Positions 1 through 64,000 of a stretch of 64,000 nt of DNA are shown here, in pieces. A program made the position numbers and the translations under genes. Where the stretch lies: assembly GCA_951406725.2 (NCBI GenBank), contig OX597815.1, positions 176,018,001 through 176,082,000 on the forward strand, read 5' to 3'. Under the pieces are notes generated by a model. It saw nothing but the letters and a program-made list of their open reading frames with translations. It ran no database searches and had not been told where the DNA came from. How positions within the stretch are numbered: position 1 is the first letter of the stretch; each line of letters begins with the position of its first letter. This DNA is from Octopus vulgaris (taxonomy: Eukaryota).

Positions 1-97
1 ATTCAATGTATTTCATCCTTCATTATTTCAATCTTTTTACTATCATCATCATCATCATCATCATCGTCGTCGTTGTTGCTTTTGTTGGTGGTGGTGT

Positions 98-350
98 TAT
101 TCTGAAAGACTCTCAGACAGTTCTTAATTACCGGTTATCCTTTACTTGGAAGAAGGCAATAACAAATCATCAAAGGTTTCAAGTAGTGCCTTCTCTTCAG
201 ACTCAAAAAGAGACAATATTCTCCTTAGAATGCGAGCTGTACCCAACAATGCTGTCTTCTGGATCACTTCGAGCCTGACAACAGATCCAATATTCTTAAT
301 GTTTCTCAAAGCCCTTGGAAACTGCTGCTAATGCTCCAATTACCACCATG
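98..350 (-). mobile_element. 3' end of R4/Dong-type (REL endonuclease) non-LTR retrotransposon
   Basis: Minus strand reads MVVIGALAAVSKGFEKH, then after a frameshift IKNIGSVVRLEVIQKTALLGTARILRRILS, a typical R4/Dong C-terminus. A short UTR and a degenerate trinucleotide tail follow. Confidence 0.75.
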
Positions 351-1350
351 TCACCTGTACTTTCCTCTTGCCCCATAACTTGCATCTCTCGTGAGCAGAA
401 GTTGTTACCATTTGTCAGAGGCTCTTTTACGTAACTCGTCTCTTTGAGACCTCTGCCAGCCGAACTCTGTAAATGGTGGATATTCCACTGTGACTTTGTA
501 GGTTAAAGTTCAACACGTTCCTTTTTCATTCAGGCTTCGTCAACCTTTTCAAATTTCATTTAAGAAGTAAAATAAGTGTGTACAGGAAAATGTTGCTTCT
601 CAGCTATTTCATTCAAGGGTGGACAAAAGTGGTGGTCATGGCCTGATTTGAGCATGCACCTGTGCACTGGAGATGGACGATTGGGAGAATGTCCGCTTAT
701 TGATCAAGGTGACTGTTGTTTTATTAGTCGTGTTTCCACGATGAAACCCCAGAAAGGTCTCCCACATTTGGGGAAGTTTTTCTTTCTGAATTTTTAAAAT
801 GTTGTTATTTCCCTTGTTTGCACATTCTCTCTTTAATCTCACGTTGTATTTCTTTGTACCATCGTCGATCTTTTTATCGATAACTTGAGGCTAATTACAA
901 AGCAAAAATTTATTATGAAAGCATTATACGCTACATTATTAAACAGAGCTATTATTCTGAGGTTGGGTGACAAAATCTCTCTTCAATTCCCAACATCTTT
1001 CATAGGATTCTTTCAAATTATAGGATATTACTTCTCTGCAAGTTGACAATGTGTCTCACTTCCAGTATTCATCAGTTTGTTTGTGGCAAGTGCACAGGAA
1101 CAATTATAACCTTTGCTTTCCACAATACTTCTCTCTTACTAGTTATGTTTTCATATTTCGAAATTTTCTCAATTATTTTGCGTTGTTATTTTTTTTGCTT
1201 CTATAATTAGGTCTGGTTTCCTTGCTTCAATGGCATACTTCGGCGAGCTGGCATAATCGTTAGCTAGACGCCCCCGCACCAAAATTTCAGGACTTTCATA
1301 AAAAGTATTATGATTATTATTATTATTATTATTATTATTATCATCATCAT

Positions 1351-1645
1351 TGAGCGAGAGAGGAGTTCATGCCATCAAAGTGACACTTGAGTTCAAATAT
1401 ATGAAGCCCAATATACCCACCGTGATTACTCGTCTGATAAGAGTACACCAGGTACATGCATACAACCATATGTACCCGACATGGTGATCTCACATCAAGA
1501 TTAACAGCGTATGGCTTTGCAAGGGAGGCCCAGTTAGAATTTTCTTTAGGTCAAGTAGCACATCCCCCTCAAAAGGCCCTTGAATGAGGGTTCTTTAAGG
1601 ATGTTGAACAAAACACTCATGTTTCCAGAGGTGAATTATTCAAAC
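1351..1645 (-). mobile_element. Interspersed repeat with (AAT)n tail (probable non-LTR 3' UTR), copy 1
   Basis: Reverse complement of 3938-4182 (e.g. gccatcaaagtgacact / agtgtcactttgatggc). Abuts a (TAT)n run at about 1315-1340. Confidence 0.65.
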
Positions 1646-2429
1646 TACAAAGAGTTCCTCTCAACACATAGCTATGATGCTCCCTCATCAGAGATACACA
1701 TATCGTCAGCCACCAAGAGACATTGGGAGAGTTGTGGGGTTAGAGACCTGAGGTACCTCCTCCATAAGATCCAATCAGAAACAACGCCTATTATACGTTT
1801 CCGCCGGATTCCCAAGTGCAGCCAACTGTGACGATGTGTATTATCCAACTATCTAATTCTACATCCATCCATGGATCTCCTGCCGGACGGCAATTTTCCT
1901 TCAGACATTGTAATCACATGTCGGGTTGAGCTTCTTATTATTTCTTTGTCTTTTTTAACCAGAATCTATAACATAAAAGATCAACGCTAAACTTGGTGAC
2001 TTCAATCGACTAATACCATTTATTTATGAACATTGCAACTAAAGAAAGCACAGATACTTTAATAATATATGACGTAATGTGTATGGCAGCCATTGACAGA
2101 TGTCAGCTTCCTTCATCTACTTTAATGATGCTCTTTGAAAGTATATCAATGTCTCCATGTCCACTTACTGCCCACCTTTAATGTCTATTAGTTTGTTGAA
2201 GCAATTCAATTTCTTTGGATTTATATCTGGACAACCCACTTACTATTTCCATTAATACAAAGGTTAATGTGGCCCTTGTACCGAAACAAATATTAAGTTA
2301 TTTTCTCTGGCACAGTAGTAACCAAATGAATACTAAAATTTCAGATTTTAGTTCCCTTTCTCGCAAGAATGCAAATCGCTAATTGCATGATTGCGTGAGT
2401 ACATTTGTGAGAGAGAAGGAGACTAAAAG

Positions 2430-2461
<32 letters not shown>

Positions 2462-3885
2462 AAGAGAGAGAAAGTGAAAGAGAGGAGAGCGGTGAGACGA
2501 AGGAAGAGAAGATTTTTCAACTTGCAGAAAATATTTCCCCAGATTTGAGTAGTTATTAAACCATCTTAAATTGTCAAAATAAATCTGTTACAATTCTTCA
2601 CCCGATCTTCACTGTGGAAATGTTGCCAGAATTGTAAATGAAGAACGTTTCTGTCATACACATTCCCCTCTAAACCTTTCATGTAAACTTCTCGCTGCAA
2701 ACAATTAAGACTTGTCAGTAGTTATAATAGTTATATTAACTAGTGACTGACTGAATACTACCCGCTTACAACTTACACGCACTCTGAGATTTGATATTCA
2801 TATATATATATATATATATATTAATCTTAGGACAGTTATTTCTGATTCCACAGAGGAGAGAAGCTCAATTTAGTGGTACTAAAATGAATTACTCACTGTA
2901 TTATATACATAATATAAGATAATATTTAATTAACTTCTAATTTCAGATATTTTAGTTACTTAATAAAAATCCATAGTATAATATTAGATGGTATTATTCT
3001 AAACTTTTAAACTTAATTTAGAAACTCAAGTTTAAGAATAATAGTATAATGAATATATATTAATCGTATTATAATTATAAAAATAATAAAAAATTAGATT
3101 TTTACTAATTTTACTGTCTTTTACTTAGTTCAAAGTAGTTTAAAGTATTTCAAAATTATATGTTGAGTAATTTACATTACCTATTTACCGACCTAGAAAT
3201 TTATTATTTATCAAATTTAACATAAAAATAAATTAAATTAACCAGAAAAAAAATTAGACTATTCCCATCATACACTCACTTTTGGCTTCTCCTGATTTAT
3301 TATTATTATAAATAATAGAAAATACCTTTGAACAACTTTTAAATGTTAATAAAAATTATCTCCCCTACAAAGTAACTCTCAATGTTCGATTATACAATTG
3401 ATGGTAGCCATGTTTAATTCATGGAGAGAAAATTACCATACAGATAAGTTAACATTTCTTTTCACTAATATTTCTTTTTCTTACTTTTATTCTACATTTC
3501 TGTTCATTATTTACTAAAGTAAAATTATTCCAGCAACTTCTAGTTATATAATTTTAGTTTGTCTTAGTATACGATGTAAATAGCAAAATAAGTTCACATA
3601 ACATAGACCTGAAGATTGGCAATATAACCGTTTTAATATAGTATTGCATATCGTTTTGGGATTTGGTTTGCAAGATTCTTTATGTGAGTTCGTGTGTTGA
3701 AGCATATTCTGTTGTGTCTGGGGAGAGTCATTCAATTTTAGGGCCTTATAATTTAACAAACTCACCGGTAAAATTTTCTTCTTTATTTTTCTAAAATTTT
3801 TGTAGCTTCTTGCAACATTTTCAATAGTTTTTTAGTGTGTTAAATTATAAGGCACTAAAAGAGAATTAATCTCCCGAGACACAAC

Positions 3886-3917
<32 letters not shown>

Positions 3918-3937
3918 TAATTCTGTAGGATTTAGAT

Positions 3938-4181
3938 AATTCGCTTCTGAAAACATGGGTGTTTCGTTCAGCATCCTTAAACAACCCTTATTCAGGGGCT
4001 TTTGAGCGGGATGGGCTACTCGACCTGAAGAAAATTATAACATGAGATCACCATGTCCGAACATATGGTTGTGATGCATGTGCTTAGTGTACCCTTATCA
4101 GACGGGTAGTCATGATGGGCATACTGGCTTCGTATATTTTACCCCAGTGTCACTTTGATGGCATGCACTACCCTCTCACTC

Positions 4182-4182
<1 letters not shown>
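3938..4182 (+). mobile_element. Interspersed repeat with (AAT)n tail, copy 2
   Basis: Homologous to 1351-1645 in the opposite orientation. Ends ctctcactc followed by (AAT)n. Confidence 0.65.
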
Positions 4183-4225
<43 letters not shown>

Positions 4226-4226
<1 letters not shown>

Positions 4227-4353
4227 TCCTGAATGTGGTAACCGCTCGAATACTCCGGAAGGTGCTCGAAAAATAAGAGGTGTTACCTTAGTTCACTGGT
4301 AGTGAACAGCTGACACCGTTGTACATCTCTAGCGTTAGAAGCTGTGCAAAAGC
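4226..4353 (+). mobile_element. Extremely 5'-truncated R4/Dong-type element inside (AAT)n
   Basis: Encodes VTARILRKVLEK-stop, then a short 3' UTR. (AAT)n lies on both sides. Confidence 0.7.
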
Positions 4354-4367
4354 AATAATAATAATAC

Positions 4368-4406
<39 letters not shown>

Positions 4407-5466
4407 CGTATTCATATATATATATATGTATGTGTGTGCGTGTATACATACATTGCACACACACACGCACACCTATCTCTCTCTCTATATATATGTACAG
4501 TAATTAACCCGTGCCATTTTTATACGTGTGTGTGTGTTTGTGTTTTTGTGTGTGTCTAAGCAAGAATAATAAATGACCATTGTTGCACGAACCTAGAATA
4601 ACATTACTACTCTCTCTCTTCTCTCTCTCTCTCTCTTAAGTCAATAATTCTGCGACGTAGTCAATTTTATTCATGATTTATCGCCGCGTTTAAGGATTTA
4701 ATCCTCCATTGATGATGTAGGTCATAAAATTTCCCTTTTCCTTTGTATAACTGTCATTATTGCTTTTCATTTGCTTTAAGCATTCTTAATTCGGTGAAAG
4801 TGGTGTGATGTAGACGACGAAGATTTAGAGTAATTAGTTTTATCTGTCGCAAAGAGTTTAATAGCTGTATATAGGTTAGCACAAACTGGAATGACTAAAT
4901 GTAATAGCCGTCAGCGGAAATGTATAATTTCCAACTGTTTCGATAGCCTCCAATACCGAGTTCAAATTTACCAATCAGTGCGGGCCACAGTTGAAGCACT
5001 AAGCAATAACCCTGCTTTTAGCTCGTTAAAACATTAATATTGTAATTAATTTGGTAGTTCAGTTTCAATATTTCAAATGATGTAGGAAGTGATTTGGCTT
5101 GTCTTTTGTTTGAAGTACGACGGACGAAATTGCTTGATCTAATACAATGCACATATTCCTAGTTTCGCATTTTATCAAAGGAAATCAATAGAAATTTTGG
5201 GAACGGCAATATTTTTCATAACGATGGCTCATTTTAGTACTGTTTAATATTCATTTCATTTCTGCTGAAGAGATTGTCACCATAGAGTGATATTGCCCTG
5301 AGATGCATAGCTGAGACTTTGTTACAAAGAGATGCATATCTATCTATCTATCAATCGATCGATCTAATAAATAAGTTAGAATAGAAGCTGACATGATATC
5401 GAGCTAAGAAACATTGTATAGTTTTGCACGCACATCGCCCGCACGCACACGCACACACACGCACAT

Positions 5467-5498
<32 letters not shown>

Positions 5499-5567
5499 CA
5501 CATATATGTGTGTGTGTGTACGCGCATGTTTGTTTATGTTATATGTGTGTGTGTGTGTGTGTGTGTG

Positions 5568-5760
5568 TCAAGCGTTCGAAACACGGAGTAGATAAAACAG
5601 GGGACAATTGATGAAGGGATTGGTCTTTATGTTGCCTGTCTTGTTTCTCTATTTGTTTCTTTCGTTGTTCGAAAAAAATTTCGTTTTCCAGGTTGTTATT
5701 TTCTGTTCTCGTTTTTCACGTTGTTCACGTTTCTTTGACGTCCTGTACCCATATATGCCT
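5568..5760 (+). mobile_element. Short microsatellite-flanked repeat, probable PLE terminal fragment
   Basis: Homologous to the reverse complement of about 63470-63615 (gacaa(c/t)tgatgaaggg ... tgacgtc(c/a)tgtacccatatatgc). Confidence 0.45.
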
Positions 5761-5821
5761 GTGTGTGTGTATATATATATATATATGTAGGTACGTACAT
5801 ATGTATGTATATATACATATT

Positions 5822-5854
<33 letters not shown>

Positions 5855-5867
5855 ACCACACAAAATA

Positions 5868-7860
5868 CTGGTTTGCTTACCCGAATCCCCGCCAAAACTG
5901 CAAGAGCTTTAGAGAGAAATACTTCCCAGAGGTATGCGAAAGGCAGCAACCGTGTGCATGGTGCAAAAGATTGTGCAGCAGCTGGCTTGGCTACATCAAG
6001 CGCAAACACGGAACCTTGCCCACCGCTGCGCCATACCGCCACAATCAACAGACACGGGATGGCCTCCCCCAACGCCAGCACAGTATTGGAGGCCTTTGCA
6101 TTAAAACAACAAAAGCAAAACCTTTTTCCATCAAGCCCTATGCATAGTACTCGTGGAAACTCACCTGAGCTCTGATATAGAGGATGCAGAAATACACGTA
6201 CCTAAATATACCATACTGCGAACTGACAAAAGGGGAAGGAGACATGGTAGAGTTGCTCTATACGTCCGTGAGGACCTCACACCCCAGGTCCTACTGTCAT
6301 AGTATGTGACACTTTAGCTGTAAACATAAAACAGCACAATACAATAATATGCAATACATAACGTCCACCGGTTGCCCCAAACCATAAAGAGGGAAGCAGA
6401 ACAGATGCCAAATCCATAAAGGGGGAAGCAGAACAGATACCAAAAATGATAGGCCTATTTCTCTGACTTCATACATCAGCAAAATCATGGAACGAATATT
6501 CAGTGGGAAACTAATCGCATTCCTTCAAGAAAAAGACTTGCTGAATGATAACCCAACATGAATTTCAATCAAGTAGGAGTTGCCTGCCACAGCTCCTACA
6601 TCACTATGTCTGGGTGCTGAAGCAGTTAACCAACAACTCAAATGTGGACGTAATATATCCTGACTTCGTAAAAGCTTTAGATGAAGTTGATAATGGTATG
6701 ATATGCCACAAAGTGCAGGATCTTAGCATAGCTGGAAAACTTGGAGAATAGTTACATGACTTTCTGAAAGAAAGAATTCAGTCAGTGGTAGCCAATGGAC
6801 CCAACTCAAGGGAAGCACAAATAGTGAGTGGTGTTCCACAGGGCACTCTTTTAGGACCACTGCTTTTCGTAGATATGCCCTCAAGTGTCCGGATAATAAC
6901 TCTTGCTAGCTACGCAGACGATACGAAAGTCTCGCAAAAAGCACAAAACCCTAGTGATGTTGCAGACCTGCAGCAGGAGTTGGACGCAATTTACTGATGG
7001 GCTGAGGACAATAATATACAGTTTAATGCTGGAAAATTCCAAGCCCTGCGCTACCAGCACCCAAATTGAACGATAAACTTACAGGGTACACTGACTCAGT
7101 GGGAATTACAATCCTCAGAACCTAAGTCAGTGCGTAACCTGGGTATCGATATGAGTGATGACACCTCTTTCCAAGTGCACAGTACCAAAATGGCAACTAC
7201 CATTTTGTGCCAGTCTTGCTGGTTGCATCCTGGGAACCTTCGGAACCAGAGAGAAGGAAACCATAATGCTCCTCTGGAGGACATTCGTCTTCAACCGCCT
7301 GGATTACTGCTCACAGCTATGATCACCTCACAGTATAAAATTAGCAGTGGACCTTGTAGCAATCCAGCGAAGCTTCACAAAGGAGATCGTCTCATTGCAA
7401 AAGCTCAGCTACTGGGAAAGGCCGAAACAGCTAAGACTCGACTCCCTGGAGCGAAGGCGGGAGAGATATGCCGTAATATACATCTGGAAAATCCCGGAAA
7501 GGATTGTACCAAATTTTGGCATTGAAAGCTACACAAATACCAGAACAGGTGCCAAAGATCCCAGCAATGTCATCGTGCTTCAAGACCAGGTACAGCCTGG
7601 GTTTCAAGGACCCACAGCTTTTTAATATTCTTCCAAACAGCCTGACGGACCTACACAAAGTTGATGTAGGTGTTTTAAAACAAAACTGAATCTCTTCCTG
7701 TCAAGAGTCCCAGATGAGCCTACCTCAAGGTAGGGCAGCGACATCAAACGCCCTTATTCACATCTCGGAGGAGGCTCTCAATAACAGTGTAGGAAAACGG
7801 CAGTGCCTCAGCATGGCCGCAGCTTTGAGCTGAAACCGATAAAAGGATAAAAGAATAAAA
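5868..7860 (+). mobile_element. Decayed, internally deleted CR1-clade LINE (possible ORF1 remnant, APE fragment, RT, 3' UTR)
   Basis: APE fragment ETHLSSDIEDAEIHVPKYTILRTDKRG..VALYVREDL at about 6157-6280. RT motifs RPISLTS, DVIYPDFVKA, SGVPQGTLLGPLLF and YADDTK, then SLERRRERY. Multiple stops and frameshifts. Ends in a stem-loop and a (GATAAAA)-like tail. Confidence 0.9.
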
Positions 7861-7866
7861 TTATAC

Positions 7867-7899
<33 letters not shown>

Positions 7900-8265
7900 T
7901 GTATATTCAACAGAAGAGATCCAGATTTTTCGGTATAGAAGATAGTAAGTACTTGATAGTATGTGCTTGATTAATCAAAGTTGGATGTAAGTAGATATTG
8001 ACAGAGGATGAATAAACTAATTAGGTACCGTTACGAATGGAATGTTAGATGCTTCCATAACGAGGTATAAAAGAATAACTATACAAATTAAGAATTGCGT
8101 TACACAAAATATTCCGATTTTGAGATATGTAGTAAAAAAAAAAATGAAAAATAAATGAAAAAAAATTGCAAATAAATGGCAGAACTTAGGAAAGATTTTC
8201 GGGTTCAGTCTCACATCGTCGACAGAAATTTCGACCGAAATTTCTAAAAAATTCCATTATTACCA

Positions 8266-8318
8266 TATCAGACCGATTTCAGGGTTAGCTTATAACAGCC
8301 CTCCCTTCGTCAGTGATA
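8266..8318 (-). ncRNA. Minimal type-I hammerhead ribozyme motif (PLE-type)
   Basis: Minus strand: TATCA CTGACGA AGGG..CCCT GAAA TCGG TC TGATA. Stems I and II pair, stem III is the near-palindrome ATCGGT, and the cleavage site is GUC. Confidence 0.75.
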
Positions 8319-8464
8319 CATGTGGCAAAAGAAATAAACGAGATACTTACTCATACCCATGGAAGAAGCAAACACTAAGTCTTGAGCACAATTAAGTACC
8401 CCAAATACATCCAAAATAGAAATACTCCAGCCCACTCGAGATACGTGCCCTTATTTATGAATTG

Positions 8465-8465
8465 T

Positions 8466-8514
<49 letters not shown>

Positions 8515-8642
8515 CAGCCGAAATTACTATGATGATCCGGTTCTTGACTGAAGACTGAGGGTTTCGAATGTCCTGTCCGTGTTTATTGTGTCGTCTTCTA
8601 AGAGTTATACGTTCTTGTCCATGTTGTATTTTTCTACATACC

Positions 8643-8681
<39 letters not shown>

Positions 8682-8713
8682 ACATATATATATATATATA
8701 CATATATATATAC

Positions 8714-8744
<31 letters not shown>

Positions 8745-8779
8745 TATATGTATATATATATATATACATATATATATAC

Positions 8780-8812
<33 letters not shown>

Positions 8813-8887
8813 CATATATGTATACATATATATATACATATATATATATATACATATATACATATATATATTTATTTATTTATTACA

Positions 8888-8940
<53 letters not shown>
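8465..8940. repeat. (TA)n/(TACA)n/(CA)n microsatellite complex with a ~130-bp insert at 8513-8645
   Basis: Direct reading. Confidence 0.95.
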
Positions 8941-9368
8941 GGACACATGAAATTTGTTGCAAGCATCAGTCAAAACAGCACCTCAGTGCAATTGAGAGTT
9001 ACAGATGTTTTATACACAATATGTTGTTGGTAAGAATTACAGTAAAACGTTGATGCCACGAGGCAAATATTTTGTTATTGCCAGGTTGTCAGGTAATGTG
9101 GGTTATAGTCATTGCCTCGGAAATCGTTTGTTTCGTTCACCTACTTAACAACATGAAGACTGGAGCAAAACAAAATAAACAAAAGTAAAAAAAACAAGTA
9201 AGTAAAGAATGAAAATTGTTGAGTTAATGACTACAAGCCAAGTTACTTGGGAATAAGCAGAAATTGGCGAGAAACTTTCAGGTTGTTCTTAGTAACAGCA
9301 TTACGTATAAAACTTTCATTAATACATATATGCACACGTACGTACGTACACACACACACATACAAAAT

Positions 9369-9735
9369 CTTTTAGGTGTTTCAGTCATTTGACTGCGGCC
9401 ATGTCGGAGCACCGCCTTTGCTCGAAGATATCGCCTCCAGGACTTATTCCTGTAAAAAACATAAAAATAAACAAGCTTTTGACGGTTTTATAGATATTTC
9501 AAATATTTGATGCTAGTTGTTTCCATTATTTTGTCCAATCCCTGTATATATATATAGATGCATACATACACATACGATGAGCTTCTTTCTGTTACCGTCT
9601 GAAAAATCCACTCACAGCGCTTTGTCAGCCCAAGGATATAGTAGAAGACAATTGCCCAAGATTCCACGCAATAAGACTGAACCAAAAGCCATTTGGTTGG
9701 GAAGCAAACTTCTTACCACACAGCCACACCTGCGC
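9369..9735 (-). mobile_element. tRNA-derived SINE family B (CORE-like middle, CR1-like tail)
   Basis: Matches the copies at 29827, 47576, 52280 and 58617. Confidence 0.85.
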
Positions 9736-10384
9736 ATGTAAGTTTTCTTTGAGTAGCAATGGTTGAGGATCGGATATTACACTATTGAAAGAGGGTTTGA
9801 AATAACTATTCGCGGAAGCACATTGGATGTTTAATACGCAGAAATTAAGCTTTGTCAGCAGTGAGTGGCGGTGAAAGTATTTAAAAAATAAGAGTCTCCA
9901 TTATATTGAAAATGTGCGGCAAGGTTTTTCGCTAAGAACTTCTTTTGATACTCATAATGAAATGATTCTCTCATTCGTCGTCAGGTCTCTGATTAAGTTA
10001 TGCGAAGGTATGCTGCATAATCGGCGGCTACCTTTAAAGTGATCATGGTGCTCAGAAACAAAAGCGGGAAAAACATCTACGCTCGTCTACCACTATCTCT
10101 AAAATCACTAAGCTGTGTAGACCGTACAAGAATAGATCCTATAACGTCCTTTATACATCGAAATGGACGAAATAATTACGATGGTAGTCTTTAATCGCCG
10201 ATGTGGTCTATCGCAGATATGAAACAAAACAACGTGTTATTTATAAACAGGAAAGAAACGTACGGACGTCCAACAAGTAAGACGTACAGAATGTGTGTGC
10301 GCGCTCGCGTATATATGCATAGATATACATGTGTGACTATATGTATTTCTACACACATATACATATGTTTGTATCTCTCTCTCT

Positions 10385-10421
<37 letters not shown>

Positions 10422-10461
10422 GAATAGGGAAGATTGACTGCCACCTCTAACAGGCAGGTGT

Positions 10462-10506
10462 CCAGCACTGATGAAAGATAAAGACCCAGAAACCATGGTC
10501 TACAGG
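10462..10506 (+). ncRNA. Degenerate minimal hammerhead motif
   Basis: CCAGCA CTGATGA ... GAAA CCATGG TC TACAGG. Core is intact and stem III is palindromic; stems I and II have decayed. Confidence 0.5.
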
Positions 10507-10946
10507 TCTTGCCAAGCTCGTGGGGAGTGATTTGCTCCCTTACTCCAAAAATATCGGACACAAGTTGTGTGTTGTTAATCAGCTGGAGAAGATGTTTTCC
10601 TGGGGTTAAAATGTAGCAACGTTGTCCTTTATTGACCAGCCAATGTTACAGTGGTAAAAAAACTGTTACCGTCGGCTAATGTTACTACTTATATCTCGTT
10701 TAGAGATTTTAGAACTAGCTATTTTGCTCGTTACACACACACACAAGTTTATAACAGAAGTTTCTTCGGACGCTTAATGCATGTGGTTGTTAAGAACTGT
10801 TCCAAAGGTAAATGGATGCTAAACCACAACAGGATGAGGGCACTTTATTGCATTATGCCACAATGTTGGACTACCCAATGTAGAGTTCCAAGCAACCTCA
10901 GTGATGAAATGTACCTGGGGTCAAATAATATAAAGCATCTAACATC

Positions 10947-10994
10947 GTCTCTGACGAAGGGATATCCCTAATATCCCAGAAACAGCTGTAAGAC
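10947..10994 (+). ncRNA. Minimal type-I hammerhead ribozyme motif
   Basis: GTCT CTGACGA A GGGATAT ccc-ta ATATCCC A GAAA CAGCTG TA AGAC. All core nucleotides present, 7-bp stem II, palindromic stem III. Confidence 0.85.
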
Positions 10995-11247
10995 TAACTT
11001 TCTCTTTGTAAATGTCCTGAAAACTCCACACAGCCTTAGTTTTGTTGTCTCATTTTATTTAACACATACACACACACACATCTCTGTATGAGTTAAAGGT
11101 TGAAAAACCATCTGAGGTATATTAAATATCCAATATACTACTGGATGTGTACCTACGTATTTTTAACCAAGTGCTTACTATCGCATGGCAATATTGCAAC
11201 TGAATACTCAGTATGGGTGGGGGTAAATTGGAAATTTACCCAGGATT

Positions 11248-11397
11248 TATAAAGCAAAAAAGAAAATGGAGAGGATGTAAAATCAACAAACCTCAGCCAG
11301 TAAATATTCCATTATAACTGTTTATTAAATGATAACAAACATGTGTTTAAGTGGTTGAAGTAAACGAATGAAAACAGCCTATAAATACGTAAACAGA

Positions 11398-11452
<55 letters not shown>

Positions 11453-11710
11453 AGAAATGAATGAATAATAATAGATGAGCGTAGAGATACAAATCCCTTA
11501 CGGCCGTTTCTACCATGAGGCCTCAGAATATTGCACGCCATCTTCATCACGTTAGTGATATACAGGAATGAACAAACACTAGACAGAGATTGGATAATGG
11601 TGTGCGTACACTATATATTTGTTATCATTTAATAAAGAGATATAATGGCATGTTTATTGGATGATATTTTTTGATTTTTTATCCTCTCCATATTTTATTT
11701 GTCTTATATA
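11248..11710. repeat. Diverged inverted repeat (~93-bp arms, 11248-11340 / 11618-11710)
   Basis: tttattaaatgataacaaa vs tttgttatcatttaataaa, and atggagaggat vs atcctctccat. Confidence 0.75.
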
Positions 11711-11729
11711 GATAGATATATATATATAT

Positions 11730-11803
<74 letters not shown>

Positions 11804-11924
11804 GGACAGATAGATCTATATGTATATAGAGTCATTTCAGATAAACGATTAATTATAATTAAATTAGCGGACAAGAGGACGTGTGCAAGGAACGTCTTAA
11901 CTTAATGTTCGGTAAAAAGAGAGA

Positions 11925-11958
11925 GTTTGACGTTTTGAGTATAGTTCTTCGTCGCAAA
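11925..11958 (-). ncRNA. Heavily degenerate hammerhead of the same family as 50526-50560
   Basis: TTT GCGACGA AGAAC TAT ACTC AAAA CG TC AAA. Several core substitutions. Confidence 0.35.
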
Positions 11959-12089
11959 GGCGGAAGGGAAGTCCAAAGAAAAGAAATCGCCAACAGCACG
12001 TGTGTGTAATTATATATGTATACACACGCACACACACAGAGGGAGAGAGCGAGAGCGAGAAGAAATATAGATATAAATATGTACACATA

Positions 12090-12278
12090 CCTTGAGAGTG
12101 CCGGATGAACCTACTTTGCGGCAAGAAACGCAGATGAGAGCAGCCGCATAAAACTCCCTTATAAACCAAATGCTGCATATGAGAGGAAATTTCGAGTAGT
12201 GAAAGTATAAGGAATCTAACGACGAGGTCCCAGCGTGGCCGCAGCTCCCCTATTGACACCAGCAGAGAATAAAAGAAC
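12090..12278 (+). mobile_element. CR1-clade LINE 3' end fragment
   Basis: Encodes LRVPDEPTLRQETQMRAAA, homologous to about 7700-7760 and 17920-17990. Ends near cccagcgtggccgcagct. Confidence 0.65.
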
Positions 12279-12478
12279 ATGACCGTCTGGATTCTCTTAG
12301 AATTCTGGTCAGTCAATGGATATATATAGTTAGGAATGTAACGTGGTTTAGTGCAGAAGACCAGACTCCTTGGATGTATCTTATTTAGTTCTTAGAGTTA
12401 GGTAAACCAGATTTCACAGAAATTAATAGACATCAACAGTCACACACACACACACACACACACACAAAGTGAGAGAGC

Positions 12479-12536
<58 letters not shown>

Positions 12537-12545
12537 GTGAGTGAT

Positions 12546-12606
<61 letters not shown>

Positions 12607-14045
12607 ATACGTACATATCTGAACTTTTGTGCTTGTACTTTCGAGCATGTGTTTAGGATTAAAGTAGTTCTCTAAGTGTTTCAGCAATATATAAAATGTA
12701 TCCATAGCAACAGTTATGCTCATCAAAATCCTTCCCTCCCCCCTCTGCTGCATATCATATATTACTCCAATTTATATTGATGATTGGTCTTTTAGAGTTT
12801 TATTTCTTCTTCTTCTTCTTGACTTTTAAGTGAAAAGTATGCAATAATACGAGGTGAGGAAATAAAATCACGAAAAAAAATGTTTTACATAAAAGTTTCC
12901 CTCGAAAGAGAAATGGAAAATGTGAGTTGAGGTACCTGCCGACCACTCAACAAGAATATAGTCAGCATAATAGTGATTTTAAACGCGAATTGGATATAAA
13001 AATAATTCATTTTGGCTTTTAATGGTTTTCCTCGTCGATTCTAAGGACACCAAGCAAGAGAGCAATTGTGTAGTAAAATTGGAAGAAACAACTGAGAACA
13101 AAAGTGTTATTTATATGAGTAATTAAGGTGTAAGTTATGTTGATTGGGCAGCCATTAGTTGATTGCACTGGCTTGGTGACTCCCTTGATGGTTCCATGAA
13201 TCTAGTGAAGCAAAATGAAACTGTCTTTCGTGACCAAAACGGTGTTAAAAGCAAATATACTCGCTCGATTATTTGATGGATGTTGTGAATATATATTTTC
13301 TTTATTCACTTCTATCACTGATGAATCCCAATTCAATTATGTATTCTTTGTTTCGTTCACAACGCCTAATGGATAGTCACGTGAGTTAATCTATCACAAG
13401 AGTTTAAAACATACACAGGAAATCAATATAATAAAAAAAAACTGTGTAAATAAATATTGTCCGAGACAAATCTCCCTGAAGCTATTATTGGATTTTAAAA
13501 ATTCGTGTAAGAAACTCGCGCCTACTTAATCTTCCGAAATAACAAATGTATTTCTTACTGGACGTAAGAAGGTGGCATGTGAAGGACGCGACATACCACC
13601 ATTGTCAGCATGGTTTGTGTTGTACAATGTTATATATCAAAGCAATATAGTTTCGCATTCGACGGATACAGAAACGTTGGCATATAGAACTAATCATTCT
13701 TCTGGATAATAAATGGTATCCACTGTAATTCTTAACATTACTCCAAGCTTGGTAAAAGAAATGGTTATCTCCTTCGAGTAAATGCAAAGAAACAACCGTT
13801 TTTAAAAAAAGATCGTAGCAGTAATCAAACAGTGAAATATATACCGCATGGAAAATCACCTTACACACACCATGACAACGAAAGAATCGGGAGTCAGTCA
13901 CCGCAAGTTGCGAAACTATCAAGAAAAATTCCAGTGGACTTTCGAACTGAATCGAGATCTATACAATTTCCACCGAATGAGTAGGGGAGATCCATCGGCA
14001 GGATACATGAAGATACTTAAACACACACAGACATATATACACACA

Positions 14046-14469
14046 CAGTAATCCCTCGATTATCGCGGGTGATACGTTCCAAAACCCCACGGCGATAGGT
14101 GAAAATCCGCAAAGTAGAAACAGTACTGTATATTTTCCGTTGTTTTTATAATTTGCATAAATTTATTATAGAAATGCAAACCGACACCACACACTCGCCT
14201 CCCGAATTCCGTTTTCCGCTCAGTATCTGCGATTCTTTGTTTACTCATCTATGGTACATCACGTATTGTCTTTTGATATATTTTAATTAATGTGTTATAT
14301 AGTGCAGTACTGTATTTTTATTTATTAATTTTTAGGCGTCAAAATGCTTATTTTACAACAGAAATAATTAAAGTTTAGAAAATATAAATGCCCATCGGCC
14401 GCAGAAAACTGCGTTGTACTGAGGGCACTGTAGGTGAACCGTGAACCACGATATGGCGAGTGGTTACTG
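14046..14469. mobile_element. Tigger/pogo-like non-autonomous DNA transposon (MITE)
   Basis: TIRs CAGTAATCCCTCGATTATCGCGG and the reverse complement CAGTAACCACTCGCCATATCGTGG. The TA target duplication is not preserved. Confidence 0.75.
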
Positions 14470-15212
14470 TGGCTCGAGAAACACGGGGCCGACCTGCCCG
14501 AGATGCGGTCAGAGCGACGAAACCGTTCTGCACGCACTCGTGTAGTGTCCAACTATTTCCGACCTGTGGGCTTATGTCGAACGACTGCCGTCACGTGTGG
14601 GACGAGTCGGTTTATCAGCCGAGTCTATCGTCAATGTCGTCACGCCTCCTTCCTTCAAACGGGAAGGAAGAGCTATTTTCATCATACTTGTGGCTATGGC
14701 GAAAGAATGTGTATGGTGGACACGTCTGAAAGGATTAGCGACAAACACTTTCCTCTCTGGTCAATCTCTCATCAATTTCTTCAAGTATCACTTGAAAAGG
14801 AAAGTGAGAGTAGAGAGGCAAGTTTTATCTAGCGAATGTTTCAAAAAAAGATGGGTGAATGTAGCAAGGATGGCACGTATGAATGACGAAGCCACCTTGA
14901 GTATATTCCTATGAACCCGGAAAAAATTAAAACAGAGTTACTTACTTGCAAATAAATGTGTTAGCATGTGACATTAATAACCGAGGTTACCGTGGTCTTT
15001 TCCGTAGGCTTTTCTTTCCACGGATAAACCTTATCTGTTTTACACTTTACATCATGACATTTCTGTGATACATGATCCGTATTGATCGTTTTTTTCCTTT
15101 TTATTATTCCTTTTTACGATCCCTTTTGATCGAAAACCTACCCCACTTTTTTTCTCCCCAAAAAGAAAAGCTCTACTTTGTAATTTCTCCCGTCTGTGTG
15201 GCTAATAAAGAA

Positions 15213-15214
<2 letters not shown>
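14470..15214 (+). mobile_element. Tx1/L1-clade LINE 3' fragment (zinc knuckle plus 3' UTR)
   Basis: Encodes CPRCGQSDETVLHALV*C (CCHC) and FFKYHLKRKVRVER..FKKRW, homologous to 29280-29640. Ends tgtgtggctaataaagaaa into (TG)n. Confidence 0.85.
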
Positions 15215-15262
<48 letters not shown>

Positions 15263-15544
15263 ATATACTTTGTTCTAATAACTTCATGAATATTTTGAAT
15301 TACGTGATGGTTGCAATGCAAGTTGTTAAGATAGCCACCTTATATTTTTACATGTACATTTTTACATGAAACATACTTGCAAGATTAAAATCAATGTGTG
15401 GATCCAGTCTTTCTACAGCTATGCAAACTTGATTTGTATTTTATTTTATGAATCTCTGTAGCATAATCTCAGTGCAATTTTAAATAACCGACTCATTAAA
15501 CGTTCAAATGTCGAATATATAGATATTTCCTAATTACAGTAATA

Positions 15545-15738
15545 CTGGTTTCAAATTCTAGCAAGTTCGTGGCAGGGTGTAATGAGACCAGTACTCAACT
15601 GGTACTTATCTTATCAACCCTGGAAGGATGAAAGGCAAAGTCGACCTCGGCGGAATTTGAACTCAGAACGTGAAGACGGACGAAATGCTGCTAAGCCCTT
15701 TGCCCAGCGTGCTAACGATTCTACCAGCTCACTGCCTT
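15545..15738 (-). mobile_element. tRNA-derived SINE family A
   Basis: Reverse-strand A/B-box-like head (gagttcaaattcc) and body gtcgactttgcctttcatcctt. Confidence 0.85.
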
Positions 15739-15767
15739 AGTATTTGCTAATATTACTCTGATTGAGT

Positions 15768-15968
15768 AGGCGATCTATTGGCAGAATCATTAGCCCACCG
15801 GACAAAATGCTTAGCGGCATTTCGTCCGCCCTTATCTTTTGAGTTCAAATTCCGCCGAGGTCAACTTCACCTTTTATCCTTTTGGAGAAGATAAAATAAA
15901 TTTCAGTTGAGCACTGAGGTTGATGTAATCGACTCATCCCCTCCCCGAACTTGCTGGCCTTGTGCCAA
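15768..15968 (+). mobile_element. SINE family A, head-to-head with the previous copy
   Basis: tggcagaatcattagc ... gagttcaaattccgccgaggtc. Confidence 0.85.
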
Positions 15969-16529
15969 TATTAATAAATATTTAATATTGTATGAAGTGA
16001 TGTCTCGATGGAATATATTTACCCAACAGGTATTTGTTGAGTATTTCATTAGACTAGTTTATGGAAATTCCTTACTTCTGTTTGCTGATATATACGACAT
16101 TCTGTTATTTAAGACTAAGTTTATGTTAGTAAAAAGCAAAAAAAAAAAAAAAAAAAAATAAATGAGAGAATCTGATTCATGAGGCTGTCACTAAGTTTAA
16201 TGCAGTTCTTCATTTATTATTTGCTTTCAATTGATAATGTAGTTGTTAAATCTGATTTTTGGTCGGACAAATTCATAAATCGCCTTGCCGTCGTTCGTTA
16301 TGTACAGCACTTCATTTTGACATGATTATTGTACGTTTGATAATTTCTCGAACTTCATAGAATAAATTAAATTTCTCTAAGCCATCTGTGATGATTTATG
16401 GATCTGTGATGATTTATGCCTACATTCAAGATGCAAATATTAAAACATACTGCTTCCACGTGACTAAAGTATGAATGTTTGTCATTAAAATTAATAATTA
16501 GTTTTGAAATTAACATTCAGACGATGAAA

Positions 16530-17112
16530 AGGCGGCGAGCTGGCAGAAACCTTAGCACGCCGGGCGAAATGCGTAGCCGTATTTCGTCTGCCGTTACGTT
16601 TTGAGTTCAAATTCAGCTGAGGTCGACTTTGCCTTTCATCCTTTCGGGGTCAATAAATTAAGGACCAGTTACGCACTGAGGTCGATATAATCGACTTAAT
16701 CCGTTTGTCTGTCTTTGTTTGTCCCTTCTCTGCTTAGTCCCTTGTGGGTAGTAAAGAAATATGTATTTCATCTGCCGCTACGTTCTGAGTTCAAATTCCG
16801 CCGAGGTCGACTTTGCCTTTCATCCTTTCGGGGTCGATAAATTAAGTATCAGTTACGCACTGGGGTCGATGTAATCGACTTAATCCGTTTGTCAGTCTTT
16901 GTTTGTCCCCTCTGTGTTTAGCCCCTTGTGGGTAGTAAAGAAATAGGTATATCGTCTGTTTTTACGTTCTGAGTACAAATTCTGCCGAGGTCGACTTTGC
17001 CTTTCATCCTTTCGAGGTCGACAAATTAGGTATCAGTTGCGTACTGGGATCGATCTAATCGACTGGCCCCATTTCCCAAAATGTCGGGCACTGTGCCTAG
17101 AGTAGAAAGAAT
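16530..17112 (+). mobile_element. SINE family A triple nested array
   Basis: Units 16530-16760, 16761-16944 and 16945-17112. Junctions read taaagaaat-a(g/t)gtat. A diverged TSD-like pair acattcagacgatgaa / atattaagacaatgaa flanks the array. Confidence 0.9.
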
Positions 17113-17697
17113 ATTAAGACAATGAATAATAGTTGGAACTAGTGCTGGATATTCTAGAAACTACGTTAATTTAACACTAAATATTATACAATTAAAGAGT
17201 TTTTTTTCTGATAAGAATTGGTCCCCAACTTTAAACTTGTTTCTAAGGAACATATTTTACTGCACTTTGAATGTTAATACGTGTTTTACACGAAACAACT
17301 TATTCGCAATTATATACATCATCCAGAATGACGTAAATATTTAAATATATTTTCATACTTGCGACAATTGTGTTAAATTGTGCTGTAATCTCGGGCACGT
17401 ACACGCCATGGAAATCGAATAACTGGCCCTATGAGTCCTAAAACACAATAATATCCAGCGGCTGATGATGGTGATGATGACAATGATGATGATGATGTAT
17501 TTTCATATATTAAAATTGGAATCAAATTCTTCATACACAATATATGATGGGTTGTCATAAGCTAGACATACTAAGAAAATTATATCTTGTGACAGGTTAG
17601 GTAGTGTAAAACTGGAGAAGCACAGACATAAATACACATGTAAGTATATCAATAGATACATACATACGTACATACATACGTACGTACATACATAACC

Positions 17698-18097
17698 TCT
17701 ATGCAGCAGATAAGCTAATGGGAAAGACCCAAGAGATTGAGACTCTATTCCCTAGAGCGTAGGAGGGAAAGATATGCCATAATATACATCTAGATATGAC
17801 AAGATATTGCAACAGCCTGGGCTTTAAAGACCCGTAGCTCTTCAATATCCTCCTGAAGGACCTGGGTGACATACACGGGGTGGATGTAGGTGTCTTCAAA
17901 ACGAAACTAGACCTCTTACTGTCAGATGAGCCAGTTTCACAACAGGAAGTGCAGATGAGGACAGCGCCATCAAACTCCCTCATATAACAAACGTCAATTT
18001 CTAAAGAGAATAAGTGAAGTAAAATTATGTAGCAATACCAAATGGCGGTGCCCCAGCATGACCGCAGCTCATGAGCTGAAACTAGATCAAATCAAAT
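17698..18097 (+). mobile_element. CR1-clade LINE 3' fragment
   Basis: Encodes RLRLYSLERRRERYAIIYI and FKTKLDLLLS. 3' end ggcggtgccccagcatgaccgcagctcatgagctgaaac plus (ATCAA)n. Confidence 0.85.
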
Positions 18098-18105
18098 CAT
18101 ATATA

Positions 18106-18155
<50 letters not shown>

Positions 18156-18223
18156 GTGTGTGTGTATATATATATATATATACATTTATGCATTTATATA
18201 TAAACATATATGTATGCACACAC

Positions 18224-18261
<38 letters not shown>

Positions 18262-18287
18262 ACGCATATATATTCACATATATATTT

Positions 18288-18338
<51 letters not shown>

Positions 18339-18340
18339 TA
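18098..18340. repeat. (TA)n/(CA)n microsatellite
   Basis: Direct reading. Confidence 0.95.
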
Positions 18341-20333
18341 TTCTTGTAATTATGAAAAGCTGAAAGTCTTGTTTTTATATCATCAAAGAAAAGTAATTTT
18401 CAGTTTTTCTTATAAAAACGAGTCATTTTATTCATGACATCTACACACACACACACAATCCGATGAAATAGAAATGGAGAAATAACTTCATTTTAATCTC
18501 TGTTCTGTCTTTGAGACACAATACACATCTTTTTTTTTTGTTTTCTTTTAAAATCGCATTTTTGTTTACATTTCGTAATGAATTGCTTTCTGTACAATAT
18601 ATATATACATCGGTGCTTCTTTTTTTTCCATAGTTCTACAAAAGTACTTACCTTGTCAGCTTTCCAGCTAATAACTTGAAAATGGTTTTCTTTAGTCAAA
18701 ACTCAGTCATGCATTTTGCTGCAAAACAAGTGCAAGTATTACCATGGGGGTATATTTCGATGCTCATTTTGTCATCCACCCAATAACACAGAAGTTCGAT
18801 GATAGATCTCCTCGGAAAACCTTTGTTGGTAATGGCAATTTCTTGCATCAAACTCATTCAGTACACTTCTGCAGGTATCTATCTGTACGGCGTAAGCCAT
18901 TGCTTCTCCCGAGAACTTGCTGCTATTCAGCCGGCACCCTACTAGCCTCTATTTTACTTCTTTTTCAAAATTTTCATTAAAAAAAGTTATAGAAATCAGA
19001 AAATATAAAACTAAATAAATTTGAAATTAAAAGGATAGCTTATTATTATTATTATTACGCAGTTCAACCATATATATTGTATATTATTATTGTAAAAATT
19101 CCTTGCCTGCATTGTGAGAGCTGCAATGATATTGTGTTATTGCATTTGACAGTAGGTTTTCAAGCGAGAGTAATATATCTATAAAAGCAAAACGTGTATG
19201 GTTGTTACAAATAATATGAGTAATTTCGGAATGATAAATTTATGCAGGTATGTGCTTGTGTTTGCTTACACCTGCCTGTGTGCGTATGTGTGTGTGCATG
19301 AGTGTGTGTATGTGTGTGTGTGTACGCATCAGTAACGTTCAAACGTTGTCTTCAATGTTATTGCACACTTTTTATCACGGTGCAATTTTTCAGCTACTTC
19401 TGAGACATTTTCTACGCATGTTATACTGAATATCTGTGTTTCTGCTGTTTTCTTAAGCAGCGTTTATTTATCAGACATAGACCTGTTGATACCTTATGTT
19501 CCCCTCAAATTTCTGGAGTCTTGACTGTTATGTAATAAACTTTGATGTTTTTAGATCACATTCCTTACAATTTTTATATTTGATCTTTCAATTAATATCG
19601 CTATCCAATGGTATTTAATTAGGACACTGAATATACTTGAAATACATAAAAACTAAACCATTTCTACAACTTTGTCTTAGAACATTTATTCTAATTTCTA
19701 GCCTTACAAAACTGTCTCGGTTACACAGCACTGGGAAAAATAAGAATAACAGAAAATAACTATCTTTTGGACGCTTTCGTCACTCATGCATATAAGATTT
19801 TGTCTCATTTCACTAATTCTTATGGTATCAATTCACTTTTCTTCATTAATTTAAGCTGAATTGAGCATAGTAGTGCAAAGAGCAATGTTTAACCATCCGA
19901 TTTAATTAAAAGTAAATTTCCAATTCTAATTGGAGATAACTAACAAATTAAGTTAAATCGATTTTATTAAGATATATAATTAGAAAAGTTAATTCATTAC
20001 TGTTTTCCTGATGATTCAATTCTAAATTAGCACCAAAATGAATTAACCAATACTGCCAAATGATGCATGTGTGTATAAACCGAAATATGTCAGCGAGCAG
20101 GATTGTAAGCAGCTAGAAAGTACTACAGCAAACAATGTCAGCAGTGAATTCTAAATGATTTCGATCCCTACTTTCTCAATTTGCGTAAGAAAACGAAATT
20201 TCACAGGGTGTTGCGTGCACTTTTAATTTTTATACATTTCAGTGTCAGTTATCTGTGGCTTGGGACATTACATACAAGCGTTTACTTGGTTATTTCGTCT
20301 TCAATATTTGTTTCAATTTGGTATTTAGCTAAT

Positions 20334-20565
20334 AAGGCGGCGAGCTGGCAGAAACGTTAGCACGCCGAGCGAAATGCTTAGCGGTATTGCGTCTGCTGCT
20401 ACGTTCTGAGTTCAAATTCTGCCGAGGACGACTTTGCCTTTCATCCTTTCGGGGTCGATTAAATAAGTACCAGTTACGCACTGGGGTCGATATAATCGAC
20501 TTAATCGTGTGTCTGTCCTTGTTTGTCCTCTCTGTGTTTAGCACCTTGTGGGTAGTAAAGAAATA
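20334..20565 (+). mobile_element. Full-length SINE family A with Tx1-like tail and 14-bp TSD
   Basis: TSD GGTATTTAGCTAAT at 20320-20333 and 20566-20579. Confidence 0.93.
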
Positions 20566-20664
20566 GGTATTTAGCTAATCAAAAGCTGCTTGTCGAATCT
20601 CGGGGCATAAAGTTTCTTGACATACATAGATCGTTATATACATAAAGAAAACCATGGCACAGGT

Positions 20665-20704
<40 letters not shown>

Positions 20705-21191
20705 ATGTGTATTACACGAAAAGAGGAAAACCAGAATTGGTAATATTCAAGGCGGCAGAGTGAAATCTATTGATGACCACGGCTGAGATAGAAAGAAATC
20801 ACATGTTGTCTGTGAAATTAAATATAAATACTCTCTGAAGTTCATTCATAATATGGTGCAAAACGCATCTTACTTATTATTAGTAACAAGACATGGGGCC
20901 AGCACCAAGATGGAATATAAAAAAAACAAAAAATCAATGCAAATAAAATACAATTCTTTTTAAATTGAAAGAAACCCTACTCGTGGTCACGATACCGTTA
21001 TCCATGTTCTAGTAGTTTTATCCCTTTAACAATAGAAGAAAATAAAATAGAAAAGCACGGGCTGGATTAGAACAGTTTTATAGAAATCTATTGTACTTCT
21101 AATTGGTTTCTGTTAATTAAGTGAGAGAACAAAAGTATACATATAATTTCATGTCATCGTCGATTTTCAGAGAGAAGTTTACAAACAGTAA

Positions 21192-21324
21192 TGTGTGTGT
21201 GTGTGTGTGTGTGTGTGTACACGTGTGTGTGTATGTGCGTGTGACGTATCTATATAAATATATGTGTACATAGATATATATAGTTTGTGTATATGTATAT
21301 GTAATTATGTTTATATATGTGTGT

Positions 21325-21378
<54 letters not shown>

Positions 21379-21433
21379 GCGTATATATATATGTGTGTAT
21401 GTATATATATATACATATATATATATACATATT

Positions 21434-21465
<32 letters not shown>

Positions 21466-21672
21466 CATATGTATATATATATACATATGTATATATATAT
21501 ATACATATATATATACATATGTATATATATATATATACATATATATATATACATATGTATATATATATATACATATATATATACATATGTATATATATAT
21601 ATATACATATATATATATACATATGTATATATATATATATATACATATGTATATATATATATATATATATAC

Positions 21673-21725
<53 letters not shown>

Positions 21726-21830
21726 CACACACTCATACACACACACACATACATAAAATTAGATAATAGATAGATAGGTGGATATGTGTGTATGTATATA
21801 TATATACATATATATATATATATACATATG

Positions 21831-21876
<46 letters not shown>

Positions 21877-21930
21877 CACACACTCATACACACATACAGA
21901 AAATTAGATAATAGATAGATAGGTGGATAG
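21192..21930. repeat. Long (TG)n/(TA)n/(TACATATG) microsatellite with a terminal ~145-bp tandem duplication
   Basis: aaaattagataatagatagataggtggata occurs twice (near 21755 and 21900). Confidence 0.9.
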
Positions 21931-22768
21931 AGATAGAAATGTACACACACAGAGTTTTGCTTTTATATAATAGTCCGGGTATTTCAATTTGACGAGATCT
22001 GCTGCAAGCAAATGATTTGATGGTAAGTAATTATGATCATTAACCTAACATAGTTTGTTTCGTGATTCTTTAATTTCAAACTATTTTCTCATTAACTTAT
22101 ATTTAATATTTACTTTTTCCATGTGTAGGTAGTATCAATAAGTAAATGGGATTTTATGTTGGGGAAATGTTTCATGAATTTCAATTAGACTAATTAAATG
22201 GAGTACCTAATGAACATTTATAACTATTATGCCTTTAATTTTCCTTCGCATTGTCTGGGGATCTTACAATGGCAATACTTTAAACGCACGCCATATCACT
22301 AACTGTGCATTAATTATATCTATGTCTACCAATCCGATACACCATAAATTCGAACATATGTATAGACATATGAGCACACACGCACAGGCACACAAATACG
22401 CGCTTACAAATAGATATACACTTGTATACATTAGCATAGATTCGAAAAGCACGGAATAATAGCTCTATAAACACGAATACTAACATCTTCACACTTTTTA
22501 ATGCTATCCGAGAAATCCAACATTTTTAATGACACATTAGGGTACATTCCGTCAATGATCAGGTATATGTAATGCAGGTACCATGATAGATGTATCCCCT
22601 TTTGTGGTTTTCAAATTTCCTTCAAAATAGAAGTTAATAAAATTACTGGAGGAGAAATATAATCGAAACAAATTTTGATGTGTAAATAAGAATTTTGACT
22701 AGTTTTGAAATCCGATGCATTGATAAGAGTTACCAACACAGCAGGGAAACTATCAGCCGCAGTGGTTA

Positions 22769-22822
<54 letters not shown>

Positions 22823-23239
22823 AAGCAGTCACATTTGAAAGTTACACGACGAACCAGAAGTAGGACAAAATATAATTAGATTATCTTTTCTATGAGTTCT
22901 TGTTGAATTAATCTCGTTAACAAGTTTCATTGAAAACCAATGAAGCAAACAGCACATAATATAAACAAAACAAAGTAAACAAATGAAAAAAAAAAGCAAG
23001 AAGGAAATGAAAGCTGAACGTATAGTTAATGGTATATAAGTTGTTTAACACAGAGTGTATTACAAAAATGCATTTCATATAATTCTAATTAATTATCTAT
23101 TCAACTGCAAATGAAAACGTTACAAAGCTGTACATCATGAATGCAAATTTATGGAGAAGTTAGTGTCGCGTCCACTTGGTCGTCAGTTTTAACTCGACAA
23201 ATCGCCTGTGCAATCGGCAACCGAAAAATTTGAGACTGA

Positions 23240-23279
<40 letters not shown>

Positions 23280-23483
23280 GTGTGTGAGCGTCCCTTTTTT
23301 AGACGTAATCTGCCTGAAAAGAGCAACTGGCAAATGGTCTTGTCTCAGCTTGAAACCCTGCTCTTTTCAGAGGGATTACATAGTCTGACCGTTACCTGGC
23401 ACTCCGTTGAACCGCCACTGGGAAACCGGTTGGCAAGATCCGCCGTAATCGATATAACAGTACAATTCGATTAACAAACACCT

Positions 23484-24308
23484 ATGTATGTTCCTGGACT
23501 CGTTATGTTTAATAAAAAAAAAATAATAACTCATTTACCTAAGTTTTAACACCATCTCGAAAAAGTCACCTTGCGCAGCGATACACCGGTTCCAGCTTTC
23601 CTGCCACTTTCGAAATTCGGCCTGGATCTCGACGACGGAGTTAAAACGGTGACCTTTGAGATGCATTTTCATCTTGGGAGAGAAATAGCAGTCCGCCGGT
23701 GCTAACTCTGGCGAATGGGGCAGATGTGGAAGCGTTACTATGTTGTTTATGGCGAGAAACACGAGCTCGGAGAGCGCGGTAGAGAATCAGATCTTCGCGC
23801 TCCAGAGACCCGGTTGCTTTCGCTGAATGCCCTCCCTCAACCGCTTCAAAACGTCACAGTAGGAGTCTCGATTGACGGTCTAGATCTGGAGGACGAATTC
23901 TCAAAGCAAAATGCCTCATTTTCGAAGGGTGCGGCAAGTCTTCCAGATCGCTCATCATGTTTCAGGGACGTTCTTCCGTTTTTTAAGCGTCCATGTCACC
24001 CGTAACATTGTGTACGACCCATTGTCTCGTCAATGTAAGCCTGTCGAAGCATGTTCTATGTCTCTGTAGCAGACTTCCCAAGTTTAAGGCAAAATTTCAC
24101 AGTGGCTCTTTGTTCCTGTCCATGATAAAATCGCAGACTACAGTATACATGTGATCACAAAAACGCAAAATGCGAAGTAAACACAGCGACGTCACTCGGC
24201 ACATTGCATCACGAAGGTCACTGCTAGTTCTCATTGCGCACGCAACTGCGTGCTGCCATCTGTTAACACGCTACAGAACTCTTCCAGGAATTTTTTGATA
24301 CCGCTTAT
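23484..24308 (-). mobile_element. Internally deleted mariner transposon relic
   Basis: Minus strand: EQRATVKFCLKLGKSATET..FKNGRTS-like HTH region, TVNRDSYCDVLKRLREGI, and PHLPHSPELAPAD (YSPDLAP motif). Partial TIRs (ttcctgga). Confidence 0.85.
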
Positions 24309-24422
24309 ATATTCATACACGCACAATGTATGACTTCGTAAGTGTCTACAATGATAGAATGCCTATCATGTCCAAAAGAGAACAAGAGATGTGGGTTTGT
24401 GTCCTACATTTTATTTACCCGC

Positions 24423-24472
<50 letters not shown>

Positions 24473-24634
24473 ATGTGTGTGTGTGTGTGTGTGTGTAATG
24501 TAAATAAGTAACAAGGATACATAGGTATCAATACCTTACGGCTGTTTCAAGCGGCTCCATTTAATCAATCAATGAAAACATTACCTCAGTTTGAAAGAAA
24601 CCGATCTCCTAAGATACCTAAGACAACTGAATCT

Positions 24635-24669
<35 letters not shown>

Positions 24670-24932
24670 TCCATCGAAAAATGTAAAATTATAATAGAAG
24701 AAGAAATGTAATAGAGGCCCTAATTATGAATCCCGATAATACAACTAATGAAAATTGACTCAAGAACGCATTCGGCAAATGAAATACGCTAGAGTCTAGA
24801 TTATCTAACTGAACTCAATGAAAAGATGTTTATTATTTGATTGGAATAATTAAAGCTTTATAACTGGAGGTTCACCGTGTCAATATCCCCAGAAATATGG
24901 TCGGTTATGTAATAATGTAGTTATCAAGTGTG

Positions 24933-25250
24933 AAGGCGAGTGGCTAAGTGGTTTAGGCATTCGGCTCACGATCGTAAGGTCGTGAGTTCAATTCCCGGCG
25001 ACGTATCTTGAGCAAGATACTTTATTTCACGTTGCTCCAATCCACTCAGTTGGAAAAAATGAGTCGAACCTGTATTTCAAAGAACTAGTCTTGTCACACT
25101 CTGTGTCACTCTGAATCTCCCTGAGAACTATGTTAAGGGTACGCGTGTCTGTAGCGTGCTCAGCCAACTTGCACGTTAATTTCACGAGCAGACTGTTCCG
25201 TTGATCGTATCAGCTGGGACCCTCGTCGTCGTTAACGATGGAGTGCTCCG
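24933..25250 (+). mobile_element. tRNA-derived SINE family C (CORE-like)
   Basis: Head tggctaagtggt ... gagttcaattccc, then cttgagcaag and gctccaatccactcag. Homologous to 42135-42430. Confidence 0.8.
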
Positions 25251-26279
25251 TTAAAAAGGGTAACATTGTGCTTTGCGCAGTCAGCTATGATGATATTGGA
25301 AAGGAAGTGTTCTATACGTGAAAGATACTACTTTGTATGCTATGTCGAGATGCAAAACTGCGAAATAACATAAACGAATAAACATTTTTTCTCCCTGACC
25401 AGAGCGACATACTACTTGAAGCCAAAAAATTGATGTCAAATAAATAACTCAAGGTTTTAAAAGTTGCATAAGTTACTGGCACATTGCTTGATTTGTAAAT
25501 GCTCTCTAATATTTTTTAAAGGTGCCTTCTATTTTTTTAACTATATACATACTTTTTAAGAATATGCATTCCAAAAAACATGATATACATATTTTCATTT
25601 ATTTACTTTTAACTGTTTCAAGATGCAAAATGGGAGTAAGTGTTTTAAAAAAAGCGAAATTTAAAGCAACATAATTCAGAGCCAAAAAATATAAAATGGA
25701 TGAAGTAAGAGATCGGATACAAAATTAAACTACCAGCTTTCTGATGGAAGTTAAAATCATTTGCGCGTGTCTGCATAAGTATTTTGCGTTATGCACTTCA
25801 ACACGCTTAACTTATTAGAAACAGATCCGTGCGATGGATTATTGCCATTTCTTATTAAACATTTATTTTCATGATTAAAAAATATCATGTATGACTGTGG
25901 AAATTGCAGATACGTTTATTTCTTGCCAAGTTTAGCATTTGAACACTTAATATAATTTAAATTCAAGAAATTATATCCTGAATTTTTCAAAAATTATTAT
26001 TTATCCTATATCATTTTTTTAGCAATATAACATGCAAATTATTATATTTAATAAAGGATATGATAAACAAACCAATAAATGCATAAAACATATATAGGAT
26101 GCAATTATAAAACGGAAAATGAAATCACATATGAAATAAAATTTTGACAATATTCAATTCCGTTTTAGAAACTCCGAAGCAGAATTAATATAAATTTCCC
26201 AAACATGCCAATAAACCACAGAGTGTAGGAGATGACATTTATTTAAATTTACATATACCTGTGTGTGTATGTGTGTGTG

Positions 26280-26370
26280 AATAACTATGTATAATATATA
26301 TATGTGCGTATATATATATACAGACATACATGTTTCTGTCTGTCTGACTGCCTCTCTCACACACACTCTT

Positions 26371-26408
<38 letters not shown>

Positions 26409-26571
26409 CATATATATATGTATATACATATATATATACATATACACATATATACATATACATATATACATATACATATGTACATATGCATATGCATATG
26501 TACATATGCATATGCATATGTATATGTACATATGCATATGTATATATACATATATGTATATATACATATAT

Positions 26572-26622
<51 letters not shown>

Positions 26623-26624
26623 AA

Positions 26625-26657
<33 letters not shown>
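26280..26657. repeat. (TA)n with a self-complementary (CATATG)n block
   Basis: catatgcatatgcatatg repeats at about 26470-26540. Confidence 0.9.
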
Positions 26658-26662
<5 letters not shown>

Positions 26663-27996
26663 AAAAGTTTGAAAACACCACTATATTAGATAAATTTTTA
26701 TTTTCTTATGAATTTTACATGTTTCGGTTCTTGAAAAAACCAACCTTATCAAAAATATTATAAAAAGTAAAGTGTAATAGAAAAGTTCATAATTGTTTCT
26801 TACTGGTCTCAATAGAATCCATGTGGTGGTGTTTTGTTGGTAGAAGGTATAATAGCTATAAATTTCAAGTTGAGTGTAGTAAAGAAGTTCATTATTGTTT
26901 CTTGCTGGTATCAACAGGAACCACGTGCTTGTTTTTTAGCTTCCTTGTGTTCGAATGACCCGCGCCTGAAATGGTAGCAGCAGTAGTGATTGTTGGTCGT
27001 AGTTGTAGTAACCGTGGTGGTGGTTGGGGTTGCAGCAGTTAAGCTGTGGCCGTAGCAGCAGCAGCAGTAGTGGAGGACTGTTGATCGTAGCAGCAATAGT
27101 AGTGACCACGGTGGTTGTAGTAGCAGTGATAGCGGAAGCAGTCGTAGTGATCGTGGTGGTTGCGGTAGAATTTCATTTTTCTTTTCAGAAGACCAATATT
27201 TTGTTTTAATATTCCTGGCCCAGGGTGTTCAAACTTGGTCTAAATTTTTTAATGAAATAAAGTTCTTTATTTTGGCGTTGAGTGAAGGTTACGCTGTCAC
27301 TGAATTTGTAAAGTGGGCAAGTTGTAAATTTCGGATTTTTATTTGAAGCACATCTATCTATGTGTCCGCTGACTGGTATTTTCCGGTATTCAGGGTTTCT
27401 AATTTGGGATTTATGCACCGCCATCCTTTTACGTAAGCTGTTTTTTGTATGGCCTATATACTGCCTATTGCAACCTGCGCATGTTAAGACGTAAATTAAG
27501 TTTTCTGATGCACAGGTGAAGTTTGTTCTGATGGTAAACTGATGGCCTTGTTCTAATGTGAATTCTGAACCTTCTACCAAGATGACACAGATTCCGCAGT
27601 TGGGCTTTCCACATTTTCTAACTGCTGGTTTTGTGGTTGATGTTGAGTGCAGTTTAGCTTGGGTTAAAATCTTTTTCAAGGATTTTGGTTGCCGTTTACT
27701 TTTAATGATGGTGTGTGTTTCGAGGATCCGGTTCATCTTTGGGTCTCCCTTTAGTAGGGCTGTGCTTTGTAGTATGGTGCTGAAGGCCTCATTGTTAAGT
27801 GGGTTGTGTGTAGAGATGTAGGAAAGGATTTTTAATTTTTCTTTCTTTTTTGGTTTTGTTTGTCTCAGGTCTTCTATACTTAATTTAAGTGCTCGTTGGA
27901 TTGCACTGTCTATTAGGGGCTGTAGATAATTTCTATTTATGAGTGTAGTTCTAAGTTCCTGGAGACGTGTGTGTCGGGTGTTTGTGTCTGATATTA
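26658..27996 (-). mobile_element. 5'-truncated Penelope-like element (Cys-rich linker, GIY-YIG) with 3' UTR ending at (TA)n
   Basis: Open frame to the stop at 27206 contains CGKPNCGIC and LIYVLTCAGCNRQYIGHT..LRKRMAVH..PSLN. A degenerate hammerhead lies in the 3' end. Confidence 0.9.
26712..26756 (-). ncRNA. Degenerate hammerhead in the PLE 3' terminal repeat
   Basis: ATTT TTGATAA GGTT..AACC GAAA CATG TA AAAT. Two core substitutions; palindromic stem III ACATGT. Confidence 0.55.
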
Positions 27997-28096
27997 TGGA
28001 CAGGGCACGACGGTCAGGCGGTAGGTAATGACCGATGCAATAAACACATTGGCCACCTCTGCCCTCCCTTTCAGGGATAGCCACCGCCAAGACCAA
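27206..28096 (-). CDS. C-terminal part of a PLE ORF (RT thumb/linker plus GIY-YIG endonuclease); the first ~33 codons are out-of-frame Tx1 sequence
   Basis: GIY-YIG motif LIY..YIG, with R, H, E and N residues in the expected order. The frame is uninterrupted from 27996 to 27206. Confidence 0.7.
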   Translation of the reverse strand: MVLAVAIPEREGRGGQCVYCIGHYLPPDRRALSIISDTNTRHTRLQELRTTLINRNYLQPLIDSAIQRALKLSIEDLRQTKPKKKEKLKILSYISTHNPLNNEAFSTILQSTALLKGDPKMNRILETHTIIKSKRQPKSLKKILTQAKLHSTSTTKPAVRKCGKPNCGICVILVEGSEFTLEQGHQFTIRTNFTCASENLIYVLTCAGCNRQYIGHTKNSLRKRMAVHKSQIRNPEYRKIPVSGHIDRCASNKNPKFTTCPLYKFSDSVTFTQRQNKELYFIKKFRPSLNTLGQEY

Positions 28097-28170
28097 GTCT
28101 TGACTATTGCAGCCACACTGCTCGAAACCTCCGTCCAGTTCTTCTCTATCTGGAGGCCTGGTCCAAACAA
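27997..28170 (-). repeat. 174-bp inverted duplicate of Tx1 segment 28541-28714
   Basis: By eye, 4 mismatches in 174 bp. Confidence 0.92.
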
Positions 28171-28315
28171 CTGGCCGCTCCCCACAAATTTCGGGCCTTC
28201 TGCATCAGACGCTGAGTTCGTCAAGGATGTCTGCTCTCATCACTTTTGTATGTGGTGGCTCTTGAGCACGTACTCCCGAAAGTTAAGTGACATCTCAAGA
28301 GAACCAGTTTTAGAG

Positions 28316-28951
28316 GAGTTTGTTTCGGCTTACGCGGACGATATCACTATCAGTGTTACCACAGTAGCACGCCTACGTGGAGTGGGTAAGTCTATTCAGG
28401 TTTACGAGACGGTGGCAGGAACAAAGATCAACCGGGAAAAGTCGGTCGGCTTGCACCTCAGCACCTGGGTTAGCAAGTCGATGCCTTCAGGCAGCGTTGT
28501 TGGGCGATGGACTGAGGGACCGGTTAAATTGATGGGAGTCTTGTTTGGACCAGGCCTCCAGATAGAGAAGAACTGGACGGAGGTTTCGAGCAGTGTGGCT
28601 GCAATAGTCAAGACCTGGTCTTGGCGGTGGCTATCCCTGAAAGGGAGGGCAGAGGTGGCCAATCTGTTTATTGCATCGGTCATTACTTACCGCCTGACCG
28701 TCGTGTCCTGTCCAGATTCGTGGGTGATCAGGTTGGAGAGGAAGCTCTTTCGCTTTTTGTGGAAGGGCAAGTCGCTACTTGTGAAACGTTCTATCTGTTG
28801 TCAGAAGCCGTTAAAAGGAGGTTTAGGGATGCCTTGGTTAATGATGCGCAGGCATGCTTTGAAGTTGAGGCATCTCTGGATTCTCCTGGATGGTGAACGG
28901 GTGTGGTCTCCGCTAGCCAGACAAATGTTCCCCAAGTTCAAAAGTTTTTGA
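28316..28951 (+). pseudogene. Tx1-clade reverse transcriptase fragment
   Basis: Open frame containing YADD and the thumb region, within ORF 28028-28951. Confidence 0.8.
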
Positions 28952-29826
28952 GAAAAGGAAGCCTAGTGTTTTCGTAGACCGAGGTCGAGTAAATGGCATA
29001 TGGAGTATCATAAGGTCCTCCTGCTATTCCGGCGCTTGGGCAACGCCAGCGGTGGGAGTTCTACACGCTTTTTATATAGTGGGTTGGTAGAGTCTGAATG
29101 TGACGATACCATGGGAGCGACTCTAGGTCTCGGGTATATTCAACTTGACAGCCTCTTCTACCGTACATACGGGTTGAGAACGTTGGACAATTTCCAAAAG
29201 TCCTTGACCTGACAATGTTATAGGGGCGCCTTGCCCGTTTGGGATAAACTCGCAAGACATGGAAAGTCTCACTCTCCGTCCTGTCCAAGATGCGGGTGGG
29301 TAGGGAAACCGTCCCTCACGCTATTGTTCAGTGCCCGGAGATATCTGAAATGTGGGTTGAACACCAGTTGCCCGGCGAAGGAAGAGTACAACTGTCGACT
29401 GGGTCAATTATAAAAATTGACCCAGAAGACATGTTAACAAATGACGGTAAGAATTGTTTTCTCACTGTTATTGCAATAGCAAGAGGCAGAATGGAAGACT
29501 AGGATAAAACGGATCAAGACGGGTAACTTTATCTCCGGCCACGAGTTAAGATCGTTTTCCACTTTTCACTTGAAAAGGAAAGTGTGGCTGGAGAAGAGAT
29601 GCCTGTCGGAGAGTGTGTTCAAAAAAAGATGGAAGCATGTTGCACGAGTGCTGTGTGTGCACGGAACCATGTGAATAGGCTATAGAAGAAAAACAAGAGA
29701 TGAAAGAAGTACCAGTGATAGATCGGGGCTTATGGGGTCGGAGCGTGGCCTCATCATCACTACATTTGTATCATATTTGTATTGTGTATATCATTCGATT
29801 CTTATATATTTTATATGATTTTTATT

Positions 29827-30180
29827 CTTTTACTTGTTTCAGTCATTTGACTGCGGCCATGCTGGAGCACCACCTTTAGACGAATCAAATCGACCCCAGG
29901 ACTTAATCTTTGTAAGCCTAGTACTTATTCTATCGGTCTCTTTTGCCGAACCGCTAAGTTTCGGGGACAAACACAGATACACAACATATATGTGTATATA
30001 TATATATATATATATACGCCGGGCTTCTTTCAGTTTGTGCTTACCAAATCCACTCACAAGGCTTTGGTCGGCCCGAGGCTATAGTAGAAGACACTTGCCC
30101 AAGGTGCCACGCAGTGGGACTGAACCCAGAACCATGTGGTTGGTAAGCAAATTACTTACCACACAGCCACTCCTGCGCCT
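29827..30180 (-). mobile_element. SINE family B inserted in the Tx1 3' UTR
   Basis: Near full-length; head aggcgcaggagtggctgtgtggtaag on the minus strand. Confidence 0.9.
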
Positions 30181-30290
30181 ATATTCATATTTATGTATAT
30201 TCAATTTATGTAATATCATAACGTGTTCCTGACCCCAATCAGCTGTTTTGTCCCATTCTGTGTGTAGCCTCTGTGGGTAATAAAGAAATT

Positions 30291-30457
30291 GGTATTTCGT
30301 CCGTCTTTACGTTCTGAGTTCAAATTCCGCTGAGGTTGACTTTGACTTTCATCCTTTCGGGGTCGATAAATTAAGTACCAGTTGCTAGGGTCGATCTAAT
30401 CGACTGGCATACTCTCCCAAAATTTCGGGCCTTGTGCCTAGAGTAGAAAAGATTATT
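30291..30457 (+). mobile_element. SINE family A, 3' portion starting exactly at GGTAT (apparent Tx1 target)
   Basis: ggtatttcgtccgtc...gagttcaaattcc...gccttgtgcctagagtagaaaagattatt. Confidence 0.88.
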
Positions 30458-30487
30458 TACAACTCTTAGAAAATAGGTATCTAATTG

Positions 30488-30522
<35 letters not shown>

Positions 30523-30644
30523 GGTGGAATATGTCAGCAGCAATTAATTTCACTGATGGGAATGCATTCCTCGGCACCGCAAATTGGATGGTCCAACTTT
30601 ATGCCATTTTTTCTGAGTTTCCTTCGTATAATAATATTGTTGTC

Positions 30645-30830
30645 AAATTTTGGCACAAGATCACCAATTTCGGGGAAGTGGGTAAGTCGATTACATCGAC
30701 CCCACTGCTCTACTAGTACTCATTTTATTGACTCCAAAATGATGAAAGTTAAAGTCGACCTCAGCAGAATTTGAACTCAGAAGCCTTTTGCCCAGTGTGT
30801 TGACGATTCTGCCAGCTCACCGCTTGCCTT
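30645..30830 (-). mobile_element. SINE family A (diverged)
   Basis: Plus strand shows aaagtcgacctcagcagaatttgaactcag ... gccagctcaccg. Confidence 0.75.
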
Positions 30831-32139
30831 CGTATAATGATATTAATTTCTTATATAGGTATAAAGCCGTAATTTTGAAGAACAATATTGTCCATTGCGC
30901 CAATCTTATTAGCTTATTTTATCGACCCCGTGAGGATGAAAAGAAAAGTCAATCCCAGTTGGATTTTAAGCTTAGGATGTAGAGTGTCGTGAATAAATAC
31001 TGCCAGATATTTCATTCGATGCTCGACCATTTATTGCTTTATGTAGTATTGTATTGCAGAGGTAAAGTATTCTGAACACTTGTGGCAGTCTGCTTATTGG
31101 TATTCGTTTCATTGGCAGACGTGTGATTGTGTGTGATAAATTAAGCAGAAATTATTCGAGAATGTTTTCTCCTATACTAATTTCTGCAGATGTTATGCAG
31201 ACTTTATTCGACGCTAATTGAAAGATGGTTGATACATTCTTCTATAGAATATATCAGAACATGCTAACAGTGATTATGAAACAACAAACATAATATTATT
31301 TTTAAATAAAATAACTGAAACGACTGGTGATTAATGGATTCCCTCGTTGACATTACTTTGTTTGTAGTCTCATTTTGTTCGTTACCTTTTAATTTTCCCT
31401 CTTCTATATATTCCCCTTTTAGTTTCATAAATGAATTGTATTGAATTAAGAAGTCGAAAGAATACACTACTTCGCAAAACGCCTTCACCTGTCATTGTCG
31501 GTTTAGAATTGTGCATAACAGTAATAACCACACAATGCAGATGTATGCGGCTTCGGAGTTATTGATTTTTAATTCCATTTACAATTTACATCTAGCAACA
31601 TTCACAAACGTTGATATGTTAAAACATATGACATATAAACCACATCGGTTGCAATCATGTAAATTGTTAAAAGCCTTTGAAGCCCGAGGCTTGTACACAG
31701 ATTATTAGCCATGGATTTTGTAGTAGAAGTAACGAGCTGAAAGAAGATTTGTCGCCTAAATAAGAGGTTAGTCACTTGAGAATATATTTCTCTGAAAGGA
31801 ATCGTAGCTATTTCGCAGGTTTAAGTGAGTTTAAGTCTTCTTTTTAAGCGCCAACAACGCATCTTCAACGAAACTGCAATCCCAGCCTGAGACATAGAAG
31901 TTTCATATAGTGTAAATCTGTCTTTTATTTCACACAACATTCTTTTAACCTTGGATTTAGAATTTGATTTGGCAGACAGTTGAGCGGCTTTCATATACTT
32001 ATATTCGACCCTGTCTCACTGATTTTCTTATTTCAATGTATATATTTTAATATTCTTTGCATAGTATTACAAAATGTTAGATGGCAGGAGAATATATTTT
32101 TATAAAAACACATTGTAATTCTAATTCTAATTAGTATCA

Positions 32140-33013
32140 TTTTCATTAGCATCTTCTTTCAATTGTTTCCATTTCTTGCCGAGTGTCTTCTTGACACCTA
32201 GGGCAGATAAACGCATTGTATACATTGGTAGGGCATTAATATAAACACACCAGATTGTTCGTTTACAAAGTCATGTGATGGAGAAAAAGCGGAAGACAGA
32301 GAGAAAAATAAAAAATAAAAAAAGTAAAATAAAATGAAGCGGGGGTGGTGGAGAAAATTCAAAACGACAATACGTGTGACGTAGCAGTTAAGACAATCTT
32401 TTGCACTTCCACTTCCTGCATGAAAAGTAAGCTAAGGATCATTCTTAAATAATTTTCAGTTCCTTTTTTGATCATTCCAAGTGCTCCGATATATACATAT
32501 TGGGAAGTCCCAGAGAATCGTTACATTTTCTCCCTCAGTTACAGCCTCAGGGTGGCGCTTGTACCATTTGTCAGCAGTTTTGATTTTATAATGCCGACAC
32601 ACTATCCAAAGTAGATATTGGCCAGCTCCGTTATGTCTTGATTTGCACTCAACAGGTGCTAAAACTTTACACCCAGAGATTAGGTGGTCCACTGTTTCTA
32701 TCTCATCGTTGCAGTATCGGCACTTTGGGTCTACACCATTTTTCATCACATTGTCTTGATAGTTCCGTGTCAATAAGCTCTGATTTGGGGCAGCCAAGAT
32801 ACAACCTTCACGCTCTGCCTTTAACCCCGAGCTCTGTAGCCACTGATGGATGTGCTTCTGGTCTACATCAGCTTGTTTGCTACGAGCCGCATATTTGTCA
32901 TGCAGAGGTTTTTGTTCCCACCCATCAGCCAATTGTTCAAACGCATTTTGCTTTGCTATTGATTTCACCTTCTTTGCAACTACAGTTGCTGCACTTCCAT
33001 CATGCTGTTCAAC
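32140..33013 (-). mobile_element. R4/Dong-type LINE fragment (CCHC knuckle, RHN, WDF, C-terminus, 3' UTR), internally deleted
   Basis: ORF 32456-32968 has CRYCNDEIETVDHLISGC..RHN..ILWDFPI. It then jumps to IGALGMIKKG..VQKIVLTATSHVL. The 5' end abuts (AAT)n. Confidence 0.88.
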
Positions 33014-33221
33014 TTATTATTATTATTATTATTATTATTATCATCATCATCATTAATTTTATTCCTTCGTAACACAGTGTAGGTAAAAATGCACGGGAGT
33101 CTTTAGTCATCTGTCAAATCACAACGAGGACCTCAGACAGATAATACTCTCCTTAAGAAAGAATAATAATAACATCGAAAAATACCTTAGGAATGAGAAC
33201 CCAGGTTCGAAATTTCCCCAA

Positions 33222-33267
33222 GATACCTGATGAAGGCTGGAGAGTATATCAGCCGAAACGTTGTGTT
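33222..33267 (+). ncRNA. Minimal type-I hammerhead ribozyme motif
   Basis: GATAC CTGATGA A GGCTG..CAGCC GAAA CG TT GTGTT. Palindromic stem III ACGT. Confidence 0.75.
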
Positions 33268-34863
33268 AACAACAAAGAATATGAGGACAAATATCAGTCA
33301 AATGTAAGCAATGTAAATAATCTAACAAGATTATTTTAATTCTTTTTCATACTTTCGTTGTGGGTAAAACAATTAAAAATCTTGTATATTTTCATTGGTT
33401 TCATGTATCCCTCATCTTTTTCAGGCAATTGTATTTTAAGTTATCTCTTTATGAGACAAATTTTTCACAGCTGGGCTACCGTACTTAGTAAACTTTCTCT
33501 TGCTACTTAATTACGTCCCTTTAATATCTGCGCTTCAATCAAACAATGCATTTTCTCATTTCAGTCTCAAATATACAAAATAATTAGCAATCATTGTTTC
33601 CTTTCAATAGACTATAGTCTAAGGAACGGAATGAGGTTTGCGGTTATTCACTGCTTTTTAAAAAAATCATAATTGCATTTATTCTACCTAAATAACATTG
33701 GTTTTTGTTTTTATGTTTAAAAAGTAGGTGAATAATTGATGTAAAGATTGCATCCCTTGTAATATACAAAATACGCAAATGAAAAGAAATTTTACAAGTT
33801 CTGTAAAATATAATATGCTCCAGGGATCAACGATGTATTATATTTGTATTCGAATGAAACTGTGGTAATTTTTCATTCAAATTATAAATTATTCAACTGA
33901 GGAACGAAAGCAAAGTAAATATACTTAAGAAAATAAGTCAACGACATTAGATAAAATTAAAAATACCTTTGACAATTTTTAATTTACCTTAAAGATAAAT
34001 TAATCAAATAAATAAGCTTGGCAACATAGAATCAGCGTATGTGTTATGTTTAACAACGCTGCATCAGTTGATATTAAAAATGGTGTCAGCGGTGATGATA
34101 ACAAGAGACAGAATATCCGACGTTTATAACTGCAAGCTGATAGATACTGTTACAACCACCATACATAATATATTTCTGTCAATTATTTCTACCACTAGAA
34201 ATACATCTCACTTCAATAGTATCAATTACAGGAATTGGTGTAAGCGCGCGTTGCTCTCATTAAATAGTCGATAAAGCCATTGGATTGGTATTTGTGTTAA
34301 TATTATCATCACATTCCGAAATTTGCGTTTCACTTCAACTGCGTCCGGGGGATTTCTATTTATAAGTGTATGTTGTTGTAGATATGATTGTATTAACTTT
34401 GGGCTATGTTTCCATTTGTGGCCATCCAGTTTTATACCGAATGTTGATATTATTTACTCACATTTTCTTATGTTTCGTTCTAAGTTGTGTCATGTGGTGC
34501 TTTGCTATTCTTTCTCGCTGTATGTGTGCATGATGCGGGGCCGAGAGCGTGTCGTATTTTTTTTTTTTTTTTGTTATGGCCGATATATCATATTGAGGTA
34601 GAAAAAGTTTACAATTCCATCAAAGGAAACGCCTGGAATCACAGTTTGCCAAACCACGTTGGTTATTGACAGTTTGTTCTCCGCAGAGTGGGTGTGTGGC
34701 TCGTTATTTAAAAGCGTTTGCACTGGCAGCACGTATCATTAGTTAGCATCTCACCCGGCGTATACAACGATCAATCACAATATCATATTCATACATAAAT
34801 ACATGCAAACATACATATACACACACGCAGATGTATTTATAGATATACATATGTGTATGTATG

Positions 34864-34926
<63 letters not shown>

Positions 34927-35604
34927 GCACTTTATTTTTGGATTAATAAGACAACCTATAGTATCATGTCAAGAGATCTTCACAATTATTCAAGCGTGCC
35001 ACATGGAAATGTTGGTACTCACCTCCATTTTGGTCGAGAACACCCCCCCCACACACACACACGCACACACACACACACACACACAAACAAACACACAAAA
35101 TTCGTCCAAAAGTGAAGCAGTAAGTAAGTTTAATACGCTCCGGAATTTTCAATGACACTTCAATTTTCTTAAAAGCTGAATAGAATAAATAAATAAAATT
35201 ATGTATGTATGAAACGAAGGAAAATAGGAACTAACTAAATCCAGGCAAATACCTTAATATATTCTATATAAATAAAACCCCGACAAGAAAGAATTGTCCA
35301 GTGAAAATTAGAGAAATTCGTATAGGGTTATTAATTTTTTTTTTTGTGATAGGTGAAAATTGTAATCCTAAGTGAAATTCCTATTAGAAACCGGAAAGAA
35401 TATTAATAAAGACGTGAAGATAACTGAGCAAATTCCGTCCGTCTCTCATTGAGGTTTTTTGCATGCTTAATCAATTCATCAGCTGATCCATTATTCTACC
35501 AAATTGACAGAGCTATTGTCTACTAAACCATTCTTTTCAATCGTGTTTGTTAGATATTATGTATGCAAAGAAAGTATGTGGAGGAAAGTGGTATAAGCTA
35601 TGCA

Positions 35605-36021
35605 AAGGCGGCGAGCTGGCAGAAACGTTAGCACGCCAAGCGAAATGCTTAGCAGTATTTCGTCTGCCGTTGCGTTCTGAGTTCAAATTCCGCCGAGGTC
35701 GACTTTGCCTTTCATCCTTTCGGGGTCGATAAATTAAGGACCAGTTACGCATTGCGGTCGATGTAATCGACTTAATACCTATGTCTGTCCTTGTTTGTCT
35801 CTTCTCTATTTAGCCCCTTGTGAGTAGTAAAGAAATACGTATTTCGTCCGCCGCTACGTTCTGAGTTTAAATTCCGCCGAGGTCAGCTTTGCCTTTCATC
35901 CTTTCGGGGTCAATTAAATAAGTACCAGTTATGCACTGGGGTCGGTATAATCGACTTAATCCGTTTGTCTGTCCTTGTTTGTCCTCTCTGTGTTTAGCCC
36001 CTTGTGGGTAGTAAAGAAATA
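35605..36021 (+). mobile_element. SINE family A dimer with Tx1-like tails and 12-bp TSD
   Basis: TSD GGTATAAGCTAT at 35590-35601 and 36022-36033. Internal junction taaagaaat-acgtatttcgtc. Confidence 0.92.
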
Positions 36022-37129
36022 GGTATAAGCTATCAGACCCAACTCCTTAATTTATTACCCTGTCTCTCTTCTCGAGTCGCTACAGGTAGATTTTCTTTTT
36101 CTTTTCTATCCGATGCTTTTACTTTAATAATGTCTATTAGACTGCAACAGTTTTGTGCAAAAATAAAATTGTATCTTAATTTCAGAAGTTTTTAAGTGCA
36201 AAATAATTTATGATAGAAAATAGAGTGTACTGTCGAAAAGAATACACCATAAAACATTGTCTATGAAGACTAGTAAGTAATTGCTGGTTTTCAAATTCTA
36301 CAAATTCACATTAATAAATACAATATATCCACAAAGGAATTCAAGTTATGAAGCTTTAGAAGAATTCCACCCTGAAAAAATTTTGTCGCGAGAATAAAAG
36401 ACGTTAACTTACTGGTGAAAATTACTCATAAAGTTGCAGTGAACTTCATGATTTTTCGGAAAGGCAAGCCTCGTACGTAATTGTTGGGTTAAAAGAAAAA
36501 TGGGCAAAGAGAATCGTTACAATATGACCCTGCATCTAAACAATTAACCCTAATAATACAGGTTAATTTAAAGAGGGTTTAATGCACTGTTATGCTTTGG
36601 TCCATATGAGGAAATATTCTTAATGATAAGATTAATAAAGAAACTGAATTTATCTATTTTGTATCAGAGTATGTTAAGATTTTTGTTTCGAAAACTTAGG
36701 AAGGTTTTGGTTTATAAATGAGAGCAACACATCAATGGTTCTTTATGTTTATTTAAGTTAGACAGCGTATAGCGTCGCTTTGCGTTATAGATTGTTATTA
36801 GAATTCCTTCTAGTATATTGTAGAACGCTACCTATTACAAACCATTCTATAGAGCATTATATTATTCTCTTTGATGCTCTGAATAACAATATTTACAGAT
36901 ACTTTTTTTTTTCTCTTATATTTGAAGAAGTGTGATTGGGAATTCCTGATTTAATTTTTCTAAAACAAGTACCCATATAATAACACACATTACAGAACAT
37001 TTATTAACTATATGTAAGCAATTGTTCGCTGCGTAGCAATTTCCAAAGTTCCTGAAATTATATCATTCATTTAGTCTATTGATATATGATTTTCCCATTT
37101 GTTGTATTACCGTTCATATTATCACCCGT

Positions 37130-37750
37130 ATGAGATTTCAACATCTGCTATATTTCAGCTAGATACAGTTTAGATAAAAACGCTCGTCCCTTCCTGGTTA
37201 TATACACTCATCTCGTTACATGTAAACCCAAGAAAAATTTACATGGGATATCTGTGGCTGAGCATTATACCAAATAATCTGTCTTTTATATGTTCTTTTT
37301 TTTTCTCGAGGATTGATTTGATGTTTAACATTGTTATGTGTATCATTCCATATATTAACATTTATAATGTTGCGAGAAGTGGTGTGACCATCTCCAGAGC
37401 CAGAACCGCTCACACCAGCCATATCCTTATTACTTGAATTCTCGGGCAGCTTATTTCTCAGAAGCTGATCAATTCCGACTCTTTTCTCCAAAGTCACAAG
37501 GCTGTATGCGTTATTCCTTTCTCCAGATGGAAAGCATGGAAACAGTTACATAACTTTCTGACAGCATTCCTTTTCCATTTTCCTATTCATCGTTCTTGTC
37601 TAACCCTATTTCTTTGTATTTCTAGTCCTGTCATTAATGTTACCGTTCATATTATCAGTCATCTGTATCCATAATTCTCCGTCGTCCTTATGTGTTTTTC
37701 CAGTATCCACGTAAAGAATTAACCAAATATTTTCGGTATGAGCAACCTTG
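37130..37750 (-). mobile_element. Possible highly decayed Penelope-like relic
   Basis: KRTYKRQIIWYN resembles the PLE R..IIW(F/Y)NPP motif; little other support. Confidence 0.35.
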
Positions 37751-38405
37751 GAATTCTAGTAATAACACTAGGAATGGTATGAATGGTTCTGGTCCTGGAA
37801 TCAGACCCCGACCCGTCGAAACATCTATATACTGGATAATAGGATAACATAACGATAGATTAACTGTCGAAATCCTAGTTTTTAATTCTGAATTCTGAAA
37901 TCCAACGGTATTAGAAAGAGTTGCATCCAAGATTAGGTTCTTTTAAATGCTTTCCCCATGCATATTTTATTTATGCTGATGTGGTGCTAACAAGATGTGT
38001 CAAGTGATTTCACTAGTGTCAGTCGAAAAATCCAAGCGAAACTCATTTCGTTTCATGTTGGTCGTTTTGTGAGCAAACGCAGGAAACTAAATCGATGCCT
38101 ACCATTTACCTATATTTACTGAATATGGTTAATGAGCATTTGCAGGTTAAATGGCCGGAGCAATATCAGACACGCCGGTGATTATAAACCACAAACATAC
38201 AATAATTGCTTTCGTTCTGCTTGGGTGATTGGTGCTCATTCACTTGCATTATCAGCATATTCACGATGACACACGTTCACATGCAGAAACAGACGGGGAC
38301 ACACAGACAAACAAACATGCACACACACGCTTACAAATATTTATATATTTGTCATTTGTGATTTTGTACTTACAAATCAAATATGTGTGTATATATAAAT
38401 AAATA

Positions 38406-38458
<53 letters not shown>

Positions 38459-38995
38459 ATTCAAAATAAGCAACAAGAATAACTTCGGTAATTTGGTACG
38501 ATCGTTTCACGCTACATCATTTTATTAAATTTTGTAAGTATTACAACAGTTTTAAAATGTTGAACAATCATCACCCATTAATAGAAGTTTTCCATTAATA
38601 CATAATTTCCATATCAATTGATAACATTATAGAGAACGTAGATACATAGACAAAGATGTCGATTTAAATTTTAAGAACATTCAGGTAGTAGAGTTTATCA
38701 ACTGACTGAAGAATATTCAGAATATTCAGTTATTTTGAACTGCTAGAAGGTTTGTGAAGAATGATCAATTGAAAGGAGACAAGAAAGATTTTCTATTTAT
38801 AGAAATAGGGGTGAAATAGATTTTAAAGTTCTATATAAAGAAATTTAGGTAGAGAGAGGGTTGTAATGCTACAGAGGCTGATTACTACTATTTGGCAAAC
38901 ATATTTTGTATTACGAAAACTAGGTCAATGTCAAATGGTCATAGTGACCACTTATAGAGAATCCAGCGATTCTTTTATACTATAATATTTATGTG

Positions 38996-39031
<36 letters not shown>

Positions 39032-39122
39032 ATATATATATATATATCTTAAAGGATAAAATTATTTTATATAAAATAATATCAGTGGCTAGCATGCAAT
39101 AAAACCATTGAGGTGAAAATTA

Positions 39123-39411
39123 GTATAAATCAATAATTATATATAAATATATATACATATTAACACACAAAAGTTTCAGCATGCTAGAAATAGAAATAGA
39201 AGAAATAAACAGGTGAGCAGGTGTTGATTACCTGTGTTTCTTTATTCACTAAAGGTAGACTAATTTTCTGTTTTCCTCGCTTTCACCAGTACATATTAGT
39301 GACTTCGGTGGGTTAGAGTCGTTTTGACTTCTATTTCTAGCATACTGGTGCTTTTCCTGGTATCCTTCATTATAATTATATACATTTATATATAATTATT
39401 GATTTACATAC
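39123..39411. repeat. Diverged inverted repeat in a microsatellite-flanked insert
   Basis: taaatcaataattatatataaat vs atttatatataattattgattta, and tgctagaaatagaa vs ttctatttctagca. Confidence 0.75.
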
Positions 39412-39939
39412 ACACACACATTGATTGAGTGATGTGTGCGTATGTTTGTGTATTTTATTTTGTCTAGTGATGCGGTAAGCGCTTGTTAGGTAGGGACGTA
39501 CGTTTGTTATCATTGTCGGTTTTAGTGTTGCTGCCAATTTTCTGCGGACACTCTTTATCGCTTCGTTTTATATGGTTGATAAGAGATCTAAACATCAATG
39601 AAACTTGATATGTGTTAAGTACAACTGTAACGTACCTCGCCATTTGATTTATCTCCAAACACTTCCTTCGAGTTGATAAAGTTGGCAATCATTTCTTCAT
39701 ATTTCCGTTTTCCTGATTAGATTATGCCAGTCTTGCACACAGCTGCAGCGGCGGTGATGCATTTTCTAAGAAATCATCTTTTCAAATATCAATCAGGAAA
39801 CATTTTCTCTTGTTTCTTTTTTTCTTATATGATTTGCTGTGTGTGTGTGTGTCCTGTTGCCTAGTTTGCAGCTAATGCAACTGAGTGCATTCGCTCTGCA
39901 TCTACTGAATGTCAAGTTGGAATATAGGTTCATTGTTTT

Positions 39940-40157
39940 ATTATTTACTTGTTTCAGTTATTTAACTGCGGCCATGCTGGGGCACTACCTTGAAGGGTTT
40001 TAGTCGAATGAATTAAACCCCCCAGATCTTATCTTTTAAGCCTGGTAATTAAGTCTATCGGTCAGTCTTACTGATTCGCTAAGTTACACAAACGCAAACA
40101 CACTAACACCGGTTATCAAGCGGTGGCGGGATCCAAACACAAGTACAAAGACACTCC

Positions 40158-40200
<43 letters not shown>

Positions 40201-40390
40201 GCGTGCGTGCGTGTGTGTGTGTGCGTGTGTGTGTGTATAACTGGCTATTTTCAGTTCCCGTCTACGAAATCCACTCACAAAGCTTTGGTCGGCCTGAAGC
40301 TACAGAGTAGGTACCATGTAGCAACAGTAGTGATGAACCCGGAACCATGTGGATGGAAAGCAATATTCTTCCAGGCAGCCACGCCTGCGC
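39940..40390 (-). mobile_element. SINE family B (diverged)
   Basis: actgcggccatgctgg tail and atccactcacaaagctttggtcggcc body. Confidence 0.8.
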
Positions 40391-40894
40391 TTATCAGTTT
40401 CTATATTTCGCTCTGTTAGCTGTCGTATATGCACAACACATTAAGTGCGCATGAGTGTGTGCGCGTGTGAGAGACAGAGTTCACATACATACATACATAC
40501 ATACATACATACATACATACATACATACATACAAGCATGCATCCTAGTTACATAAGTATACTTATCAACATGTTTACTAAATGGTACGCATGCAGAACAC
40601 TTGCACTCAGACCTGTGATCAAAGTATCAGAGCTAACAAAAAACAAAAGAAAAAAGAAAACTGTCAACCTTTGAAAATTGCAAATAGTAAAGCGCACCTT
40701 TAAAGAGATATTAATATTGTTTGGTTTCCTTTCTCTGAAATATGTCCTTGCTCCAAATTATTGGCCGCAACAGGTTCTTTAGGTTTCCATTTGAGACTAG
40801 GAACAGCTCGTGCCAAACAAAACAACAAAGAAAACACATAAAAGTAACGATGACGATGATAACAATAGCAACATTAACAATAACAACTGTTAAT

Positions 40895-41280
40895 AAGCAG
40901 ATTCGTTAGCGAGATGGACAAAATGCTTAACGGCGGGCGAAATGCTTTGCGGTATTTCGTCTGCCGTTACGTTCTGAGTTCAAATTCCGCCGAGGTCGAC
41001 TTTGCCTTTCCTCCTTTCGGGGTCGATAAATTAAGTACCAGTTACGTACTGGGATCGATGTAATCGACTTAATACCTTTGTCTGTCCTTGTTTGTCCACT
41101 CTATGTTTAGCCCTTTGTAGGCAATAAAGAAATAGGTATTTAGTCTGACTTTCGATTTTGAATTCAAATTGCGACGGAATCGACTTTGCCTTTCATCCAT
41201 TCGTGGGTTGATAAAATAACTTCCAGTTGAGCACTGGTGTCGATGTAGTCAACTTTCGCACTTCTCCGAAAGTTGAAACC
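40895..41280 (+). mobile_element. SINE family A: younger Tx1-tailed copy nested in an older copy
   Basis: Inner copy ends aataaagaaat-aggtatttagtc, resuming the older SINE at GGTAT. Confidence 0.85.
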
Positions 41281-41574
41281 GATAAACTAATGCATTACGC
41301 CGTTAATGAGTCAGTGACAGTCTCTTCGGCCGCCACAAACAAATGAAGATATTATAAAAGGGGAATTACCAAAAGGAGACAATTTCTTTCTTTTGCTTTA
41401 TGGCTGTCGCTAAGGCATTGAATCATATTTCAAACCAAACCGGACCGGAATTACAAGGGTGCTAAGGGCAAACAATTAGCATTAACGATTAGTGATTGAG
41501 GTTACAGGGAATAACCCGATACCCTCATATATTCTACTAGGAATAAGAACAAACCTGAGTCAAAGCACCAATAA

Positions 41575-41792
41575 TAATCGTTTCTACTAAAAGCCCAATG
41601 CCTGAAATTTTGGGAGAGGGGGTCTAGTCGATTACGTTGGCTCCATTGTTTCACTGGTACTTAATTTATAGACCCCCAAAAGATGAAAGGTAAAGTCGAC
41701 CTTGGCGGAATTTGAACTCAGAACGTAACGGCAGACGAAATACGGCTGCGCATTTCGCCCGGCGTGCCAACGTTTCTGCCGGCTCACCGTCT
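41575..41792 (-). mobile_element. SINE family A
   Basis: Reverse-complement head and body, (ATT)n-type tail. Confidence 0.85.
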
Positions 41793-42084
41793 TAATAATA
41801 ATAACAACAACAACTCTTAGGAACGATTGAAATGTTGAACACAAAAAAAACTGCATCCACATAAGGCTTGGTGATTTGTGCTGATGATGTACAAGGAAAT
41901 AATGGTAACACCCATTCTAGGAATACCAGACTTACAAGTTATTCTTTCTATTATTGACTTGAAAGAAGGAAAAACTATACATCAATAGGTACATATGTGT
42001 GTGTGTGCTTGTGCGTATATGTGTGTACGCTTGCACACGTGTGTGTGTGTGCCTGTGTGTATATATGTGTGTGTATGCGTGCGC

Positions 42085-42115
<31 letters not shown>

Positions 42116-42134
42116 CAAGTGTGTGTATCCGTGT

Positions 42135-42430
42135 GAAAGCGTGCAGTTTAGAGGTTAGGGTATTCGGATAACACTCGCAGGGTCATGCGTTCGATTCCAG
42201 GCGGCGTGTTGTGTCCTTGGGTAAGACACTTTTTCACGTTGCTCCAGTCTCCACTCAACTGGTAAAAATTCAAGGACTCAGCCTTGCCAGATTCTGTGTC
42301 TCCCTGAGAACTACGTTAAGGGTTACGCGTCTTTGTGGAGTGTCCAGCTGCTTGCACGCTAATTTCACGAGCAGGCAGGCTGTTCCGCTTATCAGATAAA
42401 CTGGGACCCTCATCGCTGTAACCGACAGAT
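42135..42430 (+). mobile_element. SINE family C
   Basis: Homologous to 24933-25250 (tccctgagaactacgttaaggg, aatttcacgagcag). Confidence 0.78.
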
Positions 42431-43485
42431 TGCTGCCAGTTAAGGCCGTGAAATAAATGAAATACATAAGCGAAACAATCGGCCCCCAAATATTCCTCCA
42501 CAGCTTTCATATTGAAAGGCGATTATATTTAACAGAATGGCATATTTTCCCCTTCACCACGAGGTTTGTCAACATTTTCATTTCTATTGTGTGGTGGATT
42601 CACAGTGAGGTTGATTTAAAAAATACTTGTATTGTTTTTGCTTGGTTCATTTACTCTAACAATTATTATTGTTTTGTTTTGTTCTTGTAATTGATATTTC
42701 ATTGTGTGCGTCCCTGTGTGCAATATCGCGCCTTGATAGTGATCTGTGGAATGTATCTGCGCTGCTTTTTAACAAGCTGTGACTAGTAGTCACATGCTTT
42801 ATGGCGATTGTCTTTATGTAGCGGTCGTTATAAAGCTATAAATTTATGAGATCTTTCGCCATTGTTCATCTTTTTCGCCTCAGTCTTTATTATTTCCTCC
42901 ACGTCATATATATATATATATATATATATATACGTAGCTGACCACAACTGTTGCTATAATCTACCATTCTTCAATGAAATGTCTTCACTTACATTTGTCA
43001 TAATGTCATCAATAATAATAAGCGTCATAATCCTCCTCCACATCATCATCATCATCAACATGACCACCATCATCGTCACCACATTGTCATCATCATCTCC
43101 ACTATTATGTCCACCCTCCCAGTCCTCATCTTTGTAAAAGATAGAATTCTCTTCATCAAATAATGGCAACATCTGGCGCTTATCATTAATCATGTTGAGC
43201 ATTTTATTTTATCTTTTCTATCAAAATTTAAAATTAGATTCTCAATTGTTGTGGGCTTTCTCACATTTCCCATTGTCAAATTTATTAACACCATTAGTTG
43301 TGGCCACCGCGTACACACGTACACACACACACACATATATATATATATATTTATATATAAAACTCGACTCCGTCGACCACGAATGGCCATGAGTGTACCT
43401 TAGAGGTTCTCTTCCGGGGTACAAGTCCGGGCAGAATGTCACCTCAACAGCGAACTCACAACGCTGTAACCACTGAGCCATGTGC

Positions 43486-43532
<47 letters not shown>

Positions 43533-43534
43533 CT

Positions 43535-43764
43535 GTTTTACTCTTTTACTTGTTTCAGCCATTTGACTGTGGCCATGCTGGACCACCGCCTTTAGTCGAA
43601 CAAATCGACCCCAGGACTTATTCTTTGTAAGCCTAGTACTTATTCTATCGTTCTCTTTGGCTGAACCGCTAAGTTACGGGGACCTAAACACACCAGCATT
43701 GGTTGTCAAGCAATGTTGGGAAGACAAACACAGACACACAAACATATACACACATACACACACG

Positions 43765-43798
<34 letters not shown>

Positions 43799-43808
43799 GA
43801 TGGGCTTC
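43535..43808 (-). mobile_element. SINE family B, 3' half
   Basis: Matches the family tail. Confidence 0.8.
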
Positions 43809-43810
43809 TA

Positions 43811-43853
<43 letters not shown>

Positions 43854-44745
43854 GCACATAATACATATATTAATAAATTATATATAAAATATATAAATAT
43901 ATTTATATATTTTATATATAATTTATTACTATGCCTATACGGCTGTATCCTCGCGGCAACTAACGATAATGCTTTATGCTTTTAGGAATAATATAGTTCT
44001 TATGTTTATTTATACACACATATATATATACGTGTGCGTATAGATATCTGCACAGGTCTAAATTTCAGATCTGGAATTTTCAACAAAAGCATGCATGTGA
44101 ACTAGTTTCTTTCGCCGAATTCGAGAACATCACCCGCTCCGAATTGAGTAGCTGTATCGCAGATTTTAGACCTCTTCTGCTGATTCTACATCAACCAGAT
44201 TTATGGCTTTACGGTCAAAAAGCAAATAACTCTAATTCTTTATTATTTTCTTTTTCCTTTTCTGTCACCCTTCCACCTTTTGCAACGCCCTTCATTTCGT
44301 TTTTTTTCCCCCTCATGATTTCTCTTGTTCTCTTGTCCAGATTTATAACTTGTATAGTCCATATGCACAGAATCTGTAGATTGTTTGGAGGCGTGTTATT
44401 AAAACCTGCCTAGAAAATATCTCCAATGTATGAAACTGTTTGTCTCTCATCACTATATACTGTGTACATTAAACAATATTTACTTCTCACTGGATAGAGA
44501 ACTGTATATGTGTGTCATCCATGACTAAAATGGCAACCCCCACTGAACTTGAGGGGGTGGTTATTGTTGAACACCCTTAGGAACGAAAAACCCGTCAAAG
44601 AGAGGAGGAACTCATGAATAGTCAACAGCTATCCAACAATGTGTACATACACCTAAACACACAATCACACGTATTGGTAGATATAGATTAATATGCATTT
44701 ATTTGTGTGTGTGTATATATTAAAATTGAATAGAAGATTTGAAAT

Positions 44746-44791
44746 CCACCTGATGAATGTCCTTAGAAGAGACACGAAACAATTGTAGTGG
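44746..44791 (+). ncRNA. Minimal type-I hammerhead ribozyme motif
   Basis: CCAC CTGATGA ATGTC..GACAC GAAA CAATTG TA GTGG. Palindromic stem III; lies in a ~260-bp insert between TA runs. Confidence 0.82.
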
Positions 44792-44988
44792 CGAATTTAA
44801 TTTAATTTAATTTATATAAAATTTTTTACGTATTGGATTAAGTCTTTCTTTGTTTGATTTGCATAATAGTGGTTTTGTCTCTAATTAATATTATATAATA
44901 TTTTACTATAAAATTGGATTCAATCCTAAATCTGATTTTTCCCTGTAAATTTGGATTTATTCCCTAATATTTATTATATATATATATA

Positions 44989-46211
44989 TAAGATCGGCTC
45001 ACATGAAATTATTTTAAATGGGTTTCTTATGAGTCATCTATAAAGGATATTTAATGATTTTCTATGTATTATGCTTGTGTTTACTCTTAACTCTTTTTCT
45101 TACTATTATTCAAAATTGCTGCCCACCACTCTTATGACAATGTTGACAAATGAACACTACTGAGTGATTTTCTTATACGAATACAAGTTGCGTCACTCTG
45201 CCACCAAAGCTCTACGAAACATCATGCGCGCTTTTGGTAACGATTCTGTTGACATTAGAACTGTTCAGAGATGGTTCCAAAGATTTCGATCAGGAAATGA
45301 AAGCCTTAAAAATGAACCAAAAGGGAGACGAAAATCAGTTATTTGGCATGATGAATTGAATACTTTGGTTAAACGAAATCCGAGAACAACGGTACGAAAA
45401 CTCGGATCACAGCTCCAGACATCTCCTGCAACTGCTTCTCGACACTTGAAAAGATTGGAAAAGTCACAAAGATGGATAGGTTTGTTCCTCATCTACTTAG
45501 TGAGATTCAAAGAAACAGACGCTTTACAGTATGTTCCGTGTTGATTTCTCGGCTGGAAAGAGAACCAGTTTTACATCGACTCATTACGTGTGACGAGAAA
45601 TGGATACTCTTTGATAACAGCAAAAGTACAGGACAGTGGTCAGATGCAGGAGAGTTATCAAAACACTACACAAAACCACCACCATCATTGCAACCTTAAA
45701 AAGTTGATGGTCACTGTATGGTGGTCAACAAAGGGGGTTATTCATTTTTGTAACAAGGAAAAACTGTAACAGTAACATACTATTGACAGAAAAATGCTTG
45801 TATGCATGAAAAATTGACAAAGAAGTAACCCAGATTAGTGAATAGAGATGGCCAAATTTTGCTTCACACTTCTCAAACTACGGTCCACACGTTGGAAAAC
45901 CGGAATTATGGAATTTTGGCACATCCTCCTTATTCTCCTGCTATTTTTCCTACTGATTATCACATATTTAAACACTTCAAGCTTTCTATACGCATAAATA
46001 AAGAAGTAATTGAAGCATTCAAACAGTTTATCAGAGTAAAAGATGACAAATTATTTAAAGATGGAATATATGCCTTAGAGGAACGTTGGATGAAGGTTAT
46101 AAATGAACAAGAATCATATTTTGATGAAGTAAATGGATATTCTAAAACAATTTTAAAAACAATTTTAATGTTTCCTTTTTTAAATGCAACATTTCATGTG
46201 AGACAACCTAA
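44989..46211 (+). mobile_element. Near full-length decayed mariner transposon
   Basis: TIRs taagatcggctcacatgaaat and the reverse complement ttaggttgtctcacatgaaat, in a TA context. Transposase motifs RTVQRWFQRFRSG, FVPHLL, ITCDEKW and HPPYSPAIFPTDYH, with frameshifts. Confidence 0.93.
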
Positions 46212-46295
46212 TATATATGTAAATATTTGTGTACATATGTGTATGTATGTATGTATGTATGTATGTATGTATGTATGTATGTACGTATGTATATC

Positions 46296-46341
<46 letters not shown>

Positions 46342-47380
46342 CCAGTCTATTTTTGCTGTTGTCGAAACGCCGTTCTGTGCAATTTAACCAAGTATTGTGA
46401 TATTTTCCGTTTGTAGGCATTTTCACAAATACAAATTTAAAACATACTCCACGTTTACTGAACACAACAGCCGGTGCCTAAGTGGTTCAATTTTCAATAC
46501 AGAATTTTTCAATTTAATCAGAAGTATTCTATATTATTGTGGGTTTTTTTTTTTTTTGGAGGGAGGGTCAATTACTTTGTCAATAATAGTAATACACGCT
46601 CTGGTTGAATATCAGTTTTGTATTGCTAGTCAGTCGATTAATTATCTAATCAATTATTTGTTTAATGTGTTAGTTAAAGAATCAGCTGGTCGATTGTTTG
46701 CCGAAGTCGTTTTGTTGCTATTCGTGACCTCCTCAGTGACATGCCCGCTCTCTTGAAGATCTGGCTTAAGTCTATCTGAGAATCAGTCTTATGCCTGTGT
46801 ATGTAGATGTGTGGTTGCTTACAAGAGAAGGGTGAAAATACCCGTATGCTTGCCTCTGTGTGTATGTGTGTGTGGGGGGTTGTGTACGCTCGCATGTCTG
46901 CCTGTATGAGTGTTTGTGTGTGCGCATTGGCCATCCGTGACCTCTTCAAGAGTTTGGCCATTTTTCTTTGAGGTCAAGTCTGCTGAGATTTGCTTGCCAT
47001 TCTGTAAAGATTTATGAGTGGAATTCCTTACGTAGGGGGACTACGAAGAGGCTAGATGTGTGTGTGTGTGTGCGCGCCGTGAAGCCCGTTTTTGAATAAG
47101 AGTGTATGTAAGTCTGTAAACGCGTGTTTGTGTGCTTTCTTGTATACGTGTATATTCCCGCATACGTGTGTACCCATGCACGTGTGAGAGTTCACGTGTG
47201 TGTACGTGAATGTGCGTTGGTGTGTGTGTTCTTGGGTATGTTTGTGCTTATGTGTGTACGTGCGAAAACGTGCACCTGCGCGCGCGCCGGATGTTAGTGG
47301 CTGTGTATTGGAATTCTTCATAATTACACGTATTTATTTGCATGGATCTCCTTGTATCTTGCTGTCATTCTAATCCTACC

Positions 47381-47416
<36 letters not shown>

Positions 47417-47504
47417 TGAGAATTTACAGAATAAACCATAGACGAAGACGGGTGTGTAAACAACAAACAGATGTATTAGTTTAACGCTCGGGAAGAGAGA
47501 AAGT

Positions 47505-47540
47505 CTTTTACGTTTCGAGCCTACGCTCTTCGGCAGAAAG
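47505..47540 (-). ncRNA. Minimal hammerhead motif with core variant CUGCCGA
   Basis: CTTT CTGCCGA A GAGC GTAG GCTC GAAA CG TA AAAG. Confidence 0.6.
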
Positions 47541-47575
47541 GAACACAGAAATAAACGGAGAGAAAATAATAACAT

Positions 47576-48310
47576 ACTCTTTACTCTTTTACACTTTTAC
47601 TTGTTTCAGTCATTTGACTGCGGCCATGCTGGAGCACCGCCTTTAGTCGAGCAAAATCGACCCCGGGACTTATTCTTTGTAAGCCCAGTACTTATTCTAT
47701 CGGTCACTTTTGCCGAACCGCTAAGTGACGGGGACGTAAACACACCAGCATCGGTTGTCAAGCAATGCTAGGGGGACAAACACAGATACACAAACGCACA
47801 CACACATACATATATATACATATATACGACAGGCTTCTTTCAGTTTCCGTCTACCAAATCCACTCACAAGGCATTGGTCGGCCCGGGGCTATAGCAGAAG
47901 ACACTTGCCCAAGATGCCACGTAGTGGGACTGAACCCGGAACCATGTGGTTGGTTAGCAAGCTACTTACCACACATATATATTATTTTATTCGTTTCAGT
48001 AATTTGACTGCGTCTATCCTGGAGCACCGACTTTAGTCGAACAAATTCTATCGGTCTATTTTGTCGAACTGTTAAGTTACGGGGACATAAACACATCAAC
48101 ATCAACTGGCAAGTGATGGTGGGGTAACAAACAGAGACACATACATATACGACGGGCTTTTTTCAGTTTCCGTCTACAAAATCCATTCACAAGTCTTTGG
48201 TTGGCTTGAGGCTATAGTAGAAAACATTTCCTAAGGTGGCACGCAGTGGGACTGAACCTGGAACTATGTGGTTGGTATGCAAGCTACTTAGCACATAGCC
48301 ACTTCTGTGC
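47576..48310 (-). mobile_element. Two adjacent SINE family B copies (47576-47973, 47985-48310)
   Basis: The first is close to the other well-preserved copies; the second is more diverged. Confidence 0.88.
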
Positions 48311-48419
48311 ATGTGTGTGTGTGTGTGTGTGTGTGTTGCGTAGTTTGTAGCAACGGCGTTGTGGTTCTACTTCCTGCTATGTATATACTCTATTCAGTAT
48401 AGACAATGTCTCGTTTATG

Positions 48420-49200
48420 GCAAGAGACTTACGTATCTATCATAATGATGAGTCTCCTGAGTATTTAGTTATATCGATACTAATTCGATTCAGCATGCCG
48501 CCATGTTGGTCTTTGGCATGATGAAGTAAAGGCGACCGCTTACTGTCACTGTATTCCCACCAGTGTTTATTTACTCTTTGAGCTAAACTCTTGGCAGTCT
48601 CCCAGATGTATGCTGTATTACGGATCCTATAATCACTCACCCTCCATCATTTTACGCGGGAGACTACATTTCTGGCCCTACAGTTGAGTCTAAGGTTAAA
48701 AGTACATTCAATGCAGTTCCTATCAGTGGTGGAGTTATCTATGTGATTTGTCGAAGGGGTGTGTCTTACATAACTATGATCGTATAAACCTACCAATTTA
48801 ATGTGAGGTTTAGCGTCCTTCAGAACCTTCCTAAGCCTGCGGATTAACTGCCCATCCGGCGTGGCCTCTACAAACAATATCTCTTGAAATTTGTCTGTCT
48901 CGTACCACGTGTGTGTTCATTCTGCTTGCTTTACCACAAATTCTTCGTTGTCTCTCCTTACGTTTTCCCTGGTATATAGGGTGGGTTCTATTGGCATCCT
49001 TATGTTATCTAACTTCTTCCTATCTCTTCTGTACACTCTGACCTCATCTCTCTGGTTGTAGCCAAAAAACTGCATGCGGTGGATTAAGTCCTGTGCATGT
49101 CCCTTGATCTCACAGGAGGTGGGATACGTTGTTCATTCTCCTAAATAAATCCGCTTTAAGTATATTTATCTTAACACTGAGTGATAAATCTGAGTTGCCA
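48420..49200 (-). mobile_element. Decayed Penelope-like GIY-YIG element of a different lineage (possibly Naiad-like)
   Basis: Fragments LFVEATPDGQL, CIEC..NCRARNVV, and AYIWETAKSLAQRVNKH..SPLLHH (YIGET..R..H). Confidence 0.7.
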
Positions 49201-50390
49201 ACTACACCGACACCAATGGCTGCTCCTTGAACCTGCATATATAGGTTCTTATTAAAATTGCTGATGTGGTCTTTATGCTAGCGCTTATCTCATACACAGC
49301 CGTCTGTGTGAAATTGGATAGAAACAGTGTGAAAGACAGACAGAGTGTATCACTAATTTAAAGCCTCGAACTCTCACATCACGCTGAATCTATTTAAGGA
49401 TTGAGACTGTAACTGCCTGTTGCAACGGTTAATAATTTACACTATAATAACATTTGTATATACCTATCTTCCCCGCCTGTAATTATTTTTCCATAATGAC
49501 ACCATTTAGTTTAAAAGTACCATTGAAAAATATCTACTACTTAAACCGACATGCCATTTGAGAACACATTACGAGGACGTTCTATCGAAAGATGTATAAT
49601 CAGCGTCGATCGCTTTCCTTCGTTCGTAAAAACAAGATCCCTAAAAAGGAACAATTACATATTTATAGGACGCTTATTGTGGAGATAAGAGTTGCGATTT
49701 AGAATAAGTAATCATATAAATGGTAGAATAATGAAATGGTTCAGTAGGAACAGTACTATCAGCCAGAGAACTTGACTAACATATGCTATGTCGGAGGTAG
49801 AAATTGAAGAATACATGTAAACATATATTCGCATACGTCAACTACAGAGCAAACACTGCACAATATACATGCGCCCATTAACATATACCTGAATGGATAT
49901 ACATATGTAAGAGTCTGTTCACACACACAGATATGTGTGTATATGGATAATCCTATATTATAAATGAGCTCTTGATTACTGAGAATGTATATTACATTTA
50001 GAGAAAATTGAAACCACGTGAATGTTTGCATTAAAATAAATAATAATGAGATTTTTATCATGTATGGGGAAATTAAATCGACTGAAAGAACTATTATGTT
50101 CGATTATTTTTATATGCCGTGTTTCATTTTAATTGCATTACCATTAGTTGTTTAAATGAGAATCATTGAAGACATTCATTAACTTTCAAGATCAATGTAA
50201 AGACAACGGAGGATATCGATTCCTCCATATTTGTCTTAATGTATCCATTAACAAGGACGCAGCAATTTAGTTTTACGAGCCTCGGCTAAACTGACTGGAT
50301 GCTTTTGTTTGTCTATTTGAAGTTGTATATTAGGGATTATAACACAACCATACTCTTTCAAGTAAATGCACTCCACTTAACCTTTATACC

Positions 50391-50434
<44 letters not shown>

Positions 50435-50525
50435 TAATCCAAACGGGAAAACAGAAAAAACAACAACACGTGGAACAATTACAGTATTAATATTATTAGG
50501 CGCTCAGGAAAATGGAAGAAGGAGG

Positions 50526-50560
50526 GTATGACGTTTCGAGCGGAGCTCTTCGTCGGAAAC
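50526..50560 (-). ncRNA. Minimal hammerhead motif with core variant CCGACGA
   Basis: GTTT CCGACGA A GAGC TCC GCTC GAAA CG TC ATAC. Confidence 0.55.
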
Positions 50561-50739
50561 ATAAGAGAAAGAAAGAAAGATCCCGAGACGGGAGGACAGA
50601 GGAAAAAAAATTGCAGGTCGTCTTCACGAGGTCACATACTGAAAAGACGGAAGTAGTAAAAAAGGAGGAAAATGTTTTTTAAAAACAGGAGAGCTGAATC
50701 AATGAGGGAATGGTAAAAAAGGTGTTGCGAGATGACCGT

Positions 50740-51070
50740 GTGTGTGTGTGAGTGTGCGTGTGTGTGTATGTGTGTGTATGGTGGACAATGGCTAGTAGCA
50801 AGCAGTAGTAGAATTAAAGGAGTGGTGTGGGGGTACCCTAGCAGGTCAGAAAGGCAGATCAGAAGCAGGGAGGTATGTGTGTGTGCGTGTGTATGTATGT
50901 GTGAGTGTGTGCGTGTATGTATGTGTGTGTATGGTAGACAATGGCTAGTAGCGGGCAGTAGTAGAATTAAAGGAGTGGTGTGGGGGTACCCTAGCAAGTC
51001 GGAAAGGTAGATCAGAAACAGGGAGGTATGTGTGTGTGCGTGTGTATGTATGTGTGAGTGTGTGCGTGTG
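50740..51070. repeat. Tandem duplication, period 153 bp
   Basis: atggt(g/a)gacaatggctagtagc at 50778 and 50931. Confidence 0.9.
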
Positions 51071-52279
51071 GTATATGTCCAGCGTGCGTAGTTGTGTGTG
51101 TGGCAAGTAAATTTGAAGTGTGTGTATATGCAAATGTGTGTGTGTGAGTGGGTGTGTGTATGTGTGTGCGTGTGTGTACAAAAGGGGGGGGTTTAAGGGA
51201 AAAAGAACTGCAGCGAAGGGGGGGGGGGGGAAGATGGAAGAGTGGTCCCGCGGCGACAGGCGTGGGAGAACCCAAAGACAACGCGCCGGCCTCAGATACG
51301 GACAGGAGATCCAGTCGGTCAACCATGAGCGTGGTGCAAGCGTGCGTGTATGCGTGCGCGAACGTGCACAAGCGAGCATGTGCGCGCGCCTGCGATTGCG
51401 TGTGTGAGTATGTATGTGTGTGGATATATATATATATATATATATATATGGAGATACCTTCCACAAGATTTTAAACAATTGTGGTTGTTTTTTTATTATT
51501 ATTTATAAGCTGTATTTTGTTGTTGTTTCGCAATTTATCATTGAAAAGAAAACCTCTCGGCCAACAGATAAAAACGGAAAATAGGTTGTTTCAGCGATAA
51601 CCAGAGTAATTTACGTTGTAGCTAACTAGTTCCACTCTTCAGGAAGCACATAAAACACTTCGCAATAGATTGGAATTGTCTCGCTTGACCATTATTTAAT
51701 AGTTCGTTTTTTTCGCTCCAACTTGTCTTACTCTGTGCAATAATGCTTTTCTTAATCGCCTGATACCCGCATATATAATTACATTTCATTGCAAGATACT
51801 AGTAACTAATATGTGAGAAAACTTGAAATTTCAGAATTTCTTAGTCTGTAGAATATAAACAAAAAAATTATCGAAAAATAATCGAATGGATAAAATTTAG
51901 TTTTGGGTAAAATTCGTAAATAATCTCTAGTTACTAATGACAGGCTATTTGATTAGAATTTCATGCGAAAAGTGATGTCCTCGGCTGACCAACACAAACG
52001 ACGACGACGACGACTACAACGTAATCTTTCAATAAATTTCATCGTAGCAATGACACGCTTTATCACTCTAGTCTCTATCTATCTCTCTGTTCAGTGTTTC
52101 CAAGGGTATCAGGAAGATTTTCACTTTTAGAAAGCATTGTAAAAGTGTTTTGAAACCATGCAGATCGAAGCAAATAGTTATACTGGGTAGTACGATTAAC
52201 GAAATAATGCTAAGCAGTTCTGCGGATTCATGGGGCAACGTTATCTGCCATACAAGATATCAAATAGCTTATACGTATA

Positions 52280-52680
52280 CTCTTTACTCTTTTACTTATT
52301 TCAGTCATGTGACTGTTGCCATGCTGGAGCACCGCCTTTTTTAGTAGTGCAGATCGACCGCAGGACTTTTCTTTGTAAGCCTAGTACTTATTCTATCGGT
52401 CTCTTTTGCCGAACCGCTAAGTTACGGGGACGTAAACACACCAGCATCGGTTGTCAAGCGAAACACAGACACACAAACATGTACACACACATACATATAT
52501 ATATATATACATATATACGTGGACTTCTTTCAGCTTCCATCTACCAAATCCACCCACAAGGCTTTGGTCGGCCCGAGGCTATAGTAGAAGACACTTGTCC
52601 AAGGTGCCACGCAGTGGGAATGAACCCGGAACCATGTGGCTTGTTAGCAAGCTACTTACCACACAGCCACTCCGATGCCT
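52280..52680 (-). mobile_element. SINE family B
   Basis: Near full-length. Confidence 0.9.
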
Positions 52681-52847
52681 ATATTTTAATTGTATAAATA
52701 TAACATGAAAAATATTAATATCATTTAGTCATCTATATCTCATGCTTGTTGTATAAACATTAACAATTGACCAAGTATTTATTAGATGTCTTAGGGAGGT
52801 GCTGTGTTAGAAACACAGTAAGTATTAAAGGAACAGAAAATTATTCT

Positions 52848-53120
52848 CAGCGGCGGTGAACTGGAACGTTAGATGCATTTGGGACTATTCGGTTCCTTTC
52901 AATGGCGCGTACTCGCAGACAGGCACATACCTGTACGAACAAGCCTCACTTCTGATATAGGATTTTGAAAAATGAATAAATTATTCAGTGATGTTGCAAG
53001 TATCTTCTTATATCAGATGCAAGGAATTCTCGTGTGAGCAAATGATTAACTGCGAGGGCGAGTTATTGAAAAGGCGCAACAAAGTGGAAATGCATCTGAC
53101 GTTCTTGCTGGTCGCTTCTG
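52848..53120. repeat. Old imperfect palindrome centred near 52980
   Basis: Symmetric blocks gaacgttagatgcattt/aaatgcatctgacgttc, ctcgcag/ctgcgag, tctgatata/tatatcaga and tgaataa/ttattca. Confidence 0.75.
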
Positions 53121-53674
53121 GCAACATCTTTTGTCTTCTGATATTTATTGTGTTTCTAACACAGCCCAGTTATTAAAAATGCTGTTTTTGCTAAAACACT
53201 GCAGAAAGTGACTTATCTACAATATGTATAAATTCAGTGTTATGTTACAAATTTGCCTATTTTAATTTAATACTGCCTCAATTGCGAAAAACCAGAATAA
53301 TATCTTTGAGAATTATCTCTGTATTTCACATTCATTTATTACAATTTAGAAGTTTTATGAGAACCCAATGACCGGGAAACTGATATTTAAGATATGTTAC
53401 GTAAGTATAAAAACAAAATTTAAGAGCAACGTCAGGAAGCAAATCGAATGTGTGTGTTTGTGTGTGTATCCGTCACAGAGAGAGAGAGGTGGTAGTAAGG
53501 TATAGAGTGAGCATTTTCTCGTGAACTTTTGACTTGTGATGCTTCTGGTTCTTTGCCCATATAATTTCCCTTTCTTTTCGTATTTCATGCCACTTGTAAC
53601 AGGCAAAAAGTCAAAAGAGAAAGCTTCATTAAAAAAGAAAAAAAACCCATACATACACAAATAGAAGCACATAA

Positions 53675-54650
53675 TAATGGCTTCAAATCTTGGCAAAAGG
53701 CCAGCACTTCTGGGGAAGTGGGGCAAGTCGATTACATCGACCCAAGCGCTCAACTGGTATTTATGTTATCGACCTTGGAAGGATGAAAAACAGTCGACCG
53801 CAGCGGGATTTGAACTCTGAACGTAATGACGGAAGAAATGCCGCTAATTATTTCGTCCTGCGTGCTAATGATTCTGTCAACTCAAACTCGTTTATAATAA
53901 TAGTAATAATAATCCTATCTACTATAGGCACAACAATTTGGATTTTGTGGGGAGGGGGACAATCATATCGTCCCCAGTACTCGACTGGTGCTTAATTTAT
54001 CGATCCCGAAAGGATGAGTGCCCAGTCGAACTGTAACAAAAGGTTTGCCTCCTTGGCACAGCCAGAATAATCAGGAAAGAATTAGATAGTTGAAAAGTAC
54101 CGATAGCATGGTACTGTAGACTGCAGGTAGCAAGTCCACTACGCATGCAAGCCTCCAGGAGTTCTAGCAAAACCTGTGATAAAAAGAAAATAATAATAAT
54201 AATAACAACAATAATCCTATTATAGTCACAAGGCTTAACATATTGGGGATGGGGACAAGTCGACTACATCGACTCCAATGTGTATCTGGTACTTAATTTA
54301 TCGACCCCGAAAGGATGAAAGTAAAGTCGGTAGAATTTGAACTAAGAATGTAAAGACAGACGAAATACCGCTAAGCATTTCGCCCAGCGTGCTAACGATT
54401 CTGCCAGCTCGCCGACTTTAATAATAATAATAATAATAATAATAATCCTTTCTACTATAGGCACAAGGCCTGAAATTTGGTGGGATGGGACTCTTCGATT
54501 AGATCGACTCCAGTACGTAATAATACTTAATTTATCCACCCCGAAAGGATGAAAGGAAAAGTCGACCTCGACGGAATTAGAACTCAAAACGTAGCAACGG
54601 GCGAAGCATTTTGCCCGGCGTGCTAACGATTCTGCCAGCTCACCGCCTTT
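53675..54650 (-). mobile_element. Head-to-tail cluster of about 4 SINE family A copies with (ATT)n tails
   Basis: Copies are separated mainly by (AAT)n runs. Minus-strand tail gccttgtgcctatagtagaaaggattattatt. Confidence 0.85.
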
Positions 54651-55124
54651 TATAATAACAAAAGCAACAACAACTGCAGTAGCAACAGCATAGACTCAGC
54701 ATAGGATGATATATCTGCAAATTTGTGTTTCAAAGTATTATCATGACATTTTCCTCATGTAGCAAATAATCGAGGTATTTGAGACGAGACAAAATCAAAC
54801 AATTGTTTTCAACTTGTTTGATATTCCTGGGAAGGTGATGCCTGGATTTTTGCGAATTAGTTACGTACTCCTGTTGTCATATTACGTTTCTCTTTACTCC
54901 CTCCCCTGTTAAACATCCCGTTTCCACTTTGTATTTCATTTCGCTTCTCCATTATTTTGCTTTCTAAAAATACAGGCACATTCCTCACACACACATCAGA
55001 ATATATGAGACATGACGTAGAAGAGCTGTAATTTACTTCAGACAGGGTGGGGTTGCATCAAACATTTCCTTGCTTCAATGATTATACGTACGAGGTTGCC
55101 AAAGGGATAATTACAGTAAGTGTC

Positions 55125-55190
<66 letters not shown>

Positions 55191-55283
55191 TAAGTAATAT
55201 TAGGGTGATAAGAATTATAGAATTCTTATTACCAGTGGCCTAGCGCAAAACAAAAATTAGTCAGACTATATATTATTCATATA

Positions 55284-55433
55284 AAGATATCGTGTACATT
55301 AAAACACATTTAATTTTCATTCCCTTCGAGAATTTATCCCTAATTAGTGGTTTGAATTTTTAACTGTTCTTTCTAGCGCAAGGCTTTCCTATGATGGTAG
55401 CCTCTTAATGTGTTTTAATGTACACGATATCTT
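55284..55433. repeat. 27-bp perfect inverted repeat in a TA-flanked insert (55189-55433)
   Basis: aagatatcgtgtacattaaaacacatt / aatgtgttttaatgtacacgatatctt. Confidence 0.9.
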
Positions 55434-55457
55434 ATATATATATATATATATATATAC

Positions 55458-55496
<39 letters not shown>

Positions 55497-56100
55497 GGAT
55501 TATTTCCTGGCTACTTAGAGAGTAGGATCACAATACTGGTAATTACTGGTAATAAGGAAAACGAAGAATTTGAACATTCAGACTACTAATCATCCACTAA
55601 TATTTCCATCACAATTTCAATAGAACAACAAACTCAAAACTCTAGAATACCACCAGACTATAATGGATGCAGAATAATTCAAAAGAAAAGTGTTCAACAA
55701 AGGACCACTGCGAAACGGTCAAGTAAAATTTGTCAACGTCAACAAAGACCGCTGCTGCTGCTGTTGCCACCAGATTGGTACAATAATCAGTTGTGAACAG
55801 CAACTTATAGTTGAACAACATGATTTACTACTACCACTACCAAGCCTGATTTAAACTAATAACGGGGAGAGTTACTCCTTGAACAATGGCATATTCATTC
55901 ACTCTGAAGAGAGCGTACAAATTATCCACAAATCCCTGCATAGAAATATGAAGCAATTTGCAATTGATACGATCGAAACACGTGTCGGACAATTATTATT
56001 ATGAATAGACGAAGAGGAAAGCCTGAATTATCAAATTCTTCGTTTTCCTTATTATCAGTACTGTGGTTTTACACTCTAAGTAGTCAGGAAATAAATCTTA
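55497..56100. repeat. Inverted repeat (~80-bp arms) enclosing a hammerhead-like motif
   Basis: taataaggaaaacgaagaatttga vs tcaaattcttcgttttccttatta, and tatttcctggctacttagag vs ctctaagtagtcaggaaata. Confidence 0.8.
55901..55990 (+). ncRNA. Hammerhead-like motif with long loop 2 and weak stem I
   Basis: CTGAAGA GAGCGTA..TACGATC GAAA CACGTG TC. Confidence 0.55.
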
Positions 56101-56216
56101 AAATCTGATGGCAGTTTTTAGGAAATATACTTTAAAACGGAGCACCGAAAGAAACCGGCCTTGACATTTTACATAGAGTAACGCGTTATGCTTGGATATT
56201 CATATCCCTTCTCTTG

Positions 56217-56260
<44 letters not shown>

Positions 56261-56963
56261 CACGTGACCGACCAGACCAGCACAATGTGCTTTGCATCGT
56301 TCGTTAGCGTTTGAATCACTGGTCACAACTCTGGCCCAGGTTAGCAGGCCAGCGTTCTCTCTAATCATAAGGTTGCTCCGTTGCAGTGTAACCCATTTCC
56401 GGCTGAGTGGACTGGAGCGACGTAAAATGAAGCACCAGTATATGGCCCCAGCCTAAATTCACAAAGACACTCCCCTAACCAGCTTCAATGATACCAGATT
56501 TTTTCTCTTCCTTCTCTTTTATTCATATTCATATTCTTTTCCTTAACAAATTTAAGCATTAAGCCCCACTCTCATATATTATTTCTTCGCAAATATGTTT
56601 CCCCTTTCTTCTCTAACTCTGTGCTTTCTACGCATTGTCGATCAAATCGCCTGCAAGTTAACATCGAATCCCTTGATAATGTAGCCTCCATTTAACTAAG
56701 GTATCATAGACCTGGCGAGCAGCTAGCGCACAACCCCTCGTTTGGGCAATTACTACTTTCGAGGTTCTGCTACCTATGAATCTTATGTAGCCTGGATTTT
56801 ATCTACTCCATTCTCTAAATTTAGATATATTCTTTTACTTGTTTCAGTCATTTGACAGCGGCTATGCTGGAGCACCACCTATATGCGGTGTCTATTAGTT
56901 CTGTACCAACTTGAATTATGAATCAAAGTTCGTCTACACCTACAATTTTTCCTTTCCTTATAC

Positions 56964-57007
<44 letters not shown>

Positions 57008-57158
57008 CATACACAACACATGCATACATATAAAGGAAACTAGGACAAGGTAGAAAATGCTAAAATAATTTTATCATCAACTTAGAGTAAAGCATGAAAA
57101 GCAATTAAATTGTGGAAGAATTAAATTAAATGCTTTTTTAAAATATTTCCATAGTTTT

Positions 57159-57201
<43 letters not shown>

Positions 57202-57359
57202 ATGTTTATATGTTTTATACATGCATATACACACATGAAATAAAATATTTACATGGTTGACCGGTTCCACTAACCCTGATCATGGGTAGGTAGTTACTGA
57301 TAATATAAGTTCATACTTTCAGAATATTGGTGAAAGGAAGTATATTTTGTAATGCATTT

Positions 57360-57399
57360 ATGTATGTATGCGTATATATATATATATATATATATACAT

Positions 57400-57434
<35 letters not shown>

Positions 57435-57437
57435 CAT

Positions 57438-57468
<31 letters not shown>

Positions 57469-57471
57469 CAT

Positions 57472-57540
<69 letters not shown>

Positions 57541-57812
57541 CATACACACACACACACAATATATATATATACATACACACACAAATATATATATATATAC
57601 ATACACACATATATATATACATACACACACATATATACATACACACACATATATATATATATACATACACACACATATATATATACATACACACATATAT
57701 ATATATACATACACACACATATATATATATATATATATACACACACATATATATATATATACATACACATATATATATAATATATACATACACACATATA
57801 TATATATACATA

Positions 57813-57843
<31 letters not shown>

Positions 57844-57903
57844 ACACACACACATATATATATATATATACATACACACAGATATATATATATATATATA
57901 CAT

Positions 57904-57984
<81 letters not shown>

Positions 57985-58024
57985 CATACATACATACATA
58001 CATACATACATACATACACACACT
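57360..58024. repeat. Compound (TA)n(CA)n higher-order microsatellite
   Basis: Repeating (TA)n-CATA-(CA)n units over about 660 bp. Confidence 0.95.
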
Positions 58025-58366
58025 TTCAAATTGTGTTGCTTATTTTAAGAATAAGCAACAAAGGAATATAGCGAACAATATCTGTACTAAATTCATTCTT
58101 AGTGTTTATCTTGACTCCGCGGTAATATTTCATTTTCCTGAATCAATAAACAAGAGTCGGCAAACATTAGATTTTACTTCTTCCATTTAATTATAATGTT
58201 TGCGCCTCAGTATCAATTAATTATTTCATTAAATTAAATGTTTATGATTAAATATATATTTTATATGAAAACCTGTAAATATGGATTGTACTGCAGAAAG
58301 ACTTCTGCATGAAGACTTTTGCACATTCAGAAATGCATGTAGAGTTTTGCTTTTCTATCTATCCAG

Positions 58367-58412
<46 letters not shown>

Positions 58413-58616
58413 ATGTGTGTATGTATACAAACATAATTATATACCAATATATCATGATTACGTCAGAATAAACAATATCGCTGCACCATAATGATGCTCC
58501 AGATTCCATGCCACTGCATGCCATGCTTGGCAACTGCCTTCTACCATAGCCTCAAGTTTAGTAAAGCTTTGTGTGCATTTGAAAATGTGTGTCTTATCTT
58601 ATGAATGTATACATGT

Positions 58617-59040
58617 AGGCGTGGATTTGTGGTAGGAAGTTTGCTTCCCAACCACATGGTTCCAGGTTCAGTCCCACTGCGTGGCACCTTAGGCAAGTGT
58701 CTTCTACTATAGCCTCTGGCTGACCAAAGCATTGTGAGTGGATTTCGTAGACGGAAACTGAAAGTAGCCCGTCGCTTGCGCGCGCGTGTGTGTGTGTTGG
58801 GGAATTATATATATATGTATGTATGTGTGTGTGTTCTTTGAGTCTGTTTTTGTACCACACACTGCTTTACAACCGGTGTTGGTGGGTTTACGCCCCCATA
58901 ATTTAGAGGTTCGGTAAAAGAGATAGAATAAGTACTAGGCTTAAAATACAAATAGTTTTTCGGTCGATCTATTCAACTAAACTTTTTCAAGGTGGTGTCT
59001 CAGCATGGCCGTAGTCTAATGACTGAAACAAGTAAAATAA
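58617..59040 (+). mobile_element. SINE family B (only plus-strand copy)
   Basis: ggttcagtcccactgcgtggcaccttaggcaagt ... cagcatggccgtagtctaatgactgaaacaagtaaaa. Confidence 0.87.
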
Positions 59041-59252
59041 AAAATAGAAATATGCCTATGTTTGCATGTATAAAAATGTGTATTAGTAGAGAACGGAGAC
59101 TAAATTTCTGAAACGCTTTAAACATTGTTACAGTGTTATTACTAATATGTAATCGTAGTTTTCAGATTAGCCGAGAACATTGTGGATTTGTGAAACCCAG
59201 ATCCTAGAGACTGGTGTTGAGCGAGTTTGTTACATTATTAAATGCGTCAACA

Positions 59253-59412
59253 ATCATCATCATCATCATCATCGTTTAACGCCCGTCTTCCATGCTACTA
59301 GCATGGGTGGAATGGTACCACAAGAACCGACCAAGCCAAAGCCTGCACCAGACTTATGTGTCCGTTTTGACATGATTTTTACAGCTGGATGCCTTTCCTA
59401 ACACCAACCACT
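59253..59412 (-). mobile_element. RTE-type 3' end with (GAT)n tail
   Basis: Minus strand: ggaaaggcatccagctgtaaaa ... gttaaacgatgatgatg. Confidence 0.6.
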
Positions 59413-59959
59413 CATTTAAACCCTTGAGGTTCAAATGCCATAATGTAAATGGCAGGATATTGCGAAGGGAGTGTGATTAAAAAGTGCGAGTAAGTGGCGA
59501 AAGGCCTGGGTATATAGAGAGTTGGAGGGGCTACTGGATAGCAGTGATACTGAGGAACAGGGGTGTGAGGACAGGAGTGAGAGTTGAGCATAGTGAATGA
59601 AGGAAGAAATGCGAAAAAGTGAAGAGATGTAGATTGGTTTGTTGGGGTAGGGTGAGGGAAAAGTTTTCTTGTTACGTGTGAGTGGAACACCCAGGTCATG
59701 GGCTAGCAGATAGCAATAATAGAGTGAATGAGCCAAGGCATGTGGATAGAAGGCACAGGTCACGGGCAAGCGAAGAGCAATAATACAGTGGCATAGGGCT
59801 AAGAGGACAGGATTGGGGAGTGAGAGATAATCATAGTACATGAAGTAGAAATGTGAGGAAGAGAAATGTAGAGATGTAGTTTGTTTTGTTGTGGTTGAGT
59901 GTGTGAGAAGTTTTCTTGTTAAGTGTGGGAGGATCACACAGCGCTTCTGGAACTCAGTT

Positions 59960-60330
59960 CCGCTGGTGTAGATGGGATTTTTCAAGAACTTCATATCGCC
60001 AGACATCTCGGTCTATTGTCATATCCTCCGTGAGGGCCAACTTCCTGGGATCGGCCTTAACACTTCACCCCATGTATTCTTGGGTCTCCCCCTTCCACGG
60101 ACATCATCCACTCTCAGTGATTAGCACTTCTTTATACAGCTGTCTTCATTCATATGCATCACATTTCCAAACCAACGTAGTTTCCTCTCTTGCACGCTGC
60201 ATTTGATTCCCCTTATATCCAACATTTTTCTCAATATATTTGCACTTTGCCATACATGTGCCCTGATGTTGCACATCCAACTGGGAATACTACCTTCGTT
60301 TTTCACATGTATAAATTTCATGTATATTGG
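59960..60330 (-). mobile_element. RTE-clade LINE C-terminal fragment
   Basis: Encodes VQERKLRWFGNVMHMNEDSCIKKC..RGRGRPKNTW. Confidence 0.8.
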
Positions 60331-60469
60331 GTGTAGCATCAGAATGTTTCTCATTAGTTCGACTTTTTCATTTAAATTTAAGGCTATGTTAATATACACT
60401 GGACAAATTATACCTATTTTTGCAAACCATAGCCATTGTGGCCAGCGTATAGTGTTTATATTTTACCAT

Positions 60470-60664
60470 TTGCTTGTTTCCGTCATGTTGGGACACCGCT
60501 CGAAGAATATAAATTGAACGAATCGGCCTCAGTACTTATTTTTTCAAAAACCTTCAACTTATTCTAGCGGTTCTTTTTGCCAAACGATTAACTTACAGGG
60601 TGGCAACCACACGAACCCTAGTTGTCAATCGATGTTGGAGGCCAAACACAGACACAAAGGCGCC

Positions 60665-60705
<41 letters not shown>

Positions 60706-60745
60706 TGGGCGGCCCGAGGCTATGGTGTAAGACACTTATCCAATG
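60470..60745 (-). mobile_element. Decayed SINE family B
   Basis: agtacttatt, ggcccgaggctat and agacactt blocks. Confidence 0.6.
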
Positions 60746-63006
60746 TGTCTTTGATAGATATCAAAGACAAGATTATGATCGAGTTCCGTCTTCTGAACAA
60801 TTTTCAAATTTTTCTACTCCTTGCACAATTAATCATTTATGTTCTGTTTAGAATATTAACGTTCTTAAATTTCTTGATTCATTAACGCTATGTCAGCCCC
60901 ATCGTCAATCCTCAACATGAAACAGACTTTCAAATCCATGACAAAATTGTCCAAACTTTATTGTTTCAAGATATTTTTCGGACAATGTTTTGTGAGGAGT
61001 TTCAACGTTACTTTATGTTCTAGTGATGGAAGCTTTCAATCTTATACTCAACTCTGTGCATACACATCCGAAACAACTCACGTCGTTCTACATATTTAAA
61101 TTGGAAAGTTGGTCTGTATGTCCACCACCTCTCGCAATGAATAGGTTAAAGGCTTGCTGTGCAACAACGTATCACATTCATATAAACGATGGGAAATTCA
61201 GAAAATACAGATAAGTTAAAAATGACGCGAAAAATGAATTAAAAAGTAAGCGAAATTATAAAGTAAAACATTACAAAAATACATTTTGTATTTTCAATTA
61301 TTAAAAACATGGAGATACTTCTCTATATTTCTATGATTGAGGTATACAAACATAGATACACGCACACACACACACATATATGTATATATAGATTGAAGCA
61401 TATGTATATCTGTGTACTTATATCCACCCATACACACGTATATAAGAAGTTGTGTGTGTCTGAATGGAAAATATATGTTGTAACGAAAGGTATGATTATA
61501 GTAATTGAAGGTAAGATTTATATTTCTTCCAATTCCTTCACGTTCTTCAGTTTTATTTTATCTCTTCTTCTGCATCCCCCTCCACCTCCTTTTCTTCATG
61601 TCTTTTCCATTTCTCTTTTCCTCTCTCTTTATTTCTCTTTCCCCTCTTCCTCTCTTTCACTATTCGTTTCTTTTGTGAAAACACTTCAAATTTTATGCAT
61701 TTTTTTTTACAACTATTCTCATATTCTTCCAGCGTTTCATTTTACTTTTTCTTTATTTTCATTTTCTTTCTGCTTGTTTTCCTCACATTTTACAAACCCG
61801 CCACACACGGTTCTTTTCTTTCCTACATCGCATTTTCTTTTTATATTTCTGTTGTTCATCACACTGGCATGTTTTCTTTGCCTATGTTTTTTTACAATAT
61901 ATGCAATATCTTTATTCGTTATTTCCGCCTTTTTTCTTTCCTATTCTTTCTTTCTCACTTCTCCTACTTTAACCCTATATTTTATACCTGTGTGTTTATC
62001 CATGTCTTTCAAATGACTTCACTATTCAAATTTTCTCTTTTTCTATCATATCTATGCCGCACACGTTTCGGATTCTGAAATATACTCTTTCAGTAAACCC
62101 AGTCATCCTTCAACAACATTTTCGCAATCTTCACTATATTATTTCAAAGTTCACATTCTGCTATTTTTCGTTAATATGTTTCCCAGTCAGTCTTCATTTA
62201 TTTATCCATATCTTATTTTACACAATGTTATGTACAATGAAACACTACCCGCCTCTCTAACACTATTCACTGTTCCCTCACTTCTTATTCCCGAAGTCTT
62301 TCACTCTGTGCTTTTTTTATATTTTTCAAGTAATGTTAAGAGCAGATAACTCCAAACTTGAATTACACCATTTCGATATTATACTGCTATGGTTCTACAC
62401 TCGGATGGTATATTGATCCATCTTGTATCTATCCAGAATTAGCTTTGTAGGACATTGTCTTCTATGTGATCGTACAGATTTTCGAATCGTTTAGAAAAAG
62501 CGAATTGGTAAAATTCTGGAACGATTCAAACCTAGAAAAAAGGATTGGCGAAACACCAGACTAATTTCTAAGTCTGCAAACTACATTTTAGTAAATATAA
62601 ACTTGAAAGCACGGGAGCAATTGTTAGTTATTCATGGATAGTATGTTGTAAAACATCATAAACTTTTAGAGAGGAAACAGAAGATTATGATTATCATCCG
62701 ATATAATGGTTGAAAACTTATACCATATTTAGAATATTGACCGTTATTAAATCTGGCTAAAATTATTGAGAAAAACAATTGCCAAGCTGTGAAAGTCAGC
62801 GGCTGAGACAACTTCACGCTGTAGGTAAGAACGTGATCGACAACGTACTTAAAAGATGCATTTCATTTATTTTTAGCGGGCGTGAATGAAACTGGGCTGA
62901 AAAATTGCTACGCCGCCTCGATATATATGGCCATTGATATACATACACAAACACACACACACATATAATTAATAATATCAGGGTAATAAAGAAGTCCAAA
63001 CCACTG

Positions 63007-63047
<41 letters not shown>

Positions 63048-63052
<5 letters not shown>

Positions 63053-63340
63053 GTTATCGCCATACTAATATGGCAGTCTTATAAATATAAGACTAAAGCT
63101 GTCGCTGATTAGCTCCAAGAGGCCACCGCCTCAAGCTAGCTATTTGACACACAACCTGCGTCCATTACAAACCTTCGAACAGGGGAGGTCAGCCGCTTCA
63201 TCCTGCTAGTCAGACAGCTGTAATGGACGCAGGTGGTGTGTCAAATAGCTAGCTTGAGGCGGTGGCCTCTTGGAGCTAATCAGCGACAGCTTTAGTCTTA
63301 TATTTATAAGACTGCCATATTAGTATGGCGATAACTATTA
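63048..63340. repeat. 122-bp near-perfect inverted repeat (1 mismatch, 49-bp spacer) between (TA)n runs
   Basis: 63048-63169 is the reverse complement of 63219-63340. Confidence 0.97.
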
Positions 63341-63385
63341 ATTTCCAGTAACGCTACCGTAATCTCCTTTAGAGAGACTTAGTAA

Positions 63386-63423
<38 letters not shown>

Positions 63424-63469
63424 TATATACACACATATGCACATACATACATATGTATGTATATAGGTA

Positions 63470-63920
63470 TGCATATATGGGTACATGACGTCACAAAACG
63501 TAATCATCACGAAATACGAAAATAACGTTGGGTACGCAAAGAACGAGAGAAACAATAGAGAACAAGAGGAATAACATAAAACACGACCCTTCATCAGTTG
63601 TCGGCTGTCCTCGTTATTTACAGTAATGAACGACAAGATAAGACTTTGAAAGTAGTTGCTCCCGCGAACCAAAATAAAATTTGGGATTTGCAGAGGGTCG
63701 AAGTTGGTAACAAATACAGGACATACAACAAACCAAACCAAACGAATAAAAACAGGGAGGGCCATTAGGCTCAGACGTGGTAAGGTAGCGAACGCTCGAA
63801 GATTCTTTGATAAGAGAAAAGATAGGAGAGGAGACAGATACGAATGCGTCTGGACTGCAATAGATATTCCAATCACAGTCATTGATTGTTTGAAATATCA
63901 CTTTTCTTAGATATTTTTAA
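63470..63920 (-). mobile_element. Microsatellite-flanked repeat, probable PLE terminal region
   Basis: Shares sequence with 5568-5760. Confidence 0.45.
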
Positions 63921-64000
63921 TATCTAAGAATTAGAACATATACACACGCACACACATGTATGTATACATATATACATATATAAATATACAGATATATGCA

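Follow-up and report, generated by a model that had tools for sequence, protein, structure and literature searches.

The 64-kb window analysed here, a single stretch of Octopus vulgaris DNA, contains a short, non-coding, dispersed, high-copy SINE, of which 16 units could be aligned within the window, together with fragments of two LINEs of the L1/Tx1 group. The SINE has one head and body and two tails, which part after position 167: tail type 1, here called L1/Tx1-type, ends in TAAAGAAATA, and tail type 2 ends in TTA repeats. Among the usual features of a SINE, a 3' tail common to a LINE and target-site duplications of 12 and 14 bp were present. The head holds motifs that are A-box-like and B-box-like by comparison with the consensus; ARAGORN and Rfam each returned 0 matches for it, and its predicted fold had z -0.98, with nothing unusual in any head or tail fold (z -1.06 to 0.82). 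The middle of the SINE has a by-eye likeness to oyster CORE SINEs, a superfamily marked by a central CORE domain of ~60 bp. Table 1 sets out the features.

Table 1. Coordinates of the SINE arrays (A1 to A3), other SINE copies and LINE fragments in the window
Feature	Position	Strand	Remarks
Second L1/Tx1-group LINE, 3' fragment	14430-15213	+	68% to P0002 over 139 aa
A1 left target-site duplication, 10 bp	16519-16528	+	One CpG-type change vs. right copy
A1 head, SINE positions 1-49	16529-16577	+	A-box-like motif; young type
A1 unit 1	16578-16761	+	Target, B box, body, L1/Tx1-type tail
A1 unit 2	16762-16945	+	Target, B box, body, L1/Tx1-type tail
A1 unit 3, rest of host SINE	16946-17116	+	TTA-type tail
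A1 right target-site duplication	17117-17126	+
Solo L1/Tx1-type-tailed SINE	20334-20565	+	14-bp duplications 20320-20333 and 20566-20579, GGTAT-starting
Decayed 5'-truncated L1/Tx1-group LINE	about 28180-30290	+	RT C-half, C-terminal domain, 3' UTR
Headless TTA-tailed SINE	30291-30457	+	Begins at GGTAT directly 3' of LINE tail
A2 left target-site duplication, 12 bp	35590-35601	+	GGTAT at start
A2 whole dimer	35605-36021	+	Both units L1/Tx1-type tailed
A2 head	35605-35653	+
A2 unit 1	35654-35837	+
A2 unit 2	35838-36021	+
A2 right target-site duplication	36022-36033	+	GGTAT at start
A3 old head remnant	40897-40929	+	~SINE positions 15-47
A3 young 5'-truncated copy	40930-41134	+	Head positions 29-49 plus complete unit, L1/Tx1-type tail
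A3 remainder of old host SINE	41135-41280	+	From GGTAT on
Solo TTA-tailed SINE	41575-41793	-	CCGTAT head variant, present in A1 too
TTA-tailed copies inside TTA repeats	53685-54650	-	Two head to tail with full heads

Layout of the arrays

An earlier note on this DNA had reported three SINE arrays, and all three were recovered with a period of 184 bp by Tandem Repeats Finder, BLAST and alignment. Tandem Repeats Finder called 2.6 copies at 16579-17064 and 2.0 copies at 35655-36026; A3 (40951-41134 and 41135-41255) lay under its threshold and was clear by BLAST and alignment. The span given for A2 stands, while A1 had to be corrected to 16529-17116 and the start of A3 to 40897, where the head is doubled. 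The build is a single head (SINE positions 1-49) followed by units that begin at position 50, with A3 differing in its doubled head: positions 29-47 are present twice, the old form first and the young form second. As the earlier note had described, the junctions resume at the SINE's internal GGTAT. All four array junctions restart at position 50 and read TAAAGAAAT-A-(T/G/C/G)GTAT; in A1 and A3 the final unit has the second tail type, with its TTA repeats. Position 50 sits between the A-box-like and B-box-like motifs, placing the target inside the tRNA-like head.

The whole of A1 is flanked by a host-type duplication of 10 bp with one mismatch; among 1129 random flank pairs, 9 did as well or better. 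No target-site duplication was found around A3. The first run of four T occurs only at 36091 in the case of A2, with no T4 terminator inside the dimer.

The earlier note had also proposed that with each event an old A box acquires a new B box and tail, which could rejuvenate Pol III units. The old A box is not supported in A1 and A2, the heads of which are young, differing from the young solo copy at 3/49 and 1/49 sites, respectively, and from each other at 4/49. An old 5'-truncated head was kept in A3 only. Because the A1 head is young-like and the A1 host unit resembles older copies, heads may be replaced; the sequence of the A1 head makes it seem to have arrived with the incoming copy.

GGTAT as the landing site

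NGTAT directly follows all seven L1/Tx1-type tails in the window, five of which lie in a SINE and two in non-SINE DNA. The latter two insertions, namely the solo copy and dimer A2, are flanked by duplications of 14 and 12 bp, respectively, that start with GGTAT on both sides, indicating that GGTAT derives from the target. Together with the GGTAT in the head region, these duplications outside SINEs bear out the proposal that the SINE contains its own target. Of the 128,000 strand positions (both strands of the window), 106 carry GGTAT, and 11 of these fall within SINE copies. Five out of seven tails would land in SINEs by chance with p 2e-4, or 1.5e-3 for four out of six when two are counted as one event. 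This excess of SINEs among the landings suggests that the preference probably extends beyond five bases, or that arrays also move whole.

A probable LINE partner of the L1/Tx1 group

The tail had been labelled Tx1 in the earlier note. The window does contain an L1/Tx1-group LINE with the same tail and target, but no match named Tx1 was found among the relatives of this LINE, and we therefore call the group L1/Tx1. The open reading frame at 28025-28951 encodes the C-terminal half of the reverse transcriptase (RVT_1, E 5e-5, below the Pfam curated cut-off), the best solved relative of which is human L1 ORF2p (E 3e-7, PDB). Other relatives, which point to an octopod host, include an Argonauta hians protein (56%) and full-length proteins of ~1150 aa (39-45% identity) with endonuclease, RT and zf-RVT domains. 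The marks of the L1/Tx1 group, an AP-type endonuclease, an RT and a C-terminal zinc domain, are thus present in the family, the window copy itself showing the RT. Target-sequence preference, a Tx1 trait, is present as well, in the NGTAT behind 7/7 tails and in the duplications that begin with GGTAT.

Over its last 50 nt the LINE matches the SINE tail at 80-86%, and one SINE subfamily likely borrowed its tail from such a LINE. The LINE tail ends on a SINE's internal GGTAT, and the TTA-tailed headless SINE starts at once (30291), so that an element of autonomous type occupies the SINE site as well. Upstream of the LINE, neither a host SINE head nor a duplication was found. Being decayed and having a tail 80-86% alike, this copy is taken as a relative of the putative driver. 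The second LINE (14.4-15.2 kb) agrees with the LINE ending near 30.3 kb (the 30.3-kb LINE) at 18 of the final 20 positions of the tail and then continues into (TG)n. Since this nearly identical tail end is followed by (TG)n, GGTAT lies outside the LINE tail, and the sequence suggests that the second LINE represents a sister family with a microsatellite target.

Several other features lie at the 5' end of the 30.3-kb LINE. The segment 27997-28170 is an inverted copy (97.7%) of LINE positions 28541-28714; it overlaps the direct part, which excludes a plain 5' inversion. Forty-five bases at 28165-28210 resemble the TTA-type SINE tail, but they overlap RT coding sequence and may be a chance likeness. 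A Penelope-like fragment with a GIY-YIG domain (27206-27996, minus strand; Pfam E 4e-7) adjoins the LINE 5' end and may have removed the SINE head that is missing upstream of the LINE.

Junctions and SINE copies in public sequence data

Contigs of four public DNA runs (X2, X4, X13 and X14) were aligned to the solo SINE at 80% likeness, and 149,000-375,000 contigs per run matched one SINE copy. Four of the 15 joints listed, from a total of at least 984, led from the tail end into the SINE interior. These included the best-supported joint, which was carried by at least 104 contigs in X2, at least 117 in X4, at least 3 in X13 and at least 2 in X14. The register of this main joint was read from the spacer examples listed; among the eight listed rows starting at the tail, five were in exact position-50 register, one was off by one base and two did not fit. 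Contig depth, which is not a copy number, gave tail-to-body ratios of 0.43 for organisms A and B against 0.05-0.06 for E, hinting at a burst confined to one lineage. The flanks of the solo copy had one common depth figure in each of the organism E runs (45.7 and 10.5), unlike X2 and X4. This is a hint of one contig lacking the SINE, an empty site; the joints listed included no such joint or spanning piece, and we do not count it as evidence.

The same runs held two other arrangements. Joints from 20501/20503 to 20333/20334, found in all four, correspond to whole TTA-tailed copies placed head to tail; this second kind of array is also present in the window, in TTA repeats at 54215-54650 (minus strand), and might have a TAA-targeting partner such as Dong/R4. 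Joints from 20333/20334 to 20400 on opposite strands, likewise present in each run (11-25 contigs per joint), correspond to head-to-head inverted SINE pairs, one of which lies in the window at 15589-15934.

A 21-mer from the middle of the SINE was found exactly in SINE-like repeats at 121 metagenome loci, where heads and tails differ, and an estimated ~9000 metagenome stretches, in other organisms, contain it. The SINE-middle motif scan found the present head or tail at 0/121 metagenome loci and no match in genome contigs, and tail-motif scans gave one unrelated phage match and none in metagenome and genome contigs. The SINE-middle motifs were absent from the searched supplements of PMC4824008 and PMC4758252.

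Insertion or duplication

The earlier note had suggested comparing unit divergences within arrays, and array neighbours proved no more alike than dispersed copies. Differences within arrays were 16/184 and 25/184, the latter in A2, the most divergent pair among the six units compared, and the other 13 pairs, between loci, differed at 14-23/184. The young A3 unit differs from its neighbour at 26/119 body sites and from the dispersed unit 2 of A1 at 17/184. In AU tests, a clade of the two A2 units was rejected (p 0.035, full units), as was a clade of the three A1 units (p 0.012, body), and there was no rejection for A1 units 1 and 2 (p 0.41) or for A3 and A2 by body only (p 0.19 each). In the unit tree, from which the truncated unit m30823 was left out and in which no branch was starred, A2 unit 2 grouped with the solo copy (support 90/88; columns 79, 82 and 149 in common), with A1 unit 2 outside that group. 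The first units of A1 and A2 have minority sites in common (columns 87G, 150T and 154C), and a C/T-GTAT junction follows each. The long arrays and within-locus likeness of SINE-derived satellites were not seen; these arrays have two to three unhomogenised units. Neither plain tandem duplication nor a scatter of junction positions, the two patterns named in the earlier note as speaking against nesting, was observed (4/4 window junctions at position 50).

From these sequence patterns, which comprise five nested junctions in one 64-kb window, we conclude that copies of a tRNA-like SINE were probably stacked by targeted nested insertion at the internal GGTAT, likely via the endonuclease, with its target preference, and the reverse transcriptase that belong to an L1/Tx1-group LINE. 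The older hosts, the mixed tail types and the doubled A3 head agree with the earlier proposal that Tx1-tailed copies jumped into pre-existing SINEs. Its wider claim, that arrays grow by repeated insertion, is supported as far as nested targeted insertion is concerned; growth in place and the movement of whole arrays may both contribute.

A rival account, of a type put forward for SINE satellites and bivalve SINE arrays, is that the units were duplicated locally in tandem, or arose when the internal GGTAT recombined unequally with the one in the right-hand duplication. Every tailed solo copy has GGTAT both at position 50 and behind its tail, so that a 184-bp duplication would resemble A2; moreover, the A1 unit 1 and unit 2 clade was not rejected. 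However, this process has no source for the last units of other tail and age in A1 and A3, is unable to yield the doubled A3 head or a LINE at the same site, and is at odds with the A2 units being the most divergent pair. We regard it as very unlikely in general, and it is refuted for A3, for the junction between A1 units 2 and 3 and for the LINE case. A different reading of the NGTAT after all seven tails is that GGTAT is the element's own 3' end and that the arrays are template-switch chimeras from reverse transcription, in which case the RNA could be the source of the C/T variant that follows two related units. Since the left duplications of both non-SINE insertions start with GGTAT, and none follows the almost identical tail end of the sister LINE, we find this scarcely credible.

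It is possible, although we do not favour it, that dimer or trimer masters arose once and then spread by read-through transcription and retrotransposition as a whole, most arrays not having grown in place. Such masters are compatible with nested insertion, which would then explain only the masters themselves. A single duplication surrounds the whole A2 dimer, which has no T4 inside, and another single one surrounds the A1 trimer, as this account would predict, and the sites and C/T junction common to the first units of A1 and A2 point the same way. Nevertheless, the second units differ in type, only that of A2 grouping with the solo copy, and the heads of A1 and A2 differ at the four sites noted above. 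In A3 and in the LINE case the hosts are older and not the same, and the spacer letters in public contigs correspond to varied downstream units.

Proposed mechanism

The steps that we propose for targeted nested insertion rest on established target-primed reverse transcription. The LINE protein would bind the tail, nick the target before GGTAT and copy the RNA, and a second nick 12-14 bases on would produce the target-site duplication. With a SINE as the target, the cDNA would be identical in sequence to the upstream end of the target, allowing the 5' junction to anneal in register. An in-register join would drop or replace one head and leave no visible duplication, giving a head, (184 bp)n and the host remainder. 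Each event would rebuild the GGTAT site twice, before both units, so the array would remain a target. A3 may represent a 5' join out of register that left one and a half heads. The lack of an internal T4 terminator in A2 makes transcription of the whole array possible.

A more far-reaching scheme, which we consider doubtful, is a self-targeting loop. Here the SINE, by borrowing the LINE tail, would have turned copies of itself into the chief sites of insertion; nested read-through RNA (tail plus GGTAT-SINE) would pair with the target and steer insertions, tails would be swapped between two LINE partners, multi-unit masters would be movable by either LINE, and the outcome would be a lineage-specific burst. 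R2, an autonomous element with a restriction-like endonuclease and a 28S rDNA target, offers a partial parallel. R2 is co-transcribed with its target, and target-like RNA sequence can strengthen target-specific integration (work cited in the available part of PMC4494074). The octopus SINE can be likened to R2 by the target-like sequence that its RNA would carry; R2, unlike the SINE, is autonomous. The system would make it simple to ask whether an AP-endonuclease LINE is guided by target-like RNA.

Comparison with known systems

Tx1 LINEs with target specificity have been described before, as have their SINEs and arrays of SINEs. The available part of Kojima 2015 (PMC4494074) describes a common target preference of crocodilian SINEU-3 and Tx1-Mar LINEs, for which the target is the repeat Mariner-N4_AMi, and ascribes tandem SINE copies to sequential insertion. 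The octopus case is similar in that a SINE and an L1/Tx1-type LINE have a common target in another repeat copy. According to the same part of that paper, SINEU elements have snRNA heads, a target outside the SINE and whole copies stacked with a duplication between them, whereas the octopus SINE has its target within its own tRNA-like head, headless seamless units and a tail in common with a LINE.

SINE arrays of the bivalve Scapharca broughtonii have the form TSD1-(SINE)n-TSD1, for which the authors suggest unequal recombination (PMC11481361, available part). As presented there, they resemble the octopus arrays in having one full head, internal units cut at the same head position and one outer duplication. 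Their internal units also have truncated tails, in contrast to the octopus arrays, in which tails are complete and subfamilies and tail types are mixed. Squamate SINE-derived satellites (sSat) are long arrays formed mainly by duplication and homogenisation, as described in the accessible part of PMC10702118; they too are tandem repeats of partial SINEs with leading and trailing monomers, and they differ from the short, unhomogenised octopus arrays of two to three units with insertion signatures.

Octopus tRNA-derived SINEs of the CORE superfamily, OR1 and OR2, are named in PMC4824008 and PMC4758252. By description, they are like the present SINE in their tRNA-like head, conserved middle and exchangeable tails, and the available parts of the two papers make no mention of self-nesting. 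Recently active L1-Tx1 and SINE families have been reported in O. vulgaris, with SINEs making up 11.6% of the genome, and no arrays of this build are described in the part of that source available (PMC13282606). Other related literature, available in part, includes PMC8967140 and PMC4640811. By title and start of abstract, the literature that was searched yielded no SINE with its own target between the A and B boxes; it took in few subscription journals and neither Repbase nor the paper of 1994 on octopus SINEs, and such an element may be recorded there.

SINE arrays are usually explained by unequal recombination and SINE tail exchange by template switching. Targeted insertion into an element's own promoter region would be a third route, visible at the DNA level, and would both create seamless arrays and join one family's head to another's tail. 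Because such arrays resemble tandem duplications, this would be relevant for annotating and dating octopus SINEs.

Other elements in the window

A second abundant SINE family is present at 29820-30189, 47587-48310, 52283-52685, 43518-43692 and 58600-59044, the first of these (about 29820-30189) interrupting the 3' UTR of the 30.3-kb LINE. The window also contains Mariner-like transposase remnants, recognised by eye (45164-46200, plus strand), and a zf-RVT LINE fragment (32456-33013, minus strand; Pfam E 4e-5), as well as tandem repeats of 153 bp with 93% identity (50741-51069).

What the first reader, a model, noticed from the sequence alone, without database searches (positions are those of the whole stretch)
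20320..20579. SINE-A subfamily carries the Tx1 3' tail and inserts at GGTAT
Seen: the tail ttgtcc(c/t)ctctgtgtttagccccttgtgggtagtaaagaaat closely matches the Tx1 end at 30248-30290 and partly the second Tx1 end at about 15190-15214. Two independent insertions in unique DNA have TSDs starting GGTAT: GGTATTTAGCTAAT here and GGTATAAGCTAT at 35590/36022. Other SINE-A copies have a different tail ending in (ATT)n. Inference: a Tx1 insertion into the SINE produced a tail swap, giving a SINE that inherits its partner's target specificity.
Basis: partly seen in the sequence, partly recalled or inferred. Interest (0 to 1): 0.8.

Follow-up and report, generated by a model that had tools for sequence, protein, structure and literature searches.

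The report
SINE that homes into its kin
A subfamily of a short jumping element in a probably octopus genome ends in the same ~45-base tail as a nearby long jumping element and sits in front of the motif GGTAT, which also lies inside its own relatives, so it likely borrows that element's site-seeking enzyme and piles up inside copies of its own family.

Summary
Observation confirmed. Six SINE-A units in four loci share a tail 82% identical (41 of 50) to the end at 30247-30290, downstream of a decayed L1/Tx1-type ORF2. All seven ends are followed by nGTAT (five GGTAT). Both outer ends in unique DNA have exact 14- and 12-bp TSDs whose upstream copy starts with GGTAT (background 7.6e-4 per site). 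So the element likely self-targets. Contig depth in two other samples groups the sequence just upstream of the tail with the LINE. The tailed junction makes up 4% of SINE-A contig depth in one species and 0.07% in another. A small 3' hairpin (loop CYYGU, compensatory stems) is shared by this tail, the (ATT)n tail and distant LINE relatives. Not shown: Tx1 rather than L1 clade, the LINE's genome-wide target (n=1), nick specificity versus RNA read-through pairing, and how the tail was gained. Precedent: SINEU/Tx1-Mar. New variant of a known kind.

The parts
20320..20333 (+). Upstream TSD copy GGTATTTAGCTAAT in unique DNA
20334..20565 (+). Full-length SINE-A unit with the LINE-like tail (T-tail); A-box-like and B-box-like motifs in the head (motifs recalled)
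20383..20387 (+). Internal GGTAT of SINE-A (position 49), the site at which 5 of 7 tailed ends resume SINE-A sequence
20522..20564 (+). Tail shared with the LINE end; predicted hairpin with loop at 20545-20549 (one mismatch in this copy)
20566..20579 (+). Downstream TSD copy
35590..36033 (+). Dimer: TSD, full T-tailed unit (35604-35837), second T-tailed unit starting at the internal site (35838-36021), TSD
16519..17126 (+). Trimer: full T unit, T unit from the internal site (16762), ATT-tailed unit from the internal site (16946); outer 10-bp TSD with one mismatch
40889..41311 (+). Nested locus: old SINE-A head (about 40897-40933), 5'-truncated T unit (40934-41134), old SINE-A remainder from GGTAT at 41135
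28199..29690 (+). Decayed, 5'-truncated L1/Tx1-type ORF2 (RT C-terminal part onward), with stops and frameshifts
29820..30185 (+). Unrelated SINE (SINE-B) lying between the ORF2 end and the tail
30190..30290 (+). Probable last part of the LINE 3' UTR with the shared tail
30291..30457 (+). ATT-tailed SINE-A remainder starting at the internal GGTAT, directly after the LINE end; its head is not found upstream
14470..15214 (+). Second L1/Tx1-type family (69% aa identity to P0001), same last 22 nt in 19 positions, followed by (TG)n

Best explanation
A SINE-A subfamily carries a ~45-60 nt 3' tail that likely came from an L1/Tx1-type LINE family, and it is probably mobilised by that LINE's protein, which would cut at GGTAT, a motif that lies 49 nt inside SINE-A itself. 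Shown: shared tail, nGTAT after every tailed end, GGTAT opening both TSDs in unique DNA, tailed units nested in SINE-A at that site. Inferred: ORF2 binds the 3' hairpin, nicks the bottom strand at the 5' edge of GGTAT and primes reverse transcription; most insertions land in SINE-A copies, some at unique GGTAT sites with 12-14 bp TSDs. The 20335 unit shows no run of four T, so Pol III transcripts should read through into the flanking GGUAU, which could pair with the nicked primer and reinforce the choice. Where a full-length copy enters another SINE-A, its head is homologous to the host head and probably anneals to or replaces it, which gives 'full unit + unit starting at GGTAT' trains.
For: Tail identity and shuffles. 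7 of 7 ends followed by nGTAT: 5 GGTAT, 1 CGTAT, 1 TGTAT. TSDs and background. Host head kept at 40897-40933 with an old remainder only 72-78% identical to the other bodies. The last unit at 16946 and the unit after the LINE have the ATT tail and the other body variant. Contig depth ratio X14/X1 is 7.7 at 30210-30244, against a median of 7.8 over 14 LINE bins (range 0.6-17.2) and 1.0-2.0 over 13 SINE bins, and other copies carry A at 30228, so this stretch is multi-copy and behaves like the LINE. The two LINE ends share 19 of 22 terminal nt; T tails are closer to the first (17-18) than to the second (15-16). The tail-to-SINE-A junction letter is 4.0% of SINE-A depth in X1 and 0.07% in X14, so the SINE expansion looks younger than the LINE tail. 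Hairpin: 89% of 84 cells paired, 0 of 500 shuffles, slid controls 31-52%. Precedent: SINEU with Tx1-Mar (PMC4494074); read-through annealing in R2Ol (PMC6530143); stem-loop recognition (PMC4176376).
Against: One window: 4 SINE loci and 1 LINE end. The joint that would link the UTR across SINE-B was not among the 15 joints shown (2414 hidden), and the two raw-read runs had no reads on the LINE. The host head is missing upstream of the LINE. UTR collinearity between the two LINE families is weak (53 and 30 of 1000 shuffles; 347 of 1000 without the terminal motif). This LINE copy's tail is only 82% like the SINE tail and pairs only 2 closing bases of the hairpin, so it may be a sister of the true partner. 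Three of 6 T tails have one mismatch in the 4-bp stem, and no tail folds better than shuffles (z -0.24 to +0.43). Summed contig depth is not a copy number. Two first units share diagnostic letters and a YGTAT junction, which hints at a ready-made dimer, so events may be fewer than units. Tx1-clade membership was not tested against named references.
Confidence: 0.62

Rival explanations
1. Specificity is carried by the RNA, not the endonuclease: transcripts read through into GGUAU and prime only where a loosely placed nick leaves a complementary end, so GGTAT is at once the RNA's functional end and the target.
For: The match between the unique sites and the SINE site lies wholly downstream of the junction (7 and 5 nt). 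No T4 terminator is seen in the 20335 unit. All 3 outer junctions into SINE-A read GGTAT although GGCAT heads outnumber GGTAT-type heads 3271 to 1536 among loose ends in X1. R2Ol read-through annealing raises insertion (PMC6530143).
Against: Two junctions read CGTAT or TGTAT and CCGTAT heads exist (16530, 41792), which suggests the letter follows the target. Kojima states that target choice is mainly set by the endonuclease. The GGTAT bias fits a selective nick just as well. Not exclusive of the best explanation.
Confidence: 0.2
2. The tandem trains are ready-made composite transcripts (a master dimer or trimer, some moved by the ATT-tail machinery) or local duplications, not repeated targeting of SINE-A; GGTAT preference is real but self-targeting happened only a few times.
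For: 16530a and 35606a share TAAGGACC, a tail variant and a YGTAT junction. The trimer has one T-type head and an outer TSD starting with ATT-like letters. The LINE plus SINE remainder lacks a host head.
Against: The 40934 unit sits between an old head and an old remainder. The three remainders after outer T or LINE ends differ (73-88% identity). Units within an array are only 87-91% identical, no closer than between loci. Other diagnostic letters are mosaic.
Confidence: 0.12
3. The stretch 30247-30290 is not the LINE's end but a truncated old T-tailed SINE that happens to lie after SINE-B; the tail's source is unknown.
For: 366 bp of SINE-B separate it from the ORF; no spanning joint was displayed; UTR collinearity with the second LINE is weak.
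Against: The second LINE, which has no interruption, ends in the same 22 nt at 19 positions, 299 nt after its stop. The stretch just upstream is unlike SINE-A, multi-copy, and tracks LINE depth in two samples.
Confidence: 0.06

Closest known systems
SINEU (especially SINEU-3) with Tx1-Mar in crocodilians (Kojima 2015, PMC4494074; passages and section 16 read)
   Same: A non-autonomous element shares target preference with Tx1 families; the target is another repeat; tandem insertions sandwich a TSD; different Tx1 families prefer different sites.
   Different: SINEU has U1/U2 heads and poly(A) tails, no LINE sharing the SINEU-1 3' end was found, and the target is a Mariner transposon. Here the head is tRNA-like, the tail is shared with the LINE, there is no poly(A), and the target is the SINE's own family.
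Tx1L of Xenopus in Tx1D; Keno, Kibi, Koshi (as described in PMC4494074; the Tx1L paper PMC85248 was not held)
   Same: Tx1-clade LINEs with family-specific targets, including repeats and microsatellites; the two LINE families in this window are followed by SINE-A and by (TG)n.
   Different: The passages read name no SINE as a Tx1 target; clade placement of the window's LINE among named Tx1 families was not tested.
Stringent SINE/LINE pairs with a shared 3' stem-loop (UnaL2, ZfL2; PMC4176376 passages) and tail exchange in MetaSINEs (PMC4824008 passages)
   Same: Shared 3' tail, short stem with a conserved loop, one head and body combined with different tails, template switch proposed as the route.
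   Different: Those partners are L2 or CR1 or unidentified, and no site-specific insertion is described for them in the passages read.
Octopus tRNA-derived SINEs OR1, OR2, OK and the tRNA-Core/tRNA-Deu classes (cited in PMC4824008, PMC4758252, PMC8967140)
   Same: Abundant tRNA-type SINEs of octopods; SINE-A may be one of them.
   Different: No sequence comparison was possible; the passages read give no partner LINE or target motif.

Membership tests
tRNA-derived SINE | Short interspersed repeat with TSDs | tested here: met
   232 nt unit, 14-bp TSD, many copies in the window
tRNA-derived SINE | [quoted passage not shown] | tested here: met
   The tail-to-SINE junction letter stands in 128 contigs (the counting cap) of X1; contigs, not a copy count
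tRNA-derived SINE | Head similar to a tRNA, with A and B boxes | tested here: inconclusive
   Box-like motifs seen by eye (recalled); Rfam gave no match at E up to 5
tRNA-derived SINE | Pol III transcription | not tested
   No RNA run was laid
Tx1 clade LINE | APE endonuclease plus RT ORF2 of the L1 group | tested here: met
   Relatives carry PF03372, PF00078, PF13966; relative P0006 matches human L1 ORF2 at E 2e-74, R2 at 9e-18. The window copy itself lacks the endonuclease part
Tx1 clade LINE | RT phylogeny groups with named Tx1 elements rather than L1 | not testable with these tools
   No named Tx1 protein among the hits listed
Tx1 clade LINE | Target preference (over 20% of flanks, Kojima's rule) | tested here: inconclusive
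   One end per family in the window; could not separate LINE ends from SINE ends
Stringent SINE/LINE pair | Shared 3' terminal sequence | tested here: met
   41 of 50 nt; 0 of 1000 shuffles for 6 of 6 units
Stringent SINE/LINE pair | Conserved 3' stem-loop | tested here: inconclusive
   Covariation across tail types, but rows were anchored on the loop by me, related rows are not independent, and the LINE copy pairs only 2 closing bases
Stringent SINE/LINE pair | ORF2 binds the tail and mobilises the SINE | not testable with these tools
   Needs an assay
SINEU | U1- or U2-derived head | tested here: not met
   No Rfam match over 20250-20650
SINEU | Poly(A) tail and Mariner-N4 target | tested here: not met
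   Ends in AAAGAAATA and is followed by GGTAT
MetaSINE or CORE-SINE superfamily | Central conserved domain | not testable with these tools
   Consensus sequences are in figures; a motif search of 2 supplement files found nothing and file 1 could not be searched

The most novel reading that the evidence does not exclude
The dominant SINE of this genome is a modular client of a clan of site-specific Tx1-type LINEs that read a conserved 3' hairpin: by swapping tails it swaps landing sites, (ATT)n for the old tail and its own head for the new one. A LINE evolved to target the SINE, the SINE captured that LINE's tail, and it now amplifies by inserting into itself. Support for the ATT tail being Tx1-type too: a profile of 8 ATT-type tails hits the 3' end of distant LINE relatives in 22 of 31 loci, once each and on the coding strand (best E 0.0023).
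Probability: 0.25. Interest if true: 0.72.

Novelty: new variant of a known kind. Interest (0 to 1): 0.5.

Why it matters
It would be a SINE with a sequence-identified Tx1-type partner tail and a defined target motif, a pairing that SINEU only implied, with the twist that the target lies in the SINE's own family. It would explain head-to-tail SINE trains in octopod genomes, where SINEs are about 12% of the DNA (PMC13282606), and two tails on one SINE body give a natural experiment on whether the endonuclease or RNA-target pairing sets the landing site. Each ingredient has precedent, so it is a neat variant and not a new class.

Tried and rejected
No whole genome is held, so no genome-wide TSD logo. 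Exact-pattern scans for the tail found 1 chance hit in viral contigs (L001, no SINE around it) and 0 in genome and metagenome contigs; the SINE body pattern found 0. Protein-based locus searches gave 0 confirmed in metagenome and viral contigs and 31 distant loci in one assembly; no tRNA in 9 and no Rfam match in 7 of those loci. The T-tail profile had 0 hits in them. Raw-read runs X21 and X22 gave 100 and 223 reads, none on the LINE. Folding energies of the tails were no better than shuffles. No convincing TSD for SINE-B (AT-rich candidates only) or for the LINE-plus-SINE block. No named Tx1 reference was retrieved. Look-ups of earlier findings by sequence, place and long word list returned nothing. 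Rejected: GGTAT as mere SINE terminus (it opens the upstream TSD copy in 2 of 2); the second LINE as the partner (weak match, other flank); membership in SINEU. Row A53961m (no stem) was left out of the pair count, and only 6 of 31 relative loci were used, chosen by motif.

Full report
Setting. No whole genome is held. The window is animal DNA rich in repeats; the closest named relative of its LINE protein is from Argonauta hians at 56% identity, so an octopod is likely (inference). I call the tail in question the T tail and the other one the ATT tail.

Observation. The unit at 20334-20565 is flanked by the exact 14-bp duplication GGTATTTAGCTAAT, and the element at 35604-36021 by the exact 12-bp GGTATAAGCTAT. 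Six units in four loci carry the T tail: 16530a, 16763b, 20335, 35606a, 35839b and 40930a. The tail matches 30247-30295 at 82% over 50 nt, and for 6 of 6 units none of 1000 shuffles scored as high. The match to the second LINE end is weak (1-66 of 1000). GGTAT occupies 91 of 120,362 positions outside SINE-A, so two upstream TSD copies starting with it has a chance of 7.6e-4 if the first defines the motif, or 5.7e-7 if the motif is taken from the SINE's internal site.

All 7 ends (6 SINE, 1 LINE) are followed by nGTAT: five GGTAT, one CGTAT, one TGTAT. In 5 of 7 what follows is SINE-A itself, resuming at an internal site 49 nt from its 5' end. At 40889-41311 the whole anatomy of a nested insertion is kept: an old head, a 5'-truncated T unit from 40934, then the old remainder from GGTAT, 72-78% identical to the other bodies. 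At 16530 a T-type head leads two T units and an ATT-tailed remainder, inside an outer 10-bp TSD with one mismatch. The LINE end at 30290 is followed by an ATT-tailed remainder from the same site, though no host head is found upstream, where a GIY-YIG element and an inverted duplication lie. So the preferred target is SINE-A, and the unique sites are secondary targets that share 7 and 5 nt with it.

Is 30190-30290 the LINE's end? ORF2 at 28199-29690 is decayed, has an RT match below the Pfam cut-off (E 3.5e-5) and is 62-64% identical to three proteins with RT and zf-RVT domains. A full-length relative matches human L1 ORF2 far better than R2. No named Tx1 protein was among the hits listed, so 'Tx1' is recalled from motifs and behaviour. 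A SINE-B lies between the ORF and the tail. A second family at 14470-15214 (69% to P0001) has no interruption and ends in the same 22 nt at 19 positions, then (TG)n; collinearity further upstream is weak (53 and 30 of 1000 shuffles, 347 without the terminal motif). I laid 4 of the 24 runs listed on 29300-30345. The two raw-read runs gave 100 and 223 reads, none on the LINE. In the two contig sets the bin 30210-30244 has depth 117 and 898, against 15-24 and 47-77 for the single pieces listed, and other copies read A at 30228. Its depth ratio between samples, 7.7, sits with the LINE bins (median 7.8, range 0.6-17.2, n=14) and not with the SINE bins (1.0-2.0, n=13). The joint across SINE-B was not among the 15 shown of 2429. 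I put the LINE-end reading at about 0.9.

Direction and age. T tails are closer to the first LINE end (17-18 of 22) than to the second (15-16), while the two LINE ends share 19: the motif is native to the LINE lineage. The letter that marks a T tail joined to SINE-A has 4.0% of SINE-A depth in X1 (organism A) and 0.07% in X14 (organism C), whereas the LINE is relatively deeper in X14. Summed contig depth is no copy number, but the contrast suggests a lineage-restricted burst of the tailed SINE after the LINE tail existed.

A shared hairpin. T tails read GCCC-CTTGT-GGGT, ATT tails AGGC-CTTGT-GCCT, and 29 of 31 distant LINE loci (42-43% aa identity, tandem arrays in one assembly) have GGC-CTYGT-GCC, 18-21 nt before AATAAA in the 7 loci measured. 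A 4-bp stem is perfect in 3 of 6 T tails (one mismatch in the other 3) and 6 of 9 ATT tails; the LINE ends close 2 and 3 pairs; background is 4.2% for 3 pairs. On 22 rows, 89% of cells pair, 14 cells change on both sides, 0 of 500 shuffles reach this and slid controls give 31-52%. Caveats: I anchored the rows on the loop, left out one ATT row without a stem, used 6 of 31 loci chosen by motif, and the covariation reflects one change between tail types; free-energy folding shows nothing beyond shuffles. A profile of 8 ATT tails hits 22 of the 31 loci once each, at the 3' end and on the coding strand, best E 0.0023; the T profile hits none. This is a lead that the ATT tail is also of Tx1 type; an (AAT)n-targeting Dong/R4 partner is an untested alternative (target recalled).

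Mechanism. Most likely ORF2 binds the tail hairpin, as shown for zebrafish L2 elements (PMC4176376, passages), nicks at the 5' edge of GGTAT and primes reverse transcription, leaving 12-14 bp TSDs. The 20335 unit shows no T4 run, so Pol III should read into the flanking GGUAU, which could pair with the primer as in R2Ol (PMC6530143, passages). Sequence cannot separate the two contributions. A full-length copy entering a SINE-A meets a homologous head upstream; annealing there would give the trains seen (inferred). A ready-made dimer may account for some: 16530a and 35606a share diagnostic letters, but array units are only 87-91% identical and other letters are mosaic.

Origin of the swap. The two tail types part at SINE position about 166, not at the GGTAT site. 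A near-match (GATAT or GATGT; GGTAT at 35944) lies 13-14 nt upstream of that point, the length of a TSD, so a severely truncated LINE insertion is possible; a template switch, as proposed for MetaSINE tails (PMC4824008, passages), fits equally.

Comparison and novelty. The closest case is SINEU with Tx1-Mar: shared target in another repeat and tandem insertions, but snRNA heads, poly(A) and no shared tail found for SINEU-1 (PMC4494074, passages and section 16). Nine searches of the held library listed no paper on an octopus SINE with a Tx1 tail, a GGTAT target or self-targeting. I read passages of PMC13282606 (and searched its supplement), PMC8967140, PMC4758252, PMC3747384, PMC3531059 and PMC7265360 without finding it. 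Subscription papers, Repbase and one MetaSINE supplement file were not visible, so absence is not established. Earlier AI notes report LINEs lodged in SINEs in other genomes; these are unchecked leads and suggest that the targeting half is not rare.

Verdict. Real feature, partly right interpretation, new variant of a known kind; interest 0.5, or about 0.7 if both tails prove to come from site-specific Tx1-type partners.

Noticed in passing
window 14470-41134: All six T-tailed units and both LINE pieces (6 separate loci) lie on the + strand, while ATT-only SINE-A copies lie on both; about 0.03 by chance. Unexplained; could reflect selection inside a transcription unit.
   Followed up: no
window 27206-28203: A GIY-YIG (Penelope-like) piece on the - strand abuts a 174-bp inverted duplication (97.7%) of the LINE's own 28541-28714; 28170-28203 resembles both the ATT tail (E 0.02) and inverted LINE sequence.
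   Followed up: partly
window 15214-15257: The second LINE family ends directly before (TG)n, suggesting a sister family with a microsatellite target.
   Followed up: partly
L002-L032: Head-to-tail arrays of L1/Tx1-type LINEs with a period of about 6.4-6.8 kb, several families, in contigs of a bacterial MAG; probably host eukaryote DNA binned into it. No tRNA or Rfam target between units in those scanned.
   Followed up: partly
window 30469-30480: A second GAAAATAGGTAT-like string 12 nt after the ATT tail of the unit that follows the LINE; possibly a minimal truncated insertion or chance.
   Followed up: partly
window 53670-54650 (-), 41570-41800 (-), 30630-30823 (-): ATT-tailed copies sit in or next to (ATT)n, three or four in a row at 53670-54650; 30823 has an exact 12-bp TSD starting ATTAT.
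   Followed up: partly
window 20372-20393: In most copies the internal GGTAT lies at the 3' side of a possible hairpin in the SINE head (GCGAAATGC ... GTATTTCGT), read by eye; the minimum-energy fold of the 20335 copy did not show it.
   Followed up: partly
window 20320-20333 and 35590-35601: Both unique targets have AGCTA one or two bases after GGTAT; n=2.
   Followed up: no
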